In this document: in pieces, positions 1 to 64,000 of the stretch
Numbering within the stretch: position 1 is the first letter of the stretch
How the letters are laid out: every line of letters begins with the position of its first letter
Source: Barthelona sp. PCE
Lineage: Eukaryota
Length of the DNA stretch: 64,000 bases
Direction of reading: 5' to 3'
Assembly: GCA_040285745.1 (NCBI GenBank)
Contig: JAUFOR010000003.1
Location: forward strand, 744,001 to 808,000
Program-made: the position numbers and the translations under genes
Notes under the pieces: generated by a model
The model's input: only the letters and a program-made list of their open reading frames with translations
Databases searched by the model: none
What the model was told of the DNA's origin: nothing

Positions 1-2038
1 CAAACTGAGTCAGAAACTCACAGTTTTCAACGTCTAAACCTGTTGAAATCTCATCCATGAAGATATAGCGTGGGTTGCCGACAAAACCAGTTGCTGTCGC
101 CAACCTGCGTTTCATTCCACCAGAGTATTCCCCTGCCTTCTTATCTTTGTGCTCTAACAAGTCAACACCATTCAATAAGAATTCTATATGTTCGGGAATG
201 TCCTCCTCTTTCATACCCTTCAACCTACAGTAAAACTGAAGATTTTCGAAACCAGTGAGCTCGTCATAAACACACGCGCGGTTGTCCTGTGGTACGAAGT
301 TAATATCAATGTTTGACTCATCCTGATAAGTCTGCTTTCCAAAATAGATAGATCCTGATGTTATAGAGTTAATACCACAAAGTGACTGAATGAACGTTGT
401 CTTGCCGGCAGCTGATGCACCCAGCAAACCATACACGTGACCAGCCTCAAATACACAACTGATACGATCGTTGGCCGGATCTCCATGTGTAGTGTATTTC
501 TTAGTGACGTCTAAAGCAATAATCTTGTTTTTCAGATCCCCTCTCATGAGGCATTCGATAGCTCTCTCTTTTTGTGCAACAGCAGTCTCGTAATCCACGA
601 CAGAATCTTCGGGAACATAACTAGTAGTGTTAGCAATTGCTATTGACTCCGCAATCGGTTTAACCAATTGTCTGCGTGTCTCTGTGCGGGCAATTAAGTA
701 ACTTAGCACCGATAAGATCGCAGTATTGATGAATAACGCAAAGAAATTTCTGCCGAATCTAGTGTCAAAATCAAAAATACCATTCAGAGACAGAGGATCC
801 TGTTCAACGGATAAGTTCATACCGATTGCCTTCAGACAGCCAAGGATAGACTGTGAGGGAAGTACAAAAAGTGAAAATGCAAACTGATCCTCACCTAAAA
901 ATATAAACCTGATGACATTTGCAATATCACTTGAGATGAAAACCCATATATACGCAAAGAGGGTACCAGTGTTGGTCTTTTTAAAGAATCTGGAAAACAA
1001 ACATGAAACTGCTACTGCATTAATACCCACCATGATGAAAAGTGCAATAAAGACAAAAAACGAAGATTTCATCAAGTAATCAAGACCGTATAGCCAACCT
1101 ATGGCGTATGTGAATAGATATAGGACGAAAGAAAACATAAAAAAGAAAAGTAAAGTAGGCTTGTAATAAGTTTTCAACCCAACAGTCTTTAAGAGCTGTG
1201 TCATTCCCCTCTCCCTTTCGTAAAGCAGTGCGTAAACGATGACTGCGCAGGGGAACTGCAATAGAAAGAGCATGAAACCTGGTAGCGCGGCACGTGACAC
1301 ATCAAGTGAAGTTGTGTAGTTGTGATGAGGAAACTGGCGCATCGTAGGGATAGATATGGGCGGAAGATCCGAAATATACTGCATGTGCAAAGCATGGAAC
1401 ATACCAACTCCCGTGAACAACAGACTTTGCTCATAAGCTTTCTTAAACCGACGATTATATCCTATTGTGATATTTAACTCCTGCTTTTCCTTACTGTATC
1501 CGTAAAATTCAACTGAAGTTTGTATGCTTTGCCATTTATGCCAACCAATCACATCATAAAACCATTTGTTCATCGATAAAGTCGTATCATACTCCGTTGT
1601 GTCAAGATTGCTGACCTTATTCTTGGACAGGTAGTGCGGGAAATCACCCATTAACCCACCAGAATATGTATCGTTGAAGTAGTAAATACTTCCAATTTCA
1701 GATGCGTTTCCTCCGTTATATGCGATAGGAAGATTCCAATAGTCTGCAAACAGAGGCAGCGGTGGCGGGTGCTTATCCTCAAGCTGCAAATCCTGGGTGT
1801 ACTCGTCAGCTAAATTCTGCAAAAAAGGAATCATTGTTAAAAGTAACAAAGGAAGTAAGATTTGGACAACTAAAGATGCTCTCTGGCGTCTTTGGAATAC
1901 CCACAGTTTCCTTAACATTGCAAAAAACTGCCTTTTGTTGTTTGGAGTGAAAGACTCATCCTCTGATTCATTTTTCTTTAGTAAAGGTACTGTGTCACCT
2001 TCATAGCGACGATGTCGCCTGGATCCAAAAAGCCCCAT
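1..2038 (-). CDS. ABCA-subfamily ABC transporter (TMD-NBD; runs off window start)
   Basis: Missing from the ORF track because it has no stop in the window. Manual translation from ATG 2038 gives the ABCA N-terminal motif RQFFAMLRKLWVFQRRQ..VQILLPLLLL, YERERGMTQLLKTVGL, Walker A GLLGASAAGKTT, signature YSGGMKRRL and Walker B ILMDEISTGLD. Frame was checked in several segments, not at every codon. Confidence 0.9.
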   Translation of the reverse strand, partial: MGLFGSRRHRRYEGDTVPLLKKNESEDESFTPNNKRQFFAMLRKLWVFQRRQRASLVVQILLPLLLLTMIPFLQNLADEYTQDLQLEDKHPPPLPLFADYWNLPIAYNGGNASEIGSIYYFNDTYSGGLMGDFPHYLSKNKVSNLDTTEYDTTLSMNKWFYDVIGWHKWQSIQTSVEFYGYSKEKQELNITIGYNRRFKKAYEQSLLFTGVGMFHALHMQYISDLPPISIPTMRQFPHHNYTTSLDVSRAALPGFMLFLLQFPCAVIVYALLYERERGMTQLLKTVGLKTYYKPTLLFFFMFSFVLYLFTYAIGWLYGLDYLMKSSFFVFIALFIMVGINAVAVSCLFSRFFKKTNTGTLFAYIWVFISSDIANVIRFIFLGEDQFAFSLFVLPSQSILGCLKAIGMNLSVEQDPLSLNGIFDFDTRFGRNFFALFINTAILSVLSYLIARTETRRQLVKPIAESIAIANTTSYVPEDSVVDYETAVAQKERAIECLMRGDLKNKIIALDVTKKYTTHGDPANDRISCVFEAGHVYGLLGASAAGKTTFIQSLCGINSITSGSIYFGKQTYQDESNIDINFVPQDNRACVYDELTGFENLQFYCRLKGMKEEDIPEHIEFLLNGVDLLEHKDKKAGEYSGGMKRRLATATGFVGNPRYIFMDEISTGLDVENCEFLTQF

Positions 2039-3623
2039 GGAAAAAAGTATGCTCAAAGAGTTGAAAAGGCTGCTAAAAAAATTTTACACCTCTTACATGA
2101 GCATTCCTGCTGCAATTGAGTTGGGGCCCCTTAGGCAGGCGCTCGAGGAAGATGTTCCAGGGCTGTGTGACACTCCTACTGCAACAGCCTCTCTGCATGA
2201 AGGCCCTATTGAGCTTCGCAGTTTAGTTGTTCCATTGCTAAACGTTCATCAGTGCGAATACCTAATGCACAATTCAGATATCAGATTCATGTTTGATTTT
2301 GGTGTACGTTATTATTTTTCAAGAAATCAATTTGGTGGTAAATGGAAGAAATTTCATTCAAAAGAAGAGCTAATTGAGCTGCAGAACGAGTTTTCTGATA
2401 AGCTTAATTCATACCCCAAGGAAGCACCACTTTTTCTACTTGTAAGTCATTTCCATGAAGATCACATTGGTTATCTCCGTGAAGCTGTTGTTCAATGCTT
2501 CTTCCCGCTGTACCAAGATCTTTTGTTCATTGTAGAAGAGGCAGAACGATCATGCTTATCAGAAGAAAGCGGATTGGAAGACATATCGGCTATTGACCCT
2601 CAATCATTCCTGATGGACTGTTTCAGGGACGCTGAGTGCATCGAGCAGTTGAAAAACATCTTGCTAAAGAACCTGAAGTTCGAGATATCAATACACGCAT
2701 CTAATCAGTATCCACCATCGTTTGTCCTGAGTCTTCTCAAAGAAATGATGAGGAAGAACATTAGGAGATCGACACGCGAGCGCTTTGAGAAGTGTGTGCA
2801 GCTTATCCGCAGTCACCCCCATAGGATGTACATGAGGTGCATGTCGCAACCTCATGTAGACTGGAAGAATTTTTTCTCGGAGGAGGAGGGGTATGTGTTC
2901 TGCACAACAAACACCGCATCAAGCGATTCAGTTCGAGTGATCATTCCTTCAAGCCCTATTCTCCCTTATGACATTTCTCTTTTTCTACCTCCGTATGTTA
3001 AGCCACGATCAAGGGATATCAACGATAACTCCCTGATGGCAGACATTGTTTCTTCCCAAGCTAGTGTTTTGCTCACATTTGATGCGACTCCTAAAGTATT
3101 TAAGCCATTTATTCCAAAAAGTAATGAGTCATATGTGCAAAAGGAGAGAAACTGTCTCCGAAGTCACTACGATCTTATATTTTGGCCTCACCACGGTTCA
3201 GATCGCACAGATTTCTCTGTTGTATTAAAGGTTGTTGAGTGTTACAATTTTATTGTACGTTCTGGTTTTCATGCTAATCTTAGAAGTCCGCAGAAGCATT
3301 TTATCGATCGGAAAAAGGTTGTTCTGACTCAGATTAAGGATGGAATCACAGAGAGACTAAATTTAACTCCTAACTCAATACCTGTTAGAGCAAATATTGT
3401 GTTTTTAAACTGTCCAGATGACCATAAATACGTTGAAACTTTCGATGATTCTTCAGTTTTTATTGAAGTGCATGAAGTCAAAAATGCACAAGAATTCCAT
3501 CATTTTAATTACACAGTAACACATAATAAGGTTGTACTTACCCATGGTGATGAAGAAATCATCATGTCCGATGATGTGGATATTGATTCGTGTCAATGTT
3601 GTTCGATGTGCAACTTACTGTAA
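2037..3623 (+). CDS. ComEC/Rec2-like metallo-beta-lactamase-fold hydrolase (true start possibly ATG 2097)
   Basis: Motifs in ComEC order: LLNVHQCEYLM (~LDVGQGD), MFDFG, VSHFHEDHIG (HxHxDH), NDNSLM..VLLTFD (~NNNS..FTGD), DLIFWPHHGS, IVRSGFHANLRSP (~ISVG..N.YGHP). Confidence 0.75.
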   Translation: MEKSMLKELKRLLKKFYTSYMSIPAAIELGPLRQALEEDVPGLCDTPTATASLHEGPIELRSLVVPLLNVHQCEYLMHNSDIRFMFDFGVRYYFSRNQFGGKWKKFHSKEELIELQNEFSDKLNSYPKEAPLFLLVSHFHEDHIGYLREAVVQCFFPLYQDLLFIVEEAERSCLSEESGLEDISAIDPQSFLMDCFRDAECIEQLKNILLKNLKFEISIHASNQYPPSFVLSLLKEMMRKNIRRSTRERFEKCVQLIRSHPHRMYMRCMSQPHVDWKNFFSEEEGYVFCTTNTASSDSVRVIIPSSPILPYDISLFLPPYVKPRSRDINDNSLMADIVSSQASVLLTFDATPKVFKPFIPKSNESYVQKERNCLRSHYDLIFWPHHGSDRTDFSVVLKVVECYNFIVRSGFHANLRSPQKHFIDRKKVVLTQIKDGITERLNLTPNSIPVRANIVFLNCPDDHKYVETFDDSSVFIEVHEVKNAQEFHHFNYTVTHNKVVLTHGDEEIIMSDDVDIDSCQCCSMCNLL

Positions 3624-3636
3624 CTCTTCTTATTTA

Positions 3637-6372
3637 TTATCCATAGTTATCAATGTTAAACAGTAGGTTCATATAGTCATAAATACCACGCAAACGCTCG
3701 CAGTCAGAAAAAGTAAACCCGTTTATGAGTGGTTCAATTGAATCGGTGAATGTTTTCAAATTCTTTTTTGTTGATACCAAAAATTGTTTGTTTTTGGCTT
3801 TGTTGCTCTGCTCATCCAATATTTCCGCTATTAGACCGTTACAGCAGTACAAAATACCCTGTCTCATGGGATTAAGATCTTCCTTTGCTCTGATGCTATC
3901 AAAATATGCATAGTACTCACTCATATCATTCAAAATACTCCTACCCATCACAATTCGGTCCGAGTCATCGTCACAGTATAGAGATCGCACCAAAATAGCT
4001 ATGAGAAGCAAAATCCACTCATAAAAGGAACCATCGACTGTTTTCAAATTCGAAAGTAAATCAAAAACAATTCTTAGAATTGGAGTAGGGTCACCACTAT
4101 CGCTCAACACACCCGTTAGAAACAGTGGCAATGCGTTCATGATTTGCAAAGTGTAAGGTGCAAATGCAACATTAAGCAACATTGCACCCTGCTGTTGAAT
4201 GACGATATCGTTGGGGTTGATAAGCCAATAAAAGAGGATGCATGATAAGATCTCCTCCATATTAAAGGCTTGACTGAAAATCTCAACATCATCAGCTGTC
4301 ACTCCTAGTTTATCAAACCATGGCAGTTGGATGTTTGCAATTAAAAGACAGAACCCTTTGAACATCTCAGTGGTGTATTCCTCATGTAGTTCGTTGCTGT
4401 CTACACAATTCCATAACAGTGAAGTGAGAGAGTGCTCTATTTCAGTAAGCAGTACAGAATCCTCTTCTTCGCTTTCATCCTCGCTTTCATTCTGTGGAGA
4501 TGTATAAGAGAAGATATCCGTCAGACCAAAGGTTTCCACACATGTTTCGATGAAATAAATCCCCTTACTGAGCAACAAATCAAGGACTGTCCTAAAAAGC
4601 AAGCACTTCAGCTCTTCGTCGGGGCTGTAGTTCAAAATAAACTGTGTAAAAGGATGCCTATCGGTAACAAACCCACCTCTTGATTCAATAAATGTAATAA
4701 AAACCTTCAAACATGCATTTTGTAATCCTGATGACAGGTACCCAATGGAAGAAAGATTATTACACGTTCGCATGAAGTAATACATATCGTCATTTGAAAT
4801 GAGCGGGATTTCCAGAAAGGCCTGGGTAATCTCTTGCTCCCTCTCTCTCGCCTCATTGATGCATATCTGCAAGTGTGTGGAATAGTGGTACATGAACTGC
4901 AGATCCCCACGGATAACATCTACGAAATCAACAGATCTAGCAGTGGTTATTAAATTACAAAACAACTTATCAAGGATATCGTCAGAGACCGTGTCTCTCA
5001 TGTCCCAGTCCACAAAGTCTCGAGAAAGTGGGCGTAAAAGATTCTCTATGATAATTGAGCGATGATACTCGTCCTCAGCAAAAACGCCACGTTTGTTAAC
5101 TTCTGAAAGAATAGCTGAAAGGGAGTTAATCAGAAAAGAGAAGTGGGATTCCTTAACGAATTTAGTCGATACAAACAAGAGTTCGCTGAATACAAACGGT
5201 GATGGTGTTAATGCAGTGAACTGTTGATCCGTAAAACAGGAACAAACGGCACTGAGAAGATATACAGACCTGATATCTGTCAAGAAACCATAACAGTTGT
5301 CACGTATTGTGGATAACAGCTTCTCTCTTTTAATGTTCATGTTCTTCGCAATTTCATTAACTTCCTGTTGTCGATCAGGCATTTCTGCAATGATGTTCTC
5401 ATTCTCTTTCACAAAAACGTAAATATTTTCAGGTAAGAAACTTGTTGACTCCATCGCAACGATTTTTAAAAATTCTGTTAAAATATCTATATCTGCTTTG
5501 CTTAATCTCTCCAATTCGATTTTATCAATGATACTGAGAACGATATCGTCAGAAATATGATGACTTATCCAAATGCTGAGCTGATCCTTAACTAGTTCTC
5601 GATCACTTTCCTCATTCAGATTCATAAGGCTACGTATTATCCATAGGATCTCCTGTGCGGGTATGTCCACGTTCGAAAGCAAATCAACAAGAACGGGTAT
5701 TATGTCAGAACGAACAGCTTTGTTATCTAAAAGTGTTATAAAAACACTAATAATCTTTATATGTAATTCCTCACTCTCTATCAACAGTTGAGGATCAATG
5801 AATATTTCTTTCAGAGACTTAAATGCCGCCTTACATATCTTTTCGTTGCTTCCATCATGGACTATCAAAGACAATAAAGAGTTGATCACTTCAACTGAAA
5901 CAACCAGATGCGTACATGTTTCCACTGCTAAAAGACGAATTGTCTGCAGCTTATCGTTGAGGAGCGATACCATGGCTGCGTTAAGCTCATCGAATAACTG
6001 TGTGTCGACAGGGAACTTTGCGAAAAAATTGCTTAGAAAAACTTCTTTAATAATACTAATACAGAATACTCTTTTCTTTGTGTCTGGAAGAAAGAGGAGC
6101 CTCAAAAATGACTCAAAAATTAGCTCAACGTATTCAATATTGAATAAATGCAGAGTTCCAACAATTGCGCTTACAAAATTGGTGCGCAATGGTTTTCTAA
6201 ATGAGTCTGACTGACCCACGAGTGCCATAAGACACTGATTGTACCGCGTATATGTATCATCATCGTCATTATCAACAGAAATTAAGCACTTGTGAATATA
6301 TTTCGACAGCTCCTGATAAAGCATTGCGGAAGCCCCATGTTCCTCAAATATACGCAGAAAAACCTCTGGCAT
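3637..6372 (-). CDS. NCAPG: Condensin subunit CAP-G/Ycg1-like HEAT-repeat protein
   Basis: 911 aa helical protein. LLNDKLQTIRLLAV and LIVHDGSNEKICKAAF resemble CAP-G HEAT motifs. LFRTVLDLLLSKG resembles the Cnd3 domain. Confidence 0.65.
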   Translation of the reverse strand: MPEVFLRIFEEHGASAMLYQELSKYIHKCLISVDNDDDDTYTRYNQCLMALVGQSDSFRKPLRTNFVSAIVGTLHLFNIEYVELIFESFLRLLFLPDTKKRVFCISIIKEVFLSNFFAKFPVDTQLFDELNAAMVSLLNDKLQTIRLLAVETCTHLVVSVEVINSLLSLIVHDGSNEKICKAAFKSLKEIFIDPQLLIESEELHIKIISVFITLLDNKAVRSDIIPVLVDLLSNVDIPAQEILWIIRSLMNLNEESDRELVKDQLSIWISHHISDDIVLSIIDKIELERLSKADIDILTEFLKIVAMESTSFLPENIYVFVKENENIIAEMPDRQQEVNEIAKNMNIKREKLLSTIRDNCYGFLTDIRSVYLLSAVCSCFTDQQFTALTPSPFVFSELLFVSTKFVKESHFSFLINSLSAILSEVNKRGVFAEDEYHRSIIIENLLRPLSRDFVDWDMRDTVSDDILDKLFCNLITTARSVDFVDVIRGDLQFMYHYSTHLQICINEAREREQEITQAFLEIPLISNDDMYYFMRTCNNLSSIGYLSSGLQNACLKVFITFIESRGGFVTDRHPFTQFILNYSPDEELKCLLFRTVLDLLLSKGIYFIETCVETFGLTDIFSYTSPQNESEDESEEEDSVLLTEIEHSLTSLLWNCVDSNELHEEYTTEMFKGFCLLIANIQLPWFDKLGVTADDVEIFSQAFNMEEILSCILFYWLINPNDIVIQQQGAMLLNVAFAPYTLQIMNALPLFLTGVLSDSGDPTPILRIVFDLLSNLKTVDGSFYEWILLLIAILVRSLYCDDDSDRIVMGRSILNDMSEYYAYFDSIRAKEDLNPMRQGILYCCNGLIAEILDEQSNKAKNKQFLVSTKKNLKTFTDSIEPLINGFTFSDCERLRGIYDYMNLLFNIDNYG

Positions 6373-6431
6373 ATATTAAAATTGTTGAAAAGGTATCAAA
6401 AATGCACAACAAATTTTCTTGCTTTTACTAT

Positions 6432-7580
6432 TTATAATCCATCAAAGAATCCTTTAGGGAATCGGAAATTCGACATTTCAAATCTGCTACGATTAGGAAA
6501 TTGTTGTAACATTTCTCTCCTAAAAGCTTCACGAGCTTCTCTGGCACCATCTTTTTCTGGATCGATGAAATCATTTAGATTGTAGAAAGGCTGAGGCCAT
6601 TTCTTAATTAATTCATGTAAAGCTTGTTGATCTTCATAATTAGTTATATGTTTAAACCAATTCATAGTATTATGACTCATTAAAGGTTTACGACAAACAT
6701 CGCTCAATAATATCTGTGCGTGAATAGCAAAATAATCAGGGTCAAATTGATAAGGTTGTCTAAAACGTTGACCTAATAATTCTTTTGAAAGACAAGTAGA
6801 ATTCATCAAATGCTTCATTAAATCTCGATGGAAAACACGTGGGGTGTGCGCAAGAATATAACTACCATGATGGTTAACGGTATCTTCAGGATCAAACATG
6901 TTAAATACTTCATCATAAGTGGTCATCATAGACATCCAATGTTCATTACTTTCATCACGATGATATAATCTTTTTCTAAAAACTGTCATCATACCTTCAT
7001 CTGCTATAAAATCCTTTAAAGTAACACCATCCTTAAAAAATAAATCATCATTCATGTAAATATAAACTTCACTTAATCCTGGGATATCTGGAATAGTAGC
7101 CTCTATAGGCCTGGAATTAAAGGTGGGTAATTGTTGTTTGGGGTTTGGGAAAACGTCTTCATGGAAAACTATCCTCAAATCCGGATGAGACGTATTCAAC
7201 CAATAAGGTACTTGACCGTTTGTGTAAAGAACAACATTTCTTCCAAAATCAATGTGTTCTTCAATGCTCCTGAGAGAGAAGAATAGCTCGAAGTTATCAG
7301 AATATTGGAAAGAACTGGGTTCTGAACCACTATACTTACCATACTCTTTAAGGAAATTGGGGTCGGAGCCATTAACCCATGTGTAGACGAAATCAACTTT
7401 CTCTGTGTTCTTGATCTCTCTCATCAGATCTTCATTGACGAATGCTGGACATTCAGCCCGCTTTATCCCAATAAATTTATCTTCTCTGTGTTCACCGAAA
7501 AGATCTGTTACCAGAGGAGAAAATAGGACGAAGATTGATAGGACAACAATAATTTTTTGTTTCTGAGATGAATTGTTCAT
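6432..7580 (-). CDS. Stealth-family hexose-1-phosphate transferase (paralog 1)
   Basis: CR1 VDFVYTWVNGSDP, CR2 ELFFSLRSIE..LPTFNSRPIE..YMNDDLFF, CR3 HTPRVF, CR4 FYNLND; N-terminal TM anchor. Confidence 0.92.
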   Translation of the reverse strand: MNNSSQKQKIIVVLSIFVLFSPLVTDLFGEHREDKFIGIKRAECPAFVNEDLMREIKNTEKVDFVYTWVNGSDPNFLKEYGKYSGSEPSSFQYSDNFELFFSLRSIEEHIDFGRNVVLYTNGQVPYWLNTSHPDLRIVFHEDVFPNPKQQLPTFNSRPIEATIPDIPGLSEVYIYMNDDLFFKDGVTLKDFIADEGMMTVFRKRLYHRDESNEHWMSMMTTYDEVFNMFDPEDTVNHHGSYILAHTPRVFHRDLMKHLMNSTCLSKELLGQRFRQPYQFDPDYFAIHAQILLSDVCRKPLMSHNTMNWFKHITNYEDQQALHELIKKWPQPFYNLNDFIDPEKDGAREAREAFRREMLQQFPNRSRFEMSNFRFPKGFFDGL

Positions 7581-8096
7581 ATTTAAAATGGTAAATTATG
7601 CACAAGTTTTTTTTAATTGTTTAAAGTTATTCAACGGTTTTGAGAAAACTTTTTGAGATCCTCACGTAAGTCTACGTGTGAAAAGATTTGAGAAGGAGTA
7701 AAAAATATTTTTACATCGCAATTCATTCATTAAACACATATTTAAATTCTCTGAGAAAGACATATAGCAAATAAACCTGAGATATGCTGAATAAATGCTA
7801 CAAACTTCATACATTGAGAACCTCCCAATGAATCTTACCATTATAGCTGACTAAATTAATTGATTCACCACAAAAACTTATGTAATCAAAATTAAAAGTA
7901 AAATAAAGTACCGCTGTTGTAAAAAAAAAATCCTGTGTTTAAGCGGATAAAACAACTCTTTAACCTTGGAATAACACCCACTAAATGTTGATTTAGGGCA
8001 CAACTGATATTCATAGCACTCATAAATGATGTATAAACTTATACCTTCCTTATCTTTTCTAAATACCATTTATTTCGGTTCTTTCAGGGATTAAGC

Positions 8097-11000
8097 ATGT
8101 TTGGACATCAACTAACGTCCAGCGCCAACTCTTTGTTAGCCAGACTTTCTTCAGTACATTATTTAAGTTCTGCTTATGAAACTTGCGTGAGCTTTGGTAT
8201 TTTTGATTCAAAGAAATCACGCTATCTCACAGAATCATTCTCAGTACACATACCTCCACTATTAAAATTTGAGAGGCATCAAGTTCGTGGTATTAACCAG
8301 TGTGATTTCGCAGACCTGGACCTTGAAGTAACCCAGATGCACTATAACTTCTTTGTAATCATATACAGAAGACTGCGACCACAACCAGGAGCTTCTAATT
8401 GTGCATTTGATTGTTGGCAACGTATAGCTGCTGGCTCCTTTGAATTAGAACACATTGTAGACATGATGTTCAGGTCAGAGAAGGCCATCCCGGTTGCCAC
8501 AATTGACATTCCATTATATTATGTTGATGATGATTCAGTACCTGATGAAGGTGTTCTGAGCCATCTTCTAAAACCTCGAGAATATGATCATTTATATATA
8601 GAACCGACGTTTCAAAGTGTTACATTTCAGTTCGAACTCAGTCAGCCTTCTGTTTTTTGTGCACCTGTATTTTCTTTTGTTACTGAAGAAAATACTAATA
8701 GATTTATTTCTAGCTTTACAGCAAATATGGTTCCACATATGAATTCTACCCACGAACCCAATTATCTATATATTTCCTTTGATTCCCTGGTGGTCAGGGG
8801 TGTCAATGGTGGTTATGGTGCAATACACTTTAATTTACTAGATTTTGATGGTCTTCCACTTCAAATCCCTGCACTTTGCGAGCATAGAGGACCTTCGCTT
8901 AAATATGACGTGTTTTCTCCGCTGTTTAAGATGTCGCCTGTTGTAATATCATCGTTTAAGTTCTGCATCGATTTATCTGTTTTCCCACGGCTTACAGACC
9001 CTGTTCTATTGGTCGCTGAGCTCATACACATCCCTGAACGCCGCAAAAGTGTTCAGAATGGTAAGTACAAACTTTTATGCACAAGTCAGCCGCTTTTACT
9101 CAAGCGACCTGACGGTTACCAGTTCACAACAGGCCCACAGACCATGAAACTTGGATCAGACGTTGAGACACCGCAGGAAAACATCGCACGACTGGCAATA
9201 GTTGCTGAGGTAGAAGAAGATGATTCGTCTACAGGAAGCGGTGGTTTTAGTGATACTCTATCTTTCCCTAATATTTCAGTTCTTGGAGAACTGCAGGTTG
9301 GGGAATCCGTGGATCTGAGCGATTTCGACGTGGATGATTCAATGGAGCTTAGCGAACCCGAATTTTCGACAGCGGATGAAATTTTGAGTGATCACACGCT
9401 CACATCACCGAGCCGTAGCATGTCTTTCGTGGACGGTATGAAACAGAAGCGCGTTCATGGGTTAACACACTCTCTCAGTCTTGCTTCCCCTATGATGCGT
9501 CAAAGTGTTGCTAATAAGCTGGAAGATGGACCATTTTCAGGAAGATTGCCTAATAATAGCACATTCAGAATGACCAGAAGTGATTCAGTGGCGAGCGCAG
9601 CCCCCTTTATATCGGATCAAATAGAATGTGAAATGTCCCTATCAATTGAATTGCTGAGTAGGACTTATTCAAATGATGAGTACATTTCACGAATATTCTT
9701 TGACTTGGATGCACTGATTGACAACTATAACAATGACCCACGGTTCTTTTCTGTTGATTCTCCAACGGAATTTTCCCAACGCGAACTCCTCACAAATAAT
9801 TTGATTGATAGTCTCAGAACATTACCACTCGCCAAAGCGGAGCAGAGAACACTGTTTATGGATAAATTAATTAAGAAATTGAGTTTGCTTCTGAGTAATT
9901 ATTTCACCAACCCAATTATGCTCATCCATCTTATAGCAGCGCTGTGTGTTTTATTGGCACTTTCAAAGGATGACGAGAAAGCTGTTGTGATTCGACTTTT
10001 AAAGAAAGAAATTAGTCGTTTCCAAGTTTTTCACCAAATTTTTTCTTTTTTGTGTGGATTCTTTGATAATTTAGTCGATAAATCACTCGATGGGATCCCC
10101 GGTTTCAGCGGCACGGATATAAACGGTGTCGGATTTAGGCGTAAGTCCTCGAATTTGAGCACTTTAGCCAAACAATCATCATCTAATATTTCTGACGTCG
10201 ATGCCATATCACTTCCGCCTAAAATGACCATGTCTATCATTAAAAGCTACACATACCTGTTGGATATGTGTCTTTTTGGCTTCTCTTCTAGTGATTTTCT
10301 TCCAAGTTCTCCAGTTAAAAGTCCTTTACGTTCAAAATTCAATTTTAATCCTTCTTTAATGCGTATGGCAAGCAACATTTCTTCCATCGTCACAGAAACA
10401 AAGGTAATAGATGTGGACTATGAGCTGAGTGGTTACGATCCCTGTATCATTGATCTTACTTCAACTCTCACTGATTCTCTTGAAAACCTAATTGTAGTTC
10501 TTGATTCACACGGTTTATTGGAAACAAACACGTACATCAATATGCTGATGCTCCCCATTCTTAAAGATCGAAGCAATATTTCCAGTGTTCGTGCTTGCAA
10601 GTTTTTTGTTGACTATTGTCCACAGGATACTATCAATTGTTTGTATTGGTGCCTAACTTCCCTGTTAGAGAATGCCAACGATCTCTTTGACAACGAACTG
10701 CAAACGCAATTGATGAATGTTCTCTTTGAAGTTTTCACCGTTTCTAAGACTCTTTCTCATTTCAGTTTTCTTAGTTTAGATCCGATTTTGGAACTTCTTC
10801 AGAGCGTTGTGTACAATACGCCCTTAGTTTCTTCCATTATCGAGCAATTATCTAGTGTAACTGCCAACTCTCGATTGAGCAATGTGCAAGAAGTACCCAG
10901 TTTTGATTTTACCAAACATATTCTTGACTTCAATGACATAAAACAAAACACTGAGCTTAAAGCGCTTTCAGTATTGTTTAACCATATGGAGCGTGAACTA

Positions 11001-12017
11001 CCTAATGAAAAACAAGCATTTATTGAACTTGAAGAACTTCTAACGAATGCACACCTTGATCAAACTATTCTTCTTCCCTCAATCATCATTTTTGTAGAAG
11101 ATTCAATTGAGTTGAACCCATTTAATGTTCTTGTTATACTTGTGATGCTTTCATTGATGAACACAAATGAGATTAAGAAGAGACAGAAGCTGTTTTTATT
11201 TTTGTTTTACACAATTACGGAACTATATTTCTTTGAGAAAGAACGTAAATACTGGAATTGTTTCGACTTAGACAATATTGAACGTTTATTGCTGAACAAA
11301 GCCTCATTTATCCTTGAAAATATCGCTGAATTACAGCGCACCAACGATAATATGTTGTTTCTAACACTTATTTCTATTGGTAAAATTATCAAACAATTCA
11401 ACTGCTCAATTTCTGTCTTTGAATTACTTAGTAATGTGTTGGATTCAAAACAGTATCTAAAAATTCGCATTCATGTTTGCCTGTGCAGTCTTTTTGTTGC
11501 TTCATTGCAGCGATTTTTTGAATGCAATCATTATGAGGTGATTAGAGATACTCTTACATCATCTCTGGCGAATCAACCAATTATCCAGAGCACAATGATA
11601 GCAACCGGGTTTACAGACCAATATTTGGACGTTATAAAGACAAATATGGAAGCAAAGTTGGACGTCGTTGATATGATGCTATCCAATTTTTTGAAAGTTT
11701 CTCATTTTTCTGTTGGTCATACATTCCCGTTCTATCCTTCCTATGAGTTCATCAAAACAGATGATGTGATCATTAACGCTATTGTTTGTATGGGTTATTT
11801 CCTCAAATGTCAGTTTTGTAACACGTGCCAAGAAGAGCATGGTATTCAATTGCTAGATGCTTTGAACAAGCTGAAAACTGTTCATTTCGAGCATATTAAG
11901 AACTATTTAAAGCTTACATATTTGTTAACGTATGGTAAACAAAATTTTCCTGAAGAACTAAGATGCAGGATTAAGGAAATGTTATCATTCATGTTTAAAC
12001 ATGAAAAATCAGTGTAA
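8097..12017 (+). CDS. Large protein with DOCK DHR-1/C2-like segments and helical C-terminus; no evident DHR-2
   Basis: 1306 aa ORF. NYLYISFDSL, LLVAELIHI and LLSRTYSNDEYISRIF resemble DOCK C2 landmarks (NHLYVYP, LLFTFYHV, VSTVYTQD..LHNFF). Family call is tentative. Confidence 0.45.
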   Translation: MFGHQLTSSANSLLARLSSVHYLSSAYETCVSFGIFDSKKSRYLTESFSVHIPPLLKFERHQVRGINQCDFADLDLEVTQMHYNFFVIIYRRLRPQPGASNCAFDCWQRIAAGSFELEHIVDMMFRSEKAIPVATIDIPLYYVDDDSVPDEGVLSHLLKPREYDHLYIEPTFQSVTFQFELSQPSVFCAPVFSFVTEENTNRFISSFTANMVPHMNSTHEPNYLYISFDSLVVRGVNGGYGAIHFNLLDFDGLPLQIPALCEHRGPSLKYDVFSPLFKMSPVVISSFKFCIDLSVFPRLTDPVLLVAELIHIPERRKSVQNGKYKLLCTSQPLLLKRPDGYQFTTGPQTMKLGSDVETPQENIARLAIVAEVEEDDSSTGSGGFSDTLSFPNISVLGELQVGESVDLSDFDVDDSMELSEPEFSTADEILSDHTLTSPSRSMSFVDGMKQKRVHGLTHSLSLASPMMRQSVANKLEDGPFSGRLPNNSTFRMTRSDSVASAAPFISDQIECEMSLSIELLSRTYSNDEYISRIFFDLDALIDNYNNDPRFFSVDSPTEFSQRELLTNNLIDSLRTLPLAKAEQRTLFMDKLIKKLSLLLSNYFTNPIMLIHLIAALCVLLALSKDDEKAVVIRLLKKEISRFQVFHQIFSFLCGFFDNLVDKSLDGIPGFSGTDINGVGFRRKSSNLSTLAKQSSSNISDVDAISLPPKMTMSIIKSYTYLLDMCLFGFSSSDFLPSSPVKSPLRSKFNFNPSLMRMASNISSIVTETKVIDVDYELSGYDPCIIDLTSTLTDSLENLIVVLDSHGLLETNTYINMLMLPILKDRSNISSVRACKFFVDYCPQDTINCLYWCLTSLLENANDLFDNELQTQLMNVLFEVFTVSKTLSHFSFLSLDPILELLQSVVYNTPLVSSIIEQLSSVTANSRLSNVQEVPSFDFTKHILDFNDIKQNTELKALSVLFNHMERELPNEKQAFIELEELLTNAHLDQTILLPSIIIFVEDSIELNPFNVLVILVMLSLMNTNEIKKRQKLFLFLFYTITELYFFEKERKYWNCFDLDNIERLLLNKASFILENIAELQRTNDNMLFLTLISIGKIIKQFNCSISVFELLSNVLDSKQYLKIRIHVCLCSLFVASLQRFFECNHYEVIRDTLTSSLANQPIIQSTMIATGFTDQYLDVIKTNMEAKLDVVDMMLSNFLKVSHFSVGHTFPFYPSYEFIKTDDVIINAIVCMGYFLKCQFCNTCQEEHGIQLLDALNKLKTVHFEHIKNYLKLTYLLTYGKQNFPEELRCRIKEMLSFMFKHEKSV

Positions 12018-12557
12018 AAACGTGACTATTCGATGCGCAAGAGCAGAATTAATTCCAACTGCATGAAGTTCTTCTGGAGTTGCTGAAAGCACAGAATGAA
12101 GGTTAGGGAATGATCTGACAATCATTGGGACCGTTTTTGGTCCAACCCCAGGTATAGTCTGCAACAAATCTGTGAAAGTTTTTGAGGTCGGTACTGAATG
12201 AGAAGAAGACTCTTTCATCCAAGACTTTAAGAACATGCTGCATTGATCTAAGACGGAGAAGTACAGGAATGACACGTGCTTATGCACGCAAAGCATATTT
12301 GTGATGCGCGCAATCGTAGCCTGTGGAACTTCTGGTTCGATAAAAACGACATAACAACGAGTTCCATCAGTGAAGTCATCTGGTATATCCACTTTGAGCC
12401 CCAAAAAGTGAGAATCAACAACCAAAAAATAAGACAAAACGTTATTATCAACAAAAAAAGTGCTTGACAAATTTGCAACCTTTCTAACTGGGAAATCTCG
12501 CTTTAGAGTATCATGTAACTGCTCTGAACATAATAAAGGATTGTAATGACAAGACAT
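12009..12557 (-). CDS. FAAP24/ERCC1-like protein (inactive ERCC4 domain + HhH2)
   Basis: C-terminal TIPGVGPKTVPMIVRSFPNLHSVLSATPEEL..LAHRIVTFL tandem HhH. First ATG is 12557; the track start is TTG. Confidence 0.7.
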   Translation of the reverse strand: MSCHYNPLLCSEQLHDTLKRDFPVRKVANLSSTFFVDNNVLSYFLVVDSHFLGLKVDIPDDFTDGTRCYVVFIEPEVPQATIARITNMLCVHKHVSFLYFSVLDQCSMFLKSWMKESSSHSVPTSKTFTDLLQTIPGVGPKTVPMIVRSFPNLHSVLSATPEELHAVGINSALAHRIVTFLH

Positions 12558-12728
12558 GTCACACAATTGATAGGGAAGAATTTTCTGATTTCAACATTAA
12601 AAATATCACAGTTGGCTGGGTTCATCAGTGTGCGGCTGCAGGACAATGTGAAGTGTGAAATAGCTGAGATAGTTAACATTAAGCTCATTATTTTGCTTTT
12701 CATATTTACTCTTATTTCAACTTTTGAA

Positions 12729-13673
12729 ATGGTCACAGAAGTTTCTGAAACCGTAGGCTTTATTGGCGTGCTTATGTCAATAATATTTTTTGGGTCGTTT
12801 GGAATTTTCCTCAAAGCTCCTATTTGCGAAAGTTTATCACCACATCCTATTGAATACCAAATATACTATTGTGTTGCAGTTGCAATCGTAGGTATTCCTT
12901 TTGCTTTTATTGGAGGTGATATTACCTTTTCAATTTATCCCCTTATTGGTGCATGTTTATGGGTTCCTTCCAGTCTACTTGCGCTCTTTGCTATTCGTAA
13001 CGCTGGCCTGGGGCCCGGACAAGGTGTTTGGAGTGGTGTAACCATTATCGTCTCTGTGATGTGGGGTGTTTTCTACTACGATGAAGAAATCAAATCTCCG
13101 TCGTTATTTATCATTGCTCTCATTGCCATGCTGGCTGCTCTTGTCGTTGCTGCATTCGCAGGTGCACCTGTTGAAGAAGATGATGATGGTACTGAAATGG
13201 AAATTCGCTCTTCTTTCGCAGAAAACAAGAAGAAACCTTCCTTCGCAAAGGGAATGATTGCTTCTGTCGGCCTTGGTCTGCTTAACGGTTCTCTCATGGC
13301 TCCTTTAAAGGCAAGCAACATGGACGCTTTTGTTTATACTTTTGAATTCTCAAGCTACTCTTTGCTCGTTATTCTTGTTATATATTTAATCATGCACAAG
13401 AGAATTGCCCTTAACACAAAGTTTATCTTCAAATATGGTGTCTTATCTGGATTGTTTTGGGCTCTTGGCAACTTTGGCTCCATCATCGCCAGTATTTCTC
13501 CTCTAGGCATGTCAGTTGGCTTCCCTCTAACACAGGCTGCTCTTGTAATTGGTGGTCTATGGGCTATTTACTATTTCAAGGAGATAACTCAAAAGAAAAA
13601 GATTGCAATCTTCCTGCTTGCTTCTTTAACTGTTGTAGGAACAGCCTACCTCTTCAGTATCGCTAAGGCTTAG
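12729..13673 (+). CDS. DMT-superfamily transporter, TMEM144/sugar-transporter-like
   Basis: 10-TM pattern with IFFGSFGIFLK, AIRNAGLGPGQGVW, SGLFWALGN and GMSVGFPLTQ. ATG 12729 avoids overlap with the divergent gene. Confidence 0.85.
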   Translation: MVTEVSETVGFIGVLMSIIFFGSFGIFLKAPICESLSPHPIEYQIYYCVAVAIVGIPFAFIGGDITFSIYPLIGACLWVPSSLLALFAIRNAGLGPGQGVWSGVTIIVSVMWGVFYYDEEIKSPSLFIIALIAMLAALVVAAFAGAPVEEDDDGTEMEIRSSFAENKKKPSFAKGMIASVGLGLLNGSLMAPLKASNMDAFVYTFEFSSYSLLVILVIYLIMHKRIALNTKFIFKYGVLSGLFWALGNFGSIIASISPLGMSVGFPLTQAALVIGGLWAIYYFKEITQKKKIAIFLLASLTVVGTAYLFSIAKA

Positions 13674-15541
13674 TCAAAACGAATAAAACCCGTTAATAAA
13701 AGTGTTTGTTCTTCGTCTACAAAGTAGTGATCCCTTGTATACTCTTGTGTTTGATTGTAATGCCGTGTAAGATGATATATACGGCCGAAATTGAGCTCCT
13801 GGCTGCTTTTGTCTGCAATCCAGGTTATTTGACCAAAGATTCTATTCTCAAGCTCTACTGATATAAAACCTTTTCCAAAATAAACGTATAAAACCCTGAA
13901 TTGAACAAACCTGAGCTCGTTTTGGGCTGCTCGGATTGCTGTCATGTATTGAACAGCCTGTTTATGTGGAAAAAATAAACTTCTGGTCATCTGACTCACT
14001 CTGCCAATTGGGAAATTCAAATCACTGCTATTTACCCACCACCCGGGTGGCACATTGCCTATAGCATCAGCCCATGATGTTTTAAACGGACGTCCTACAG
14101 AAAATGAAGAATTGAAAATCATAGGATAAGGAACTGGGGCACCAGTAATAAGATTAAAATACTCAAAGTTGGGATTCAAAAGCAATAAATCCTTCCAATC
14201 AAGGCGATACGTCACTGGATCCTCAACCTCAACGAAATTTAAATGAATGAAAGCCGCAGCCTCCATCAAAGTATTACCATGACGTGCAACAATCATATCA
14301 GCATTCATAGCCACATCATCCTCAACAACATCAACTGTAACAAGGCGTTCCTTTGAGTAAGAACCTATAACAGGTTTGACTGCAGCAAAATTACTTCCTA
14401 ATCTATTAATAATTGCCCTGCATCCTTCGAGACTTTCGTTGAAAATTGTCTCGTGGCCTTCTCTGTTCACAAGACGGTTTGCTAAAAAGTCATAATCATT
14501 ACATTTAAAGTGAATATGGGTGAAAAAGTGACTCTTATCTCTTAAAAACCGGGAATACATTGATCTGCTATGTTTCGATACATGACATCCATCAATGCAT
14601 ATTAGTACGTTACCCGGTAGTTCTACAGCGCACTCTACGATGCGGTTGAGTGCTATACCTACCAATCCTTGTACTGAATTAACATCTATACTGAATTTTT
14701 CACTAAAATGACTCGCAAGCTGATCCCTGCTGATATAAACAAGTGTCATGTCTATCTTGTTGTGCAAAACTTGATGCAACTGCTGCAAAAAAGTGGACTT
14801 GCCTGTTCCTGGCAAACCACTCGCAATTATTATACCAATCTTGCAAAACTCCCGCTGAAGAATGGTTGGTGCCTGTAAAGGATGTGTTAAAGCGGAATTA
14901 AAGAGTGCATCAAATATTACAAAATTTAATCTCAATGGAAACAGTTTTAAAAACTTTAACATCCTCTTTTGTGCAAAGGCAGTATGGCTTGGTTTTCCTG
15001 CTATAGTTTTTATACATTCAGGATTAGTGAGGATAAAATTTTGTAATTGTTCTAAAGTGAATGCCTTTGCATTTTGTTCTGTTCCGAACCAAAGAACAGT
15101 GTCCATTGTTATCGTGCTGGTATCTTTAGGAGTTAAATCACGGAAACCAGGACCAGTAGTGTATGAATTTAACCCTTCACAAATAAAATCGACTGTTTTT
15201 TTGGAGAAACTATAATGTGAGACCTTAAAAAATGTTGTAGAGCTCGTTATGTTTGCGAAAAAGAATCCTCTATCCTTCTCCAAATGCATATGCATTAACT
15301 CAATAATTTCTTCGTCAAGAAGGTCAGATGCTTGGTAACTTGCTGTGTCATCAGCCACACATAGCTCATTGTTCCCCTCAAAATACCCAATAAGATGGCT
15401 ACACTCAAGAAACTCTCCAAACCCAACACCTAAAAATTTTTTTTCCGTTAGAAGCTCCCAACAGTTTGCTTCCGGTGTGCCTTTCTCCCCATATAACTGT
15501 TCAAACGCGTTGAAAGTTGCAGCATCAGGAAAATTTGACAT
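13670..15541 (-). CDS. P-loop kinase-domain protein (AAA_33/Trl1 polynucleotide-kinase-like)
   Basis: Walker A SGLPGTGKST, YISRD, Walker-B-like ICIDGCH, lid RLVNREGHETI. Flanking domains not recognised. Confidence 0.6.
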   Translation of the reverse strand: MSNFPDAATFNAFEQLYGEKGTPEANCWELLTEKKFLGVGFGEFLECSHLIGYFEGNNELCVADDTASYQASDLLDEEIIELMHMHLEKDRGFFFANITSSTTFFKVSHYSFSKKTVDFICEGLNSYTTGPGFRDLTPKDTSTITMDTVLWFGTEQNAKAFTLEQLQNFILTNPECIKTIAGKPSHTAFAQKRMLKFLKLFPLRLNFVIFDALFNSALTHPLQAPTILQREFCKIGIIIASGLPGTGKSTFLQQLHQVLHNKIDMTLVYISRDQLASHFSEKFSIDVNSVQGLVGIALNRIVECAVELPGNVLICIDGCHVSKHSRSMYSRFLRDKSHFFTHIHFKCNDYDFLANRLVNREGHETIFNESLEGCRAIINRLGSNFAAVKPVIGSYSKERLVTVDVVEDDVAMNADMIVARHGNTLMEAAAFIHLNFVEVEDPVTYRLDWKDLLLLNPNFEYFNLITGAPVPYPMIFNSSFSVGRPFKTSWADAIGNVPPGWWVNSSDLNFPIGRVSQMTRSLFFPHKQAVQYMTAIRAAQNELRFVQFRVLYVYFGKGFISVELENRIFGQITWIADKSSQELNFGRIYHLTRHYNQTQEYTRDHYFVDEEQTLLLTGFIRFD

Positions 15542-15977
15542 GATAAAGAAAATTCTGAAAACAGATCTATTTTACATATGAAACCTTCATTCAGTAGAAA
15601 ATTTCGAGTTACAAAAGAAATTTATCGCGAAATTCCTTTAAAATGTCTTTATCAAAAAAAGTAATAAAGTGCAGGGTAATAAGAGTAAAAGTATTATTTT
15701 CTGTTCACTCAGGTGTATTTTTTACCGAACTGGCCTTTAGTAACAAACTTTACTCAAAAAAAGCAACTGTGATTCTTTATCAAAACTCGACTGGCAATGT
15801 TGTTAAAATATACTAAGTCCCTAAACAGTCGATAAAATGCACAAATACCAACGTTACATTCACTGAAATGCTAACAAACTGAAATTGAAACTGTTTTTTG
15901 AAATTCTACTTTTCTGTTCCGGGTTTTTTCATTCTTTTACTGATTTTTACGTTTAAAAACGATTGAAATATTTAAAT

Positions 15978-16613
15978 ATGACAGAGAAAGAGCATTTTGT
16001 TAAGGTATTGGTGTGTGGACAAGCAGCTGTCGGCAAAACAAGTATTGTGAGACGTGTAGTTCACGACATCTTCGAGAATTCATATAAGCAAACTATTGCC
16101 GTCGATTTTGGAGTCAAAGCACTTGAATTGGATGCTTTTAATGTAATTAAGATTCAATTTTGGGATGTACAAGGTCAGGAACTCACAAACCCACTCACAA
16201 ACATATATTACCGCAACGCAGTCGGCTGCTTTGTTGTCTATGATCTCAGCAGACCGGAAACACTAGAGGAATCCATTCCATGGAAGCAGGATATTGACGG
16301 AAAGGTACTACTGCCAGATGGCACACGTCTCCCTGCCATTTTGGTTGGAAACAAGTGCGATTTAGTCATAGATCAGGATATTGAAAACCAAAAAGAAAGC
16401 ATAGATGAATTTTGTGATGAACATGGTTTTGATGATTATGTTGTAACTTCTGCAAAGACTGGACAAAACGTTATGGAGTCGGTTGAGAAGTTGGCAAAGC
16501 TTATTATCGAAAGATTGAATATTAATTTGGATCCAAACGTTGAAAGTGAAAATAATCAATATGAATCAATTAATCTCCAGTCTGATGACGAGGACAGCAC
16601 TTGTGCGTGTTAA
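15978..16613 (+). CDS. RAB32: Rab32/38-like small GTPase
   Basis: GQAAVGKTS, YKQTIAVDF, WDVQGQE, WKQDIDGKVLLPDG..PAILVGNKCDL (Rab32/38 signature), TSAK, C-terminal CAC. First ATG is 15978. Confidence 0.85.
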   Translation: MTEKEHFVKVLVCGQAAVGKTSIVRRVVHDIFENSYKQTIAVDFGVKALELDAFNVIKIQFWDVQGQELTNPLTNIYYRNAVGCFVVYDLSRPETLEESIPWKQDIDGKVLLPDGTRLPAILVGNKCDLVIDQDIENQKESIDEFCDEHGFDDYVVTSAKTGQNVMESVEKLAKLIIERLNINLDPNVESENNQYESINLQSDDEDSTCAC

Positions 16614-16663
16614 TTTATTCTTCAATAAAGTTTAGAAATTTTTTTCTCCTCAATTACTGAACT

Positions 16664-16873
16664 CTATGATGCGTGATTTTCTTCCAGAGTCTCATCCATG
16701 TTAACGGGTAGTAAGGGAGAGTAAACAGATTCTTTACAGAGATCTAAGTTTGGGTATGGTGCCACGAAGGGGTCACCGAGGTCAGTGTGCGGAAGTCCAA
16801 AAATCCGATAAAAGAAAATAGGTAACCTTGATATAAGTGAACTAAGCAAATTCAACCCTGCTTCGTGTTCCAT
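16664..16873 (-). CDS. Possible small hypothetical protein (69 aa from ATG 16873)
   Basis: Open frame filling an otherwise unusually long 3' gap; no recognisable motif. Confidence 0.25.
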   Translation of the reverse strand: MEHEAGLNLLSSLISRLPIFFYRIFGLPHTDLGDPFVAPYPNLDLCKESVYSPLLPVNMDETLEENHAS

Positions 16874-16910
16874 TCTCAATTGTTCATCAATCCGGGATCT
16901 TGAGGATCGG

Positions 16911-18518
16911 TTACATGTTATTATCAACCCCAATATCATTGGTTTCAATATTAGGCTCTAATTCAACAACTACCCTTTCCACCAATATCATATCATTTAA
17001 AACTGATGAAGCTACTTTTTCTTTTTTAGCAGGTTTTGCACTTCTCCAACGGCAACTCTTATACACTCTATCAATAAGAAAAGCTAAAGGAAAAGCTAAA
17101 AATGACAGCAATAAATACAAACTAATAAAACAACCGATAGCAAGTGGAGATGTTGTCAAAACAAGATTTTCAGTATACGGCCATAATGTAAACTGTGACA
17201 ATACTGTTCCATTTGAATCCCAAGGTACACCATGAAAACTACCATTAACAAAGAGTGTTTGAATAGAATAAACATAAAGAGACATAGATCCCATATATAA
17301 AAACATCTTTGTGCTGCCAATTTTCCCCATTATCGGAAATAATTTGGGAAAAAGAATCAAAACAAATAATATGCCCGCATAACACAAAGTAATATGTATT
17401 GTGGAAAGTGCATATTCCCATTCAAAGCCGGGTGCACTTGTTGTTTTTGTGAATGCCCATGAAAAAAGCGGTATCCATTTAAAAAAAATTAAATAATACA
17501 ACAGAAGTTCAAAAAATCCCAATACAAGATATTTTCCAGGCTTCCATTTCAATGCATTATTAAATCTACTAATAAGTACCCTTTTAATTGAATAAACCGT
17601 CTTTGTTTTCGAAACAATGTCGATTATTATCATTATAATGAAAAATATTGCTAATACTGGCACGTATGTAGATGGTCTGCTGTATACATCCATCCTAAAT
17701 ACCCAATTAGGTCTTCCTATCTCGCTGTGGTTGAACCTATTGACTGTTCTCAATTTTGTATGATAAGAAAAGAAGAATAATGCAAATATTGAAAAAGCTA
17801 ACAGATATAACTTCAAAAAAAAGCGTTTACCACCTTCATTTCGAACAGTTTTACGAACAATTATTGTAAATAACTTCATTGCATACATAAATAATGGAAT
17901 AAACAATAAGAATAAAGAAAGATCTACCTCCAAATACCATAAAACAGTGTACATGGGATAATTTGTTCTGACATTAGGGAAATCAATCATTCGGAAACAG
18001 AAATCCGAAATCCAGGGAATGGAAGAAAAAACACAAAATTCCCGGAAACCTGACATCGACAAAATCTTTGGAATAAACTGATCCCATGTAAAATCCCATG
18101 CCTTCTCTCTGTTATCGTAATTGTATCTCAGTATAAATTGTAACAATAAAATCCACCATAATCGTAATAATCGATTGTAGAATGTTCCCAACCATGTTCT
18201 CCAAGAATATGTAAATTTTCCCTCAAAATAGTTTTTAAGCGATCTCTTCAAGGCCAAATAAAAGGTCAGCAACATAAATCCAACGAGAGAACTCCATAAT
18301 GCCCGACAGACTAATTGTTGTGCATCCTTCATCCCATCACTCCAAGAGGAGTCCAACTTATCACATATCACTTGCTCATGCACTTCAAGGATCAAAAACG
18401 AACAAACTACTCGAAAAAAGTTTAGATGTGGATTAAACGACTTAGATTTTCCTGCAGCAGTAGTAAATCCCGTAAAATCTGTCGAAAGTATCTTATCGGC
18501 CCTACTTTTAAACCCCAT
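16911..18518 (-). CDS. Acyltransferase family 3 (OafA/NRF-6-like) membrane O-acyltransferase
   Basis: HLNFFRVVCSFLILEVH (~LDGLR..H), FYNRLLRLW, LWYLEVDLSLFLL (~LWYL.VE), GSMSLYVYSIQ; multi-TM. Confidence 0.8.
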   Translation of the reverse strand: MGFKSRADKILSTDFTGFTTAAGKSKSFNPHLNFFRVVCSFLILEVHEQVICDKLDSSWSDGMKDAQQLVCRALWSSLVGFMLLTFYLALKRSLKNYFEGKFTYSWRTWLGTFYNRLLRLWWILLLQFILRYNYDNREKAWDFTWDQFIPKILSMSGFREFCVFSSIPWISDFCFRMIDFPNVRTNYPMYTVLWYLEVDLSLFLLFIPLFMYAMKLFTIIVRKTVRNEGGKRFFLKLYLLAFSIFALFFFSYHTKLRTVNRFNHSEIGRPNWVFRMDVYSRPSTYVPVLAIFFIIMIIIDIVSKTKTVYSIKRVLISRFNNALKWKPGKYLVLGFFELLLYYLIFFKWIPLFSWAFTKTTSAPGFEWEYALSTIHITLCYAGILFVLILFPKLFPIMGKIGSTKMFLYMGSMSLYVYSIQTLFVNGSFHGVPWDSNGTVLSQFTLWPYTENLVLTTSPLAIGCFISLYLLLSFLAFPLAFLIDRVYKSCRWRSAKPAKKEKVASSVLNDMILVERVVVELEPNIETNDIGVDNNM

Positions 18519-18712
18519 TTATGCTTAAAAGAACAAAGAACTAAGTTATTTAATGAAAAATGAGAAATATCTTTTTACAAACCATCTAGTGCAGTTGCTT
18601 TGTAGCCATTTTGTGCCAGATTCCTTCGTACAAAAGAATCATAAACATGATTAAAATTTTTTTCCCTTTTCAAAACGATTTAGCAAAATTTTTGTTGAGT
18701 TAAAATTGCAAC

Positions 18713-19465
18713 ATGTTCTTCGACTTAGGTATCAACGTCTCTTCGGCGTCAAATATGCATGGATGCTTGCTCATGGCTAAGAAATTGGGTTATTCAACGA
18801 TTGCTGTCAACCACCATACTTCTATAACCGAAAGGGGACTTGAAGTACCAGAAATTCGAGAATTTGCTGCACAAAATCATGTAGATCCTTGCATTTACTT
18901 CACTGAGTCAGTTAATCCTAAAATAGTTGAATATCCTAACATCATCAACAGACTCACTGTCACAGTCAACTCTCTCACCAAAATCACAACATTAAAGAAC
19001 GATTCTCTTGACAAATTTGACTTACTGGCAGCACGTCCTATGAACAACAAATGTTTTGAATATTGTTGTAGAGATGCTGCCATCGACATGATAGACCTGG
19101 ACCTCACACAGAAACTGCCGGTCCGACTTGGATTCCATGACATTAATGTTGCTATAAGTAGAGGTGTCAGTTTTTCAGTGTCTTATGGTGATGCTATGAT
19201 ATCAATGGATGAAAAGATGATGTTTCTGTCACAACTAAGCTCTCTTATCACTTTCACAAGGGGTAGAAATATTATTTTTTGTTCTGGCGCAGATGCACCA
19301 AGATTAATCAGAGACCACACTAGTTTGCGGAATTTGCTCGATGTCGTCGGCCTTCCTTTCACAAAGGCCCGCCGTTGCTTCACTTCCAACTGTCTCATTG
19401 CACTTGAAAACGCTGTTAACCGACGTTCTGTAGGTGGTGCAGTTTCGATTACACAAGCGAAATGA
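18713..19465 (+). CDS. RPP30: RNase P/MRP subunit p30
   Basis: MFFDLGI, LGYSTIAVNH, FDLLAARP, IDMIDLD, AISRGVSFSVSY, GRNIIFCSGA. Confidence 0.93.
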   Translation: MFFDLGINVSSASNMHGCLLMAKKLGYSTIAVNHHTSITERGLEVPEIREFAAQNHVDPCIYFTESVNPKIVEYPNIINRLTVTVNSLTKITTLKNDSLDKFDLLAARPMNNKCFEYCCRDAAIDMIDLDLTQKLPVRLGFHDINVAISRGVSFSVSYGDAMISMDEKMMFLSQLSSLITFTRGRNIIFCSGADAPRLIRDHTSLRNLLDVVGLPFTKARRCFTSNCLIALENAVNRRSVGGAVSITQAK

Positions 19466-19475
19466 TTAACTCTAT

Positions 19476-20425
19476 TTACAAGAAAATGACCTTCGTAGCA
19501 AGGCCCAGAACCGCATGGATGCCCATAAACACAATTAGCAGTATGACAGCTGTCTTAGAATCCTTATATTGGCTCCATAAACGTGTAAACAACGAAAATG
19601 CTGTAAACGCTGCAACCAAAACAATCAAAACAGTCCTAACGGTGTTGGAGGTGAAAACAAACAGAACAAAGATTGGAAGATAAGCTATCAATGAGTAACC
19701 ATAAACACAGTATAAAAACTTCAATGTAGGGACATTTGTCATGAATCCTTGTGATACTAACCAAAAGATCGCGGGCATGAGAAGACCGTAGCCCAAAAAG
19801 ATACCTCCACAAGTCGACATCTGACTCCATTTGAACGCAAACTCTTTACCACTTGTGTATGTTTCATAGTAAGCAATCAAGTTGTTGCAAAGTGCTACAA
19901 CGAAGATTAATGTGACGGTGATCCAGATAGGACCGTAGAAATCAGGATTCTCACGCATTTTTCCAGTGACTGGGGAATTAACTTTGGGGACGATGCTTGA
20001 AACAATTCTTTGGAGGAATCCCTTTGTATCAATATCAAAGTTACCTCTGTAGCGTTTCAGTGAATAACAGGGATACTCACTAGGATCTTTTTGATCCTCC
20101 GGGTCTGCTCCAAGAGTAGGAACATTATTATTAAAGCCAAAAACAGCGCCTTCGACGTCCTCCTCTTCTGCTTCTCCTTCAGGCTCATCTTGAAAGTCAA
20201 CATTTTGACCAGTTTCAAAGAAATCCAAAATTTCGGTATTAGTATTGGTAGTTTCTTCCTCAGCGGGTGTATACTCGGTGTTTGCTAGGTATTAGCGGAA
20301 TAGTCCCTCAAATAAATCAACATACTCTCATTTGCGACATTTTCGGATCCTCCAAAGCCGTCATCCTCCAAAAAAGCTGCGAGGTCGTCAGCAGCTGAGT
20401 CCATCAAGCGATTTTCTTCACTCAT
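19476..20425 (-). CDS. Yip1-domain protein (YIPF1/2-like); 2 exons 20326-20425 and 19476-20284
   Basis: PDFYGPIWITVTLIF and CVYGYSLIAYLP. Spliced length 909 nt is in frame. Alternative ATG at 20404. Confidence 0.88.
20285..20325 (-). other. Spliceosomal intron, 41 nt (Yip1 gene)
   Basis: GTATGT...GCTAATACCTAG; removal joins the ATG exon to the Yip1 ORF in frame. Confidence 0.88.
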
Positions 20426-20493
20426 AAAATGTCAATAAAGACGAAAGGGTAAGATTATGCTAAAACAAGATTATCAGCTACTTTTATTTTCAA

Positions 20494-21942
20494 TTAACTA
20501 ACAGAACGTTCCTCGATGTCATTAATGAATCTCTGGATATCACGCACCATTTCTTCATCCTCAACAGAATCAATCTTGGTAGTCAGAGTTTCTATTAACG
20601 TGTTAACTTCCAATGTGAGCTTTGCTTCTGAGCTCCTTCGGAGTGCGGCAAGCTTTTCGGCGCTCAGCTTGGTGATAACATGCTTTAAAATAGCAGGACG
20701 ATGAATATTATCAACGAAAAAATCCAACATGCAAGTGCAAACGCGACTTGCCCTGGAACTAACATATTTTCCAATCTGCTCAATTGAGAGACTGTACTCG
20801 TCCTTAAATGTGTTGTATACTGTATCATCCTTGATTAAAGCTGAAAGCGCTCTGGTAACATGAATTATTGTAATGTGACCGGGTGATCTCAGCAAACTAG
20901 CACATATACGGAGGATATTACGCTGGAATAACTCCACGGCAGAACCATGTGTAGCCAAAAAGTGCACGATACGTGCAGCAGCAGGAATCGTCATACCATG
21001 TGGTGAACTCTCCATGATTCCAATGAGATGCTGCAGGAAATCAGGCAGCTTAATCTTCTCATAAAGAGGAAGAGGATTATTAGTGTGAGTAACAATATTA
21101 GCCAAAGTCGACAAAACATATTCCTTGATGGACGCAGCACGCTCGTCCAGAAGTCCAATGATAACGTCAAGGGCGCTTTCCAGATGAACTGCAACTTCTG
21201 GCAACCGTGAAAGGTTACGCAGGCACCAAATCGTGAGCTCAACTATGACTCCGTTGTCGGGATGGTTGAGTAGCTTGCGGAGCGCAGTGACGCAGCCGCT
21301 GTCAGCCATTGCCTTCAAAGTACTATCGGTAACAGTTGCACTGAGGTTAACGAGGGCGCCGAGCACCATTGATTGAATTCCCTCAGTATCCTCCATACCA
21401 TAGATGGCAGGGTTCTGGACATCTGGTATGTTTGATTGATCCAACATATCAACGAGCGTAGAAATCAAATCCCTCCTTTGCTCGAGCAGAACATTACGAT
21501 TCTTCTCAAGCTGAAGGGTGTTGCGTAGTCCCCTGAGCACCTCCATGCGCAGTACGGGGTCCTTTCCTGTGATAAAGTGACTGTATGTTAAATAGACTCC
21601 AATATTGCGCCCTGACTCCAAAAGAGACATACATAACGTACATAGTCGCCCCAGGTATTCTGAGTCAACGTACACATCTTTCTGGCAACAATCGCTACAA
21701 ATAACACGACCATCACGACGACAATGATGACGTCTGTGGAAGAATGAAAAGCGAGCTCCACATAGCGTACACAGCTCACATTCCTCATCGGGAACCCAAT
21801 GCTTTTGCGAGGGTTGAGGAAGAAGATGAGTTGGTGGTTTGCTTACTGATACCATCATATCTTGTGTATATTCAACATTGATGTGCTGCTCCAGGTGCGC
21901 CTTTGGCGTTTTGTGGAAAACCGGTTGAGGATCCTTCGACAT
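20494..21942 (-). CDS. FYVE zinc finger + armadillo-repeat protein
   Basis: WVPD..C..C...F.FFHRRHHCR..GRVIC..C..RLC..C, followed by ARM-like repeats (GALVNLS, WCLRNLS, STLANI). Confidence 0.88.
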   Translation of the reverse strand: MSKDPQPVFHKTPKAHLEQHINVEYTQDMMVSVSKPPTHLLPQPSQKHWVPDEECELCTLCGARFSFFHRRHHCRRDGRVICSDCCQKDVYVDSEYLGRLCTLCMSLLESGRNIGVYLTYSHFITGKDPVLRMEVLRGLRNTLQLEKNRNVLLEQRRDLISTLVDMLDQSNIPDVQNPAIYGMEDTEGIQSMVLGALVNLSATVTDSTLKAMADSGCVTALRKLLNHPDNGVIVELTIWCLRNLSRLPEVAVHLESALDVIIGLLDERAASIKEYVLSTLANIVTHTNNPLPLYEKIKLPDFLQHLIGIMESSPHGMTIPAAARIVHFLATHGSAVELFQRNILRICASLLRSPGHITIIHVTRALSALIKDDTVYNTFKDEYSLSIEQIGKYVSSRASRVCTCMLDFFVDNIHRPAILKHVITKLSAEKLAALRRSSEAKLTLEVNTLIETLTTKIDSVEDEEMVRDIQRFINDIEERSVS

Positions 21943-22120
21943 TGATGTGAGATAACGGAAAACAGGAAATAGTATACCACAATGCTTAGCTGCGATGTAG
22001 TACCTTGTTTATTTAACAAATTGGGCTTGGTAACCCGTGAAATAACACCAGAAGACTCAATTTTTTTTGTTTTAAAAATTTGAACCCACTTTCAAGGTTT
22101 TTTGTACTATTTATTCGAGA

Positions 22121-23758
22121 ATGGACCTTGAAAATCTTTCAAATGAAGAATTGGAAAGATATCTTAACGATTTAAAGCGTGAGGAAGCACGAATGCGCGA
22201 AATTTTGAAAACTGAACGTAATTTGGGCAATGCAGATCTTGAAGGGGTTATAGACGTGCAGCCGTATGCCGTTGAGGAGAGGAGATTTGATCCTACCTTA
22301 CTTAGCTTGGGCATTATAAATACACGCTCAGCCCGTCGTCGAAAAAGGAAGCGGAAAAAGGGAAAGAAGGATGAGGACGAGCCCACCACGATGTTTCAAC
22401 CCTTCAGTTTTGATGGACGTAAAGATTATCACGTTTTTTCTCGTCGTTCTCTTGATGAATACGTAAAGGAGAAGAAAGAGGAGGAGGAAAAGCTAAGATC
22501 ACACACTTTCAAGGCGAAAAAGATCCCTAAGAGCACAACAGAGCCCAGGTTCCAACGTATCATGGAAAAGCAGAAGCAGCGCCGTGATTTTGTATTGGAG
22601 AACAGCAAGCGCATTTCTAAAGAGAATGAGAAACCATTTACCTTCTATGAGCGCGATATTGAGAAGAAAAATGATCGATTATTGAAGTCACAAAAGCATG
22701 AACAAGAAGAGTTGAACAGATCAATGGAGCTTGCAGTAAGTTACAAAGCACGTGATATGCCAGAGTTTCCTGAACCTGAGGACAACACAGAAGAACGTCA
22801 GATGATTAAGGCTGCAAGAATGGAGCAGTTGAAAAGAATATCGAGGTTACCCAAGCGCATGCAGGAGGGATTAGAGATTGATCGCAAACGTAGAGATCGT
22901 CTGATTAAGGAATATGAGGAGCACTTTGCTGAGGTGTGCACCTTCAGGCCTATGGTCAACCATAAGCTGCCAGACTATGCAACAAACCAAGAACAGTTCG
23001 AAAAAAGTCTTCAAGCAGCTAGAAAGAACAAGAAAACTATTAAGGCCAAGCCGTTCGAGTTGCGTACAGCGGGAATAGGATTCGATACCAAGCAGCGTAT
23101 CATAGAAGATATTAAGAATGACGGTCTTCATCTCGTTGAAAACAGATGGCCATATAAAAGTACACGAGCTCCTGTTAAACCCACTCCTATGCCAAAATAC
23201 GGCAAGGTGGACATGGAAAAGATTGAAAATCGTACTACGAGGCTGAGAAAAGCAAAGTTACAGAAGGAAATGGAAGAAAAGCAGAAAATGCTAAGTCAAG
23301 AGAAATTGGCAGCTCGAGAACGTAAAACACGGTTGAGAAAGATGGCTAAAAAGATTGCTCCTCTTCTACACAGTGGCCCTGACTTCAAGAAAAGAGCTGA
23401 GGAGACCAAGAAGGAATATAAACAAAGAATCCGCGATATGACTTTGCGGTACCAATCAAGCGTTCAGAGCATGTATGATCGTGTGAATGAGGAGCGCAAA
23501 ACACTGTTCGAGAGACATGATGATGAGGTGCAGCGAAGGAAATTGGAAAAGGAAAAGAAAATGCAGAAGCGGAGGAAAAAATCCAAAAAGGTTAAGAAAA
23601 ACAAACCAAGTACTGTAACGAGGGAAAAATTGGATTCTGAACTGGAAAATTATAAGAAAAAGCTGATGGATGAGTTAGATGATAGTATAGATCTGAGCAT
23701 TAACACACATCATTCTATTGACACTCCTGATACACCTTTAATCAAGACACTCCAATAA
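22121..23758 (+). CDS. FAM161: FAM161 (UPF0564) centriole/axoneme microtubule-binding protein
   Basis: QPFSFDGR, FKAKKIPKSTTEPRFQRIME..KPFTFYERD, FRPMVNHKLPDY, KPFELRT. Confidence 0.82.
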   Translation: MDLENLSNEELERYLNDLKREEARMREILKTERNLGNADLEGVIDVQPYAVEERRFDPTLLSLGIINTRSARRRKRKRKKGKKDEDEPTTMFQPFSFDGRKDYHVFSRRSLDEYVKEKKEEEEKLRSHTFKAKKIPKSTTEPRFQRIMEKQKQRRDFVLENSKRISKENEKPFTFYERDIEKKNDRLLKSQKHEQEELNRSMELAVSYKARDMPEFPEPEDNTEERQMIKAARMEQLKRISRLPKRMQEGLEIDRKRRDRLIKEYEEHFAEVCTFRPMVNHKLPDYATNQEQFEKSLQAARKNKKTIKAKPFELRTAGIGFDTKQRIIEDIKNDGLHLVENRWPYKSTRAPVKPTPMPKYGKVDMEKIENRTTRLRKAKLQKEMEEKQKMLSQEKLAARERKTRLRKMAKKIAPLLHSGPDFKKRAEETKKEYKQRIRDMTLRYQSSVQSMYDRVNEERKTLFERHDDEVQRRKLEKEKKMQKRRKKSKKVKKNKPSTVTREKLDSELENYKKKLMDELDDSIDLSINTHHSIDTPDTPLIKTLQ

Positions 23759-23765
23759 AACACTT

Positions 23766-24587
23766 TTATTCACACTTGATATATTTTGCCACATCCTCTT
23801 CTTCCCAAACCATGCTAATAATTGTCTCGAAATCAGTATCTAACGAATCTTTGAAGTCAACGTCAGCGCCAAACTCAATGAGCAGGTCGACCACGTCCAC
23901 TCTGTAGGCCAAAGCCGCTGAAAACAACAGACTGCGATTGAAGGAGCTATCAATGTTGACATCAGCACCCATCTCGCATAAACGACGTAGTAATTCGATT
24001 GGAGCCTTTTCTATGAGGGAGAACAAAAGCGATGGGGTGGTCTCATCGCATGTGTTTATATCAAACCCATTCTGTACTAAAAAATCAAGGATATCAATAT
24101 GTTTTGTCGCATCAAATACTTTTGCCAACACTGTCATTGGATTCTCATTGATATATATACACTCCTTAGGATCAATGATCTCCATTCCCTTCACTACATT
24201 ATCAAAGTTACCACAAACTAAGTCGACGTAAAAACGCTCTTCCTGGGTCATTGCACGTATATTAGGCATAGACTGGAGGTATAGGAAGATTGCGTCGGAC
24301 TTGTTGTACATTTTTGCAACCACAAGTGGGTTAGGTGTGGTAAATATGCACTTCTCATCTATTCCGATGAGTTTCCGAACTATATCAAGGCTTCCTCCCT
24401 GGATTGCTGCTAGTAGAGGTGTTGTTCCACCACAATATTCACATACATTAGCTCCTTCAGCAAGAAGCACATCAACAAATTCCATTTTTGCCATTAAACA
24501 TGCTTCTATCAAAAAAGGTGCTGTAGCAGATGTCCCGGTACCACAGGATGATCCCTCCTCAGGTCCACAGGTTGCGCACGAAGACAT
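23766..24587 (-). CDS. Ankyrin-repeat protein
   Basis: GTTPLLAAIQGGSLDIVRKLI, LCEMGADVN, LLIEFGADVDFKD. Confidence 0.88.
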   Translation of the reverse strand: MSSCATCGPEEGSSCGTGTSATAPFLIEACLMAKMEFVDVLLAEGANVCEYCGGTTPLLAAIQGGSLDIVRKLIGIDEKCIFTTPNPLVVAKMYNKSDAIFLYLQSMPNIRAMTQEERFYVDLVCGNFDNVVKGMEIIDPKECIYINENPMTVLAKVFDATKHIDILDFLVQNGFDINTCDETTPSLLFSLIEKAPIELLRRLCEMGADVNIDSSFNRSLLFSAALAYRVDVVDLLIEFGADVDFKDSLDTDFETIISMVWEEEDVAKYIKCE

Positions 24588-24867
24588 TTAAAGATGAAAA
24601 GAGTGAGAATCTGAAAACATGAAGTGCACATAGTTTGTTGAATAGTATGGTGAAATATCATCGGTACGCTGCAAAATGCGGAAGGAAATTTCAATATATG
24701 TGCTACACAACTATTCTTCCTCATTTCCACATTTATTCTTCTCGATATCAATATATAATCATTTAGAAGTTCCTTCCAAGTATAATACAGTGTGCATGCT
24801 AGCTACAAAAAGCAAATAAATGTTCCAGTTAACGGCCACCATTCATTGTTATTCGAAAAAAAAGTGC

Positions 24868-25698
24868 TTACACACTATGAGTCACAGCCGGGTTCTTTGG
24901 TGATAAAGGTTGTGGCGCACGTCTATTATAACGATAATTGCGTAACAAAATAAAAGCTTCGTGAAACAAATCACCAAAATGTTCCATATTCTTCAAATCA
25001 TCCTCTAACCATGAATAATCGAGGTTTAGCTGCGACACCAATATGAATACGTGTATATCCAGACCCTTTTCTGCCAGCATGTTCATGTACCGCGTCACAA
25101 TATGGTCTCGAACAGGTATAAACCTCCTGTTATCTTTTAGAGCTTCGTGAATTCGCCCCATTGCGGCTATGAACTGTGCAGGACGAAGTGGCTGATTATT
25201 TAAAGAAGGAGGACGGAAAAAATTCATTGTACAAAAAACAAAAGTTCCTGGAATACCTTCCCGTTTGTAATTAAAATGGATGAACTCCACAATTCCGCTA
25301 GAATGGCAGAAACCGTTGCAATATACAGTAAGACGAGAATGAGCCAATCTTTGCTCTTCAAAATCAACCTCATCAATGTTTTTAACAATGATATCATCAA
25401 TATACCACCCATCAGTTCTGCTTTCCCTCATTCTACGTTCAGCAGTAGGACCAAAAGTAAATTTGCCAGCAAATAAATCTATAATCTTGTTCTTCATAAG
25501 GGCACATGTGCTCATCGTTACGTCTGTGAATTGGTTTGTACCAAAAACCCCCATGAGCTCAGGTATATAAGTGTCAAAAATCACATCTTGCCAATGAGAC
25601 TTGTTAGACATCATAAGGTACAAGTTGTTCGGATTGTCGCCCGTAATAATGTCAATTGGCCTGAATGGCTCGCCCATTTGTGTATAAACAGGACACAT
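24868..25698 (-). CDS. Hypothetical protein (276 aa)
   Basis: Long ATG-started ORF with globular-looking composition; no motif recognised. Confidence 0.7.
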   Translation of the reverse strand: MCPVYTQMGEPFRPIDIITGDNPNNLYLMMSNKSHWQDVIFDTYIPELMGVFGTNQFTDVTMSTCALMKNKIIDLFAGKFTFGPTAERRMRESRTDGWYIDDIIVKNIDEVDFEEQRLAHSRLTVYCNGFCHSSGIVEFIHFNYKREGIPGTFVFCTMNFFRPPSLNNQPLRPAQFIAAMGRIHEALKDNRRFIPVRDHIVTRYMNMLAEKGLDIHVFILVSQLNLDYSWLEDDLKNMEHFGDLFHEAFILLRNYRYNRRAPQPLSPKNPAVTHSV

Positions 25699-26105
25699 TT
25701 GTTAAATAGAAAATATATTTAGAAAAACAGGTTTGAAGACTTATTTGAAATTCCCCAACATCTCACATGGTCGCTAATATATTTTGAAGGTCTTTAAGCT
25801 GTACATTGCCCATGAAAAACGATAGTTAGTGCTTGAGTTACACTTTTGAGACAAACTTGATTTACATATCGTAATATTAAGATCTACCATTCAATAAATC
25901 TTATTGAAGACTCAAAAATTGGTAGAAAATGGTAAAAATTTACCCCCCTACTAAAAAATCCATAATTAGATGAAAAACAATAACTTATTTGCATGGTTTT
26001 ACAAGTTCTTAAGGGGCAATACATGAATAAATAACGCATTCAGCATTCAAATATATTTAGAAAAGAGAGAGAAGCCATATATAAACTCTTTTCACCATTT
26101 TCATT

Positions 26106-27215
26106 ATGGGCATTACAAAACAGCATGTTTTTCACATGCTAACCATTATAATTTGTCTGGGTGTACAAGTAAGGTTGAAATACACACTCTGCCCCAATTT
26201 CTTTGAAAAAGAACATGTAGTCAAAGATTTCACCCCAAAGAAGGTAGATGTGTTATACACCTGGGTAAATGGAAGCGATCCTGACTTCGTAAGGGATTAT
26301 AGACAGTTTGTAGATCCCGCTTTCACATATAACTCCAACAGATACAATGACAACTTTGAACTACTATTTTCGCTGCGCTCACTTGATATGTACATGCCTT
26401 TTGTGAACAATATCATTCTTTACACAAACGGACAAATCCCACATTGGTTAAACACCTCCATTCCAAATTTAAAAGTGATTTTCCACAAGGATGTGTTCCC
26501 TGAACCGGAATCGCAGCTCCCTACTTTCAATTCAAGACCTATAGAAGCTTCCATGTTCGACATAGAAGATTTAAGTGATATTTTTGTGTATATGAATGAT
26601 GATGTTTTTTTAAAGGGCCCTATGCACATCACAGACTATGTTTCGAAGAATTCCGGACCTATATTCTATCATACAGGCTTTCAGTACAGCATGCACACTA
26701 AAGTAGAACACCGACAAACTTTAAAGTTCACTTTTGAAAGTGTTTGTCCAGCATTTGAACCAAACGCGCGCAAGAACACACCTTTCAAACATTACATATT
26801 GACACATGCACACAGAACCTTCCACAAAAAGCTTTCCAAACAACTTTTAGAAATGACTCCCTTGGCGCAAGATTTACTGAACCATAGAGTAAGAACTGTC
26901 AAGCAGCTGGATCCTATCCACTATTTATATCACGCAAATCAGTTTATTTCCAAGTTTTGTGGAACAAATGTGATTGAGGAACGAAGAGTGGGTAACTACT
27001 ATGGTTTAAAGAACTTTGACACAAGAGAACATCTGCAAAAGGTAATTGATAGGTGGCCCATCAACTCTTACAATATCAATGATAATATCATTGATGGTAA
27101 ACCTGGTGCCATGGCAGGTAGATATGCTTTTCGTGAAGAGATGATTAGAAGATATCCTAATCCTTCTAAATTTGAGCGTGAAGACTGGTATTTACCTTCC
27201 GAATTTCTTCAATAG
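26106..27215 (+). CDS. Stealth-family hexose-1-phosphate transferase (paralog 2)
   Basis: VDVLYTWVNGSDP, ELLFSLRSL, LPTFNSRPIE, YMNDDVF, YNIND, YPNPSKFE. Confidence 0.92.
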   Translation: MGITKQHVFHMLTIIICLGVQVRLKYTLCPNFFEKEHVVKDFTPKKVDVLYTWVNGSDPDFVRDYRQFVDPAFTYNSNRYNDNFELLFSLRSLDMYMPFVNNIILYTNGQIPHWLNTSIPNLKVIFHKDVFPEPESQLPTFNSRPIEASMFDIEDLSDIFVYMNDDVFLKGPMHITDYVSKNSGPIFYHTGFQYSMHTKVEHRQTLKFTFESVCPAFEPNARKNTPFKHYILTHAHRTFHKKLSKQLLEMTPLAQDLLNHRVRTVKQLDPIHYLYHANQFISKFCGTNVIEERRVGNYYGLKNFDTREHLQKVIDRWPINSYNINDNIIDGKPGAMAGRYAFREEMIRRYPNPSKFEREDWYLPSEFLQ

Positions 27216-27365
27216 TGCATTTTTGCAATAGTAAAGTTAGATCATGATATTTCTTTCTTTATTTTCCTTTTTGTATGGTTGATGCTGCCTAATATAGCAT
27301 GTAAATCACATACATTCACTCAAAATACAATTTAGTCTCGTGTAATCGTTTATTCCCCTTAACGT

Positions 27366-28367
27366 ATGCATTTCTTTGTCCTATCGGCAATCTCATTCGT
27401 GATCTTTTTCACACAGCTGGGGCTTGCACAATACTTGATAAAGAAAAGCAAAGCTATCAAGTTATACCACATAAATGGTAAAGTTACATTGCTTCATGAA
27501 GTTATTATGTGTGTTTGTGGGGTGTCAGCAGTGGCAGCATTATCTGTATTCGACAGATTGGAAGACCTGCTTACAATTGTGCTCTTTCTTGTTGGTATAG
27601 TGGCATTCACTGTAATACAGAGATTATTGCAGGTGTGGCGTGTCACAGCAACGTTGAAACTATGGTTCATTGGAATAGTAAGTTTCCAAACAATTATTTC
27701 ACTTGTTGTTTCCACTTTCATCATGTATTTTTATTTTCTCAACAGAGCAAACCCATTTCTCATGAATTTTGTGAGCATGGCGATCTCCATTTCAATCATT
27801 TTGATGATTTCTTTTCAATCAACGAGATCCTTAGTACTCTTTTTAACTATAGTCACATTATATCAGGTGCTACTCTTTTTTTTGGACCCTGACAGGGATC
27901 TCTGTTCAATGGGGTGCCCGTGGAAAAGCCATGTCCCTAATATGCCTATGGGTATTCATGTTACTGCGACTGCTGGAACGAGCCTAATCCGTTTATCATC
28001 TGTCGTCGTATGTGGTATTGTACTCAAACACATGCGCAAGCTTGACATGCGGTTCTCTGCTAAGTTTGTGCGTAGAGGATTTATCGCTGTCATGATTGCG
28101 TATGTGGTGTGCTTCATGTTGGTGTGGTCCATGGATAGAGGAATCCCTTTTCTTCCCTTTGCATCTATTGCTGTCGCGTTGACGCTGCTTGGGGAGCAAC
28201 ACAGACGATCAATTCCAGATATTTTTGCCGACACACATCACAGCGAAGTTTTGAATTCTCCCGTCATACCCGACGAACCCAACTGGGAGAAGATGTTCAT
28301 GGACGATGTCCACGAGTCGATTGAGTTCAACGTAAGGGCGCTGGATCATCAACAAGCAGCCGTCTAA
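27366..28367 (+). CDS. Signal peptide peptidase/presenilin-clan (A22) homologue, probably inactive
   Basis: TM pattern aligns with SPP by eye: TLYQVLLFF (YD site), SLIRLSSVVVCG..MRKLD (LGLGD..PG..LRFD site), RGIPFLPF (QPALLY site). Confidence 0.6.
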   Translation: MHFFVLSAISFVIFFTQLGLAQYLIKKSKAIKLYHINGKVTLLHEVIMCVCGVSAVAALSVFDRLEDLLTIVLFLVGIVAFTVIQRLLQVWRVTATLKLWFIGIVSFQTIISLVVSTFIMYFYFLNRANPFLMNFVSMAISISIILMISFQSTRSLVLFLTIVTLYQVLLFFLDPDRDLCSMGCPWKSHVPNMPMGIHVTATAGTSLIRLSSVVVCGIVLKHMRKLDMRFSAKFVRRGFIAVMIAYVVCFMLVWSMDRGIPFLPFASIAVALTLLGEQHRRSIPDIFADTHHSEVLNSPVIPDEPNWEKMFMDDVHESIEFNVRALDHQQAAV

Positions 28368-28399
28368 AAAATCTTGAAATCAAAAATTTTAATTTACAA

Positions 28400-31283
28400 T
28401 CAATCTGTAGTGAAAGTGAACTGACTATCCTGTACGTAGCTCCTCTGTGTGAGCGGGGCAGGTTCAACCTCTTCCTGGGTCTGTGTAGCAAATGTGTCGT
28501 CGTACTCTTGAGTGGAAATCATACCCACGAATTCCATAAGCTGTTCAACGTTAACTGTGTTGCTGAACAGTTTTGAGGCTGGTTTACCGCTGAACACCTC
28601 AGCGATCTCATTCATCTCTTCCAAATCAAGGACATCGCCAATTTCGTGGAATACCTCGGTTAAGCGATCAAAAGTAAGAACGGACTCGTCTGTTGTGAGT
28701 TCTGGCTCGGCGATTGCATCCAGGTGCTGTTGGATATCATCACGTTGCACTGGTGGTCTTCTGTGATTAATAAATAGCTTAACGAATTGATCAAAATTGA
28801 GTGCCTCGAAGTTCTCACGACGATACGTCAACTCGTTGCGGATCGCCTCCATCTCAAAGTTTGTTGGATAGAAACCAAGCAAGCAGAACAACTCATACAG
28901 ACTCGATATCTTTACCTTGACTGTATCTGCCGATTCTGCGCTTGATGCCCCCTCCCTGACTGCAAAGTACAGGAAAAGACAGCGCAAGAATTCAATTACG
29001 CTGTCGTTCAGGTCATCATCGATTACCTTGAGCTGCTGGCTGAGTGTCCTTAAATACTCATCGTTGTTGATGTTCTCGTAGAAGGGAATCATGCCCTTGC
29101 CTCCGCCCAGGATCTGGTGCTCAAGACTATCGCTGTTGACGCTCCACATGTAAACGCACTGATCTGAACCGCCGCTCGTAAGGATCTTCATACCGTCGGA
29201 AGCCTCGCAGATGTCATAAGATGAAACGTTGAACGCGTGCGCTTTAACGGTCGAATACCTGTTCGGGTTACCGTCTAGGGGAAGCCTGCAGATACCAATA
29301 TGGGAACCAGAAGAGAACGCTACGATAACCGGGGGTAAATCTCCGTTCGGAATGGGTTTCATCGAATTGATAGCGAAATCAACGCCCCTGACGGTCTTGG
29401 TGATCATCTGATTACGTGGATTGACAATACGGATTTGTTTCTCAAAATTCGTCGTCAGCAGCAAATCGCGCTTACCCTCCGAACCGGGACGCACAATGTA
29501 ACACACAGATGTGGGATCGCAATGCACCTCAAGCAAAGTGCGCTCACGGAGAGTGAGACCCTGTGCTGTAGGGTTCCTACTGTCGATAGAGTGGAGATCG
29601 AACTCGCACATGCACCTATCGTGACCAACTGTGAAGAGACGCGTGCGCTCGAGCGAGTCAGTCGTCAGATAGTAATCAATCAAGTCACCCTGGTGAGCTA
29701 CGTATGATCCAACAAAAACGTACTGGTCAGGGGAGATATCGCATAATGCATGGACGGTGAGCCTGCTATCTGAGTCGAATACCGCAAGAATCGTTCCGTC
29801 TTTGTCAGTATCAAGAGCACGGACGCTTGTCTTTGAAAACTCAATAGTTTGCTTAAGTATCAACTCTAATGAAGGTGAGCCATCGTTACCGACAATGAAG
29901 TTCATGTCGAAAACCTTGACCAGGCCAGAGTTAAAGCCAACGATGACGGACGCCTCGAGCACACTTATGCAGTTAGGTACATCATTTTCAAAACGGTGGC
30001 GCAGCATTAGCGCCTTACTGTCAACGTTGTACACATACAGATAGCCGGAATACGCAATGATGAAGGCACACGGGAGTGTGGGATGGACACAAACCTCTGG
30101 AAGTCTTCCGTTCGGCCCCTCCACAATGATGGTTCCCTGATCTTCATCATCATAGAACCCGTTTGCATCCATATGCAGCAGTAGGCCCTGCGCCGTCACC
30201 ACCACAAAGCTAGGTAGCGGGATAGTGGGGAGAATAGCACTCTCCAGCTGAATGAGTAACTGACGACAGCGCGGCTCCTCAACCGAGGCGCATGGTCCGA
30301 ACTTACAGAAGGGCGAGTGGAATGAAAGGGCGAGGATGGAACCTGCGCCAGGGGCATACCAAGCCACCAATCTTTTTTGAGGATCAAACATCTTCACTGT
30401 TCCGTCCTGACAGCCAATGCCAAAGAAGGGTAGCGCCTCCATGAGTGTGAGGATGGGACCATCGTTGAGCCGTAGGACACGCTGAGCGATGCGAGTTCCG
30501 TCCTCCTTGAGCACCCACTCGATGATGTCTCCATCCACGGTAGCAGTGATGCAAAGTGAGTCGAGTGTGAGGAATAGTGAGTCAACAAAGGCGGAGAACG
30601 GTGTTGAGAAGTCGGCTGTGTTGAGATCTGGCTCCATGGCAGTGAGCTCACCCTCCTTTAGCGAAACAAATAGTAAACGGTTGCTGGCAGTCAACACAAT
30701 TTCTTGTTCGTCGTTGTTGTTGAACATAAACGTTCTGAAACGGACCTTCTCGAAGGGTACCTCGTTGTCAAATGACATTTCCGCAACTGCCTCTGTTGAC
30801 TTCTGCCAATTAAATATCTTAATATGCTGTATATTATCCTTTGGAGATGAAAGAGCTATTAAATACTCAAAATTCGATGAGAAATCAAGGGCTGCCGTGC
30901 CGTACTCAAATGGTTGAAAGATTACACGTAATGGCGTGGCTGTAACTGAATCCCAGATAACAATCATCGAATTATCACCAATGTCTGCAGTTGCAATGTT
31001 TCTTTTATCCGCTGAGCATGCTGTGGCGGATATGTATGATGTGTGCCCCTGTAATAGTGTTTGTTCGTCCTTCTCAACATCATAAACAACACCAGTGTTG
31101 CCCGCAGTATAGAAAACAGCAGTTCTATGGTTATCGTAGAGCGAATGACACGCCTGTGATATATTCTTGTTGAAACCGAATACCCAATCTAAGGTCTAGG
31201 TGTTAGAAATTGTTTCAAACCCAAAATGTACAACATACAAGTGGTCTCCCGATATCCTGTGCGTGTGGCCCCTCGCTGTCCAT
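28400..31283 (-). CDS. CFAP251: CFAP251/WDR66 WD40 + EF-hand-like ciliary protein; 2 exons 31239-31283 and 28400-31195
   Basis: Frame extends upstream of the track start: LDWVFGFN..LLQGHTSYIS..IATADIGDNSMIVIWD. Also LPLDGNPNRY and LGFYPTNFE. Spliced product 946 aa. Confidence 0.9.
31196..31238 (-). other. Spliceosomal intron, 43 nt (CFAP251)
   Basis: GTATGT...TCTAACACCTAG; phase 0; joins a 15-codon ATG exon to the ORF. Confidence 0.9.
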
Positions 31284-31378
31284 TGCCAAACAATAAACTC
31301 GTTGTTGAAAGGGAATAAAAACAAAAACAAACTGGCTACTTCATTCTTATCCTTTTCTATTCGAAAAAATGAATATAA

Positions 31379-31999
31379 ATGAGTTGGGACAATCCTTTTG
31401 CACCCAATCATAATGAGTTATCTCCTAATCAGGAAGATGACATCCAACTTTCTTTATTTACAATAGGCTCCAATTTTTTGACATCACAGATACCAGAACC
31501 TGTGGAGAACGATGACGATGTGCATAATGAAATCGTTCCAATTCCTTCTCTATTTGCATATGCCTCTCAATGTCAACAAGAAGCAGTATCGCAGCAAATG
31601 ACATCTGAAATGCCTGCAAACTTTATGGAAATTGATTCTGACGTTTCTCAGATTGTTAGGGAGCGTAAAATAGCAACTATTACTCAAGCTACCCCAACTT
31701 TTGAGGAAGTTGAATCTCAAGAGCCAACTTTCCTTGCAACAATGACGCAGAAACAGCATGGTTCCAACCCATCTGACCGTATTCGACAGTTTATCTCTGT
31801 GAAACAAACCACAGTTTCGGATGTAGAGTTGGTTTCTCTTGAAATACTGGAATTTCACAGCTTCTCAACAGTGACAAAGCTCAACTGCTACCGTGCAGCG
31901 ACCGAAACAGACCGTAAATACTTTTTTTTAACCCGAAACAGTTGTGAAATTGGTGAGAAAGTTTGTGCTTCATTTTTTGTTGATAAATACGCTTTTTAG
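31379..31999 (+). CDS. Hypothetical protein with SQ/TQ-rich disordered N-terminus
   Basis: 206 aa ORF with seven SQ/TQ dipeptides and a short beta-rich C-terminus. Confidence 0.7.
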   Translation: MSWDNPFAPNHNELSPNQEDDIQLSLFTIGSNFLTSQIPEPVENDDDVHNEIVPIPSLFAYASQCQQEAVSQQMTSEMPANFMEIDSDVSQIVRERKIATITQATPTFEEVESQEPTFLATMTQKQHGSNPSDRIRQFISVKQTTVSDVELVSLEILEFHSFSTVTKLNCYRAATETDRKYFFLTRNSCEIGEKVCASFFVDKYAF

Positions 32000-32525
32000 C
32001 TTTTTTTTTTTTTTTTGCCATGTTTTAGTGTTTGATAAGCATGTTTCACAACGTATATGCAGCAGTAAATCACATTTCTGAGACGATAATATTTTTTCTT
32101 ACATTATATCAACTGCAGATCTTATTCCATATTTTGAACCGTAATCAACACAGTATATTCTCAATTTGATCCTTCAATACGATGAATTAAAAGATCAAAT
32201 AAAAAGTATCCCCAATAGCAGGGATTCAAAATAATCTCTAATATGTATTTTGACACAGTTATACGGGTAAGCATTTATTTGAGGCAAATTAAGGCTTTAG
32301 AAAATTTATAAAACGCTAATAAAGGTGAGAAATTTTTTTCTGAAATTGAAGCTTTATTAAACGCACAAACTCCGAAATATTAACTCTGCGCAACCTTATT
32401 AAAACATAAACACAACTATCTAAGCTGTCATATCCTTACAAAGTAGTGTTTCAAGTTTTTTGACTTCATTCAGTTCTTTTGTAACTTCTTTGCAGCGTTT
32501 TTGTTACCTTACTTGTCTTCAAATA

Positions 32526-33029
32526 ATGTTTATCTCAATTTTAAGTGCTTGTCAGCCTTCAGCAAGCTTTTTCGGTTTTATGGGTTGTACCATGGCCATG
32601 GTTCTGTCCTCAATCGGCTGTGCTTACGGAACAGCTAAATCTGCAGTCGGTGCATCAACCGCTGGTGTCGCATCCACTGAAAGTCAAGGTGTTCGTTCAT
32701 TATTCGGTGTTATTATGGCTGGTATCCTTGGTATCTACGGTCTAGTTATGAGTCTCCTGATCTCCGCCGGTATTAGCAGCAAGAACTACGGTTTATTCGA
32801 CGGTTTCGCTCACTTAAGCGCTGGTCTTGTAGAAGGTACTGTTTCTCTCGCTGCCGGTGTATGTATTGGTATCGCCGCCGAGGCAGGCACAATGGCCATG
32901 GTTACACAGCCTAGCCTCTTTGTTCAGATGGTCATCATTCTCATTTTCGCTGAAGCTCTTGCTCTTTTCGGTGTCATCACCGGTGTGCTTCTCCTGCTGA
33001 AGGTCGGAGGCAACGTCAAGTGCGGATGA
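32526..33029 (+). CDS. ATP6V0C: V-type ATPase 16 kDa proteolipid subunit c
   Basis: FFGFMG, GCAYGTAKS, MAGILGIYGLV, LIFAEALALFG (essential Glu). First ATG is 32526. Confidence 0.93.
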   Translation: MFISILSACQPSASFFGFMGCTMAMVLSSIGCAYGTAKSAVGASTAGVASTESQGVRSLFGVIMAGILGIYGLVMSLLISAGISSKNYGLFDGFAHLSAGLVEGTVSLAAGVCIGIAAEAGTMAMVTQPSLFVQMVIILIFAEALALFGVITGVLLLLKVGGNVKCG

Positions 33030-33090
33030 TCGCATGCAATTATGTAAACACATAGCTCTTATAAAAACAGATCATGCTCGTCTTTTCCTA

Positions 33091-33200
33091 GTCAACTTCT
33101 GGCACGCGAATCAGCCTCCGTGGTGACAGCGCGTGCCCTGGAAGCAGACACTGAAAGGTGCATTGTAAGCTAAGATGTTTCCAGTTCGTTAATGGAAAAC
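33091..33200. ncRNA. Candidate structured non-coding RNA (class unknown)
   Basis: Long interrupted hairpin with core GGCACGCG/CGCGTGCC, a GAAA-tetraloop hairpin and a GTTTCCA/TGGAAA hairpin, located between the putative poly(A) signals of two convergent genes. Confidence 0.4.
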
Positions 33201-33208
33201 TTTTACAA

Positions 33209-34372
33209 CTAGGGGAGAACAAAGCCGATTTTAGAGTTCTTGACGTCGTGGACAACACCCTTCAAGGATCTATAGAAACCATCACCAGCAATTGAGATGC
33301 CGTTACTGATATCCATGGCAGAAATCATCATTGTGCATTGCTTCTGACCCTGAGAAGTGACAACTAACACGTAATTCTTGCTTTCCATATGAACGAGGGC
33401 GCCATTGAAGATAAGAGAGATCGTGGGAAGTTCGTCAAGGTTCGAACAGTCAGGCTTCAAGTACATACCGGGGTAGGCCATGATATTCTCATACACCTCG
33501 GTGGGAACGACAAGTCCTGCACTTGTTCCGCTGTCAATGACCATGTATAAATTCTGAGCAATTACGGATGAACCAATTGCTACATCTGCTTTCGTTAACC
33601 ACCATAAATCTCTGAAGAGTGGTGTCCATTGCACGTCACCAGGAGCAATAAAACTAGGAAGACCACCCAAATAAGCATCATTAGAATCTTCAGAAAAACA
33701 CAAAGTGAAGATCTCGGAATCAACCTTCTGCTCACGGACAGCAGCGTCCATGAATGTCTCCTGCTCCATGCCAGGGGGGCTTTGTTGAATGCTGCTGAAA
33801 GCAAAACCAAGAATTCCAGATGCCTTCAAAGTATCGAAAGCAATCATTGTCAGATCAACGTGTGAAACAACGTCGAGTCTTCCGTGGACCTGGATGTCAC
33901 CGATCATAACGTGATCGTGACCTGCGCTGACAGTTACGTTTCCTGAACCATAAGCCAAAACCATTTGCTGGCCACTGTAGTCAAATGACTCACATTTGTA
34001 CGTTTGGTGTACGATACAGGGGATAGAAGTACAATGACAACCCTTGCCCTTGGGTCCTGAGACGGAACCGAAGACAAAGTTGTTGGATGAACCAGTGTCA
34101 AAGATGAATTCCATGATGTTAGCACCAACCTCTTTACCAATGTTAGCCTTAACTCTATATTGAGCATTCATATAGTCGTCAATGACAACGTGGTGGACAT
34201 CACCGTTGGTAGGAAAACCGAAACGGTTGACCTTGGAGATACGACCCTTAACTACGCCGTTTGAAGCATAGTGTTGGAAGAGACGTTCCTCTTGAGGAAC
34301 GTGGCGCTCGAGTGAGACCTTGGTGACAGCAAACACAACAGAAAGTGTTACAAGAGCTAAAAAGAGTTTCAT
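33209..34372 (-). CDS. Pepsin-family (A1) aspartic protease, secreted/lysosomal
   Basis: Signal peptide MKLFLALVTLSVVFA; IFDTGSSN and VIDSGTS catalytic motifs; LAYGSG flap. Confidence 0.93.
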   Translation of the reverse strand: MKLFLALVTLSVVFAVTKVSLERHVPQEERLFQHYASNGVVKGRISKVNRFGFPTNGDVHHVVIDDYMNAQYRVKANIGKEVGANIMEFIFDTGSSNNFVFGSVSGPKGKGCHCTSIPCIVHQTYKCESFDYSGQQMVLAYGSGNVTVSAGHDHVMIGDIQVHGRLDVVSHVDLTMIAFDTLKASGILGFAFSSIQQSPPGMEQETFMDAAVREQKVDSEIFTLCFSEDSNDAYLGGLPSFIAPGDVQWTPLFRDLWWLTKADVAIGSSVIAQNLYMVIDSGTSAGLVVPTEVYENIMAYPGMYLKPDCSNLDELPTISLIFNGALVHMESKNYVLVVTSQGQKQCTMMISAMDISNGISIAGDGFYRSLKGVVHDVKNSKIGFVLP

Positions 34373-34744
34373 TTGAAAAGTATTATAAACGAAAACACGT
34401 TCTGAAGATGTCATTGGATCACATTGGCTTGTTTAGTGCTGTTTATTCGTATGTACAGCTCACTGACCGCTAAACTTGTTGAGAATAAAAAAAAGGGAAA
34501 ATCTTCCTTTTAGGCACACACACCGTAACAAATTGTTTGGCTTCCGATTTTTTGAAAGGTATGCATCCAGCACATCGGGTTAAAATTCCACAAAAATCTT
34601 GTACAAAAGCCCTGCATCAAACAAATCACCTTCTAAACAATATATTCAAGATGAACGCATCAATAACATAAAAGAGGCCCAATATAGAACTGATGTTCAC
34701 CAACTCCTAAGCACAATACTGCTATTCCGATACTCTACCATTTC

Positions 34745-35251
34745 ATGGCCGACCTTCATCACAGAGTTAGATTTGTACCCCCAATCAACTTTGGGTGTGT
34801 CGAACATGGTATTTACCGTAGTGGCTTTCCCGCTGCATTGAATTTTCCATTTTTGGAGACACTAAACCTACGCACAATTGTATATCTCGCTAACCAACCA
34901 CCCAGCGCGACGCTACAGCAATTCGTTGACGAGCACAACATCACACTTATTGCACTGCAAGAAAGCAACGGGACATGGAATTCCATCTCAGAGGAAACTG
35001 TGGTGGTGGCAATGCGCTGGATTCTCAACCCGGAAGCGTATCCTTTACTCGTTATGTGTGGATCCGGAAAGCACAGAACGGGAACCCTTGTCGGTTGTTT
35101 ACGAAAACTGATGCGTTGGAATCTGACATCTGTATTCGAGGAATACCGCCGCTTTGCAGGCAGCGATGTATTTGTCGTCAACGAACAGTTTATTGAACTT
35201 TTCGACCTTGACTGCATAGATTTACCTCAGAACAGCACCCAGTTTCTGTGA
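34745..35251 (+). CDS. PFA-DSP family phosphatase (Oca1/Siw14-like)
   Basis: PPINFGCVEHGIYRSGFP, catalytic CGSGKHRTG (Cx5R), WNLTSVFEEYRRFAG. Confidence 0.92.
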   Translation: MADLHHRVRFVPPINFGCVEHGIYRSGFPAALNFPFLETLNLRTIVYLANQPPSATLQQFVDEHNITLIALQESNGTWNSISEETVVVAMRWILNPEAYPLLVMCGSGKHRTGTLVGCLRKLMRWNLTSVFEEYRRFAGSDVFVVNEQFIELFDLDCIDLPQNSTQFL

Positions 35252-35263
35252 TCAAATCCTTGT

Positions 35264-36500
35264 TTACTGAATGTTGCAGGTACGGACCTCCTGGTAACCG
35301 CCTCCATGACCCTGCTGTTGTTGCTGCTGTCTGTTGTGGTCTCTGGGGATTGACTCGGGATCAAAACTGCCTGCTTCAACAGGACGTCCCTCAGTGTTAC
35401 CAGTGGAAACACGACCGAAAATCTTCTGAAGAAGATGCTTTTGGGCATCAGAATACTCCATATCTTCAGGCCAGTTGATGGATGTCTTGATGTACAGGTT
35501 TCCGCGACCAAAGCCGCCGTGGTAGGGCATACCTAAGCCACTGACACACACAACCTTATCAGGTGAGCAAGCGGGGAGGGTGACGGTGTACTCAACATCG
35601 TCCAAATGTGTAAATGAGAAACTTGACCCAAGCATGGCATCCTGGATGGAGAGCTCACGCTCCATGACGAGGTTAGGTCCCTCATCGCGCTTAAACAGTG
35701 TGTGCTCCTTGACCTGAAGCACAATAATGAGGTCACCTGGCTCCTTACCGGGTTCATGGTTGCCCTCGTGTGCAAGTGTGATCTGCTCGCCATCAGCCAT
35801 ACCAGGTTGAATTGATACAGAGATATCCTTCTTATCTGTAACAAGCTTACGACCGTTACAGGTGTTACACTTCTTGGTGGGATCAATGGACTTACCACGA
35901 CCTCCGCAGCTGTCACATGTGGTCTGTGTCTGGATTCGAGAGAATCCCATGTTCTGTATAACGATCCTGCGACCAGAACCGCGACAGTCAGGACAGGTTA
36001 CGATTGCGCTGGGATCGGTGACACCAGAACCATCGCAGTCGTCACATGGCTTATGGCGAGTGAGCTTTAAGTGCTTTGTTCCACCCTGGAACAACATCTT
36101 AAGTGGAATATTGAGACGATGAACCATGGGTTCAGACTTCTGTGGACCACGGGACTGGGAGCGACGGCTTCCTCCACCGCCGAAAAATTGCTCAAATACG
36201 TCAAAACCACCCATGCTAGGACCTTCAGCACCGGTAACAGCTTCTAAACCGAATCTATCGTACTTGTTACGTTTCTCCTCGTCACTGAGGATTTCGTAAG
36301 CTGTTGAGATCTTGGCAAACTAAATATTAGTTAAAAGGCAAAGGCAGAAAAATTGTGCATACTCTTTCAGCAGCTCCCTCTTCCTTACAGCGATCGGGGT
36401 GGTACTTCATAGCAAGCTTTCTGTACTTGCTACGAATTTGCTTCTGAGTGGATGTAGGATCAACATCCAGCTCTTCATATAATGTTGTGTCAACGGGCAT
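35264..36500 (-). CDS. DNAJA: Class A J-protein (DnaJA/Ydj1-like); 2 exons 36363-36500 and 35264-36319
   Basis: Exon 1 encodes the J-domain (KLAMKYHPDR); four CxxCxGxG-type repeats; C-terminal CaaX CNIQ. Spliced product 397 aa. Confidence 0.95.
36320..36362 (-). other. Spliceosomal intron, 43 nt (DnaJA)
   Basis: GTATGC...ACTAATATTTAG; removal restores AAER|FAKISTAYEILSD of the J-domain. Confidence 0.95.
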
Positions 36501-36853
36501 ATTAATGGGTTAAGATACTTTCAAGATGTAAAAATAAGAATCAAGCAAGTGCCAAAAAGTGGAAATGTGGTGATAAGAGTGAAAAAATCAGATTCCGCTG
36601 GAATTCATCTTGATCATTACGCCAATGGTTTAATTGATGCTAATTTGTAGATTTGCTCCTAAAAAAACAAGCTAAACACATATATAAAATACTATTAAAG
36701 AGAAGAAATTGAGCTCATTTGTATTGCATCTTTTCTGGATATAACAGGTCAATTTTTGCTGTTTCTAGAAATATTAAAGAACTTTAACAGATTTATGTGA
36801 GTAAATGAACGCAGAGATTCTTGTTACTTATTTGCTCTCCTATTCATCAATTG

Positions 36854-38380
36854 ATGCAGGCAATCGACACTGCACAAGAAGTAAGTTTCACACAGCAAGA
36901 TGCCAGGCAGAGGAAGGCCATGCTTGAGGGCTTTTATGACTTCACAATGTTCAATGAAGACGATACGCAGTCTGCCCTGGCTATGGCCATCCCCAGTAGG
37001 GCGCAGGTTGTTCCTCTGGGCAAACAATTTGCTCTTCTTCCATCAAGGACACACGAGACAGCACTTTGCACAGATATCTTCGAGCAAACTATACGACCCT
37101 TCCAAAGCGTATCGAACACAGATCGTCTTGTAGAGATTGAGCGACGTGCGCTTACTTTCCGTAATGTATATCAGAAGCTATTACCTGAAATTGAGTTGTT
37201 AGATCCCTGTCGCAATGTATCAAAGGAGATCCACACATATGGTCTAGTTTTCCAGACAGGCGACGAAATCAACACCATCGATTCATATTACCTTGTTGTT
37301 TTAACAGAAATGCAGAATGTTCAAAGAATTGGAAATTTCTTGACAAATAATAACGATAGGAGCATCATTTCTCTGAATTTTTCTGATAAACTACCTGGAT
37401 ATGCCCTATTCTCAGGTTGTTTTGTAGTTCTAAAGGGTATCTTCAACTTAAGCACATTTTTGGTTAACGATATCATCAGAGCACCGATTCCACAGACTCC
37501 AAAACTTCCACCATCGATTGTCTCGTCGCTAAACACCCAGCTGCCCCACCGCATGTTCTATAATGAACAAAATTTGCAAATCTTTGTTGCTGCCGGACCC
37601 TACTCCAGTAACTCATCCCCCTTTGATTTTTTATATTTCAATAAGTTTCTACAGCAGGTTGCAAACCACGTCCCCGACTGCCTGGTTCTGATGGGACCTT
37701 TCCTTCCTGATAAGAGCTTCTTGAAAAACAGACCTGAGACATTTCCTAATGTTTTGTTTTTTGATAACTTTTTGAAGCAGCTAATTGATTTCAGAAGAGC
37801 TATCCCAACGTGCAATGTCTTGATTGTACCGCACAGAGACTGTATACTTACCAATAGGCTTTATCCTTGCCCGCCATTACAGTTGTTGCCCAATTCTTAC
37901 ATAGATCAGAACAAAAGACTTCAAACACAGGGCAAGGCGCCCATTGCAGTGAACCCCCTGCACTATTTGCATTCGCTACCCGCTCCAGCAAAGTTCTGGC
38001 TGAATGACATGCTCATGTATATAACCGGAGATGATGCACTTCGTCATATAGCAAAAACCGAGGTTTGTTCGTATAAAGGAGACCGTACACAGCGATTGTT
38101 GGCACATCTCCTGACACAACGGCATTTATCACCGACATTTCCGAACAACGCTCTGTGTGTTCCTGATAAGTACATGGGATTCAGTGTAGCACCTCACATT
38201 ATGCTTACGTGTAGTGTTTTACCTACGAGCACGTATGCTTTGGACAACTCAATCGCTGTGTCAGTGCAATCATTGAACAGAAAGTCGTTTTGTTCTATAT
38301 CAATCTTCCCTAATACCGGTACTGCCCCCATTGACACAGGTAAGAGGTGCAATGTCCAATTTTTGAAGCTTAAAGTTTAG
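36854..38380 (+). CDS. POLA2: DNA polymerase alpha subunit B
   Basis: YALFSGCFVVLKG, IFVAAGPYS, PDCLVLMGPF, LYPCPPL, HLLTQRHLSP. First ATG is 36854. Confidence 0.88.
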   Translation: MQAIDTAQEVSFTQQDARQRKAMLEGFYDFTMFNEDDTQSALAMAIPSRAQVVPLGKQFALLPSRTHETALCTDIFEQTIRPFQSVSNTDRLVEIERRALTFRNVYQKLLPEIELLDPCRNVSKEIHTYGLVFQTGDEINTIDSYYLVVLTEMQNVQRIGNFLTNNNDRSIISLNFSDKLPGYALFSGCFVVLKGIFNLSTFLVNDIIRAPIPQTPKLPPSIVSSLNTQLPHRMFYNEQNLQIFVAAGPYSSNSSPFDFLYFNKFLQQVANHVPDCLVLMGPFLPDKSFLKNRPETFPNVLFFDNFLKQLIDFRRAIPTCNVLIVPHRDCILTNRLYPCPPLQLLPNSYIDQNKRLQTQGKAPIAVNPLHYLHSLPAPAKFWLNDMLMYITGDDALRHIAKTEVCSYKGDRTQRLLAHLLTQRHLSPTFPNNALCVPDKYMGFSVAPHIMLTCSVLPTSTYALDNSIAVSVQSLNRKSFCSISIFPNTGTAPIDTGKRCNVQFLKLKV

Positions 38381-38586
38381 GTGATAGGCGCATCTATTTG
38401 CCTGCTTTTTTGTGAGTTTTTATTCTTACTTTATAATAAAATCATTCATATATGGTGTTTTATTTCGCTTTGAAGTAGTTTTAAAAACTAAACATGGTCT
38501 AATGAATACAAATTCAAAGCAACAAAAACCAGCTATTCCTTCATCTATTTGTCCAAATCTCTGATATCCCAACAAAGATACGCATA

Positions 38587-39573
38587 ATGTTCGATGATGG
38601 ATGTAACAAATCACTTGTAAAAAGGAAAATCGTTGATTTTCGATTTCTCACCGCATTTAAGCTCTACCTAAAGGAAATGTGGTCTCACGTGTTCGGAGTC
38701 GGCATCCCAGTCGGTCTGTTTGTCGAATTCTTTATATTCGGTCCCCAAGTTGATGTTTTCCAATCTTTGACCTTTGGTATCGTCTTGCTTCTTGCTTACG
38801 TGTTAGCATTGGGCGAAACATACCGCCTCTATAAGATTAAGAGATTAGAAGCTGCCAGTTACAGTATCATTGCAGGAAGTATTCTCAGTTTCTTTGCTTA
38901 TTGGATTAGCAGTCTTGTTCTTTCCACGTTCTCTGACATGAGCACCTGGTTTGACAGCTCCAATACCTTTTCTGTATTTACTATTGCTTTCAGCTCAGTC
39001 ATCATTCACGGTGTTCTTCTTCAGTCTATTCCTGCAATCACCATGCTCATCCTCAACCGCCAGGACTTCTACTCGTCCACTGATGCTCTGGCCATGGGTT
39101 CAATCGCGAATGCTAGTGCATACCTCTTACAAGCCTTTTTCTACTTCCCCAAGTTGGCTACTCTTTCATGGACATCCTCCTTCAACTTCTTCATCACTGT
39201 TGCTGCCAAGCTCGTCGTTGAGATGATCCTTCAGATGTGTCTTGGATCATTGACCGCGTACAGAATGCACATGATTTCTGAAGAGAATGATGAGGATGAT
39301 GCTAACATCTTCCACGCTACGTTGCCTGCTGCCGTTGTTGCTTCTTCTTTTGGAATTCTTTCAGGATTTTTCGAGACTTATCTCCCCTTAGGTGATCAAC
39401 CAACAAGTGAGGTATTCCTTGCTGTCTGTTCTCTTACTGCTTACATCCTTATTGCTCTCAGAATGCGCAAGTATCAAACTGCTTTCGATAGTCATGACAA
39501 GGAGAAGAACGTACCTGTTGTTGAAGTTCAGAACCGTATGCGTGCTGCAAAAAGTGCTCCCAAGAAATCTTAA
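38587..39573 (+). CDS. Multi-pass membrane protein of the APH-1/PrsW (CPBP) clan, degenerate motifs
   Basis: GVLLQSIP (~APH-1 SVLLQE, PrsW GLVEE..K), QDFYSSTDALAMG (~EFDEPYDGIVYG), AYLLQAFFY (~FAFVENILY), MILQMCLG (His site). Start may be ATG 38677. Confidence 0.5.
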   Translation: MFDDGCNKSLVKRKIVDFRFLTAFKLYLKEMWSHVFGVGIPVGLFVEFFIFGPQVDVFQSLTFGIVLLLAYVLALGETYRLYKIKRLEAASYSIIAGSILSFFAYWISSLVLSTFSDMSTWFDSSNTFSVFTIAFSSVIIHGVLLQSIPAITMLILNRQDFYSSTDALAMGSIANASAYLLQAFFYFPKLATLSWTSSFNFFITVAAKLVVEMILQMCLGSLTAYRMHMISEENDEDDANIFHATLPAAVVASSFGILSGFFETYLPLGDQPTSEVFLAVCSLTAYILIALRMRKYQTAFDSHDKEKNVPVVEVQNRMRAAKSAPKKS

Positions 39574-39623
39574 CCTTCACAAATGTAAAGTGTAATCCAA
39601 TTTTTTTCTTTTTTATACTTTGT

Positions 39624-40514
39624 ATGTACCATTTGGCTTGGATAAGTCCACGAAAAAAGTATAAAAAGGCATTTATTGTACCATTTATCACAAGATTAGT
39701 TGATTTATTGGGGGAAAAATTAATTTTTATAGATGAACTTTATTTCGATCTACCGGTTGAAGAATGGCCCAAATCACTCTTCTGCATCCCTTACCTGTGC
39801 TCAAAGGTTCCAGTTGACAAGACAAGAGCGTATATTGAAGCAGGGAGCAAAGCATTATGCAATATTGATATAATGTTGAGTTTGATGGACAGACGTATCA
39901 TGAATGATGTTCTTACGGATAGTAGAGCGCCTTGTATTCCTCTATTTGATGATCCTAAAAGTATAGAGGGACCTGTGATTGAAAAACCGTTGGATGCAGA
40001 GAATCATGATGTTCGTATATATTACGATAACAAAACAGTTTTCCTGCACAGAAAAACCAAAGATAGATGCAGTTTTGAAGAAGAAAATTCATGCATTTAT
40101 AGAAGTAATGAAGAAATGGTATATTCACCATTATGTTCTGCCATTAATAATTTAGATATTAAAGTATATGCATTCAATTTCAATGATGGGAAGGATGAGG
40201 TTTTTGCCGAAAGTAGACCCAGTCCTGTACATAATCATTTTGTTCAAAGAGATGAAAATGGGCAGGAAAAAAGAGAAGCTGTTCAATTAACGGCACAGGA
40301 GAGAGAAGAAGCGTTGAGAATTGCGGAGAACTGCGAGCATCTCGTGTGTGGGATGGATCTATTGCGTTATACAGAAAATGGTGTGATGAAACATGCATGG
40401 ATAGATATCAATGGATTTTCAGTGGTAAAAAGACATCCTGATGCCCTAGAAATGCTGGCAGAGAAGATGTTTGAGCATGTTAATTCCTTGGTTAATGAAC
40501 ATAGTAAAGATTGA
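39624..40514 (+). CDS. VIP1/PPIP5K inositol pyrophosphate kinase, ATP-grasp domain only
   Basis: VEEWP, IEKPLDAENHDVRIYY, DIKVY, AESRPSP, RDENGQEKR, VCGMDLLR, IDINGFSVVK. Confidence 0.9.
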   Translation: MYHLAWISPRKKYKKAFIVPFITRLVDLLGEKLIFIDELYFDLPVEEWPKSLFCIPYLCSKVPVDKTRAYIEAGSKALCNIDIMLSLMDRRIMNDVLTDSRAPCIPLFDDPKSIEGPVIEKPLDAENHDVRIYYDNKTVFLHRKTKDRCSFEEENSCIYRSNEEMVYSPLCSAINNLDIKVYAFNFNDGKDEVFAESRPSPVHNHFVQRDENGQEKREAVQLTAQEREEALRIAENCEHLVCGMDLLRYTENGVMKHAWIDINGFSVVKRHPDALEMLAEKMFEHVNSLVNEHSKD

Positions 40515-40564
40515 TTTGAAAATTTGTTTCTTATCTTTATCAAAAACTCCTGTAATTTATTTGC

Positions 40565-41515
40565 ATGAATTCAGCTGTGAAACACTTTTTGACCTCAATT
40601 TCTGAGAGTCCTAAGGAGTTACGACCAGCAAATGTGGCACTTAGTTCAGATGCTATTCGAAATCTGGTTTGTTCTCTTGAAGTTCATGAGCTCTTCTCCG
40701 AGCAGTGGTTTAAAACAAGCAATGTTATATCAATTTTGGCATATGCCGCAGCAGCACAACAATCCAATATAGATCTTACTCTTGGTGATGATTTATGTCT
40801 GTTTGAGGGTTCTTTTGTGGTTATTCAGGAGTTTGGGCATCATCCAGACAAGGTATCAGTCATAATTAACATTTTGAAGGCTTACAAAGAATGTATGCTT
40901 CACCCTGATAATCAGCTATCTGGGTACAAAAATATGGTACGTGAGTTATCCACAAGGCTGAGCATAAGGCCAAGGGTGTTGTCTGAGCGAATGATTGAGT
41001 TGGAAGAAATGGCAGGACTTTTATTAGGATGTTGCTTAGAATTTAAAGAGATATTATCCAACATACCAATGGATTTATTCTTCTCTTACATCAACAGTGT
41101 CTTTGGTAAGGATCATATATATATTGTAGGAGATCAGGATGTTAACAAAACACAAGAAGCGTTAATTTTGCTGTATTTTCATCAAATTGCTCAAAGATTG
41201 TCAGATATGGAATCACAGACGATAGTTGAAGCCTTTATATCACACAGAGTCATTGAAAACTTAGTTAAACACTTACACACACACTACAAACGAGTTTCTT
41301 TGAAGTTGACGTTTAGGGCACTGCACGGTCTTGCTCTGATCCTCGAAACTGAGGACGGAATAGTGTTCCAAGATGTCTTATTTCCACCAGCATGTTATCA
41401 GTATTTATTCCTGTTTCAAGATGTTTTAGTTACGAAAGCGGCAGAAAAATCGTACGAAAACAGAGTGAAACTCGCACCTCTAAGCAGGTTTATTCATTCA
41501 GCAAGAAATAAATAG
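40565..41515 (+). CDS. Helical protein with ZMYND10-like N-terminus (no MYND finger)
   Basis: LVCSLEVHELFSEQWF..ISILAYAA and HPDKVSVII resemble the ZMYND10 N-terminal region; tentative. Confidence 0.45.
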   Translation: MNSAVKHFLTSISESPKELRPANVALSSDAIRNLVCSLEVHELFSEQWFKTSNVISILAYAAAAQQSNIDLTLGDDLCLFEGSFVVIQEFGHHPDKVSVIINILKAYKECMLHPDNQLSGYKNMVRELSTRLSIRPRVLSERMIELEEMAGLLLGCCLEFKEILSNIPMDLFFSYINSVFGKDHIYIVGDQDVNKTQEALILLYFHQIAQRLSDMESQTIVEAFISHRVIENLVKHLHTHYKRVSLKLTFRALHGLALILETEDGIVFQDVLFPPACYQYLFLFQDVLVTKAAEKSYENRVKLAPLSRFIHSARNK

Positions 41516-41599
41516 TTTTTAATCAGGGTATTAAGATGTACATAACAGGTTGAGAAGCTTTCATTCTTGTTTTCTGTTTTTTCCGTTTTACAAATTTTC

Positions 41600-42721
41600 A
41601 TGTCGTTTAAACCTCACTTAGAGGCTGAAGCAACCAAAGATGGGTCTAGTGATACAATGGAAGCCGTTGAAATTTCTCTTTTAAGAAAAAGTTACTATGA
41701 ACTTACATTACGGTATAACCAACTGCTACAGAGTTCTGCCACGCCTCAAGATCACTTCCCCCAAATCTTGTGCAAGCAGGATATGAAGGATCGCGAGAAA
41801 GTACCACTTCAAAAGTGCATTTTGCTCAACGAGTTTTCCAGGGAGAATTATGAACCAGTATACAGCATATCTATTGTTCCCCATGACAAAAGCATACTTT
41901 TTGGAAACTTTTATGGTGGTGTAGAAGTATTCCGCTCCAATTTTCTTCATTTTCAAACTTTATTCCACCATGCTGCGTGCATTACTGACATATCTGTGTC
42001 AGCCTCGGGGGAGTACCTCGCAACATCAAGCCTCGACAGAAGCATCTGCCTATTCTCAAAGGAAAGCGCAACGCAATTAGATTTGGTATATAGGTTTGAA
42101 TTCAAGGCTTTCATCCATGCCATCGCCTTCTATAAGGACTTTTTGTTCTGTGCCGGCGATGATGGTATGCAAATGTGTGACATCGTGCACCGCAGAACCG
42201 ATGTGGTGCATACTGATTACGTAATCTACTGCATGCAGTGTATAGGCGACCACATCATCGCTGGAACGAGAGATGGGCGCTTGCTCGTCTTCTGTATCAG
42301 AAGTAATGGTGTTGTTAAGCTAGAACGCGTGAAACTTCTTAGCACTGAAGATGTTTGTATTTTGGGCGTCGCATGCGCTATGGGGCAAGACGCGCAGACC
42401 TTCTACGTCTCTGTTGTTACTGATTCTGACGACCTGCACATGTTCACATTCGATCGCAACTCGACTCTGTTTTCAAACCATCGCACGTACCACAACAACA
42501 GAACTGACGGCCTACCGCTCTCCCCCGCGATTTATACGTCAGAAAACATGGTTGATAATAATTTCATTTCCGCTGTTCCAACTTTAGAAGGACTCCGCGT
42601 ATACGACAATGAAAAATGCATATTCCGCGACGAAAATGACTGTCGTGCCGTCTGTATATGCGAGAACAAGCTGTATGTTGCTTACAATGATAAACATGCG
42701 CGTGTCTATGGCTTGAATTAA
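41600..42721 (+). CDS. WD40-repeat protein with N-terminal coiled coil
   Basis: HHAACITDISVSASGEYLATSSLDRSICLF and further WD-like blades. First ATG is 41600. Confidence 0.82.
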   Translation: MSFKPHLEAEATKDGSSDTMEAVEISLLRKSYYELTLRYNQLLQSSATPQDHFPQILCKQDMKDREKVPLQKCILLNEFSRENYEPVYSISIVPHDKSILFGNFYGGVEVFRSNFLHFQTLFHHAACITDISVSASGEYLATSSLDRSICLFSKESATQLDLVYRFEFKAFIHAIAFYKDFLFCAGDDGMQMCDIVHRRTDVVHTDYVIYCMQCIGDHIIAGTRDGRLLVFCIRSNGVVKLERVKLLSTEDVCILGVACAMGQDAQTFYVSVVTDSDDLHMFTFDRNSTLFSNHRTYHNNRTDGLPLSPAIYTSENMVDNNFISAVPTLEGLRVYDNEKCIFRDENDCRAVCICENKLYVAYNDKHARVYGLN

Positions 42722-42744
42722 CCAATAATTTTACAATTCATCTC

Positions 42745-44427
42745 TCAGTATCCTCCTGCATACGACGATACAGTAGCCAGCAAACTGTGAATGTCATCAT
42801 ACAAATGCGGTGACTGTGTGATGAAAGCCTCATTTTCCAGCGCCCTGTTGAGGTTATCAATGGCTGGTTCGATTTCCTTAAGAGCTGCGTACAACAATCC
42901 CAAAACAAGGAGAGACATGCCTGTGTATGCGTCTGTCTCGCCGTATTCTTCAAGGAAAGAATTTCCAATATGCACAAGCATGTTTTCTGCCTCGGTCGTT
43001 TGTAAACCGCCCAGCTCACTAAACACATCCTTGTTTTCCTGAATTGCATCAAGTAAATATCGTTGCCAGATGCTGAGCACACGTTCATGGATTTTCTGAG
43101 AAAGTTCCGGTTTTCCGTCGTCATAGAAGACACACCCAATCAGGAAATAACTGTTTGTCGCAATAACATCGGAGGGGCCGCTTTCGAGCGCAAAAAGATA
43201 CGCAGCGTGGCTCAGATACTTCAAGGCAAGGTTGTATCTCTTGAGAGTATGGAAATAACGACCTGAAATGAGAAAGATCTTTGCCTTCAGGTAATTGGCA
43301 CCATCCAGTTCTCTGTCCATGTATAGCTCTGCCTTGGTAACTGTGATTCCATCTGTGCCTTTCTTCTTCTTCCTTGTCTTGGAACTCACACTTTCAGAAT
43401 CTTGAAGAACAGCGCTGTGTCCGAGATTATGGATACGCAGACCGTCTTCTTCCGCAAGATGCTCAAGTCCATTCATGAACTCGTCGAGTTCTGTCACCTC
43501 GTGGGATGTTGGGCGCGCCTTCTTTGCGAAAGGATCCATAAATGTATCGTCTTCGCTTGCTCCACCAATTTGCAATATCTGGGCATGGTTAACATCATTG
43601 TTCTTTGAGAATATGGATGTTGGGACACCAGAGGGAGACTCAATCACTGAAAAACGCCTGTGTGGTATAGATTCAACAAATAATCGGTCAGGAACATCAT
43701 TTTCTTCTCCAACGCGACTGTTCTTGCGCAGAATATGATCCCTGGCGCTGATGGGTTCCTCGAGCACCTCAAGCTGGATGTCAGTCTCAGTTGCAAGCAC
43801 AGCAAAGTCCTTCTTCTTCTTGTAGTTATAGATCCAGTTGAAGCCATCATTGAGCTTTTTCTTCTCCCCCTTCTTAATCTCTGCCTCCTCGTACTTGTTC
43901 TCGAGCAGGCGCTGATATGTGCTCTCCTCCACATTAATGACCTGCCATTGTGCCAGGTTCATATATTCAAGCACTTGCTTGTACTTGCCTACGTTCAAAC
44001 TAATCTCTCCCAAAAGAAGGTATGCGGGTGTCACCTGCAAGCTCTTATCTCCGTACATCTTACGAGAGTACTTTAACGCTTGCAAGGCACCAGGCAAGGC
44101 ATACTTGCATTCTCCGCTCGCTAAGAACTTGGTGGCTTCGAGCTTCGACGTCTCGATGACGTCAGTCATAAGCTCGTTAACCCTAGATTGGAACTCGTTG
44201 CGCTGCTTCTCACTTCCAATAATCAATGTATCCTGACGTATAACCGCTAAATGATCACATATGTGTTTGTGTACGCCCTCCCAATCTAAATTTTGGTGCT
44301 CTTCAGAGCAATAATATGTTACACGGCAGTAAGGGCATTGTAATTTTGCTGGTGCGGAACAGATCTCGCAAAGACAGCTTACTCCCTTTGGATTTGCAAG
44401 CGGATTGATCTTCACAGACCTTGACAT
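42745..44427 (-). CDS. ZMYND12: ZMYND12 (MYND finger + TPR-like)
   Basis: NPLANPKGVSCLCEIC..QCPYCRVTYYCSEEHQ..DW..HKHIC; ALPGALQAL; PAYLLLGE. Confidence 0.9.
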   Translation of the reverse strand: MSRSVKINPLANPKGVSCLCEICSAPAKLQCPYCRVTYYCSEEHQNLDWEGVHKHICDHLAVIRQDTLIIGSEKQRNEFQSRVNELMTDVIETSKLEATKFLASGECKYALPGALQALKYSRKMYGDKSLQVTPAYLLLGEISLNVGKYKQVLEYMNLAQWQVINVEESTYQRLLENKYEEAEIKKGEKKKLNDGFNWIYNYKKKKDFAVLATETDIQLEVLEEPISARDHILRKNSRVGEENDVPDRLFVESIPHRRFSVIESPSGVPTSIFSKNNDVNHAQILQIGGASEDDTFMDPFAKKARPTSHEVTELDEFMNGLEHLAEEDGLRIHNLGHSAVLQDSESVSSKTRKKKKGTDGITVTKAELYMDRELDGANYLKAKIFLISGRYFHTLKRYNLALKYLSHAAYLFALESGPSDVIATNSYFLIGCVFYDDGKPELSQKIHERVLSIWQRYLLDAIQENKDVFSELGGLQTTEAENMLVHIGNSFLEEYGETDAYTGMSLLVLGLLYAALKEIEPAIDNLNRALENEAFITQSPHLYDDIHSLLATVSSYAGGY

Positions 44428-44639
44428 GCTGTTTGATTACTAAAGAGGCTTGAAAAAGGTGGAAAATTCGCTAAACATTTTTGATACCATTTCATTTGAA
44501 AGTAGATTCGTAAAAGGTGGTGTAAATTGTAGCGTAAGCATGCTTTTATTGTATAACAAATAAATCTCGACTAAGAGTCGCCCACCATTGTATCAATGTT
44601 ATTTCTCTTATCAATACAAAGCACGTATTTATTGAAACA

Positions 44640-46721
44640 CTAGTGGTTGGCGGGAGGAAGAACCTTATACACACGAACAATCCAGTGCTCAGAAGTGAAA
44701 GCCTCCTCAAAGTACTCGAGCTCAAAATTCTTATTACCAATTTCTACGTTACGAACACGATCGAAACCGGTAGGGGAACGCTGGTCAGTCTGTACCTCAC
44801 CAAAGCGATAGTAACAAAGCTTATACATGAGTGAGTTCAAAAGCTTGGGAGCACCTTCGCTATCAACTCTGAATTCACCACGTGGCGTATAGTAATCTGA
44901 CTCCTTGATCGGGGGATAGAGGCTATCCAGCTCATCGAGACCACCAATCCTGACCATCCACAAGAACTTATTGATGTCATCACTTGAATATCCGCTCAAA
45001 CCACCAAAGATTACGAGAACGTAGTCAACGTCCAGATCCTGGGAGATCTTGTAACCGACAGCCTCAGGGGAGGACATAGCACGACCAACAGTTGCAATAT
45101 GGGTGTTATTCCATGTGTTGTTATCAACAATAGTGGTACGGTTTGCCATCTCAGTGATTTGATAACCGTAATCCCACCAGGACATAATCTTGGCATCAGG
45201 CTTGGTATTGTGAGAGATCCAGCTATATGCTTCGCGGAAATCATCAAAAATAATGCGGCTTCCGTCATGACCTCTGGCGGCCAAAACAATTGAGGGACTA
45301 GAGTATGCCTCGGAGCCAACCCAAATACAGTGGCGCATGTACATAATGAGCATGAGGGTGACAATAGCACCGACACCAATGGCAATAGGCTTGGCGTTGG
45401 GGTTCTTGACGGCTCTCTTTCTCTTCCTACCTTCCTTCTCCTCGGCCATGACAACGCCAAAGACCCTCGAAAGGATCTCAGAAACGGCGTATCCACCAAC
45501 AATACAAACTGCTGGGGCGAGGACAAGCATAAGACGAACCATAACTCCAGCAAAGTAGCAAGAAGCAATCGAGTACATCATAATAAAGATTCTCTCATCG
45601 GTTGGCTTGTTGAAGAGCATGTAGATGCCAACAGGGAAGACGATGATGAGGAAGTAGAGGTCGAAGAAGAACGAGGCCCAGGTAGTGGGCTGATGTTCAG
45701 AAACGGACGCAATGATTGGAATATGGTTTTTAGCGTACGTGGGATCGAGGAGCGCATAGAAACGACCAGTCCAGGGTACGATTCTGTTCGTGGCAAGGGC
45801 GAGGGCGACGGTGCCAACAAGACCAGCAACGACAGCGGTACCGATGATTCTGATCAGCTTCTTGAAGCTCTCCTCGGATAGCGTCTTTTTCACGTGTGTG
45901 AATAGAGCATAACCTTGGACAAACACAAAGGTGAGGAGGGCGAGCATCTGCTCACTGTTCTTGACAGGCTGGAAACCGATGAAGCGGACCTGCATAGACA
46001 ACAGGACGCCAACCATATAAAATATGGAGTACGATACGTAGAGCCTGTTCGAGAAGCGGCCAGAGATGATAAGGGTGATGACGTGGATGGGGATAATGTT
46101 GATTACAAAAATGTAGGCGCCCCAAGCAGCAGCCATGTAGAAGTATGCGAGAGCGGCAACTGCTGACCACACCATGGATCCAGACTTAATCGCCTTGATC
46201 CAGCAATAGAAGACAAAGAGCAGAGCGAAGATGGAGACACACTCGTTATCGAAGGAACCAGCGACTGAACGCGAAATGTAACCAGGGATGATCGAGACGA
46301 AAGCGGCACCGAGGAGACCTGCACCGCCGCCCTTGATCTCCTTACCGATTCCGTAGGTAACCCAGACGGTGAAAACGGCGAAAAGAGGAGCGAGGAAAAC
46401 ACAGACATCACGGATGCTGACAAAGATGTGGAAGAATTCGAGGATCTTGTAGACAACACCGGTTGTCCACATGAGACCAGGGTATACAGTGAAACCGACA
46501 GTTCTTCCAAGAGGATACCAAACAGATTCATCGAACCAGTTGTAGAAACTGAAGAATCCCTTGTTAATGAGCTGCTGAGTAGCTCTGAAGTTAAAGTAGG
46601 GATCGTATTCGTGAATAATCGATTCGAAACGGATCACAGCCCAAAGCCTGGAGATAAAGGCAAGCACTGATAATAATATCAATGTGCCGTACGTTAGCAT
46701 TCCTTTCTTGGTGATTTTCAT
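44640..46721 (-). CDS. STT3: Oligosaccharyltransferase catalytic subunit STT3
   Basis: FESIIHEYDPYFN, SRSVAGSFDNE, IIASVSEHQP, WWDYG, DNNTWNNTHI, DDINKFLWMVRI. First ATG is 46721. Confidence 0.98.
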   Translation of the reverse strand: MKITKKGMLTYGTLILLSVLAFISRLWAVIRFESIIHEYDPYFNFRATQQLINKGFFSFYNWFDESVWYPLGRTVGFTVYPGLMWTTGVVYKILEFFHIFVSIRDVCVFLAPLFAVFTVWVTYGIGKEIKGGGAGLLGAAFVSIIPGYISRSVAGSFDNECVSIFALLFVFYCWIKAIKSGSMVWSAVAALAYFYMAAAWGAYIFVINIIPIHVITLIISGRFSNRLYVSYSIFYMVGVLLSMQVRFIGFQPVKNSEQMLALLTFVFVQGYALFTHVKKTLSEESFKKLIRIIGTAVVAGLVGTVALALATNRIVPWTGRFYALLDPTYAKNHIPIIASVSEHQPTTWASFFFDLYFLIIVFPVGIYMLFNKPTDERIFIMMYSIASCYFAGVMVRLMLVLAPAVCIVGGYAVSEILSRVFGVVMAEEKEGRKRKRAVKNPNAKPIAIGVGAIVTLMLIMYMRHCIWVGSEAYSSPSIVLAARGHDGSRIIFDDFREAYSWISHNTKPDAKIMSWWDYGYQITEMANRTTIVDNNTWNNTHIATVGRAMSSPEAVGYKISQDLDVDYVLVIFGGLSGYSSDDINKFLWMVRIGGLDELDSLYPPIKESDYYTPRGEFRVDSEGAPKLLNSLMYKLCYYRFGEVQTDQRSPTGFDRVRNVEIGNKNFELEYFEEAFTSEHWIVRVYKVLPPANH

Positions 46722-47617
46722 CTGAAACAACAAGTTGATTCAAGACAAAGATGTGAAAAAGAAGAGAATAGTGAAAACGTTATTCTAAGCTTGAGTTTTA
46801 CCAATATCAGTGTTACTATCGGGCCGCAATATATAAGAAGTTGAACTTTATAGTGGTGAAAATAGCCAAAATTCCCATACAAGCCAATTATGACGTTCTC
46901 AAATATATTCTCATTTCTTGACATTTTTCCCCAAAATTTCTACTTTAAATGGAATATTATTCCACACTTCGCGCTTTTATAAACGAAAACTATAGGCTTA
47001 TACTTTCTGTATTATTGAAACTATATTATAGCGTCTTTCCAACGGTACTCAGGAACAAAACGACGTCCATTTTACCTATGACTTAAATACTACGAGATAT
47101 CTACGAAATGAAAAAGCAATATTTTAGCAGGTTAATCTAAAAGATTAAGAAATGGTTTTATAAGAATTTCAGATGTATATGTATTAATTTTACTACAATT
47201 AAAAATGTAAAGATGAATTTTACATAATATTAAGTTAATATACAAATTTTATCTCAACATTATTGCAATATTTATGGAAATGAAATCAAGCTCGCATGAT
47301 AATATTTATTTGTAAAGGTTCACTCATCAAAGGTCGATCTAATCAAAAAAAGAAGAAAATTTTCAATCATTAGCTTAAACTATATTGAAATGTTGAACAA
47401 TGAATTTGGCTATTCACTTACTATTCAACATTAGAACAATTATGTAAATATTTTATATAGTAAAACTAAATATACGATGAGAAAAAAAATTCAATTTACT
47501 GTGTGATCAATTACAGATGATATCCTACTATTTCTATGGATTAAACCAGCATATAACCGAAATATATACATCAATATTGATCGAAAAGGACAAAGTATTA
47601 AATGAATTTTTTGTATT

Positions 47618-48862
47618 TTACTTTCTCTTTGCCATCTGCACTTGTGGGAAGGAATCCAACGTAGGATATTCCTCTAACCTGTCCGCAAGATCCCCTGGAA
47701 TGATTAAAGGAGGCAAGTCCTTATCTCTATACTCTACAAGAGCACGTAATTTCTCAAGACCATAAATTGAATTTAATTTTAAATCCTCTCTTACTGATAG
47801 GTAAAAATCGCTTTCCATACCCTTATGGTGTTTCTTATCAAGCGTGTAACAATATAACCGATGGAGACATTGCAGACCATAATCATTCTTAGTTTCGCTT
47901 CTGACATCGTTTAGAGCGAGTCTCTTAAACTCGTTGTACATAGTTCTGTTGAAATTCTGCTCATCTCGAAGAAAGTAGCAATAAAATCTGAATAAGAATC
48001 TAGATTGATACGATTTGCCTGGTCCGCAACGCTTTATATCCGCCAAGACTCGCCTTCTGAAGCTCTGGAACTTCTCCTCAACGAAACCACCATCTTCAAG
48101 CAGTTCTCTGGAGATATGATGTTTTTTCTTATTACCTCCTCTGTTATTTTCACGCTTAGGTGCGTTTTTCTCGGTGCCAGAGTACCAATGAACCTTCTGA
48201 CTGCGCTTTTTCTTCTTTTTTTTCTTCTCAGCCTTCTTCCGTTTGGCAGCAACACGTGCTATAGCAGTTTCTCTATCTTCAACTGCAATACGATCAAGAG
48301 CATCGTTGACTATCCATTTCTCGTCCATTATTCGATCTGAACGCATACTCTGAACTTGTTTGGTCTTGAATCTTCGCTCAGATTTTTCAAAAAATCCTTC
48401 ATCAACAGCCGGCATTCCTTCATCCTCTTCTTCGCTCGTGACGTCCTCTTCGTCGTCATACTCGCGGTAATGGATATCATTACGTATCACAACCGAATGA
48501 GGATTCTTCCTTGATGGGGTGAGAACGATTAAGTTCTCCATGAACTCGTTGGGAAGACTCGTTGACATAATCTCTTCCTCACCCACGCTTTCCACTTCCA
48601 ACATGTCCTCCTCGTCAAAGAAATGAGCATTGGGAACAAATGGTTGTGGAGGTACTTGGAATATCTCTTCCTCAGGTTGCTGAATGTACTTCGGGTTCTT
48701 GTATCTACCTTTCTTGGAGTAGTTGTTGGAGTTGGTTTCATTGTAATATGGATCTAAATCTTCATTTCCCAAAGAATGCATATCTGTATTTCGCACTGGA
48801 GTCACTTCTTCGCTTGCAACGGACTTGTCGATGAATACGATCTCACCAGGGCTGTCAGACAT
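47618..48862 (-). CDS. LARP1-like DM15 cap-binding domain protein
   Basis: LFRFYCYFLR..FNRTMYNEFKRLALND, YGLQCLHRLYCY, YGLEKLRAL (DM15 A/B/C repeats). Confidence 0.88.
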   Translation of the reverse strand: MSDSPGEIVFIDKSVASEEVTPVRNTDMHSLGNEDLDPYYNETNSNNYSKKGRYKNPKYIQQPEEEIFQVPPQPFVPNAHFFDEEDMLEVESVGEEEIMSTSLPNEFMENLIVLTPSRKNPHSVVIRNDIHYREYDDEEDVTSEEEDEGMPAVDEGFFEKSERRFKTKQVQSMRSDRIMDEKWIVNDALDRIAVEDRETAIARVAAKRKKAEKKKKKKKRSQKVHWYSGTEKNAPKRENNRGGNKKKHHISRELLEDGGFVEEKFQSFRRRVLADIKRCGPGKSYQSRFLFRFYCYFLRDEQNFNRTMYNEFKRLALNDVRSETKNDYGLQCLHRLYCYTLDKKHHKGMESDFYLSVREDLKLNSIYGLEKLRALVEYRDKDLPPLIIPGDLADRLEEYPTLDSFPQVQMAKRK

Positions 48863-49052
48863 CTTTGTAAAGGGTATTATATTGTGAAACGCATAATCTG
48901 AGCCTTTTTGATAATTGTTACCATTTTACAGCTAAGCTCCATTATATCTGCTTTTAGAGTTTATTGCCAGTATTAAAATCGTCCAAAATGTTAATATAGG
49001 TATTTTTACTTTTTTAGGTGATTTTTCTGACTGAAATTGTACATTTACTTCT

Positions 49053-49685
49053 CTAGTTATTGAAGACACGAAGCGAATCATTGTGCGTGTTAGACTCAAG
49101 GACTTCATTATAACCTAATTCTTTCAATGTAGCAAGACTATCCACATTCTCTAATGCAGTAGATACAGAGAATGCATTAGTGGCTTCGGCAAGACGTGAC
49201 CCCATTAGGTCTAATGTGTCTTTAAGCATTTCACTGAATTCTGTATGAAGCGCTGCAATTTTTGCTTTTAAAACCTCTATTTCATCATCTTTTGTTTTAA
49301 TAATCTCATCCTTTTCCTCTAACATCTCCATTTTCTCTCTACGCTCCAGTTCTAATTGATCCTTAAGTGATAGCACTTCTTCTTGTGATCTATTCAAGTG
49401 TTCAATCAATTCTTCCTGCAATGATTTGAATTGACGTGTCATGTTGCTTGTGATGTCGTACCTGTCCTGTCTTTCTTTTACGAAATCTTGCTGATAGCTT
49501 GATAAATTCTGTCGAAGGGTATTCTGACCCAATACAGCGCGATTTGCAAGATCTGTTTTGAGGGAAACCATACGTTCTAGAGCCTCAATCCTGGAGTTAG
49601 CCATTCTTAGCTTCTCTACCTCTGAGTTAGGATCACTCTTCTTTTCATTCTTCTTCTTCTTACCTTTCTTTCCCTTCGCAGGCAT
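49053..49685 (-). CDS. DRC12: Dynein regulatory complex protein 12 (CCDC153-like)
   Basis: MPAKGKKGKKKK N-terminus, DITSNMTRQFKSLQEEL, coiled coil, EFSEMLKDTL. Confidence 0.78.
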   Translation of the reverse strand: MPAKGKKGKKKKNEKKSDPNSEVEKLRMANSRIEALERMVSLKTDLANRAVLGQNTLRQNLSSYQQDFVKERQDRYDITSNMTRQFKSLQEELIEHLNRSQEEVLSLKDQLELERREKMEMLEEKDEIIKTKDDEIEVLKAKIAALHTEFSEMLKDTLDLMGSRLAEATNAFSVSTALENVDSLATLKELGYNEVLESNTHNDSLRVFNN

Positions 49686-49792
49686 CTATGTATTAAACGC
49701 AATCAATATGCGTTGTGAAAAGGTAGTTAAAATGTAAACAAGTTTTCGAAGCCGTTTTTCTTTCTATCACCTTACCAAGGGCTTATAGTATC

Positions 49793-50230
49793 ATGATTCG
49801 TTTTTTCGTGTTGGTAAACAAGCAGGGACAGACCAGGTTGGCTAAGCATTACATCCAGATGCCAACTGCCCAAAGAAGTGCCCTTGAAGCTGATATTGTG
49901 AGGTTATGTCTCAGCAGAAAGAGCGGGGCGTGCAACTTTATCGACTATGACGACTTTAGAGTTGTGTATCGTCGTTATGCTTCATTATATTTTATTATTG
50001 GTTGTAGTAAGGATGAAAACGAAATGTCTTTGTATGAACTTATCCACTTCACAGTGGAGAGCTTTGATCAGTATTTCAAGCGTGTGCGTGAGTTAGATAT
50101 TATGTTTAACATTGATAGTGCTTATTTCTTACTTGGTGAGATAATAAGTAATGGGAAAATAATGAATACAAACCAGTCTTCAGTTATTGAGCTGGTTAAT
50201 AGAGTCGTAGCATTAAACCAAAAGCAGTAA
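49793..50230 (+). CDS. AP4S1: AP-4 complex subunit sigma
   Basis: MIRFFVLVNKQGQTRLA, VVYRRYASLYFI, ENEMSLYELIH, ELDIMFN. Confidence 0.9.
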   Translation: MIRFFVLVNKQGQTRLAKHYIQMPTAQRSALEADIVRLCLSRKSGACNFIDYDDFRVVYRRYASLYFIIGCSKDENEMSLYELIHFTVESFDQYFKRVRELDIMFNIDSAYFLLGEIISNGKIMNTNQSSVIELVNRVVALNQKQ

Positions 50231-50252
50231 ATATAGCATATTTTTATTTGTT

Positions 50253-51608
50253 CTATTTTGCAGACGTGGCACTCAATCTCCTAAACATGCGAGTCATATC
50301 TGTACGCTCCACCAGCCGCTGCTCATCCTGTAATTGCCGTAGTGTAATATTCGGCTGACTGTTGGAACGTTTCTTCTTCTTTCGTTTCCTACTGCTCGTG
50401 CTACTTATGCTTTCTGTACTGTCTGATGACAGCAGGCTTTCGCTACGCAATCTTTGCAACGAGCGTGCATCGCTGAGCGAAATTGCACAGCTTTCAATAA
50501 TATCCAGCATGTCCCTTGACATTCCATCTTCCTTGCACTTGTGCTTCTTGAAAGAGCATCCATCCTGGCCTTTGAACACAGCAAGGCACTGGCAACAGGA
50601 GTAACGAGGCGTGTCTGTGAGTTTTGTTATGGTGCCGGGGTGATACTGACAGAATCCGAATTGTGTACCGTTAAAGTTCATGCCACACTCTTCGCATTCA
50701 AGCAGCACAGTGCATGCTAGGAAATGCCTATATATCTCCTTTAGAGCAATTCCCTGTTTGAGCAGACCATATACATATGTTGTAACTATAAAAGATTCGT
50801 CAAAGTTGTGCCGCGACACGGATTCACCTCTGAACCCAATCTCTATCTTAGCCCCTGTGCAAAAAAGCAGATCCTTGTGTTCTAATATGATCAAACTACC
50901 ACAATCGAGGCAGGAACAGAAATGATGCTCATCACAAATTAATGCCAGTTTGGCTAGTAATACTTTGGTTAGGATCCTGTCCTTCTTGTCCGAGACGCGA
51001 AGGATGTCAAAGGGGTCGAATTTGGAAGCTATTTTCTCAACAAGTGAATTATTAATGCAGCTGAGATCTAATGGCATCTTTACCACGCTATTAAAATTCT
51101 CAATCAGAAACTCTATAGCCTGGAGGACGAGATCGTTCATCTGTAAAAAGTCAGCGGAAATCAAAATTGATACCACGTTCTTTATCTCGAACTCACAGTC
51201 GTTTTCAGGCTTTATAGAGTTCATAAGCCATTCAAACACCTCAATATCACAATGTACACTGATGTCAACATCTCTGGTATTTCTCCCCTCCAGGTAACTC
51301 TCAAAATAAAGCATTTTTTTGAGTAGAAGGTCACGCTGACAATAAAAGTTTTTGGAAGATGACCGCGCAGAGTCATGGACATGAATTATAACGACGTTAT
51401 CATCTACTTCCATCTTTTTATCATGTTGATGTTCAACAGGTCTGGCGGTTTTTGGTTTTTCAGTTTCAGTGTTTAGATTTTTCTGTGAAATACCCTTAGA
51501 GAACGATGAAGAACTGGGAAATGCGGTATGCGGACGAGAAAAGCGAGGTTTGTGTTGCTTTCTCACTGGTTTGATGCTGTATATTGATGCAAGGGGATTA
51601 AAACTCAT
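50253..51608 (-). CDS. SANBR: SANBR/KIAA1841-like BTB protein (DUF3342)
   Basis: IIHVHD..FYCQRDLLLKKMLYF, DISVHCDIEVFEWLM, NVVSILISADFLQM, CQYHP. First ATG is 51608. Confidence 0.88.
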   Translation of the reverse strand: MSFNPLASIYSIKPVRKQHKPRFSRPHTAFPSSSSFSKGISQKNLNTETEKPKTARPVEHQHDKKMEVDDNVVIIHVHDSARSSSKNFYCQRDLLLKKMLYFESYLEGRNTRDVDISVHCDIEVFEWLMNSIKPENDCEFEIKNVVSILISADFLQMNDLVLQAIEFLIENFNSVVKMPLDLSCINNSLVEKIASKFDPFDILRVSDKKDRILTKVLLAKLALICDEHHFCSCLDCGSLIILEHKDLLFCTGAKIEIGFRGESVSRHNFDESFIVTTYVYGLLKQGIALKEIYRHFLACTVLLECEECGMNFNGTQFGFCQYHPGTITKLTDTPRYSCCQCLAVFKGQDGCSFKKHKCKEDGMSRDMLDIIESCAISLSDARSLQRLRSESLLSSDSTESISSTSSRKRKKKKRSNSQPNITLRQLQDEQRLVERTDMTRMFRRLSATSAK

Positions 51609-51712
51609 TAATCTCCTCAAGCCTCTCGTTTCAGCAAATAAATATTTGGTAAAAGGGTAAAAATGTAAAACAAAAAATTAACTAACATTTACTGCATCTA
51701 TAGAAACAAATT

Positions 51713-53083
51713 CTAGGCTAAACACTTCTCAAAGAAGTTGTCCAGGGTCTTTCTCATGAGAACAAGGTCCTGGTGATCCTTTTCATTAGAAGCATACAAA
51801 GGAGCACAGTGAGCGGTATCTACCTGACCAACATTGTAGTGCTGACCGTGAGTGGGACCAATACCAAGACGTCTCCAAGGATCTAAGAGACCCTGTGTGA
51901 AGAAAACCTTCTCAGAAACGTTCTCGGGGTTGAGACCCTTATAGTAATCGTTGGTATCCTTAATATTAGGGAGCTTTCCATAAGCCTGCTCACATAAAGT
52001 GTGGAACCAGGGCAGATCGAGGTTGGGCCATGTGGGGATTCCCTCACCGACCTTGAAGTAACCAAATTCGTTACACTTCTGGTAGAACCAGAGGCGAGAC
52101 GTATCTTCGTTATCAAGTAGCTGTGTGAGGACGTCGACGTCAGCGCACTCGCCCTCGGCGGCACCGAGATCGGCACGAACGCGTTCAATCATATAATCAG
52201 TTGCGGATTCAGCGTTGCAGATTCCGTCGCAGTAAGCGAACTGAGGGTACTTGGGAGAGGATGCGTACTGGATAGGTCCAGCGACGCCATCGGAAGCAGC
52301 GTACCAGAAGGACATCTTGTCTTGGACAGGGTGACATGTGTTGAACTTGGCGTTGAGGGTTTCGATGTCCATTGACTGAATCTCCTTCATAGCAAGTGCG
52401 GTGGACTCGTGGCAGCATGGGTAGTAGCCATCAATGAGGAGAAGGGACTCGTCAATCTGTTCACCGTACTCAAAGTAGTTGTCCTTAGCTTCAACAGGAC
52501 CGGAGGCGGAAAGGGTGCAGTCAAAGACGTCGGGGTGTTTCTCAACGATCCAGGCGGCAAGGTTTCCGGGGTAGGAACCACCAAAGGCAGCAATCTTACC
52601 CTTGTGGATGGTCTTAAGGTACTGAGCGAACTTTGCGAGATCACGGACAGCCTGCTTTGAGGTCAGATAGTGTAAGTTGTGGGTAGCATAGTCCTCAAAG
52701 GGAGTAGATTTACCATAGTATCTGTGCTCGAGATCGTAGAGAGCAACATCGCCGAGTTTGCGAGCAAGCTCGTACATATAGCCCTGCTGGACCCATCTAT
52801 CAGACTCAGGAGCCTCACCACCAATCTGGATGAAAATGGTACACTCATCAGTCTTGCAAAACTCGAGGTTGGAGTAATAGCGTTGCTTAAAAGTACGCTG
52901 ATCTTGATCATCGAGATGGTCAAGAGTTTGGTCAAACCATAGGGTGTTGACGTTGGGGTTGTCGTCGTTAGCTGTCTCAGCATCGTTGAAGATGTTTTGT
53001 TGGAAGCGTTCATAGTCTGTCTTGAGCGCAGAGCTGGCGACTAAGAGAACAGCTAAGATAAGTGCAAGCTTCGAAACGTTCAT
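51713..53083 (-). CDS. Serine carboxypeptidase family S28 (PRCP/PRSS16-like), secreted
   Basis: Signal peptide; WFDQTLDH, LEHRYYGKS, GGSYPG nucleophile, WFYQKCNEFGYF, DPW, AHC. Confidence 0.95.
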   Translation of the reverse strand: MNVSKLALILAVLLVASSALKTDYERFQQNIFNDAETANDDNPNVNTLWFDQTLDHLDDQDQRTFKQRYYSNLEFCKTDECTIFIQIGGEAPESDRWVQQGYMYELARKLGDVALYDLEHRYYGKSTPFEDYATHNLHYLTSKQAVRDLAKFAQYLKTIHKGKIAAFGGSYPGNLAAWIVEKHPDVFDCTLSASGPVEAKDNYFEYGEQIDESLLLIDGYYPCCHESTALAMKEIQSMDIETLNAKFNTCHPVQDKMSFWYAASDGVAGPIQYASSPKYPQFAYCDGICNAESATDYMIERVRADLGAAEGECADVDVLTQLLDNEDTSRLWFYQKCNEFGYFKVGEGIPTWPNLDLPWFHTLCEQAYGKLPNIKDTNDYYKGLNPENVSEKVFFTQGLLDPWRRLGIGPTHGQHYNVGQVDTAHCAPLYASNEKDHQDLVLMRKTLDNFFEKCLA

Positions 53084-53399
53084 TTGTAAACGATAAGAAA
53101 GAAGGATAAAAGAAAGGGATATCTAAGCTTATACAGCTTTCATACCTTTACGACCACTCAATCCTTTCATATGAAGGTGTTTTTGTTTGTGTTACCAGAG
53201 ACATTTTGCAAAAAGCGTTAGTTTTAATGGTGGGTATTTGCCTGACTTTTTTTCTTTCCTTTTTTTTCAGTGTTGAGGGTATAGATTGTGCATAAAAGCA
53301 CCAATATAAACGAATAATGTGTTTCAATAGCATTTTTGGAAATTGGAGAATTCAAATTTGAATTCCGTTTTCTTTCCCTTTCCTTTATATTCTTTTTTA

Positions 53400-53924
53400 A
53401 TGCGAAGTGGGCGGACCAAAGTCAAGCGTAGAATATATCTACGACCCAAACACATGAAAAATGCACGATATTCGATTGAAGCGTGTCCTAACCCTGTGGA
53501 TTCATGTCACAGCGCACTTTTCATCGATAACAGTCCAGTTGCAGGGTTCGGTGTCTTTGCTCAGGCAACTATTAAGCCTGGAACATTTGTTTGTGAATAT
53601 TCTGGTGAATTTCTCGATGAAGATGAAGCAGTTTTCCGAGAGGACAATGTTTACTCGCTTAATTCAGATTTTTACTTGTTTTTTGTTGATTACAAACGTA
53701 AAACATACGCTATAGATCCAACTGTTGGTGATGAGACTAAATGGGGAAAGGCGAAATACATAAACCACTCTAGACTGAACCCCAATTGCGAGGTGCATCG
53801 TGTCATTGTCAATAATAGACCTCATCTGGCGATCATATCTATCAGGCAAATCGATGAAGGCGAAGAACTTAAATTCGATTATGGTGATACTGCTGTCGAC
53901 TGTGATTGGCTCAGGAATACGTAA
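53400..53924 (+). CDS. SET-domain lysine methyltransferase, SET8/KMT5A-like
   Basis: GFGVFA, FVCEYSGE, YINHS, EELKFDYGD and terminal WL as in SET8. First ATG is 53400. Confidence 0.88.
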   Translation: MRSGRTKVKRRIYLRPKHMKNARYSIEACPNPVDSCHSALFIDNSPVAGFGVFAQATIKPGTFVCEYSGEFLDEDEAVFREDNVYSLNSDFYLFFVDYKRKTYAIDPTVGDETKWGKAKYINHSRLNPNCEVHRVIVNNRPHLAIISIRQIDEGEELKFDYGDTAVDCDWLRNT

Positions 53925-53964
53925 TTATTTACAATATAGACAGATAAAAAACAATAGATGGGTT

Positions 53965-54684
53965 CTATGAAGAGGAATCTTCAGGAGCAGTGGGAGATGG
54001 TGTCACTTGTGGATATGTGATCAGCGGTTGTTGTAGATCATTAGGCATATCTTCCGTATCGTTTAATAAACCTTCTTGACGATCAAGTTCATCGGCTTTA
54101 GCACCAGCTTCTGTAAATGAGCTCTTAATCTCTCCTCCTACATAGCTTACACCCTGTCCAGCGGCATTAACTACCTCTGCAACACTCTCATTCTCCATTA
54201 CACGGTTTGTGGCTACCTTTACCACTTCGACGGTCTTCTTACCAATGCCACTGAGAAATGCACCGATTCCTGTTTTTTCCTCGACTTTGGAGAGGCCAAC
54301 ACCAACCGATTCAACGGCGGATTTGGCTTTCTGGGTGACATGCACCTTTGTGTCGATGTTATCATAAGCCTGGCCAATAGATTCTTTCATTCTTCGGCCA
54401 AAGCGTACAGCTCCAACAAGGCCCTTCATGAAAATACCGTTATTGTTCTCAAAGTCAGTATCTTCTGGTAGCTCAACAGTAATGATTGTATCAACCAAAA
54501 CAAAGCCGCTAAAGTTCATGGCGGAAAGCGCTGATTCCTGTGATTGGAATTCAACGAGAGCTTTACGCTCCTCCTCAGAGTTTAAAACAGTTACATTTGT
54601 AATATCGCCGCATGAGCTAAAAAACTCATGAATCATGGATTCTGTCACAGATGATGAAACGTTCCTTACTAATATTGTGTTCAT
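53965..54684 (-). CDS. RRM-domain protein with helical C-terminal region
   Basis: ILVRNVS (RNP2), EFFSSCGDI, ALVEFQ (RNP1-like). ATG 54684 avoids overlap with RPC40. Confidence 0.85.
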   Translation of the reverse strand: MNTILVRNVSSSVTESMIHEFFSSCGDITNVTVLNSEEERKALVEFQSQESALSAMNFSGFVLVDTIITVELPEDTDFENNNGIFMKGLVGAVRFGRRMKESIGQAYDNIDTKVHVTQKAKSAVESVGVGLSKVEEKTGIGAFLSGIGKKTVEVVKVATNRVMENESVAEVVNAAGQGVSYVGGEIKSSFTEAGAKADELDRQEGLLNDTEDMPNDLQQPLITYPQVTPSPTAPEDSSS

Positions 54685-54727
54685 ATTAGATGAATAAAGT
54701 AGTTTTGAGAAAAACACCCTCTCTTTC

Positions 54728-56029
54728 ATGGAATCTACAGATAAATTTTCACACGTAAAGGAACAGCGTGACTTCGCGACGCTGGAGGTACTCCAAGTCA
54801 AGAACGTTAATCAGCTTTCAAGTCCACAAACATACGCTCCTGCAGGTTTCACAGATACCCAGACCATTCAGGAAATCGCCGATAACGTTGAGTTCATCTT
54901 TTCAGAGAACTCTATATCGGAAGATAAGACCACAATGACTTTCGATTGTAAGAATCTTCCAGTTGAATTTGCCAATGCTTTCCGTCGCATTATGATCGCA
55001 GAGGTCCCCACCATGGCTATCGATAGGGTTTTGGTTGCTCAGAACACATCAGTTATGCAGGATGAAGTTTTGGCACACCGTCTGGGTCTTATTCCCATTA
55101 TTTTACACGACTATGACCTCGCAAAGTTCGAGCAGTTGGATGATCTTGACATCCTTGAGGTCGACGATCACCCACCAACTGATGATCCAATTGAGGAGCC
55201 TGAAGTCACCCTCAAGTTTGAATTAGAGGTCATTTGCACTGAATACACACCAGAGGAGCGCGAAAACATCACCTTGAACGAGTATCAGAAGACACAGAAG
55301 TCACTCCAATACAAGGATGGTATCATCTTCTCCAGTCAGCTGCGATGGATTCCTATAGAGGGACAGGAGGATGATTTCGTTCAACAGAGATACGAGTACA
55401 ACATTAATAATCACAGTTTTGACAGGCTAGAGATCGATGAAGAGGATCATGGTAAGACTATTATTGAAATTCCTCCAGATATTCCCATTCTCAAGTTACG
55501 TCCTGGTAACTGTGTTGCTCTTGATCTTTTTGCCTATAAGGGAGTTGGTAAGATTCACACAAAGTGGAGCCCTGTGTGCCCCGCCGCTTACCGTCTCATG
55601 CCTCGTATTCTTGTTAAGGAAGATGCTGATATTTCCAGTGATGAAGTCGATGCTATTGTTGACAAGTGCAAGCAAAATATTTTTGTGGCAAAGAACGGGC
55701 GTCTCGTTGTCGATGAGGAGCAGATGAGGTTCTGTACTTCATGTCGTGAATGCATTAGGTTAGCTCCAGAGAGCATCATTCTGCAGAAAGACAAGAACCA
55801 CTACATCTATTCGATTGAGACAGTTGGCCAACTCGAATGCGCTGAGATATTCAAGCAGTCCATTGGTGTGCTGAAGGAGAAGGCCAGTGTATTGAAGGAT
55901 CGTCTCTCCAATATTATTGACGGTACTCCAGAAGATGAAGAAGAAGAAACGGAATACTCAAATAGAGAGTATTCGAGCAGGGAATATTCCTCCAGAGAGA
56001 ATTACAGTGATGGTGAGGAAGATGTCTAA
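54728..56029 (+). CDS. POLR1C: RNA polymerase I/III shared subunit AC40
   Basis: FANAFRRIMIAEVPTMAI, QNTSVMQDEVLAHRLGLIP, GKIHTKWSPV..YRLMP, CTSCRECIR. Confidence 0.96.
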   Translation: MESTDKFSHVKEQRDFATLEVLQVKNVNQLSSPQTYAPAGFTDTQTIQEIADNVEFIFSENSISEDKTTMTFDCKNLPVEFANAFRRIMIAEVPTMAIDRVLVAQNTSVMQDEVLAHRLGLIPIILHDYDLAKFEQLDDLDILEVDDHPPTDDPIEEPEVTLKFELEVICTEYTPEERENITLNEYQKTQKSLQYKDGIIFSSQLRWIPIEGQEDDFVQQRYEYNINNHSFDRLEIDEEDHGKTIIEIPPDIPILKLRPGNCVALDLFAYKGVGKIHTKWSPVCPAAYRLMPRILVKEDADISSDEVDAIVDKCKQNIFVAKNGRLVVDEEQMRFCTSCRECIRLAPESIILQKDKNHYIYSIETVGQLECAEIFKQSIGVLKEKASVLKDRLSNIIDGTPEDEEEETEYSNREYSSREYSSRENYSDGEEDV

Positions 56030-56071
56030 TGACAAAATCAAATAAATGAAAAATAAACTTTTTTACACAAA

Positions 56072-56926
56072 CTAGCGGTTACGAATCTGTTTAAAAGTAG
56101 CATTCACAATCAAGGGACCCATCTTAATATCTGTCATGATTTCCTCAAAGTCCTTAGCCAGCTGCAAGGATTTAAACTGCATAAAAGCAAACTCACGGAA
56201 CTCCCTGGTATCAGGCTTCCTAGGTACAGTAACCTTATCGATAAAGTTGCTCTTACTGTATCCGTACAGCCTTCTAATATCCTCAGGGTCAGTGTATTGA
56301 CGTGGGTTGATGAGTTCATGCCTGGGATAGTGGTTTCTGTAATACTTTGGATTGTTGAAGAAAATGTTGATTGCTGGTCTAAATATACGCAGCATAACCT
56401 CGTCACGGCTGAAGCCCTCAGGAAGAGGTGCAATACGGAGGGTACGCTTCTCCTCATCCAAACTGAATTGAGATGTGTAGGATTTGTGAGCCCTTGAAGC
56501 GGCAAAGGTTTGCTTCTGCTGGCGCTTCTCGATGATGTCTCTGGGACAGAGGTGGGTGTAGTGCGCTTGTCCACATGTTCCGCAAGTAACACGAACTTGT
56601 GAAGGCATAATCTGCGAAATACGAAGGTTAATCTTAACATCAGGTTGGAACTGAACCTGTGCTCCTGCGCTCAAGCCCGAGTGAGTACCAAAGCCCCATT
56701 CTAATTGAGAACGTCTGACAACTTCAGGGTTTGTGTAATAGAACCTCTGATATGTGTTATAAAGTGCTGTTTGCTAAATGTGAGAGTGCCATGAACGACA
56801 ATATCATACTTTTGCGAGGGTAGGTGTACCATCATCTGAAAACTTAGGCTTGTATGTTGTAACGAGAGAAAAGCCTTCATCCAACTGCTCAATTTCCTTC
56901 TCGGGGATTGGGAGTGGGAATTCCAT
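56072..56926 (-). CDS. EIF3G: Translation initiation factor eIF3 subunit g; 2 exons 56810-56926 and 56072-56773
   Basis: Zinc knuckle CGTCGQAHYTHLCP followed by an RRM (REFAFMQF). Spliced product 272 aa. Confidence 0.82.
56774..56809 (-). other. Spliceosomal intron, 36 nt (eIF3g)
   Basis: GTATGA...TCTCACATTTAG; 3n length with an in-frame TGA; removal gives a continuous ORF. Confidence 0.88.
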
Positions 56927-57136
56927 TGCTACTTATTAAGAAAAGGTTAAAGAAAAAGACTCTGAAATAAAAACCATAGTTGTGCTTTACTTTGCTGTCT
57001 TTGACACGACAGGTACATTGATGGAGGCACACATACCTTGTCCAAGTAAGTAAAAAGGTGTTGATATACTTTTATAACTAGTTTTTACTTAGAATTGCAT
57101 TTATTCTCCTTTTTTTATTGACTATTTCATTCACAG

Positions 57137-58264
57137 ATGGCTTATAATCGCAACAGAGATAACTCCGATCAAGGACGTAGAGGTGGACGTAATGAACGCT
57201 ACGGAAAGGATAATCGTTACAACAAAGACAGCCGTGGTGGAAGAGATGATCGCAGAGACAGCCGTGGAGGCCGTGACAACCGCAGAGAAGGCGAACAAGG
57301 TGGCCGTTACGAACGTCGCGATGATCGTCGTGATGATCGTCGTGGTGGATTCCGTGGCGGTTCCAGAGGTGGTTCCAGAGGTGGTCCTCGTGGCGGTGGC
57401 CGTGGTGGTCGTGACGATCGCAGAGGTGGCCGTGATGACCGTAGAGGTGGTCGTGATAACCGTAGAGGTGGCCGTGATGACCGTAGAGGTGGTCGCGATA
57501 ACCGTGGTGGCTTTAAGAAGTCAGGTCGTAGCAAGATTGAACCCTTCCGTTACCCCGGTGTTTTCATCAAGCAGGCTATGAGCAACCGTGAGGAAGAGCA
57601 TTTGCTTACTCTCAACATGGTCCCAGGTGTTTCTGTTTACCAAGAGAAGCGCGTCTCCCAGGAGCAGAACGACGAAAAGGTCGAGTACCGTGAGTGGAAC
57701 CCTTACCGTTCCAAGCTTGGTGCCGCTGCTGTCAAGGGTGTTTCTAATCTTTACATTGAACCTGGTACAAACCTCCTTTACTTAGGTGCCGCTAATGGTA
57801 CCACTGTTTCACATTGTTCCGATATTGTTGGCGCTGATGGTGTCATCTATGCCGTTGAGTTTTCGACCAGGTCGGGCCGTGATTTGTTGAACGTTGCTTC
57901 CAAGCGTGATAACATTGTTCCTCTCGTCGAGGATGCTAGACACCCTCATAAGTACCGTACAATGGTTGGTATGTGCGATACTATCTTTTCAGATGTCGCC
58001 CAACCCGATCAGGCACGTATTTGTGCAGTGAATGCTCAGTATTTCTTAAAGAACGGTGGTTATCTTGTTATGAGCGTTAAGGCTGATTGTATTGACTCCA
58101 CAGTCGACTCTTCTGTTGTCGTTGCTAACCAGATTGATATCCTTCGAGAGGAAGGTTTCGAACATCTGGAACACATTTCTCTTGAGCCTTTTGAGAGAAA
58201 CCACACTTGTATTTTTGCCAGATACCGTCCTCAGACTGCTAAGGCAAAGAACGAAGACTTCTAA
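57137..58264 (+). CDS. FBL: Fibrillarin (rRNA 2'-O-methyltransferase)
   Basis: GAR domain, EYREWNPYRSKL, LYLGAANGTTVSHCSD, YAVEFS, DVAQPDQARI. Confidence 0.98.
   Translation: MAYNRNRDNSDQGRRGGRNERYGKDNRYNKDSRGGRDDRRDSRGGRDNRREGEQGGRYERRDDRRDDRRGGFRGGSRGGSRGGPRGGGRGGRDDRRGGRDDRRGGRDNRRGGRDDRRGGRDNRGGFKKSGRSKIEPFRYPGVFIKQAMSNREEEHLLTLNMVPGVSVYQEKRVSQEQNDEKVEYREWNPYRSKLGAAAVKGVSNLYIEPGTNLLYLGAANGTTVSHCSDIVGADGVIYAVEFSTRSGRDLLNVASKRDNIVPLVEDARHPHKYRTMVGMCDTIFSDVAQPDQARICAVNAQYFLKNGGYLVMSVKADCIDSTVDSSVVVANQIDILREEGFEHLEHISLEPFERNHTCIFARYRPQTAKAKNEDF
57410..57511 (+). repeat. 21-nt coding tandem repeat (RDD/NRRGG x~5) in the fibrillarin GAR domain
   Basis: CGTGAYRAYCGYAGAGGTGGY units at 57410, 57431, 57452 and 57473, plus a partial unit at 57494. 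Confidence 0.9.
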
Positions 58265-58312
58265 ATAAACAAACATGGTTTTAAGTTTCGATTCCTTTTC
58301 ACAAGACTTATA

Positions 58313-60757
58313 ATGTCTTCCGATGCTAACCCAACAACAATTTTACCCATGGTACAGGAGTTCCTGTATGATTTTCTTCAAAATTTTAAGCTAGATCCAG
58401 AAAATGAAGTACCACACTATTTTCGTTTGTTAAACAAGATGTATAATACTAATTCAACATCGATACCAGTGGATTTCGCACACATTCAACAGTTCGTTGA
58501 AGAAAGAAACGATTTGGGTGGGGCAGTAGATTTTAACATCGTTTTGCAGCTTATACTATCAAGAACATATTTTATTCTGGAGGCAATGAACGAGGCGGTC
58601 TTCGACTTCGTTTCTTCACACTTTCCGCAATACACAAGGTATAATGATTCCGTTAAAAAACAGTTTTTCATGCGCATCCGTTACACCGCTTCACTAAGCA
58701 CACTACGTGATTTACGGTGCTCGGACATCGGGTCCCTGATCACAGTAACGGGTACAATCACAAGAACAACAGCGATTAAACCGGAACTATTGAAGGGCAC
58801 TTTCCAGTGTGACAAGTGTCTTGAAGCAAATCCACCAAGGCAAACGATCATCCGTAACATCAACCAGATGCTCTATTTCACAGAGCCAGCAGCCTGCACA
58901 GAGGCAAATTGTCAGAACAGAACGAAGTTCACCCTTTTGCATGAGGATTGCGTGTTTGTTGACTCTCAAAAGATGTTTATTCAGGAATCACCCGACTCAA
59001 TCCCGCCAGGAACGCTCCCACGTACGTTTACAATCCACTTGCGTGGTGATCTTGTGGACTACTGTAAGGCAGGTGATCGCGTAATGATAACTGGAATCCT
59101 GGTTGCTGTTCCCGACATGGCGACGGCGCTCTCGTCGAGGTACAGCAGGTCAATGCGTAGGCGGGCGACAGAGGGCGTGCAGGGTGTCAGCGGTCTCGTT
59201 GGTACCCGTGTTCGTGATCTCAGTTTTGATTTGAGTATCTTAGGCTTGAATATATCAACACAGACGAAGGAAACCGAGGCCACGTGGACCCGACTGTCTA
59301 ACGATATGACGGCAGACGATATCCTTGAGCAGTTGAGCGTAGCTGACAAGGAGCGTCTGGTGAGCCTGGCGCTCTCACGCGATATTTACTCTCAGCTTTC
59401 AAACTCCATATGTCCACGTGTCTTTGGTCACGACGACATCAAACGTGGTGTCCTCCTGATGTTGTTGGGAGGCGTCCATAAACGCACCCCAGACGGTAGC
59501 ATCTCGTTGAGAGGCGACATGAACGTGTTGATCGTTGGAGATCCCAGTGTCGCCAAGTCCCAATTCCTTAAATGGGTGGCGGACTTTATGCCAAGAACGG
59601 TGTACACAAGCGGAAAAGCATCAACAGCTGCGGGTCTCACAGCTGCTGTTGTCAAGGATTCGTTCACTGGCGAATGGGGAATTGAGGCAGGTGCTCTCAT
59701 GTTGGCGGATAACGGCGTGTGCTGCATCGACGAATTCGAAAAGATGTCCACTCTTGATCAGTCGGCAATCCACGAGGCGATGGAGCAGCAGTCAATATCG
59801 ATCACAAAGGCAGGTATTAAGGCGACCCTCAACGCGAGGACGTCGATACTGGCAGCTGCTAACCCAATCGGAGGTCGATACAACAGGCACACATCGCTGA
59901 AGCGTAACCTTTCGCTCAGTGAAGCAATTTTGTCGCGTTTTGATCTGATTTTCACAGTTCTCGACGAAGGAAACACTGTACTTGACCGCAGTATTGCAAA
60001 CCACATTGTAGCCATACATAGACATGAGGAAAACGCAGTGGCGCCCCCCATCTCGCAGAGTGATCTTCTCATGTACATTTTGTATGCCCGCACAATCAAG
60101 CCACTGTTTACAATGGAGGCATCCGCCAAGCTGCGGGACAAGTACAGGGATCTGAGGAGCAGCCGCCACTCAAACCTTCAGTCTAAGTTCAATGTTACAG
60201 TGCGGCAGTTGGAGGCCATGATGCGACTCAGTGAAGCACTGGCGAGAGTCCGTTTTTCGAGCACAGTCCAACCTTCAGACGTGGATGAGGCTGCCCGACT
60301 CATAACTGCTGCAAACAGTGGCACATCGACACACCAAGCACCGCCTATTTCATTAGTGTTTGATGCTCAGCGTAACAGGGATGCAATCCGTTATATCGAG
60401 AATAACATGGACAGAGAGCACGAGGAGGTAAATGTGCTTCCGAATATATCGTATGATGAGTATCAAATGGTGAAGACGATTGTTATCGATTTTGTCAGTT
60501 TAGAGGCGAACCGGGATGGTGTCATCGTAAGTGCGTTACTCAACCACGTCGTGGGGTACATGGTTCAACAGAATTTGATTGATTCTGATAATCTTGAAGA
60601 AAAATTGAAAAATGTCATTCTCATTTTCCAAAAGCTCATGGATGAGAGCTCTCTGCTCGTTATCAATCAGGAGACCATCACAGATGACGATTCGCCAGCT
60701 GAGAGACAGAGAAAAACACTTTCAGCTACAGTTATCATTCATCAACAGGCTATATAG
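58313..60757 (+). CDS. MCM6: DNA replication licensing factor MCM6
   Basis: LMLLGGVHK, GDPSVAKSQFL, YTSGKASTAAGLTAAVVKD, IEAGALMLADNGVCCIDEF, SRFD. Confidence 0.96.
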   Translation: MSSDANPTTILPMVQEFLYDFLQNFKLDPENEVPHYFRLLNKMYNTNSTSIPVDFAHIQQFVEERNDLGGAVDFNIVLQLILSRTYFILEAMNEAVFDFVSSHFPQYTRYNDSVKKQFFMRIRYTASLSTLRDLRCSDIGSLITVTGTITRTTAIKPELLKGTFQCDKCLEANPPRQTIIRNINQMLYFTEPAACTEANCQNRTKFTLLHEDCVFVDSQKMFIQESPDSIPPGTLPRTFTIHLRGDLVDYCKAGDRVMITGILVAVPDMATALSSRYSRSMRRRATEGVQGVSGLVGTRVRDLSFDLSILGLNISTQTKETEATWTRLSNDMTADDILEQLSVADKERLVSLALSRDIYSQLSNSICPRVFGHDDIKRGVLLMLLGGVHKRTPDGSISLRGDMNVLIVGDPSVAKSQFLKWVADFMPRTVYTSGKASTAAGLTAAVVKDSFTGEWGIEAGALMLADNGVCCIDEFEKMSTLDQSAIHEAMEQQSISITKAGIKATLNARTSILAAANPIGGRYNRHTSLKRNLSLSEAILSRFDLIFTVLDEGNTVLDRSIANHIVAIHRHEENAVAPPISQSDLLMYILYARTIKPLFTMEASAKLRDKYRDLRSSRHSNLQSKFNVTVRQLEAMMRLSEALARVRFSSTVQPSDVDEAARLITAANSGTSTHQAPPISLVFDAQRNRDAIRYIENNMDREHEEVNVLPNISYDEYQMVKTIVIDFVSLEANRDGVIVSALLNHVVGYMVQQNLIDSDNLEEKLKNVILIFQKLMDESSLLVINQETITDDDSPAERQRKTLSATVIIHQQAI

Positions 60758-60780
60758 AAGTAAAAAAAAAGTGATCGTGT

Positions 60781-61388
60781 TTATTCGTCCTTTGTAGCAC
60801 CACCCTTGTAATTAGTAGTCTGATAGTACATGGACATGTCGTCATCCTCTTCATCACTGAATGACTCCATGGGAATGTCGTATCTGTGTTCTTGAGCGGC
60901 AATCTTCTCAACTTCCTCTTCCTCTTCTTCAGAATCTTCTTCATTAGTTTCCCATAAGACAGCGTTCTCTAGCTTGGCGGCGTTGGAGTCTTCCTCCTCA
61001 TCACCCCAGAACTTTGGCATTTGACCCTCCTTCTGTAATTGAGCATACTCATGAGGGTAATATTTGTGGACAACATCAGGAATATCCTCGAGATCGAATT
61101 CACGCAGAGCAACGATAACAAGATCATCTGGTTGGATACGGGCACGTGTAAGCTTGCCTCTAATATGGCATCGTCGAGTTGTACCATCATCTAAAACAAC
61201 TTGTACATTTCCTGAACCAAAGACCTTAAGGATCTTTCCATAATCTAAATGTGAGAATACTCAACCCAAGAATGATAATATATACGTTCATTGTCGTGCT
61301 TGTATTCAAGCTCTCTTTGTGCCCCGGCATAACGGCGACCACCGCCCTTTTTCTTTCCTTTGGAACCACCACGTCCTTTCTTTGGCAT
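60781..61388 (-). CDS. EIF1A: Translation initiation factor eIF1A; 2 exons 61286-61388 and 60781-61244
   Basis: MPKKGRGGSKGKKK..RELEYK..YGKILKVFGSG..RRCHIRGKL..DLVIVALREF..HKY, then an acidic tail. Spliced product 188 aa. Confidence 0.93.
61245..61285 (-). other. Spliceosomal intron, 41 nt (eIF1A)
   Basis: GTATAT...TCTCACATTTAG; phase 1; removal restores the eIF1A frame. Confidence 0.92.
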
Positions 61389-61777
61389 GATAAGGTATGA
61401 AAATAAAATAAAAGTTTTGGCATTTCTTTTTACTTAGGTGCAGTTGCATGTCGGCTCAATAGACTTCATATCACATGTAGAACCAGATAATTTAATCAAA
61501 TAAAACGATAAGTTAAACCAGGGTAAAGGCAGTTAATGACCATGGTTTTTATCACCTTTGTCTTGTGAGTAGGGTACAAAAATCAACGCAAAGGAGCAAA
61601 ACAATACAAATAAGCCCGCAATATCATTTATGAGCAAGGAAAAAAACATTGTGCATTAAGTCCCAATGTATACAACTGAAAATAGACTTAAGCATATGCA
61701 AATACGTAGCAACGAGCCCCTCCCAATCACATTATATGTACATTTCGTTAAAGGAAAGAATACCTTAAACACAATAT

Positions 61778-63382
61778 ATGTCAGCACAGAAGGTTCTTTT
61801 CGCAGAGTACATTCCATCTCTCAGCCCCAAGAATTCACTAGGGGGTCTGTTAGTGATTTTCAGCGATGGGGAAGTCAGTTGGATTCCTGACAATACACTT
61901 TTTGGGCGCAATTACGTTAACTGTCAGAAGATATCGAACCCAAACGCAAAAGGAACACACCCTCTAATTGCACTTTGGCATCCAGCAAATGGTTACGATG
62001 TCTATTCTTCTTACATTGCGGATTTGACATCTAGGCATTATTCATTTGCAAAGATTGATTTCCCGCGGACCAAGGACGATAGGAACATTGTCCCACCGCG
62101 CAAAATAGCTCTTTCCCCAAACAAACAGTATTTGCTAATTCTCGGCGTCAACAATGAGGATGAATCCACACTCTTAAATGTATACAACATCCAGTCAACC
62201 TCTTCACAGATCGAGCTCATCATAGTTTTTAGTGATTTCGGAGAACTGTATAGAGATGTGTGTTTTTTTCCCAATTCACGTGGAATCGCATGTATAACTC
62301 AGGTCATGCCTAATTGTATCACGCTCATCAACATCGTGGAGAACAACACATCTGTGATACCGAGGCCGTTCACTATGTCGACGTTGGGTCCAGCAAGAGA
62401 TGTTAACGGTAAGAACCTCGTGTTTGATGGTATCGAAGTCAACCCAGTTCTGAGTGACCTGTATCCACATGGAATTCACTACGTGACATGGTCTAACCAG
62501 AGGAGCAAGGGTGACGTCGTTGCATGGTGTGTGTATCGATGTGAGTTGACAACAAAGCTCAAGGAATCCAAAGATGATTTCTTTAATTACAGCCCGGACG
62601 AGGAAGGCAACCTACCGCAGCTCTTTTACCATTACAGGTATCAGCCCTTTCAACTGGAACTCACATCGTCCTGTTACGTTCACAAGATGATGTTTTCCAC
62701 CCAAAGTGGACTGGGTTCCTTTAAGGTATTTGGTGTACTGCAGAGGAGGAACGACGGTATCAGGGTGTTTAACGTGGACCTACACCACGAAAGTCCATGT
62801 AAGTTGAGTTTCATATCATTCCCCACAAGACCGACAAACATTCTCTTTACCAGCTTCCAACAAACATTTGTGTTAGGCAATTTCCCGAGCTTCCAGATTG
62901 CGTTCAAGGACCTGGGTATCTTTGAGATTGCTAATGATTTTGTTTTTGAGTTCAAGCACAGTATCCCTTTCTTTTTAGGGTTAGGTAAGTATAAGAGGCT
63001 GTATATAGACAACGACCGACGATTACACATAATGTTTGTTGACCCAGAAGACTACTCAGACGAGTCAAAGGACTTGTACAGTCATTTCCTTGATGAAAAG
63101 GACTTGAACCGACAACAGAGAGTGTTGAGTGTTGGTTACGCTCCATGGGGAGAGTCTGAGCTGGACGATATCAAGACGATGACAATGTCCAGGGTCGTTG
63201 TTGCTGAGAGGATTGAAGGTTTACATTTGTTTAGATGTCAGTATTGTGGCAAAACAATGATAAAGCCTTTAAGGTGCAAGACATGCAAGAAAGTGGCATA
63301 CTGCAGTGACCAGTGTCACAAAGCGCACTGGAGCATCCACCAGAACCAGTGTTTACTAATGTCTAAGCGAACCAAAGAGTAA
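61778..63382 (+). CDS. Protein with beta-rich (propeller-like) body and C-terminal MYND zinc finger
   Basis: CQYC..RCKTCKKVAYCSDQCHKAHWSIHQNQC; IALSPNKQYLLI and VCFFPNSRGIA resemble propeller blades. Confidence 0.85.
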   Translation: MSAQKVLFAEYIPSLSPKNSLGGLLVIFSDGEVSWIPDNTLFGRNYVNCQKISNPNAKGTHPLIALWHPANGYDVYSSYIADLTSRHYSFAKIDFPRTKDDRNIVPPRKIALSPNKQYLLILGVNNEDESTLLNVYNIQSTSSQIELIIVFSDFGELYRDVCFFPNSRGIACITQVMPNCITLINIVENNTSVIPRPFTMSTLGPARDVNGKNLVFDGIEVNPVLSDLYPHGIHYVTWSNQRSKGDVVAWCVYRCELTTKLKESKDDFFNYSPDEEGNLPQLFYHYRYQPFQLELTSSCYVHKMMFSTQSGLGSFKVFGVLQRRNDGIRVFNVDLHHESPCKLSFISFPTRPTNILFTSFQQTFVLGNFPSFQIAFKDLGIFEIANDFVFEFKHSIPFFLGLGKYKRLYIDNDRRLHIMFVDPEDYSDESKDLYSHFLDEKDLNRQQRVLSVGYAPWGESELDDIKTMTMSRVVVAERIEGLHLFRCQYCGKTMIKPLRCKTCKKVAYCSDQCHKAHWSIHQNQCLLMSKRTKE

Positions 63383-63568
63383 ATTTTCACAATTATTTGT
63401 TTTTTGTAATTGTTTACTTTCAATTCCTTTAGCAGCATGTGTTGTGGATAGAACAACAATAAAGCGTTGATTTTTCTTCTTCTGACAGTAGCTTCACAAA
63501 GATGTTGACTGTTTTCTTTTTTCACACACTTTTACAGTCGTTTCCGTTTGGTAAACACACGCACACAT

Positions 63569-64000
63569 ATGGGTAATATACTATCACTGTTTAAGAGGTT
63601 TAGAAATCGAGTTCCACCACGAATTCTTATTGTAGGTCTTGCAGCAGCAGGAAAAACGACTATTTTGCATCGGTTAGCGGACGGCGAGTTCGTTGAAAAC
63701 ACAATGCCTACAATTGGATTTAACCACGAGTTTATTAAAGATGAGGAAACGGGATCAACATTCACAGCTTTTGACTTGAGCGGTCAGACAGGGTTCAGGC
63801 ATCATTGGGGCGCATACTCCGAAAACACATCGGGAATAATATTTGTTGTGGATAGTACGGATATTGAGACGTTGAACTTAGCACGTGATGAGTTATGGAA
63901 TTTATTAAACTTGGAAGAGCTTAGTGACTGTGTTTTTGTGGTCTTTGCAAATAAGACGGACCTTCCAGATTGTATGGGAGCAAGTGATATATCTCAGCGG
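63569..64000 (+). CDS. ARF-like small GTPase (runs off window end)
   Basis: Manual translation: MGNILS (myristoylation), [38 protein letters not shown]. Confidence 0.93.

Follow-up and report, generated by a model that had tools for sequence, protein, structure and literature searches.

A predicted lipid-anchored MBL-fold hydrolase of the ComEC/Pce clade in the protist Barthelona

Bacteria employ ComEC-type MBL domains to cut DNA during its uptake, and such domains also serve them as DNases against phages. An open reading frame (ORF) carrying their motifs was found in Barthelona sp. PCE, in a window (the whole stretch of DNA analysed, 64,000 nucleotides of contig JAUFOR010000003.1) where eukaryotic genes flank it, and this raises the question of what such an enzyme may do in a protist and where in the cell it may do it. 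A first-pass annotation, made from the letters of the sequence, had taken it for a laterally acquired stand-alone nuclease or phosphoesterase. The features of the locus are as follows (window coordinates; residue numbers are those of the 528-aa ORF).

2..2038, minus strand: ABCA-type transporter, left neighbour, head to head; ABC_tran and ABC2_membrane_3 domains (Pfam)
2037..3623, plus strand: stand-alone ComEC/Pce-clade MBL-fold hydrolase ORF, 528 aa
2241..2303, plus strand: N-terminal strands with NVHQ (69-72) and DFG (87-89), counterparts of DVGQGD and DxG in ComEC-type domains
2448..2465, plus strand: HFHEDH metal-binding motif (H138, H140, D142, H143), counterpart of H598/D600/D602/H603 in Moorella ComEC
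2490..3020, plus strand: residues 152-328, core strands and helix mixed with ~110 extra residues
3021..3083, plus strand: NDNS (329-332) and TFD (347-349); D349 is the counterpart of metal ligand D700
3186..3200, plus strand: PHHGS (384-388); H385 and S388 correspond to H725 and S728, which putatively contact DNA
3279..3290, plus strand: LRSP (415-418) where relatives usually have GHP, with loss of the GHP His
3549..3623, plus strand: acidic tail modelled at low confidence, with the end SCQCCSMCNLL-stop; C525 belongs to a CaaL box, with C519, C521 and C522 upstream
3637..6372, minus strand: 911-aa ORF on the right side, tail to tail with the MBL ORF, 13 bp gap

The ORF at 2037-3623 is a genuine, single-copy gene: its frame is intact, neither a stop nor an intron being required. 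It lies on a contig of 1.59 Mb with eukaryotic genes on both sides, in agreement with the earlier description of an intronless gene among eukaryotic ones; of the two neighbours named at that time, the ABCA-like transporter stands, but CAP-G received no support from Pfam. Codon use is host-like, with a GC3 of 0.39 versus 0.42 +/- 0.08 for 34 genes of the window and a codon score that is mid-range among them. The likely start is Met21 (position 2097), which would give a protein of 508 aa, because the ATG of Met1 overlaps that of the ABCA gene on the reverse strand (2036-2039) and the public record of the protein begins at residue 21. The 13 bp tail-to-tail gap on the right resembles most such gaps in the window.

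The protein belongs to the ComEC/Pce clade of MBL-fold hydrolases, within which it is highly divergent. An HMM built from 135 MBL domains of the ComEC clade, prokaryotic and phage, gave it a score of 42.4 bits; it scored 20 bits on a long-form sub-profile (18 sequences) versus 37 bits on an ungated one (117 sequences), and 500 shuffled sequences reached at most 2.8 bits on these two sub-profiles, which served as controls. The sole matches in family libraries came from PADLOC, namely RTasMBL (E 4.9e-8) and LmuA (E 7.2e-6), with none in Pfam (best E 0.16), NCBIfam, PHROGs or PDB sequences. As modelled, the protein carries the MBL-superfamily fold (alpha-beta/beta-alpha, HxHxDH, bridging Asp, late His). 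The structure it resembles most is the nuclease domain of Moorella glycerini ComEC (PDB 9ic4; Z 19.0, 252/266 residues, rmsd 3.6, 15% identity), nearly equalled by Pce (PDB 1wra, 2bib; Z 17.9), which Foldseek places first, versus Z 15.1 for RNase J, 11.8 for ELAC1 and 11.5 for CPSF73; the AlphaFold2 model was built from a ComEC-clade alignment and thus these matches are not independent of the clade HMM score. The Atlas model, built without that alignment, matches ComEC/Rec2-family clusters (best TM 0.70 by target), and AlphaFold2 run on the single sequence gave a pLDDT of 36. Two unnamed matches at E < 0.001 were seen in BFVD. The structural comparison suggested in the first-pass annotation bears out its choice of a ComEC subtype, and a beta-CASP, RNase Z or glyoxalase II identity was rejected (42 bits on the clade profile, and Z 19.0 for ComEC versus less than 12 for CPSF73 and RNase Z); the PF00753 matches of the genome itself belong to other loci. 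ComEC/Rec2 proper was rejected too: the ORF contains neither the Competence channel nor the OB-fold domain, so that the enzyme is stand-alone as first described, H140 replaces an Asp, and TIGR00361 had no match in G000.

All the ComEC-type motifs reported earlier were located in the ORF, in the order NVHQ (69), DFG (87), HFHEDH (138), NDNS (329), TFD (347), PHHGS (384) and CQCCSMC (519). Like the Moorella domain, the protein is devoid of a beta-CASP domain and retains the counterparts of the assayed catalytic residues H598, D602, H603, D700, H725 and S728; in that enzyme, mutation of the equivalent residues abolished or reduced nuclease activity (PMC12455585). It differs from ComEC in its extra residues, its CNLL tail and its eukaryotic host, as well as at two motif positions. 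One is the second site of HxHxDH, where the HxDxDH of ComEC/Rec2 proper (D600 in Moorella) is absent and H140 is found, as in Pce and in 58 of 176 relatives. The other is the GHP motif, whose His, lost here, is kept in 154 of the 176 relatives; in the alignment, the Gly of the TGD motif is also altered. Judged from the retained residues, the product is very probably active as a two-metal phosphodiester hydrolase. The characterised members of the clade are DNases (ComEC domain, HamM, Avs1a, CanC), Pce excepted, and for DNA as the substrate of the Barthelona enzyme the balance is about even, a DNase being slightly favoured.

Where the gene came from is a further part of the question. Word-index searches with the whole protein or with residues 310-430 returned the protein itself only, phmmer against 1.84 billion representatives found no sequence relative (itself and two repetitive proteins, which are spurious matches), and viral, genome and metagenome contigs contained no confirmed relative. 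With tblastn on plasmids and phages only matches at E 0.3-9 were obtained; some were ComEC-like MBLs and were taken as seeds, while the Methylibium and phage matches were discarded. When 802 genomes of Bacteroidota and Bacillota were scanned, 9 had a weak match, and 4 of these were MBLs. The best N-terminal match among these genomes led to the choice of a Butyrivibrio-type stand-alone MBL group (P0006-P0010), which occurs in a single Bacillota genome out of 401 and was not found in viral or metagenome contigs. It shares with the Barthelona protein the DFG-R loop, HFHxDH, the absence of the GHP His, a Cys cluster and helical inserts, and hhalign gives 82% for residues 75-162, but its Cys cluster is positioned elsewhere and it has no CaaX. 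The group is sister to the Barthelona protein in three trees, a long-branch join of unstable support: the protein is the longest branch in every tree, support for its sole sister group, 98/83 at first, drops to 81/55 once a mixture model is used, and one tree groups it on the long-form side (98/93). Because every relative recovered comes from prokaryotes or phages, a prokaryotic origin is the simplest reading; the gene may also have been gained earlier by eukaryotes and then lost from most of them. The kind of relatives agrees with the lateral acquisition proposed at first; the trees fix no donor.

The first-pass annotation had the protein end in the cluster CQCCSMC; the cluster is present but the chain continues to CNLL-stop. 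This ending fits the CaaL signal of GGTase-I (a Cys at position -4, an aliphatic residue at a2 and a final Leu as X), an enzyme described in PMC11304957 as flexible at a1 and recognising a2X. By sequence, the genome encodes the GGTase-I beta subunit, since L215 is closest to that type (E 3e-38 versus 4e-21 for the next). Of the 27 host GTPase ends listed, 7 are CaaX, 5 C-x-L-L and 2 exactly CNLL, the latter on Ras/Rho-family members; CALL and CDLL also occur. Other proteins of the host with a CaaL end (Rho-like L235, Ras-like L242, L261, L264), all with predicted prenylation, likewise have an acidic or polar linker before CNLL-stop, but their bodies are unrelated to the MBL protein, and L261 and L264 were ruled out as paralogues. 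Two host ORFs unrelated to the MBL ORF end, as it does, in an acidic stretch and a Cys-rich CNLL. Of the relatives from prokaryotes and phages, 173 have a visible stop, and none of these ends in CxxL; 36 have a Cys-rich end or a Cys at -4, and many finish in CxxC. From composition, the chance of C-x-[VIL]-L at a protein end is 5e-4, for a motif that was spotted post hoc. CNLL is not significantly enriched at long ORF ends (4/13 versus 0/11, p 0.10; p 0.22 with the MBL gene removed), and a genome-wide six-frame count gave 56 versus 54 for the control, as expected for such counts. The CNLL end, its presence on host GTPases and the GGTase-I beta gene make it probable that the enzyme carries a lipid anchor, geranylgeranylated at C525, and faces the cytosol. 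Since a CaaX anchor means cytosolic-face placement, the prey-DNA digestion suggested earlier is disfavoured, at least in the vacuole lumen. These host-type elements are what is new here: we found no eukaryotic ComEC-type MBL protein with a host lipid anchor in the literature. Neither the CaaX box nor the protease-gated MBL nucleases had entered the earlier comparison.

The reading that we prefer, though tentatively and at not quite an even chance, is that a host gene of prokaryotic ancestry gives rise to a membrane-tethered, cytosol-facing, active two-metal phosphodiesterase with DNA as favoured substrate. Host GGTase-I would geranylgeranylate C525 of the CNLL box, with upstream Cys perhaps palmitoylated, and the enzyme would be held at the plasma membrane, or at endosomes and food vacuoles, on the side that faces the cytosol. 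Two metals would be held by H138, H140, D142, H143, D349 and H386, and a bridging hydroxide would attack a phosphodiester gripped by H385 and S388. The favoured substrate would be cytosolic DNA at membranes (leaked prey, viral or plasmid DNA), and the helical additions may replace the DNA-binding or regulating domains supplied in ComEC.

These additions invite another reading. The long helical insert noticed earlier between HxHxDH and NS..D is indeed there: HxHxDH and NxxS are 191 residues apart, inside the 136-202 of long forms and above the 68-108 seen in forms fused to ComEC and in most that stand alone, and the additional residues come out as largely helical in AlphaFold2, with low confidence (pLDDT < 50 at 208-225, 263-283 and 312-320). 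The protein could be a protease-gated pro-nuclease derived from bacterial anti-phage MBL effectors (HamM, Avs1a, CanC; RTasMBL, LmuA), with inserts covering the active site and a host protease cut freeing a DNase that serves defence or cell death. It shares clade and stand-alone form with these effectors, and its spacing within the long class would agree with this reading, as would the defence nature of the library matches, the acidic main insert (residues 152-213, 13 D/E versus 4 K/R) and the one tree on the long-form side, itself unstable. In the known pro-nucleases two insertions lie above the active site, the second directly before NxxS. One alignment, pairing YPP(225-227) with the LWPP of the Butyrivibrio group, puts ~100 residues at that gating-loop position, but a 120-row alignment moves the largest insert elsewhere and leaves only 24 residues before NxxS, the two giving different registers. 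Moreover, the gates described in the literature are loops that are disordered and carry conserved sites of cleavage, whereas the Barthelona inserts model as helices, probably elsewhere, and the long-form profile scores lower than the ungated one. No sensor is adjacent, and no protease family matched among neighbours within 16 kb, where a gated form would be expected to have a trypsin-, caspase- or subtilisin-like partner, although protease-nuclease gene linkage is not expected in eukaryotes. We regard such gating as improbable, and no less so its fuller version, in which the protist domesticated an insert-closed, geranylgeranyl-tethered pro-nuclease freed by a host protease on entry of foreign DNA or a virus.

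A possible, though rather unlikely, alternative is an anchored enzyme resembling Pce/CbpE (teichoic acid phosphorylcholine esterase) and acting at the membrane on small or lipid substrates such as phosphocholine, other head groups or cyclic nucleotides. The shared His of HxHxDH and the high fold similarity point that way, as do an acidic surface and the absence of a DNA-binding domain, and a lipid anchor would suit lipid or signalling substrates. However, sequence and feature matches lead to ComEC-like and defence MBLs, the His is widespread among relatives, and Pce is secreted and choline-bound, whereas the Barthelona protein has a CaaX end and shows no sign of either, choline-binding repeats included. 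It is very unlikely that the enzyme is soluble and the Cys cluster a metal site or leftover of the CxxC with which bacterial stand-alone relatives end: C522-x-x-C525 does form a CxxC, and PCxxCxP-like ends are common among relatives, but the modelled core stops near 510, a zinc-finger domain cannot fit before C519, the tail is acidic and low-confidence, and the final four residues are identical to host GTPase ends. Least credible is a decaying or catalytically dead gene, a contaminant or a misassembly. The long branch and the altered GHP and TGD motifs could suggest decay, but 528 codons are open and the metal ligands retained, and the host-like GC3 and codon use, the C-terminal signal of host type and the long contig with its eukaryotic genes all argue against a foreign sequence.

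The weight of one orphan gene known from sequence alone is limited. If the preferred reading of a tethered phosphodiesterase is true, it would show how a transferred enzyme gained a cellular location through a host lipid anchor, and would make the protein a candidate for how bacteria-eating protists deal with cytosolic DNA, with a bearing on the frequency of foreign-gene uptake. Were the fuller gated reading true, Barthelona would be a unicellular eukaryote with an immune or cell-death effector of bacterial descent.

The 528-aa product of the uninterrupted frame at 2037-3623 (+), called here the CNLL protein after its C-terminal CaaX-type box, is encoded in a 10.2 Mb genome of 8 contigs, on a contig (C3) where the window shows high gene density, few introns and Rab, DnaJ-type and other eukaryotic genes. 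The frame looks like a settled host gene (GC3 0.39 versus 0.42 ± 0.08 in 34 other window ORFs, codon score in the middle of their range), and we consider a dead gene or an artefact extremely unlikely. The ATG of Met1 and the reverse ATG of the head-to-head ABCA gene on the left share bases 2036-2039. Spacing between head-to-head genes in the window is 178-639 bp in 10/13 pairs, and 3/13 (this pair included) overlap if the first Met is the start; at two pairs the first ATGs overlap in CATG (2036-2039 and 54728-54729), and the actual starts of these genes probably lie downstream. Since the public record of the CNLL protein begins at residue 21, Met21 is a likelier start than Met1. As to paralogs, a point raised in the first-pass annotation, a protein search and two PADLOC profiles found a single copy in the genome. 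The 7 Lactamase_B matches of the genome all lie away from this ORF; five translated ones we take, by their appearance, to be glyoxalase II-type, beta-CASP and RNase Z proteins, and a match at G000:C8:1032804 (locus L008) falls within a 1856-aa open frame. Other genes of the window include:

6432-7580 (-), Stealth-type (CR1/CR2) protein, Pfam-supported
26106-27215 (+), Stealth-type (CR1/CR2) protein, likeness by eye
13670-15541 (-), 623 aa, P-loop kinase-like in its middle part (weak AAA_33 match), both ends unassigned
16911-18518 (-), 535-aa multi-pass membrane protein, bacterial-type acyltransferase-like by eye

The ComEC-type MBL motifs are found where the first-pass annotation had placed them. 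There was no match to the CNLL protein in Pfam, NCBIfam or PHROGs; its C-terminal half was matched by the PADLOC profiles RTasMBL (E 4.9e-8) and LmuA (E 7.2e-6). On a profile of 135 ComEC-clade domains, collected from plasmids, genomes and phages, it scores 42.4 bits, and on sub-profiles 36.5 (86 stand-alone domains), 22.2 (31 ComEC-fused), 20.3 (18 long) and 37.1 bits (117 ungated), the maximum for shuffled sequences on the two sub-profiles that served as controls being 2.8 bits (n=500). The ESM Atlas, whose feature and model matches count as a single source of evidence, points by features (0.95) to clusters of stand-alone bacterial MBLs. Its own model matches ComEC/Rec2-family clusters, with a query TM of 0.43-0.46 and a target TM that reaches 0.70 in the stand-alone rows; all the matches listed are bacterial. 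The structural comparison agrees with the proposed kinship: the best match of our AlphaFold2 model (pLDDT 67.5) is the Moorella glycerini ComEC nuclease domain, 9ic4 (Z 19.0, 252/266 residues), followed by the teichoic acid phosphorylcholine esterase Pce (17.9), RNase J (15.1), ELAC1 (11.8) and CPSF73 (11.5), and in Foldseek Pce and 9ic4 alone fall below E 0.001, but the model carries little independent weight because it derives from a 120-row ComEC-clade alignment. In that alignment D87 and D349 are invariant with no selection on either; the invariance of H138, D142, H143, H385 and H386 is a product of row selection. The CNLL protein would act like the ComEC nuclease domain, yet is not itself a ComEC. 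Literature searches at the level of listings found no eukaryotic or prenylated ComEC-type MBL member.

Single-sequence searches gave no relative of any length among 1.84 billion representatives, nor in other sequence collections, which, within their reach, argues against a broad eukaryotic family. The top N-terminal look-alike, chosen out of 802 genomes, is a group of five clusters with a Butyrivibrio protein among its members. In trees from subsets of the 120 rows (238 core columns, the CNLL protein being the sole eukaryotic sequence), the join to this group, which connects long branches, has support of 98/83 in a 64-row tree under LG+G4 and of 81/55 in a 28-row tree under a mixture model; a 38-row tree that lacks the group leaves the protein unplaced. 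Of the lateral acquisition proposed earlier, prokaryotic ancestry stands as the simplest reading, and placement of the donor or of the date does not. In genome G735, a large helicase-like gene is the tail-to-tail neighbour of a stand-alone MBL of the rare Butyrivibrio type, which has helical inserts and a Cys cluster (L212:9664-14061); this is possibly a defence locus.

In the 9ic4 alignment, H598/D600/D602/H603/D700/H725/S728 of Moorella ComEC correspond to H138/H140/D142/H143/D349/H385/S388, and most metal-ligand mutants of Moorella ComEC nearly lose activity (PMC12455585, accessible part). The GHP His, retained in 154/176 relatives, is Ser in the CNLL protein; no test of its role was found in the literature search. 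Weighing these matches, the mutant data and the loss of the GHP His, we regard the protein as likely to be catalytically active. That it would be a DNase with a membrane anchor has a little less than an even chance. A small or lipid phosphoester is a rather unlikely target: the second-site His is the state seen in Pce (PMC5031224, in the part available), but it also occurs in 58/176 relatives. Another possibility is a gated nuclease. The long insert claimed between HxHxDH and the NS..D motif is real, the span to NxxS being 191 residues versus 68-108 in most relatives, and its placement matters because in anti-phage ComEC-like MBL pro-nucleases, as described in the accessible parts of PMC12799240, PMC12642450 and bioRxiv 10.1101/2025.09.03.673762, two inserted loops block the enzyme until a cut by a partner protease frees it. 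The 120-row alignment places 62 extra, acidic residues (152-213) behind the HxHxDH helix, about 25 more at 221-246, then a 24-residue loop ahead of NxxS; as an alternative register that would favour gating, alignment with the Butyrivibrio group sets YPP (225-227) opposite LWPP, leaving about 100 residues ahead of NxxS. The AlphaFold2 model has its lowest confidence precisely at the insertions. We hold gating to be improbable.

The C-terminus reads SCQCCSMCNLL-stop. Upstream cysteines are palmitoylation sites in Ras-family proteins, and those of the CNLL protein may be palmitoylated too. Among 29 small-GTPase loci of the genome, 27 with C-termini read, seven end in CaaX, five of these in C-x-L-L and two in exact CNLL (L235, Rho-like, and L242, Ras-like, by our own reading). 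Most Rab-like GTPases (L218-L243) end in CxC, and one, L231, in CALL; the DnaJ-type protein of the window ends in CNIQ. The pattern CN[LF][LF] followed by a stop or Trp has 56 genome matches. Among the first 30, 4/13 exact CNLL-stop matches close an ORF of at least 165 aa, versus 0/11 stop-containing variants (p 0.10, or 0.22 if the CNLL protein is left out). Two of these exact matches belong to proteins with no kinship to the CNLL protein and no Pfam match, which end in an acidic stretch and a Cys-rich CNLL (two or three Cys plus NLL):

L261, G000:C2:1092091
L264, G000:C2:2005754

CNLL may be a CaaL signal preferred by Barthelona sp. PCE. Three prenyltransferase beta genes of the genome are above cut-off, L215 being nearest GGTase-I and L216 ambiguous; for GGTase-I, the main text of PMC11304957, which does not include CNLL, describes a flexible a1 and an a2X read by the enzyme. 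A soluble protein whose Cys tail binds metal is very unlikely: 36/173 relatives have a Cys-rich end or a Cys at -4, mostly PCxxCxP-like, but a CxxL end occurs in 0/173. A lipid anchor is, on the evidence of this tail, quite probable and would place the active site in the cytosol; no signal peptide was seen by eye. Most likely, the CNLL protein would be geranylgeranylated and held on the cytosolic face of membranes, where it would act as a two-metal phosphodiesterase.
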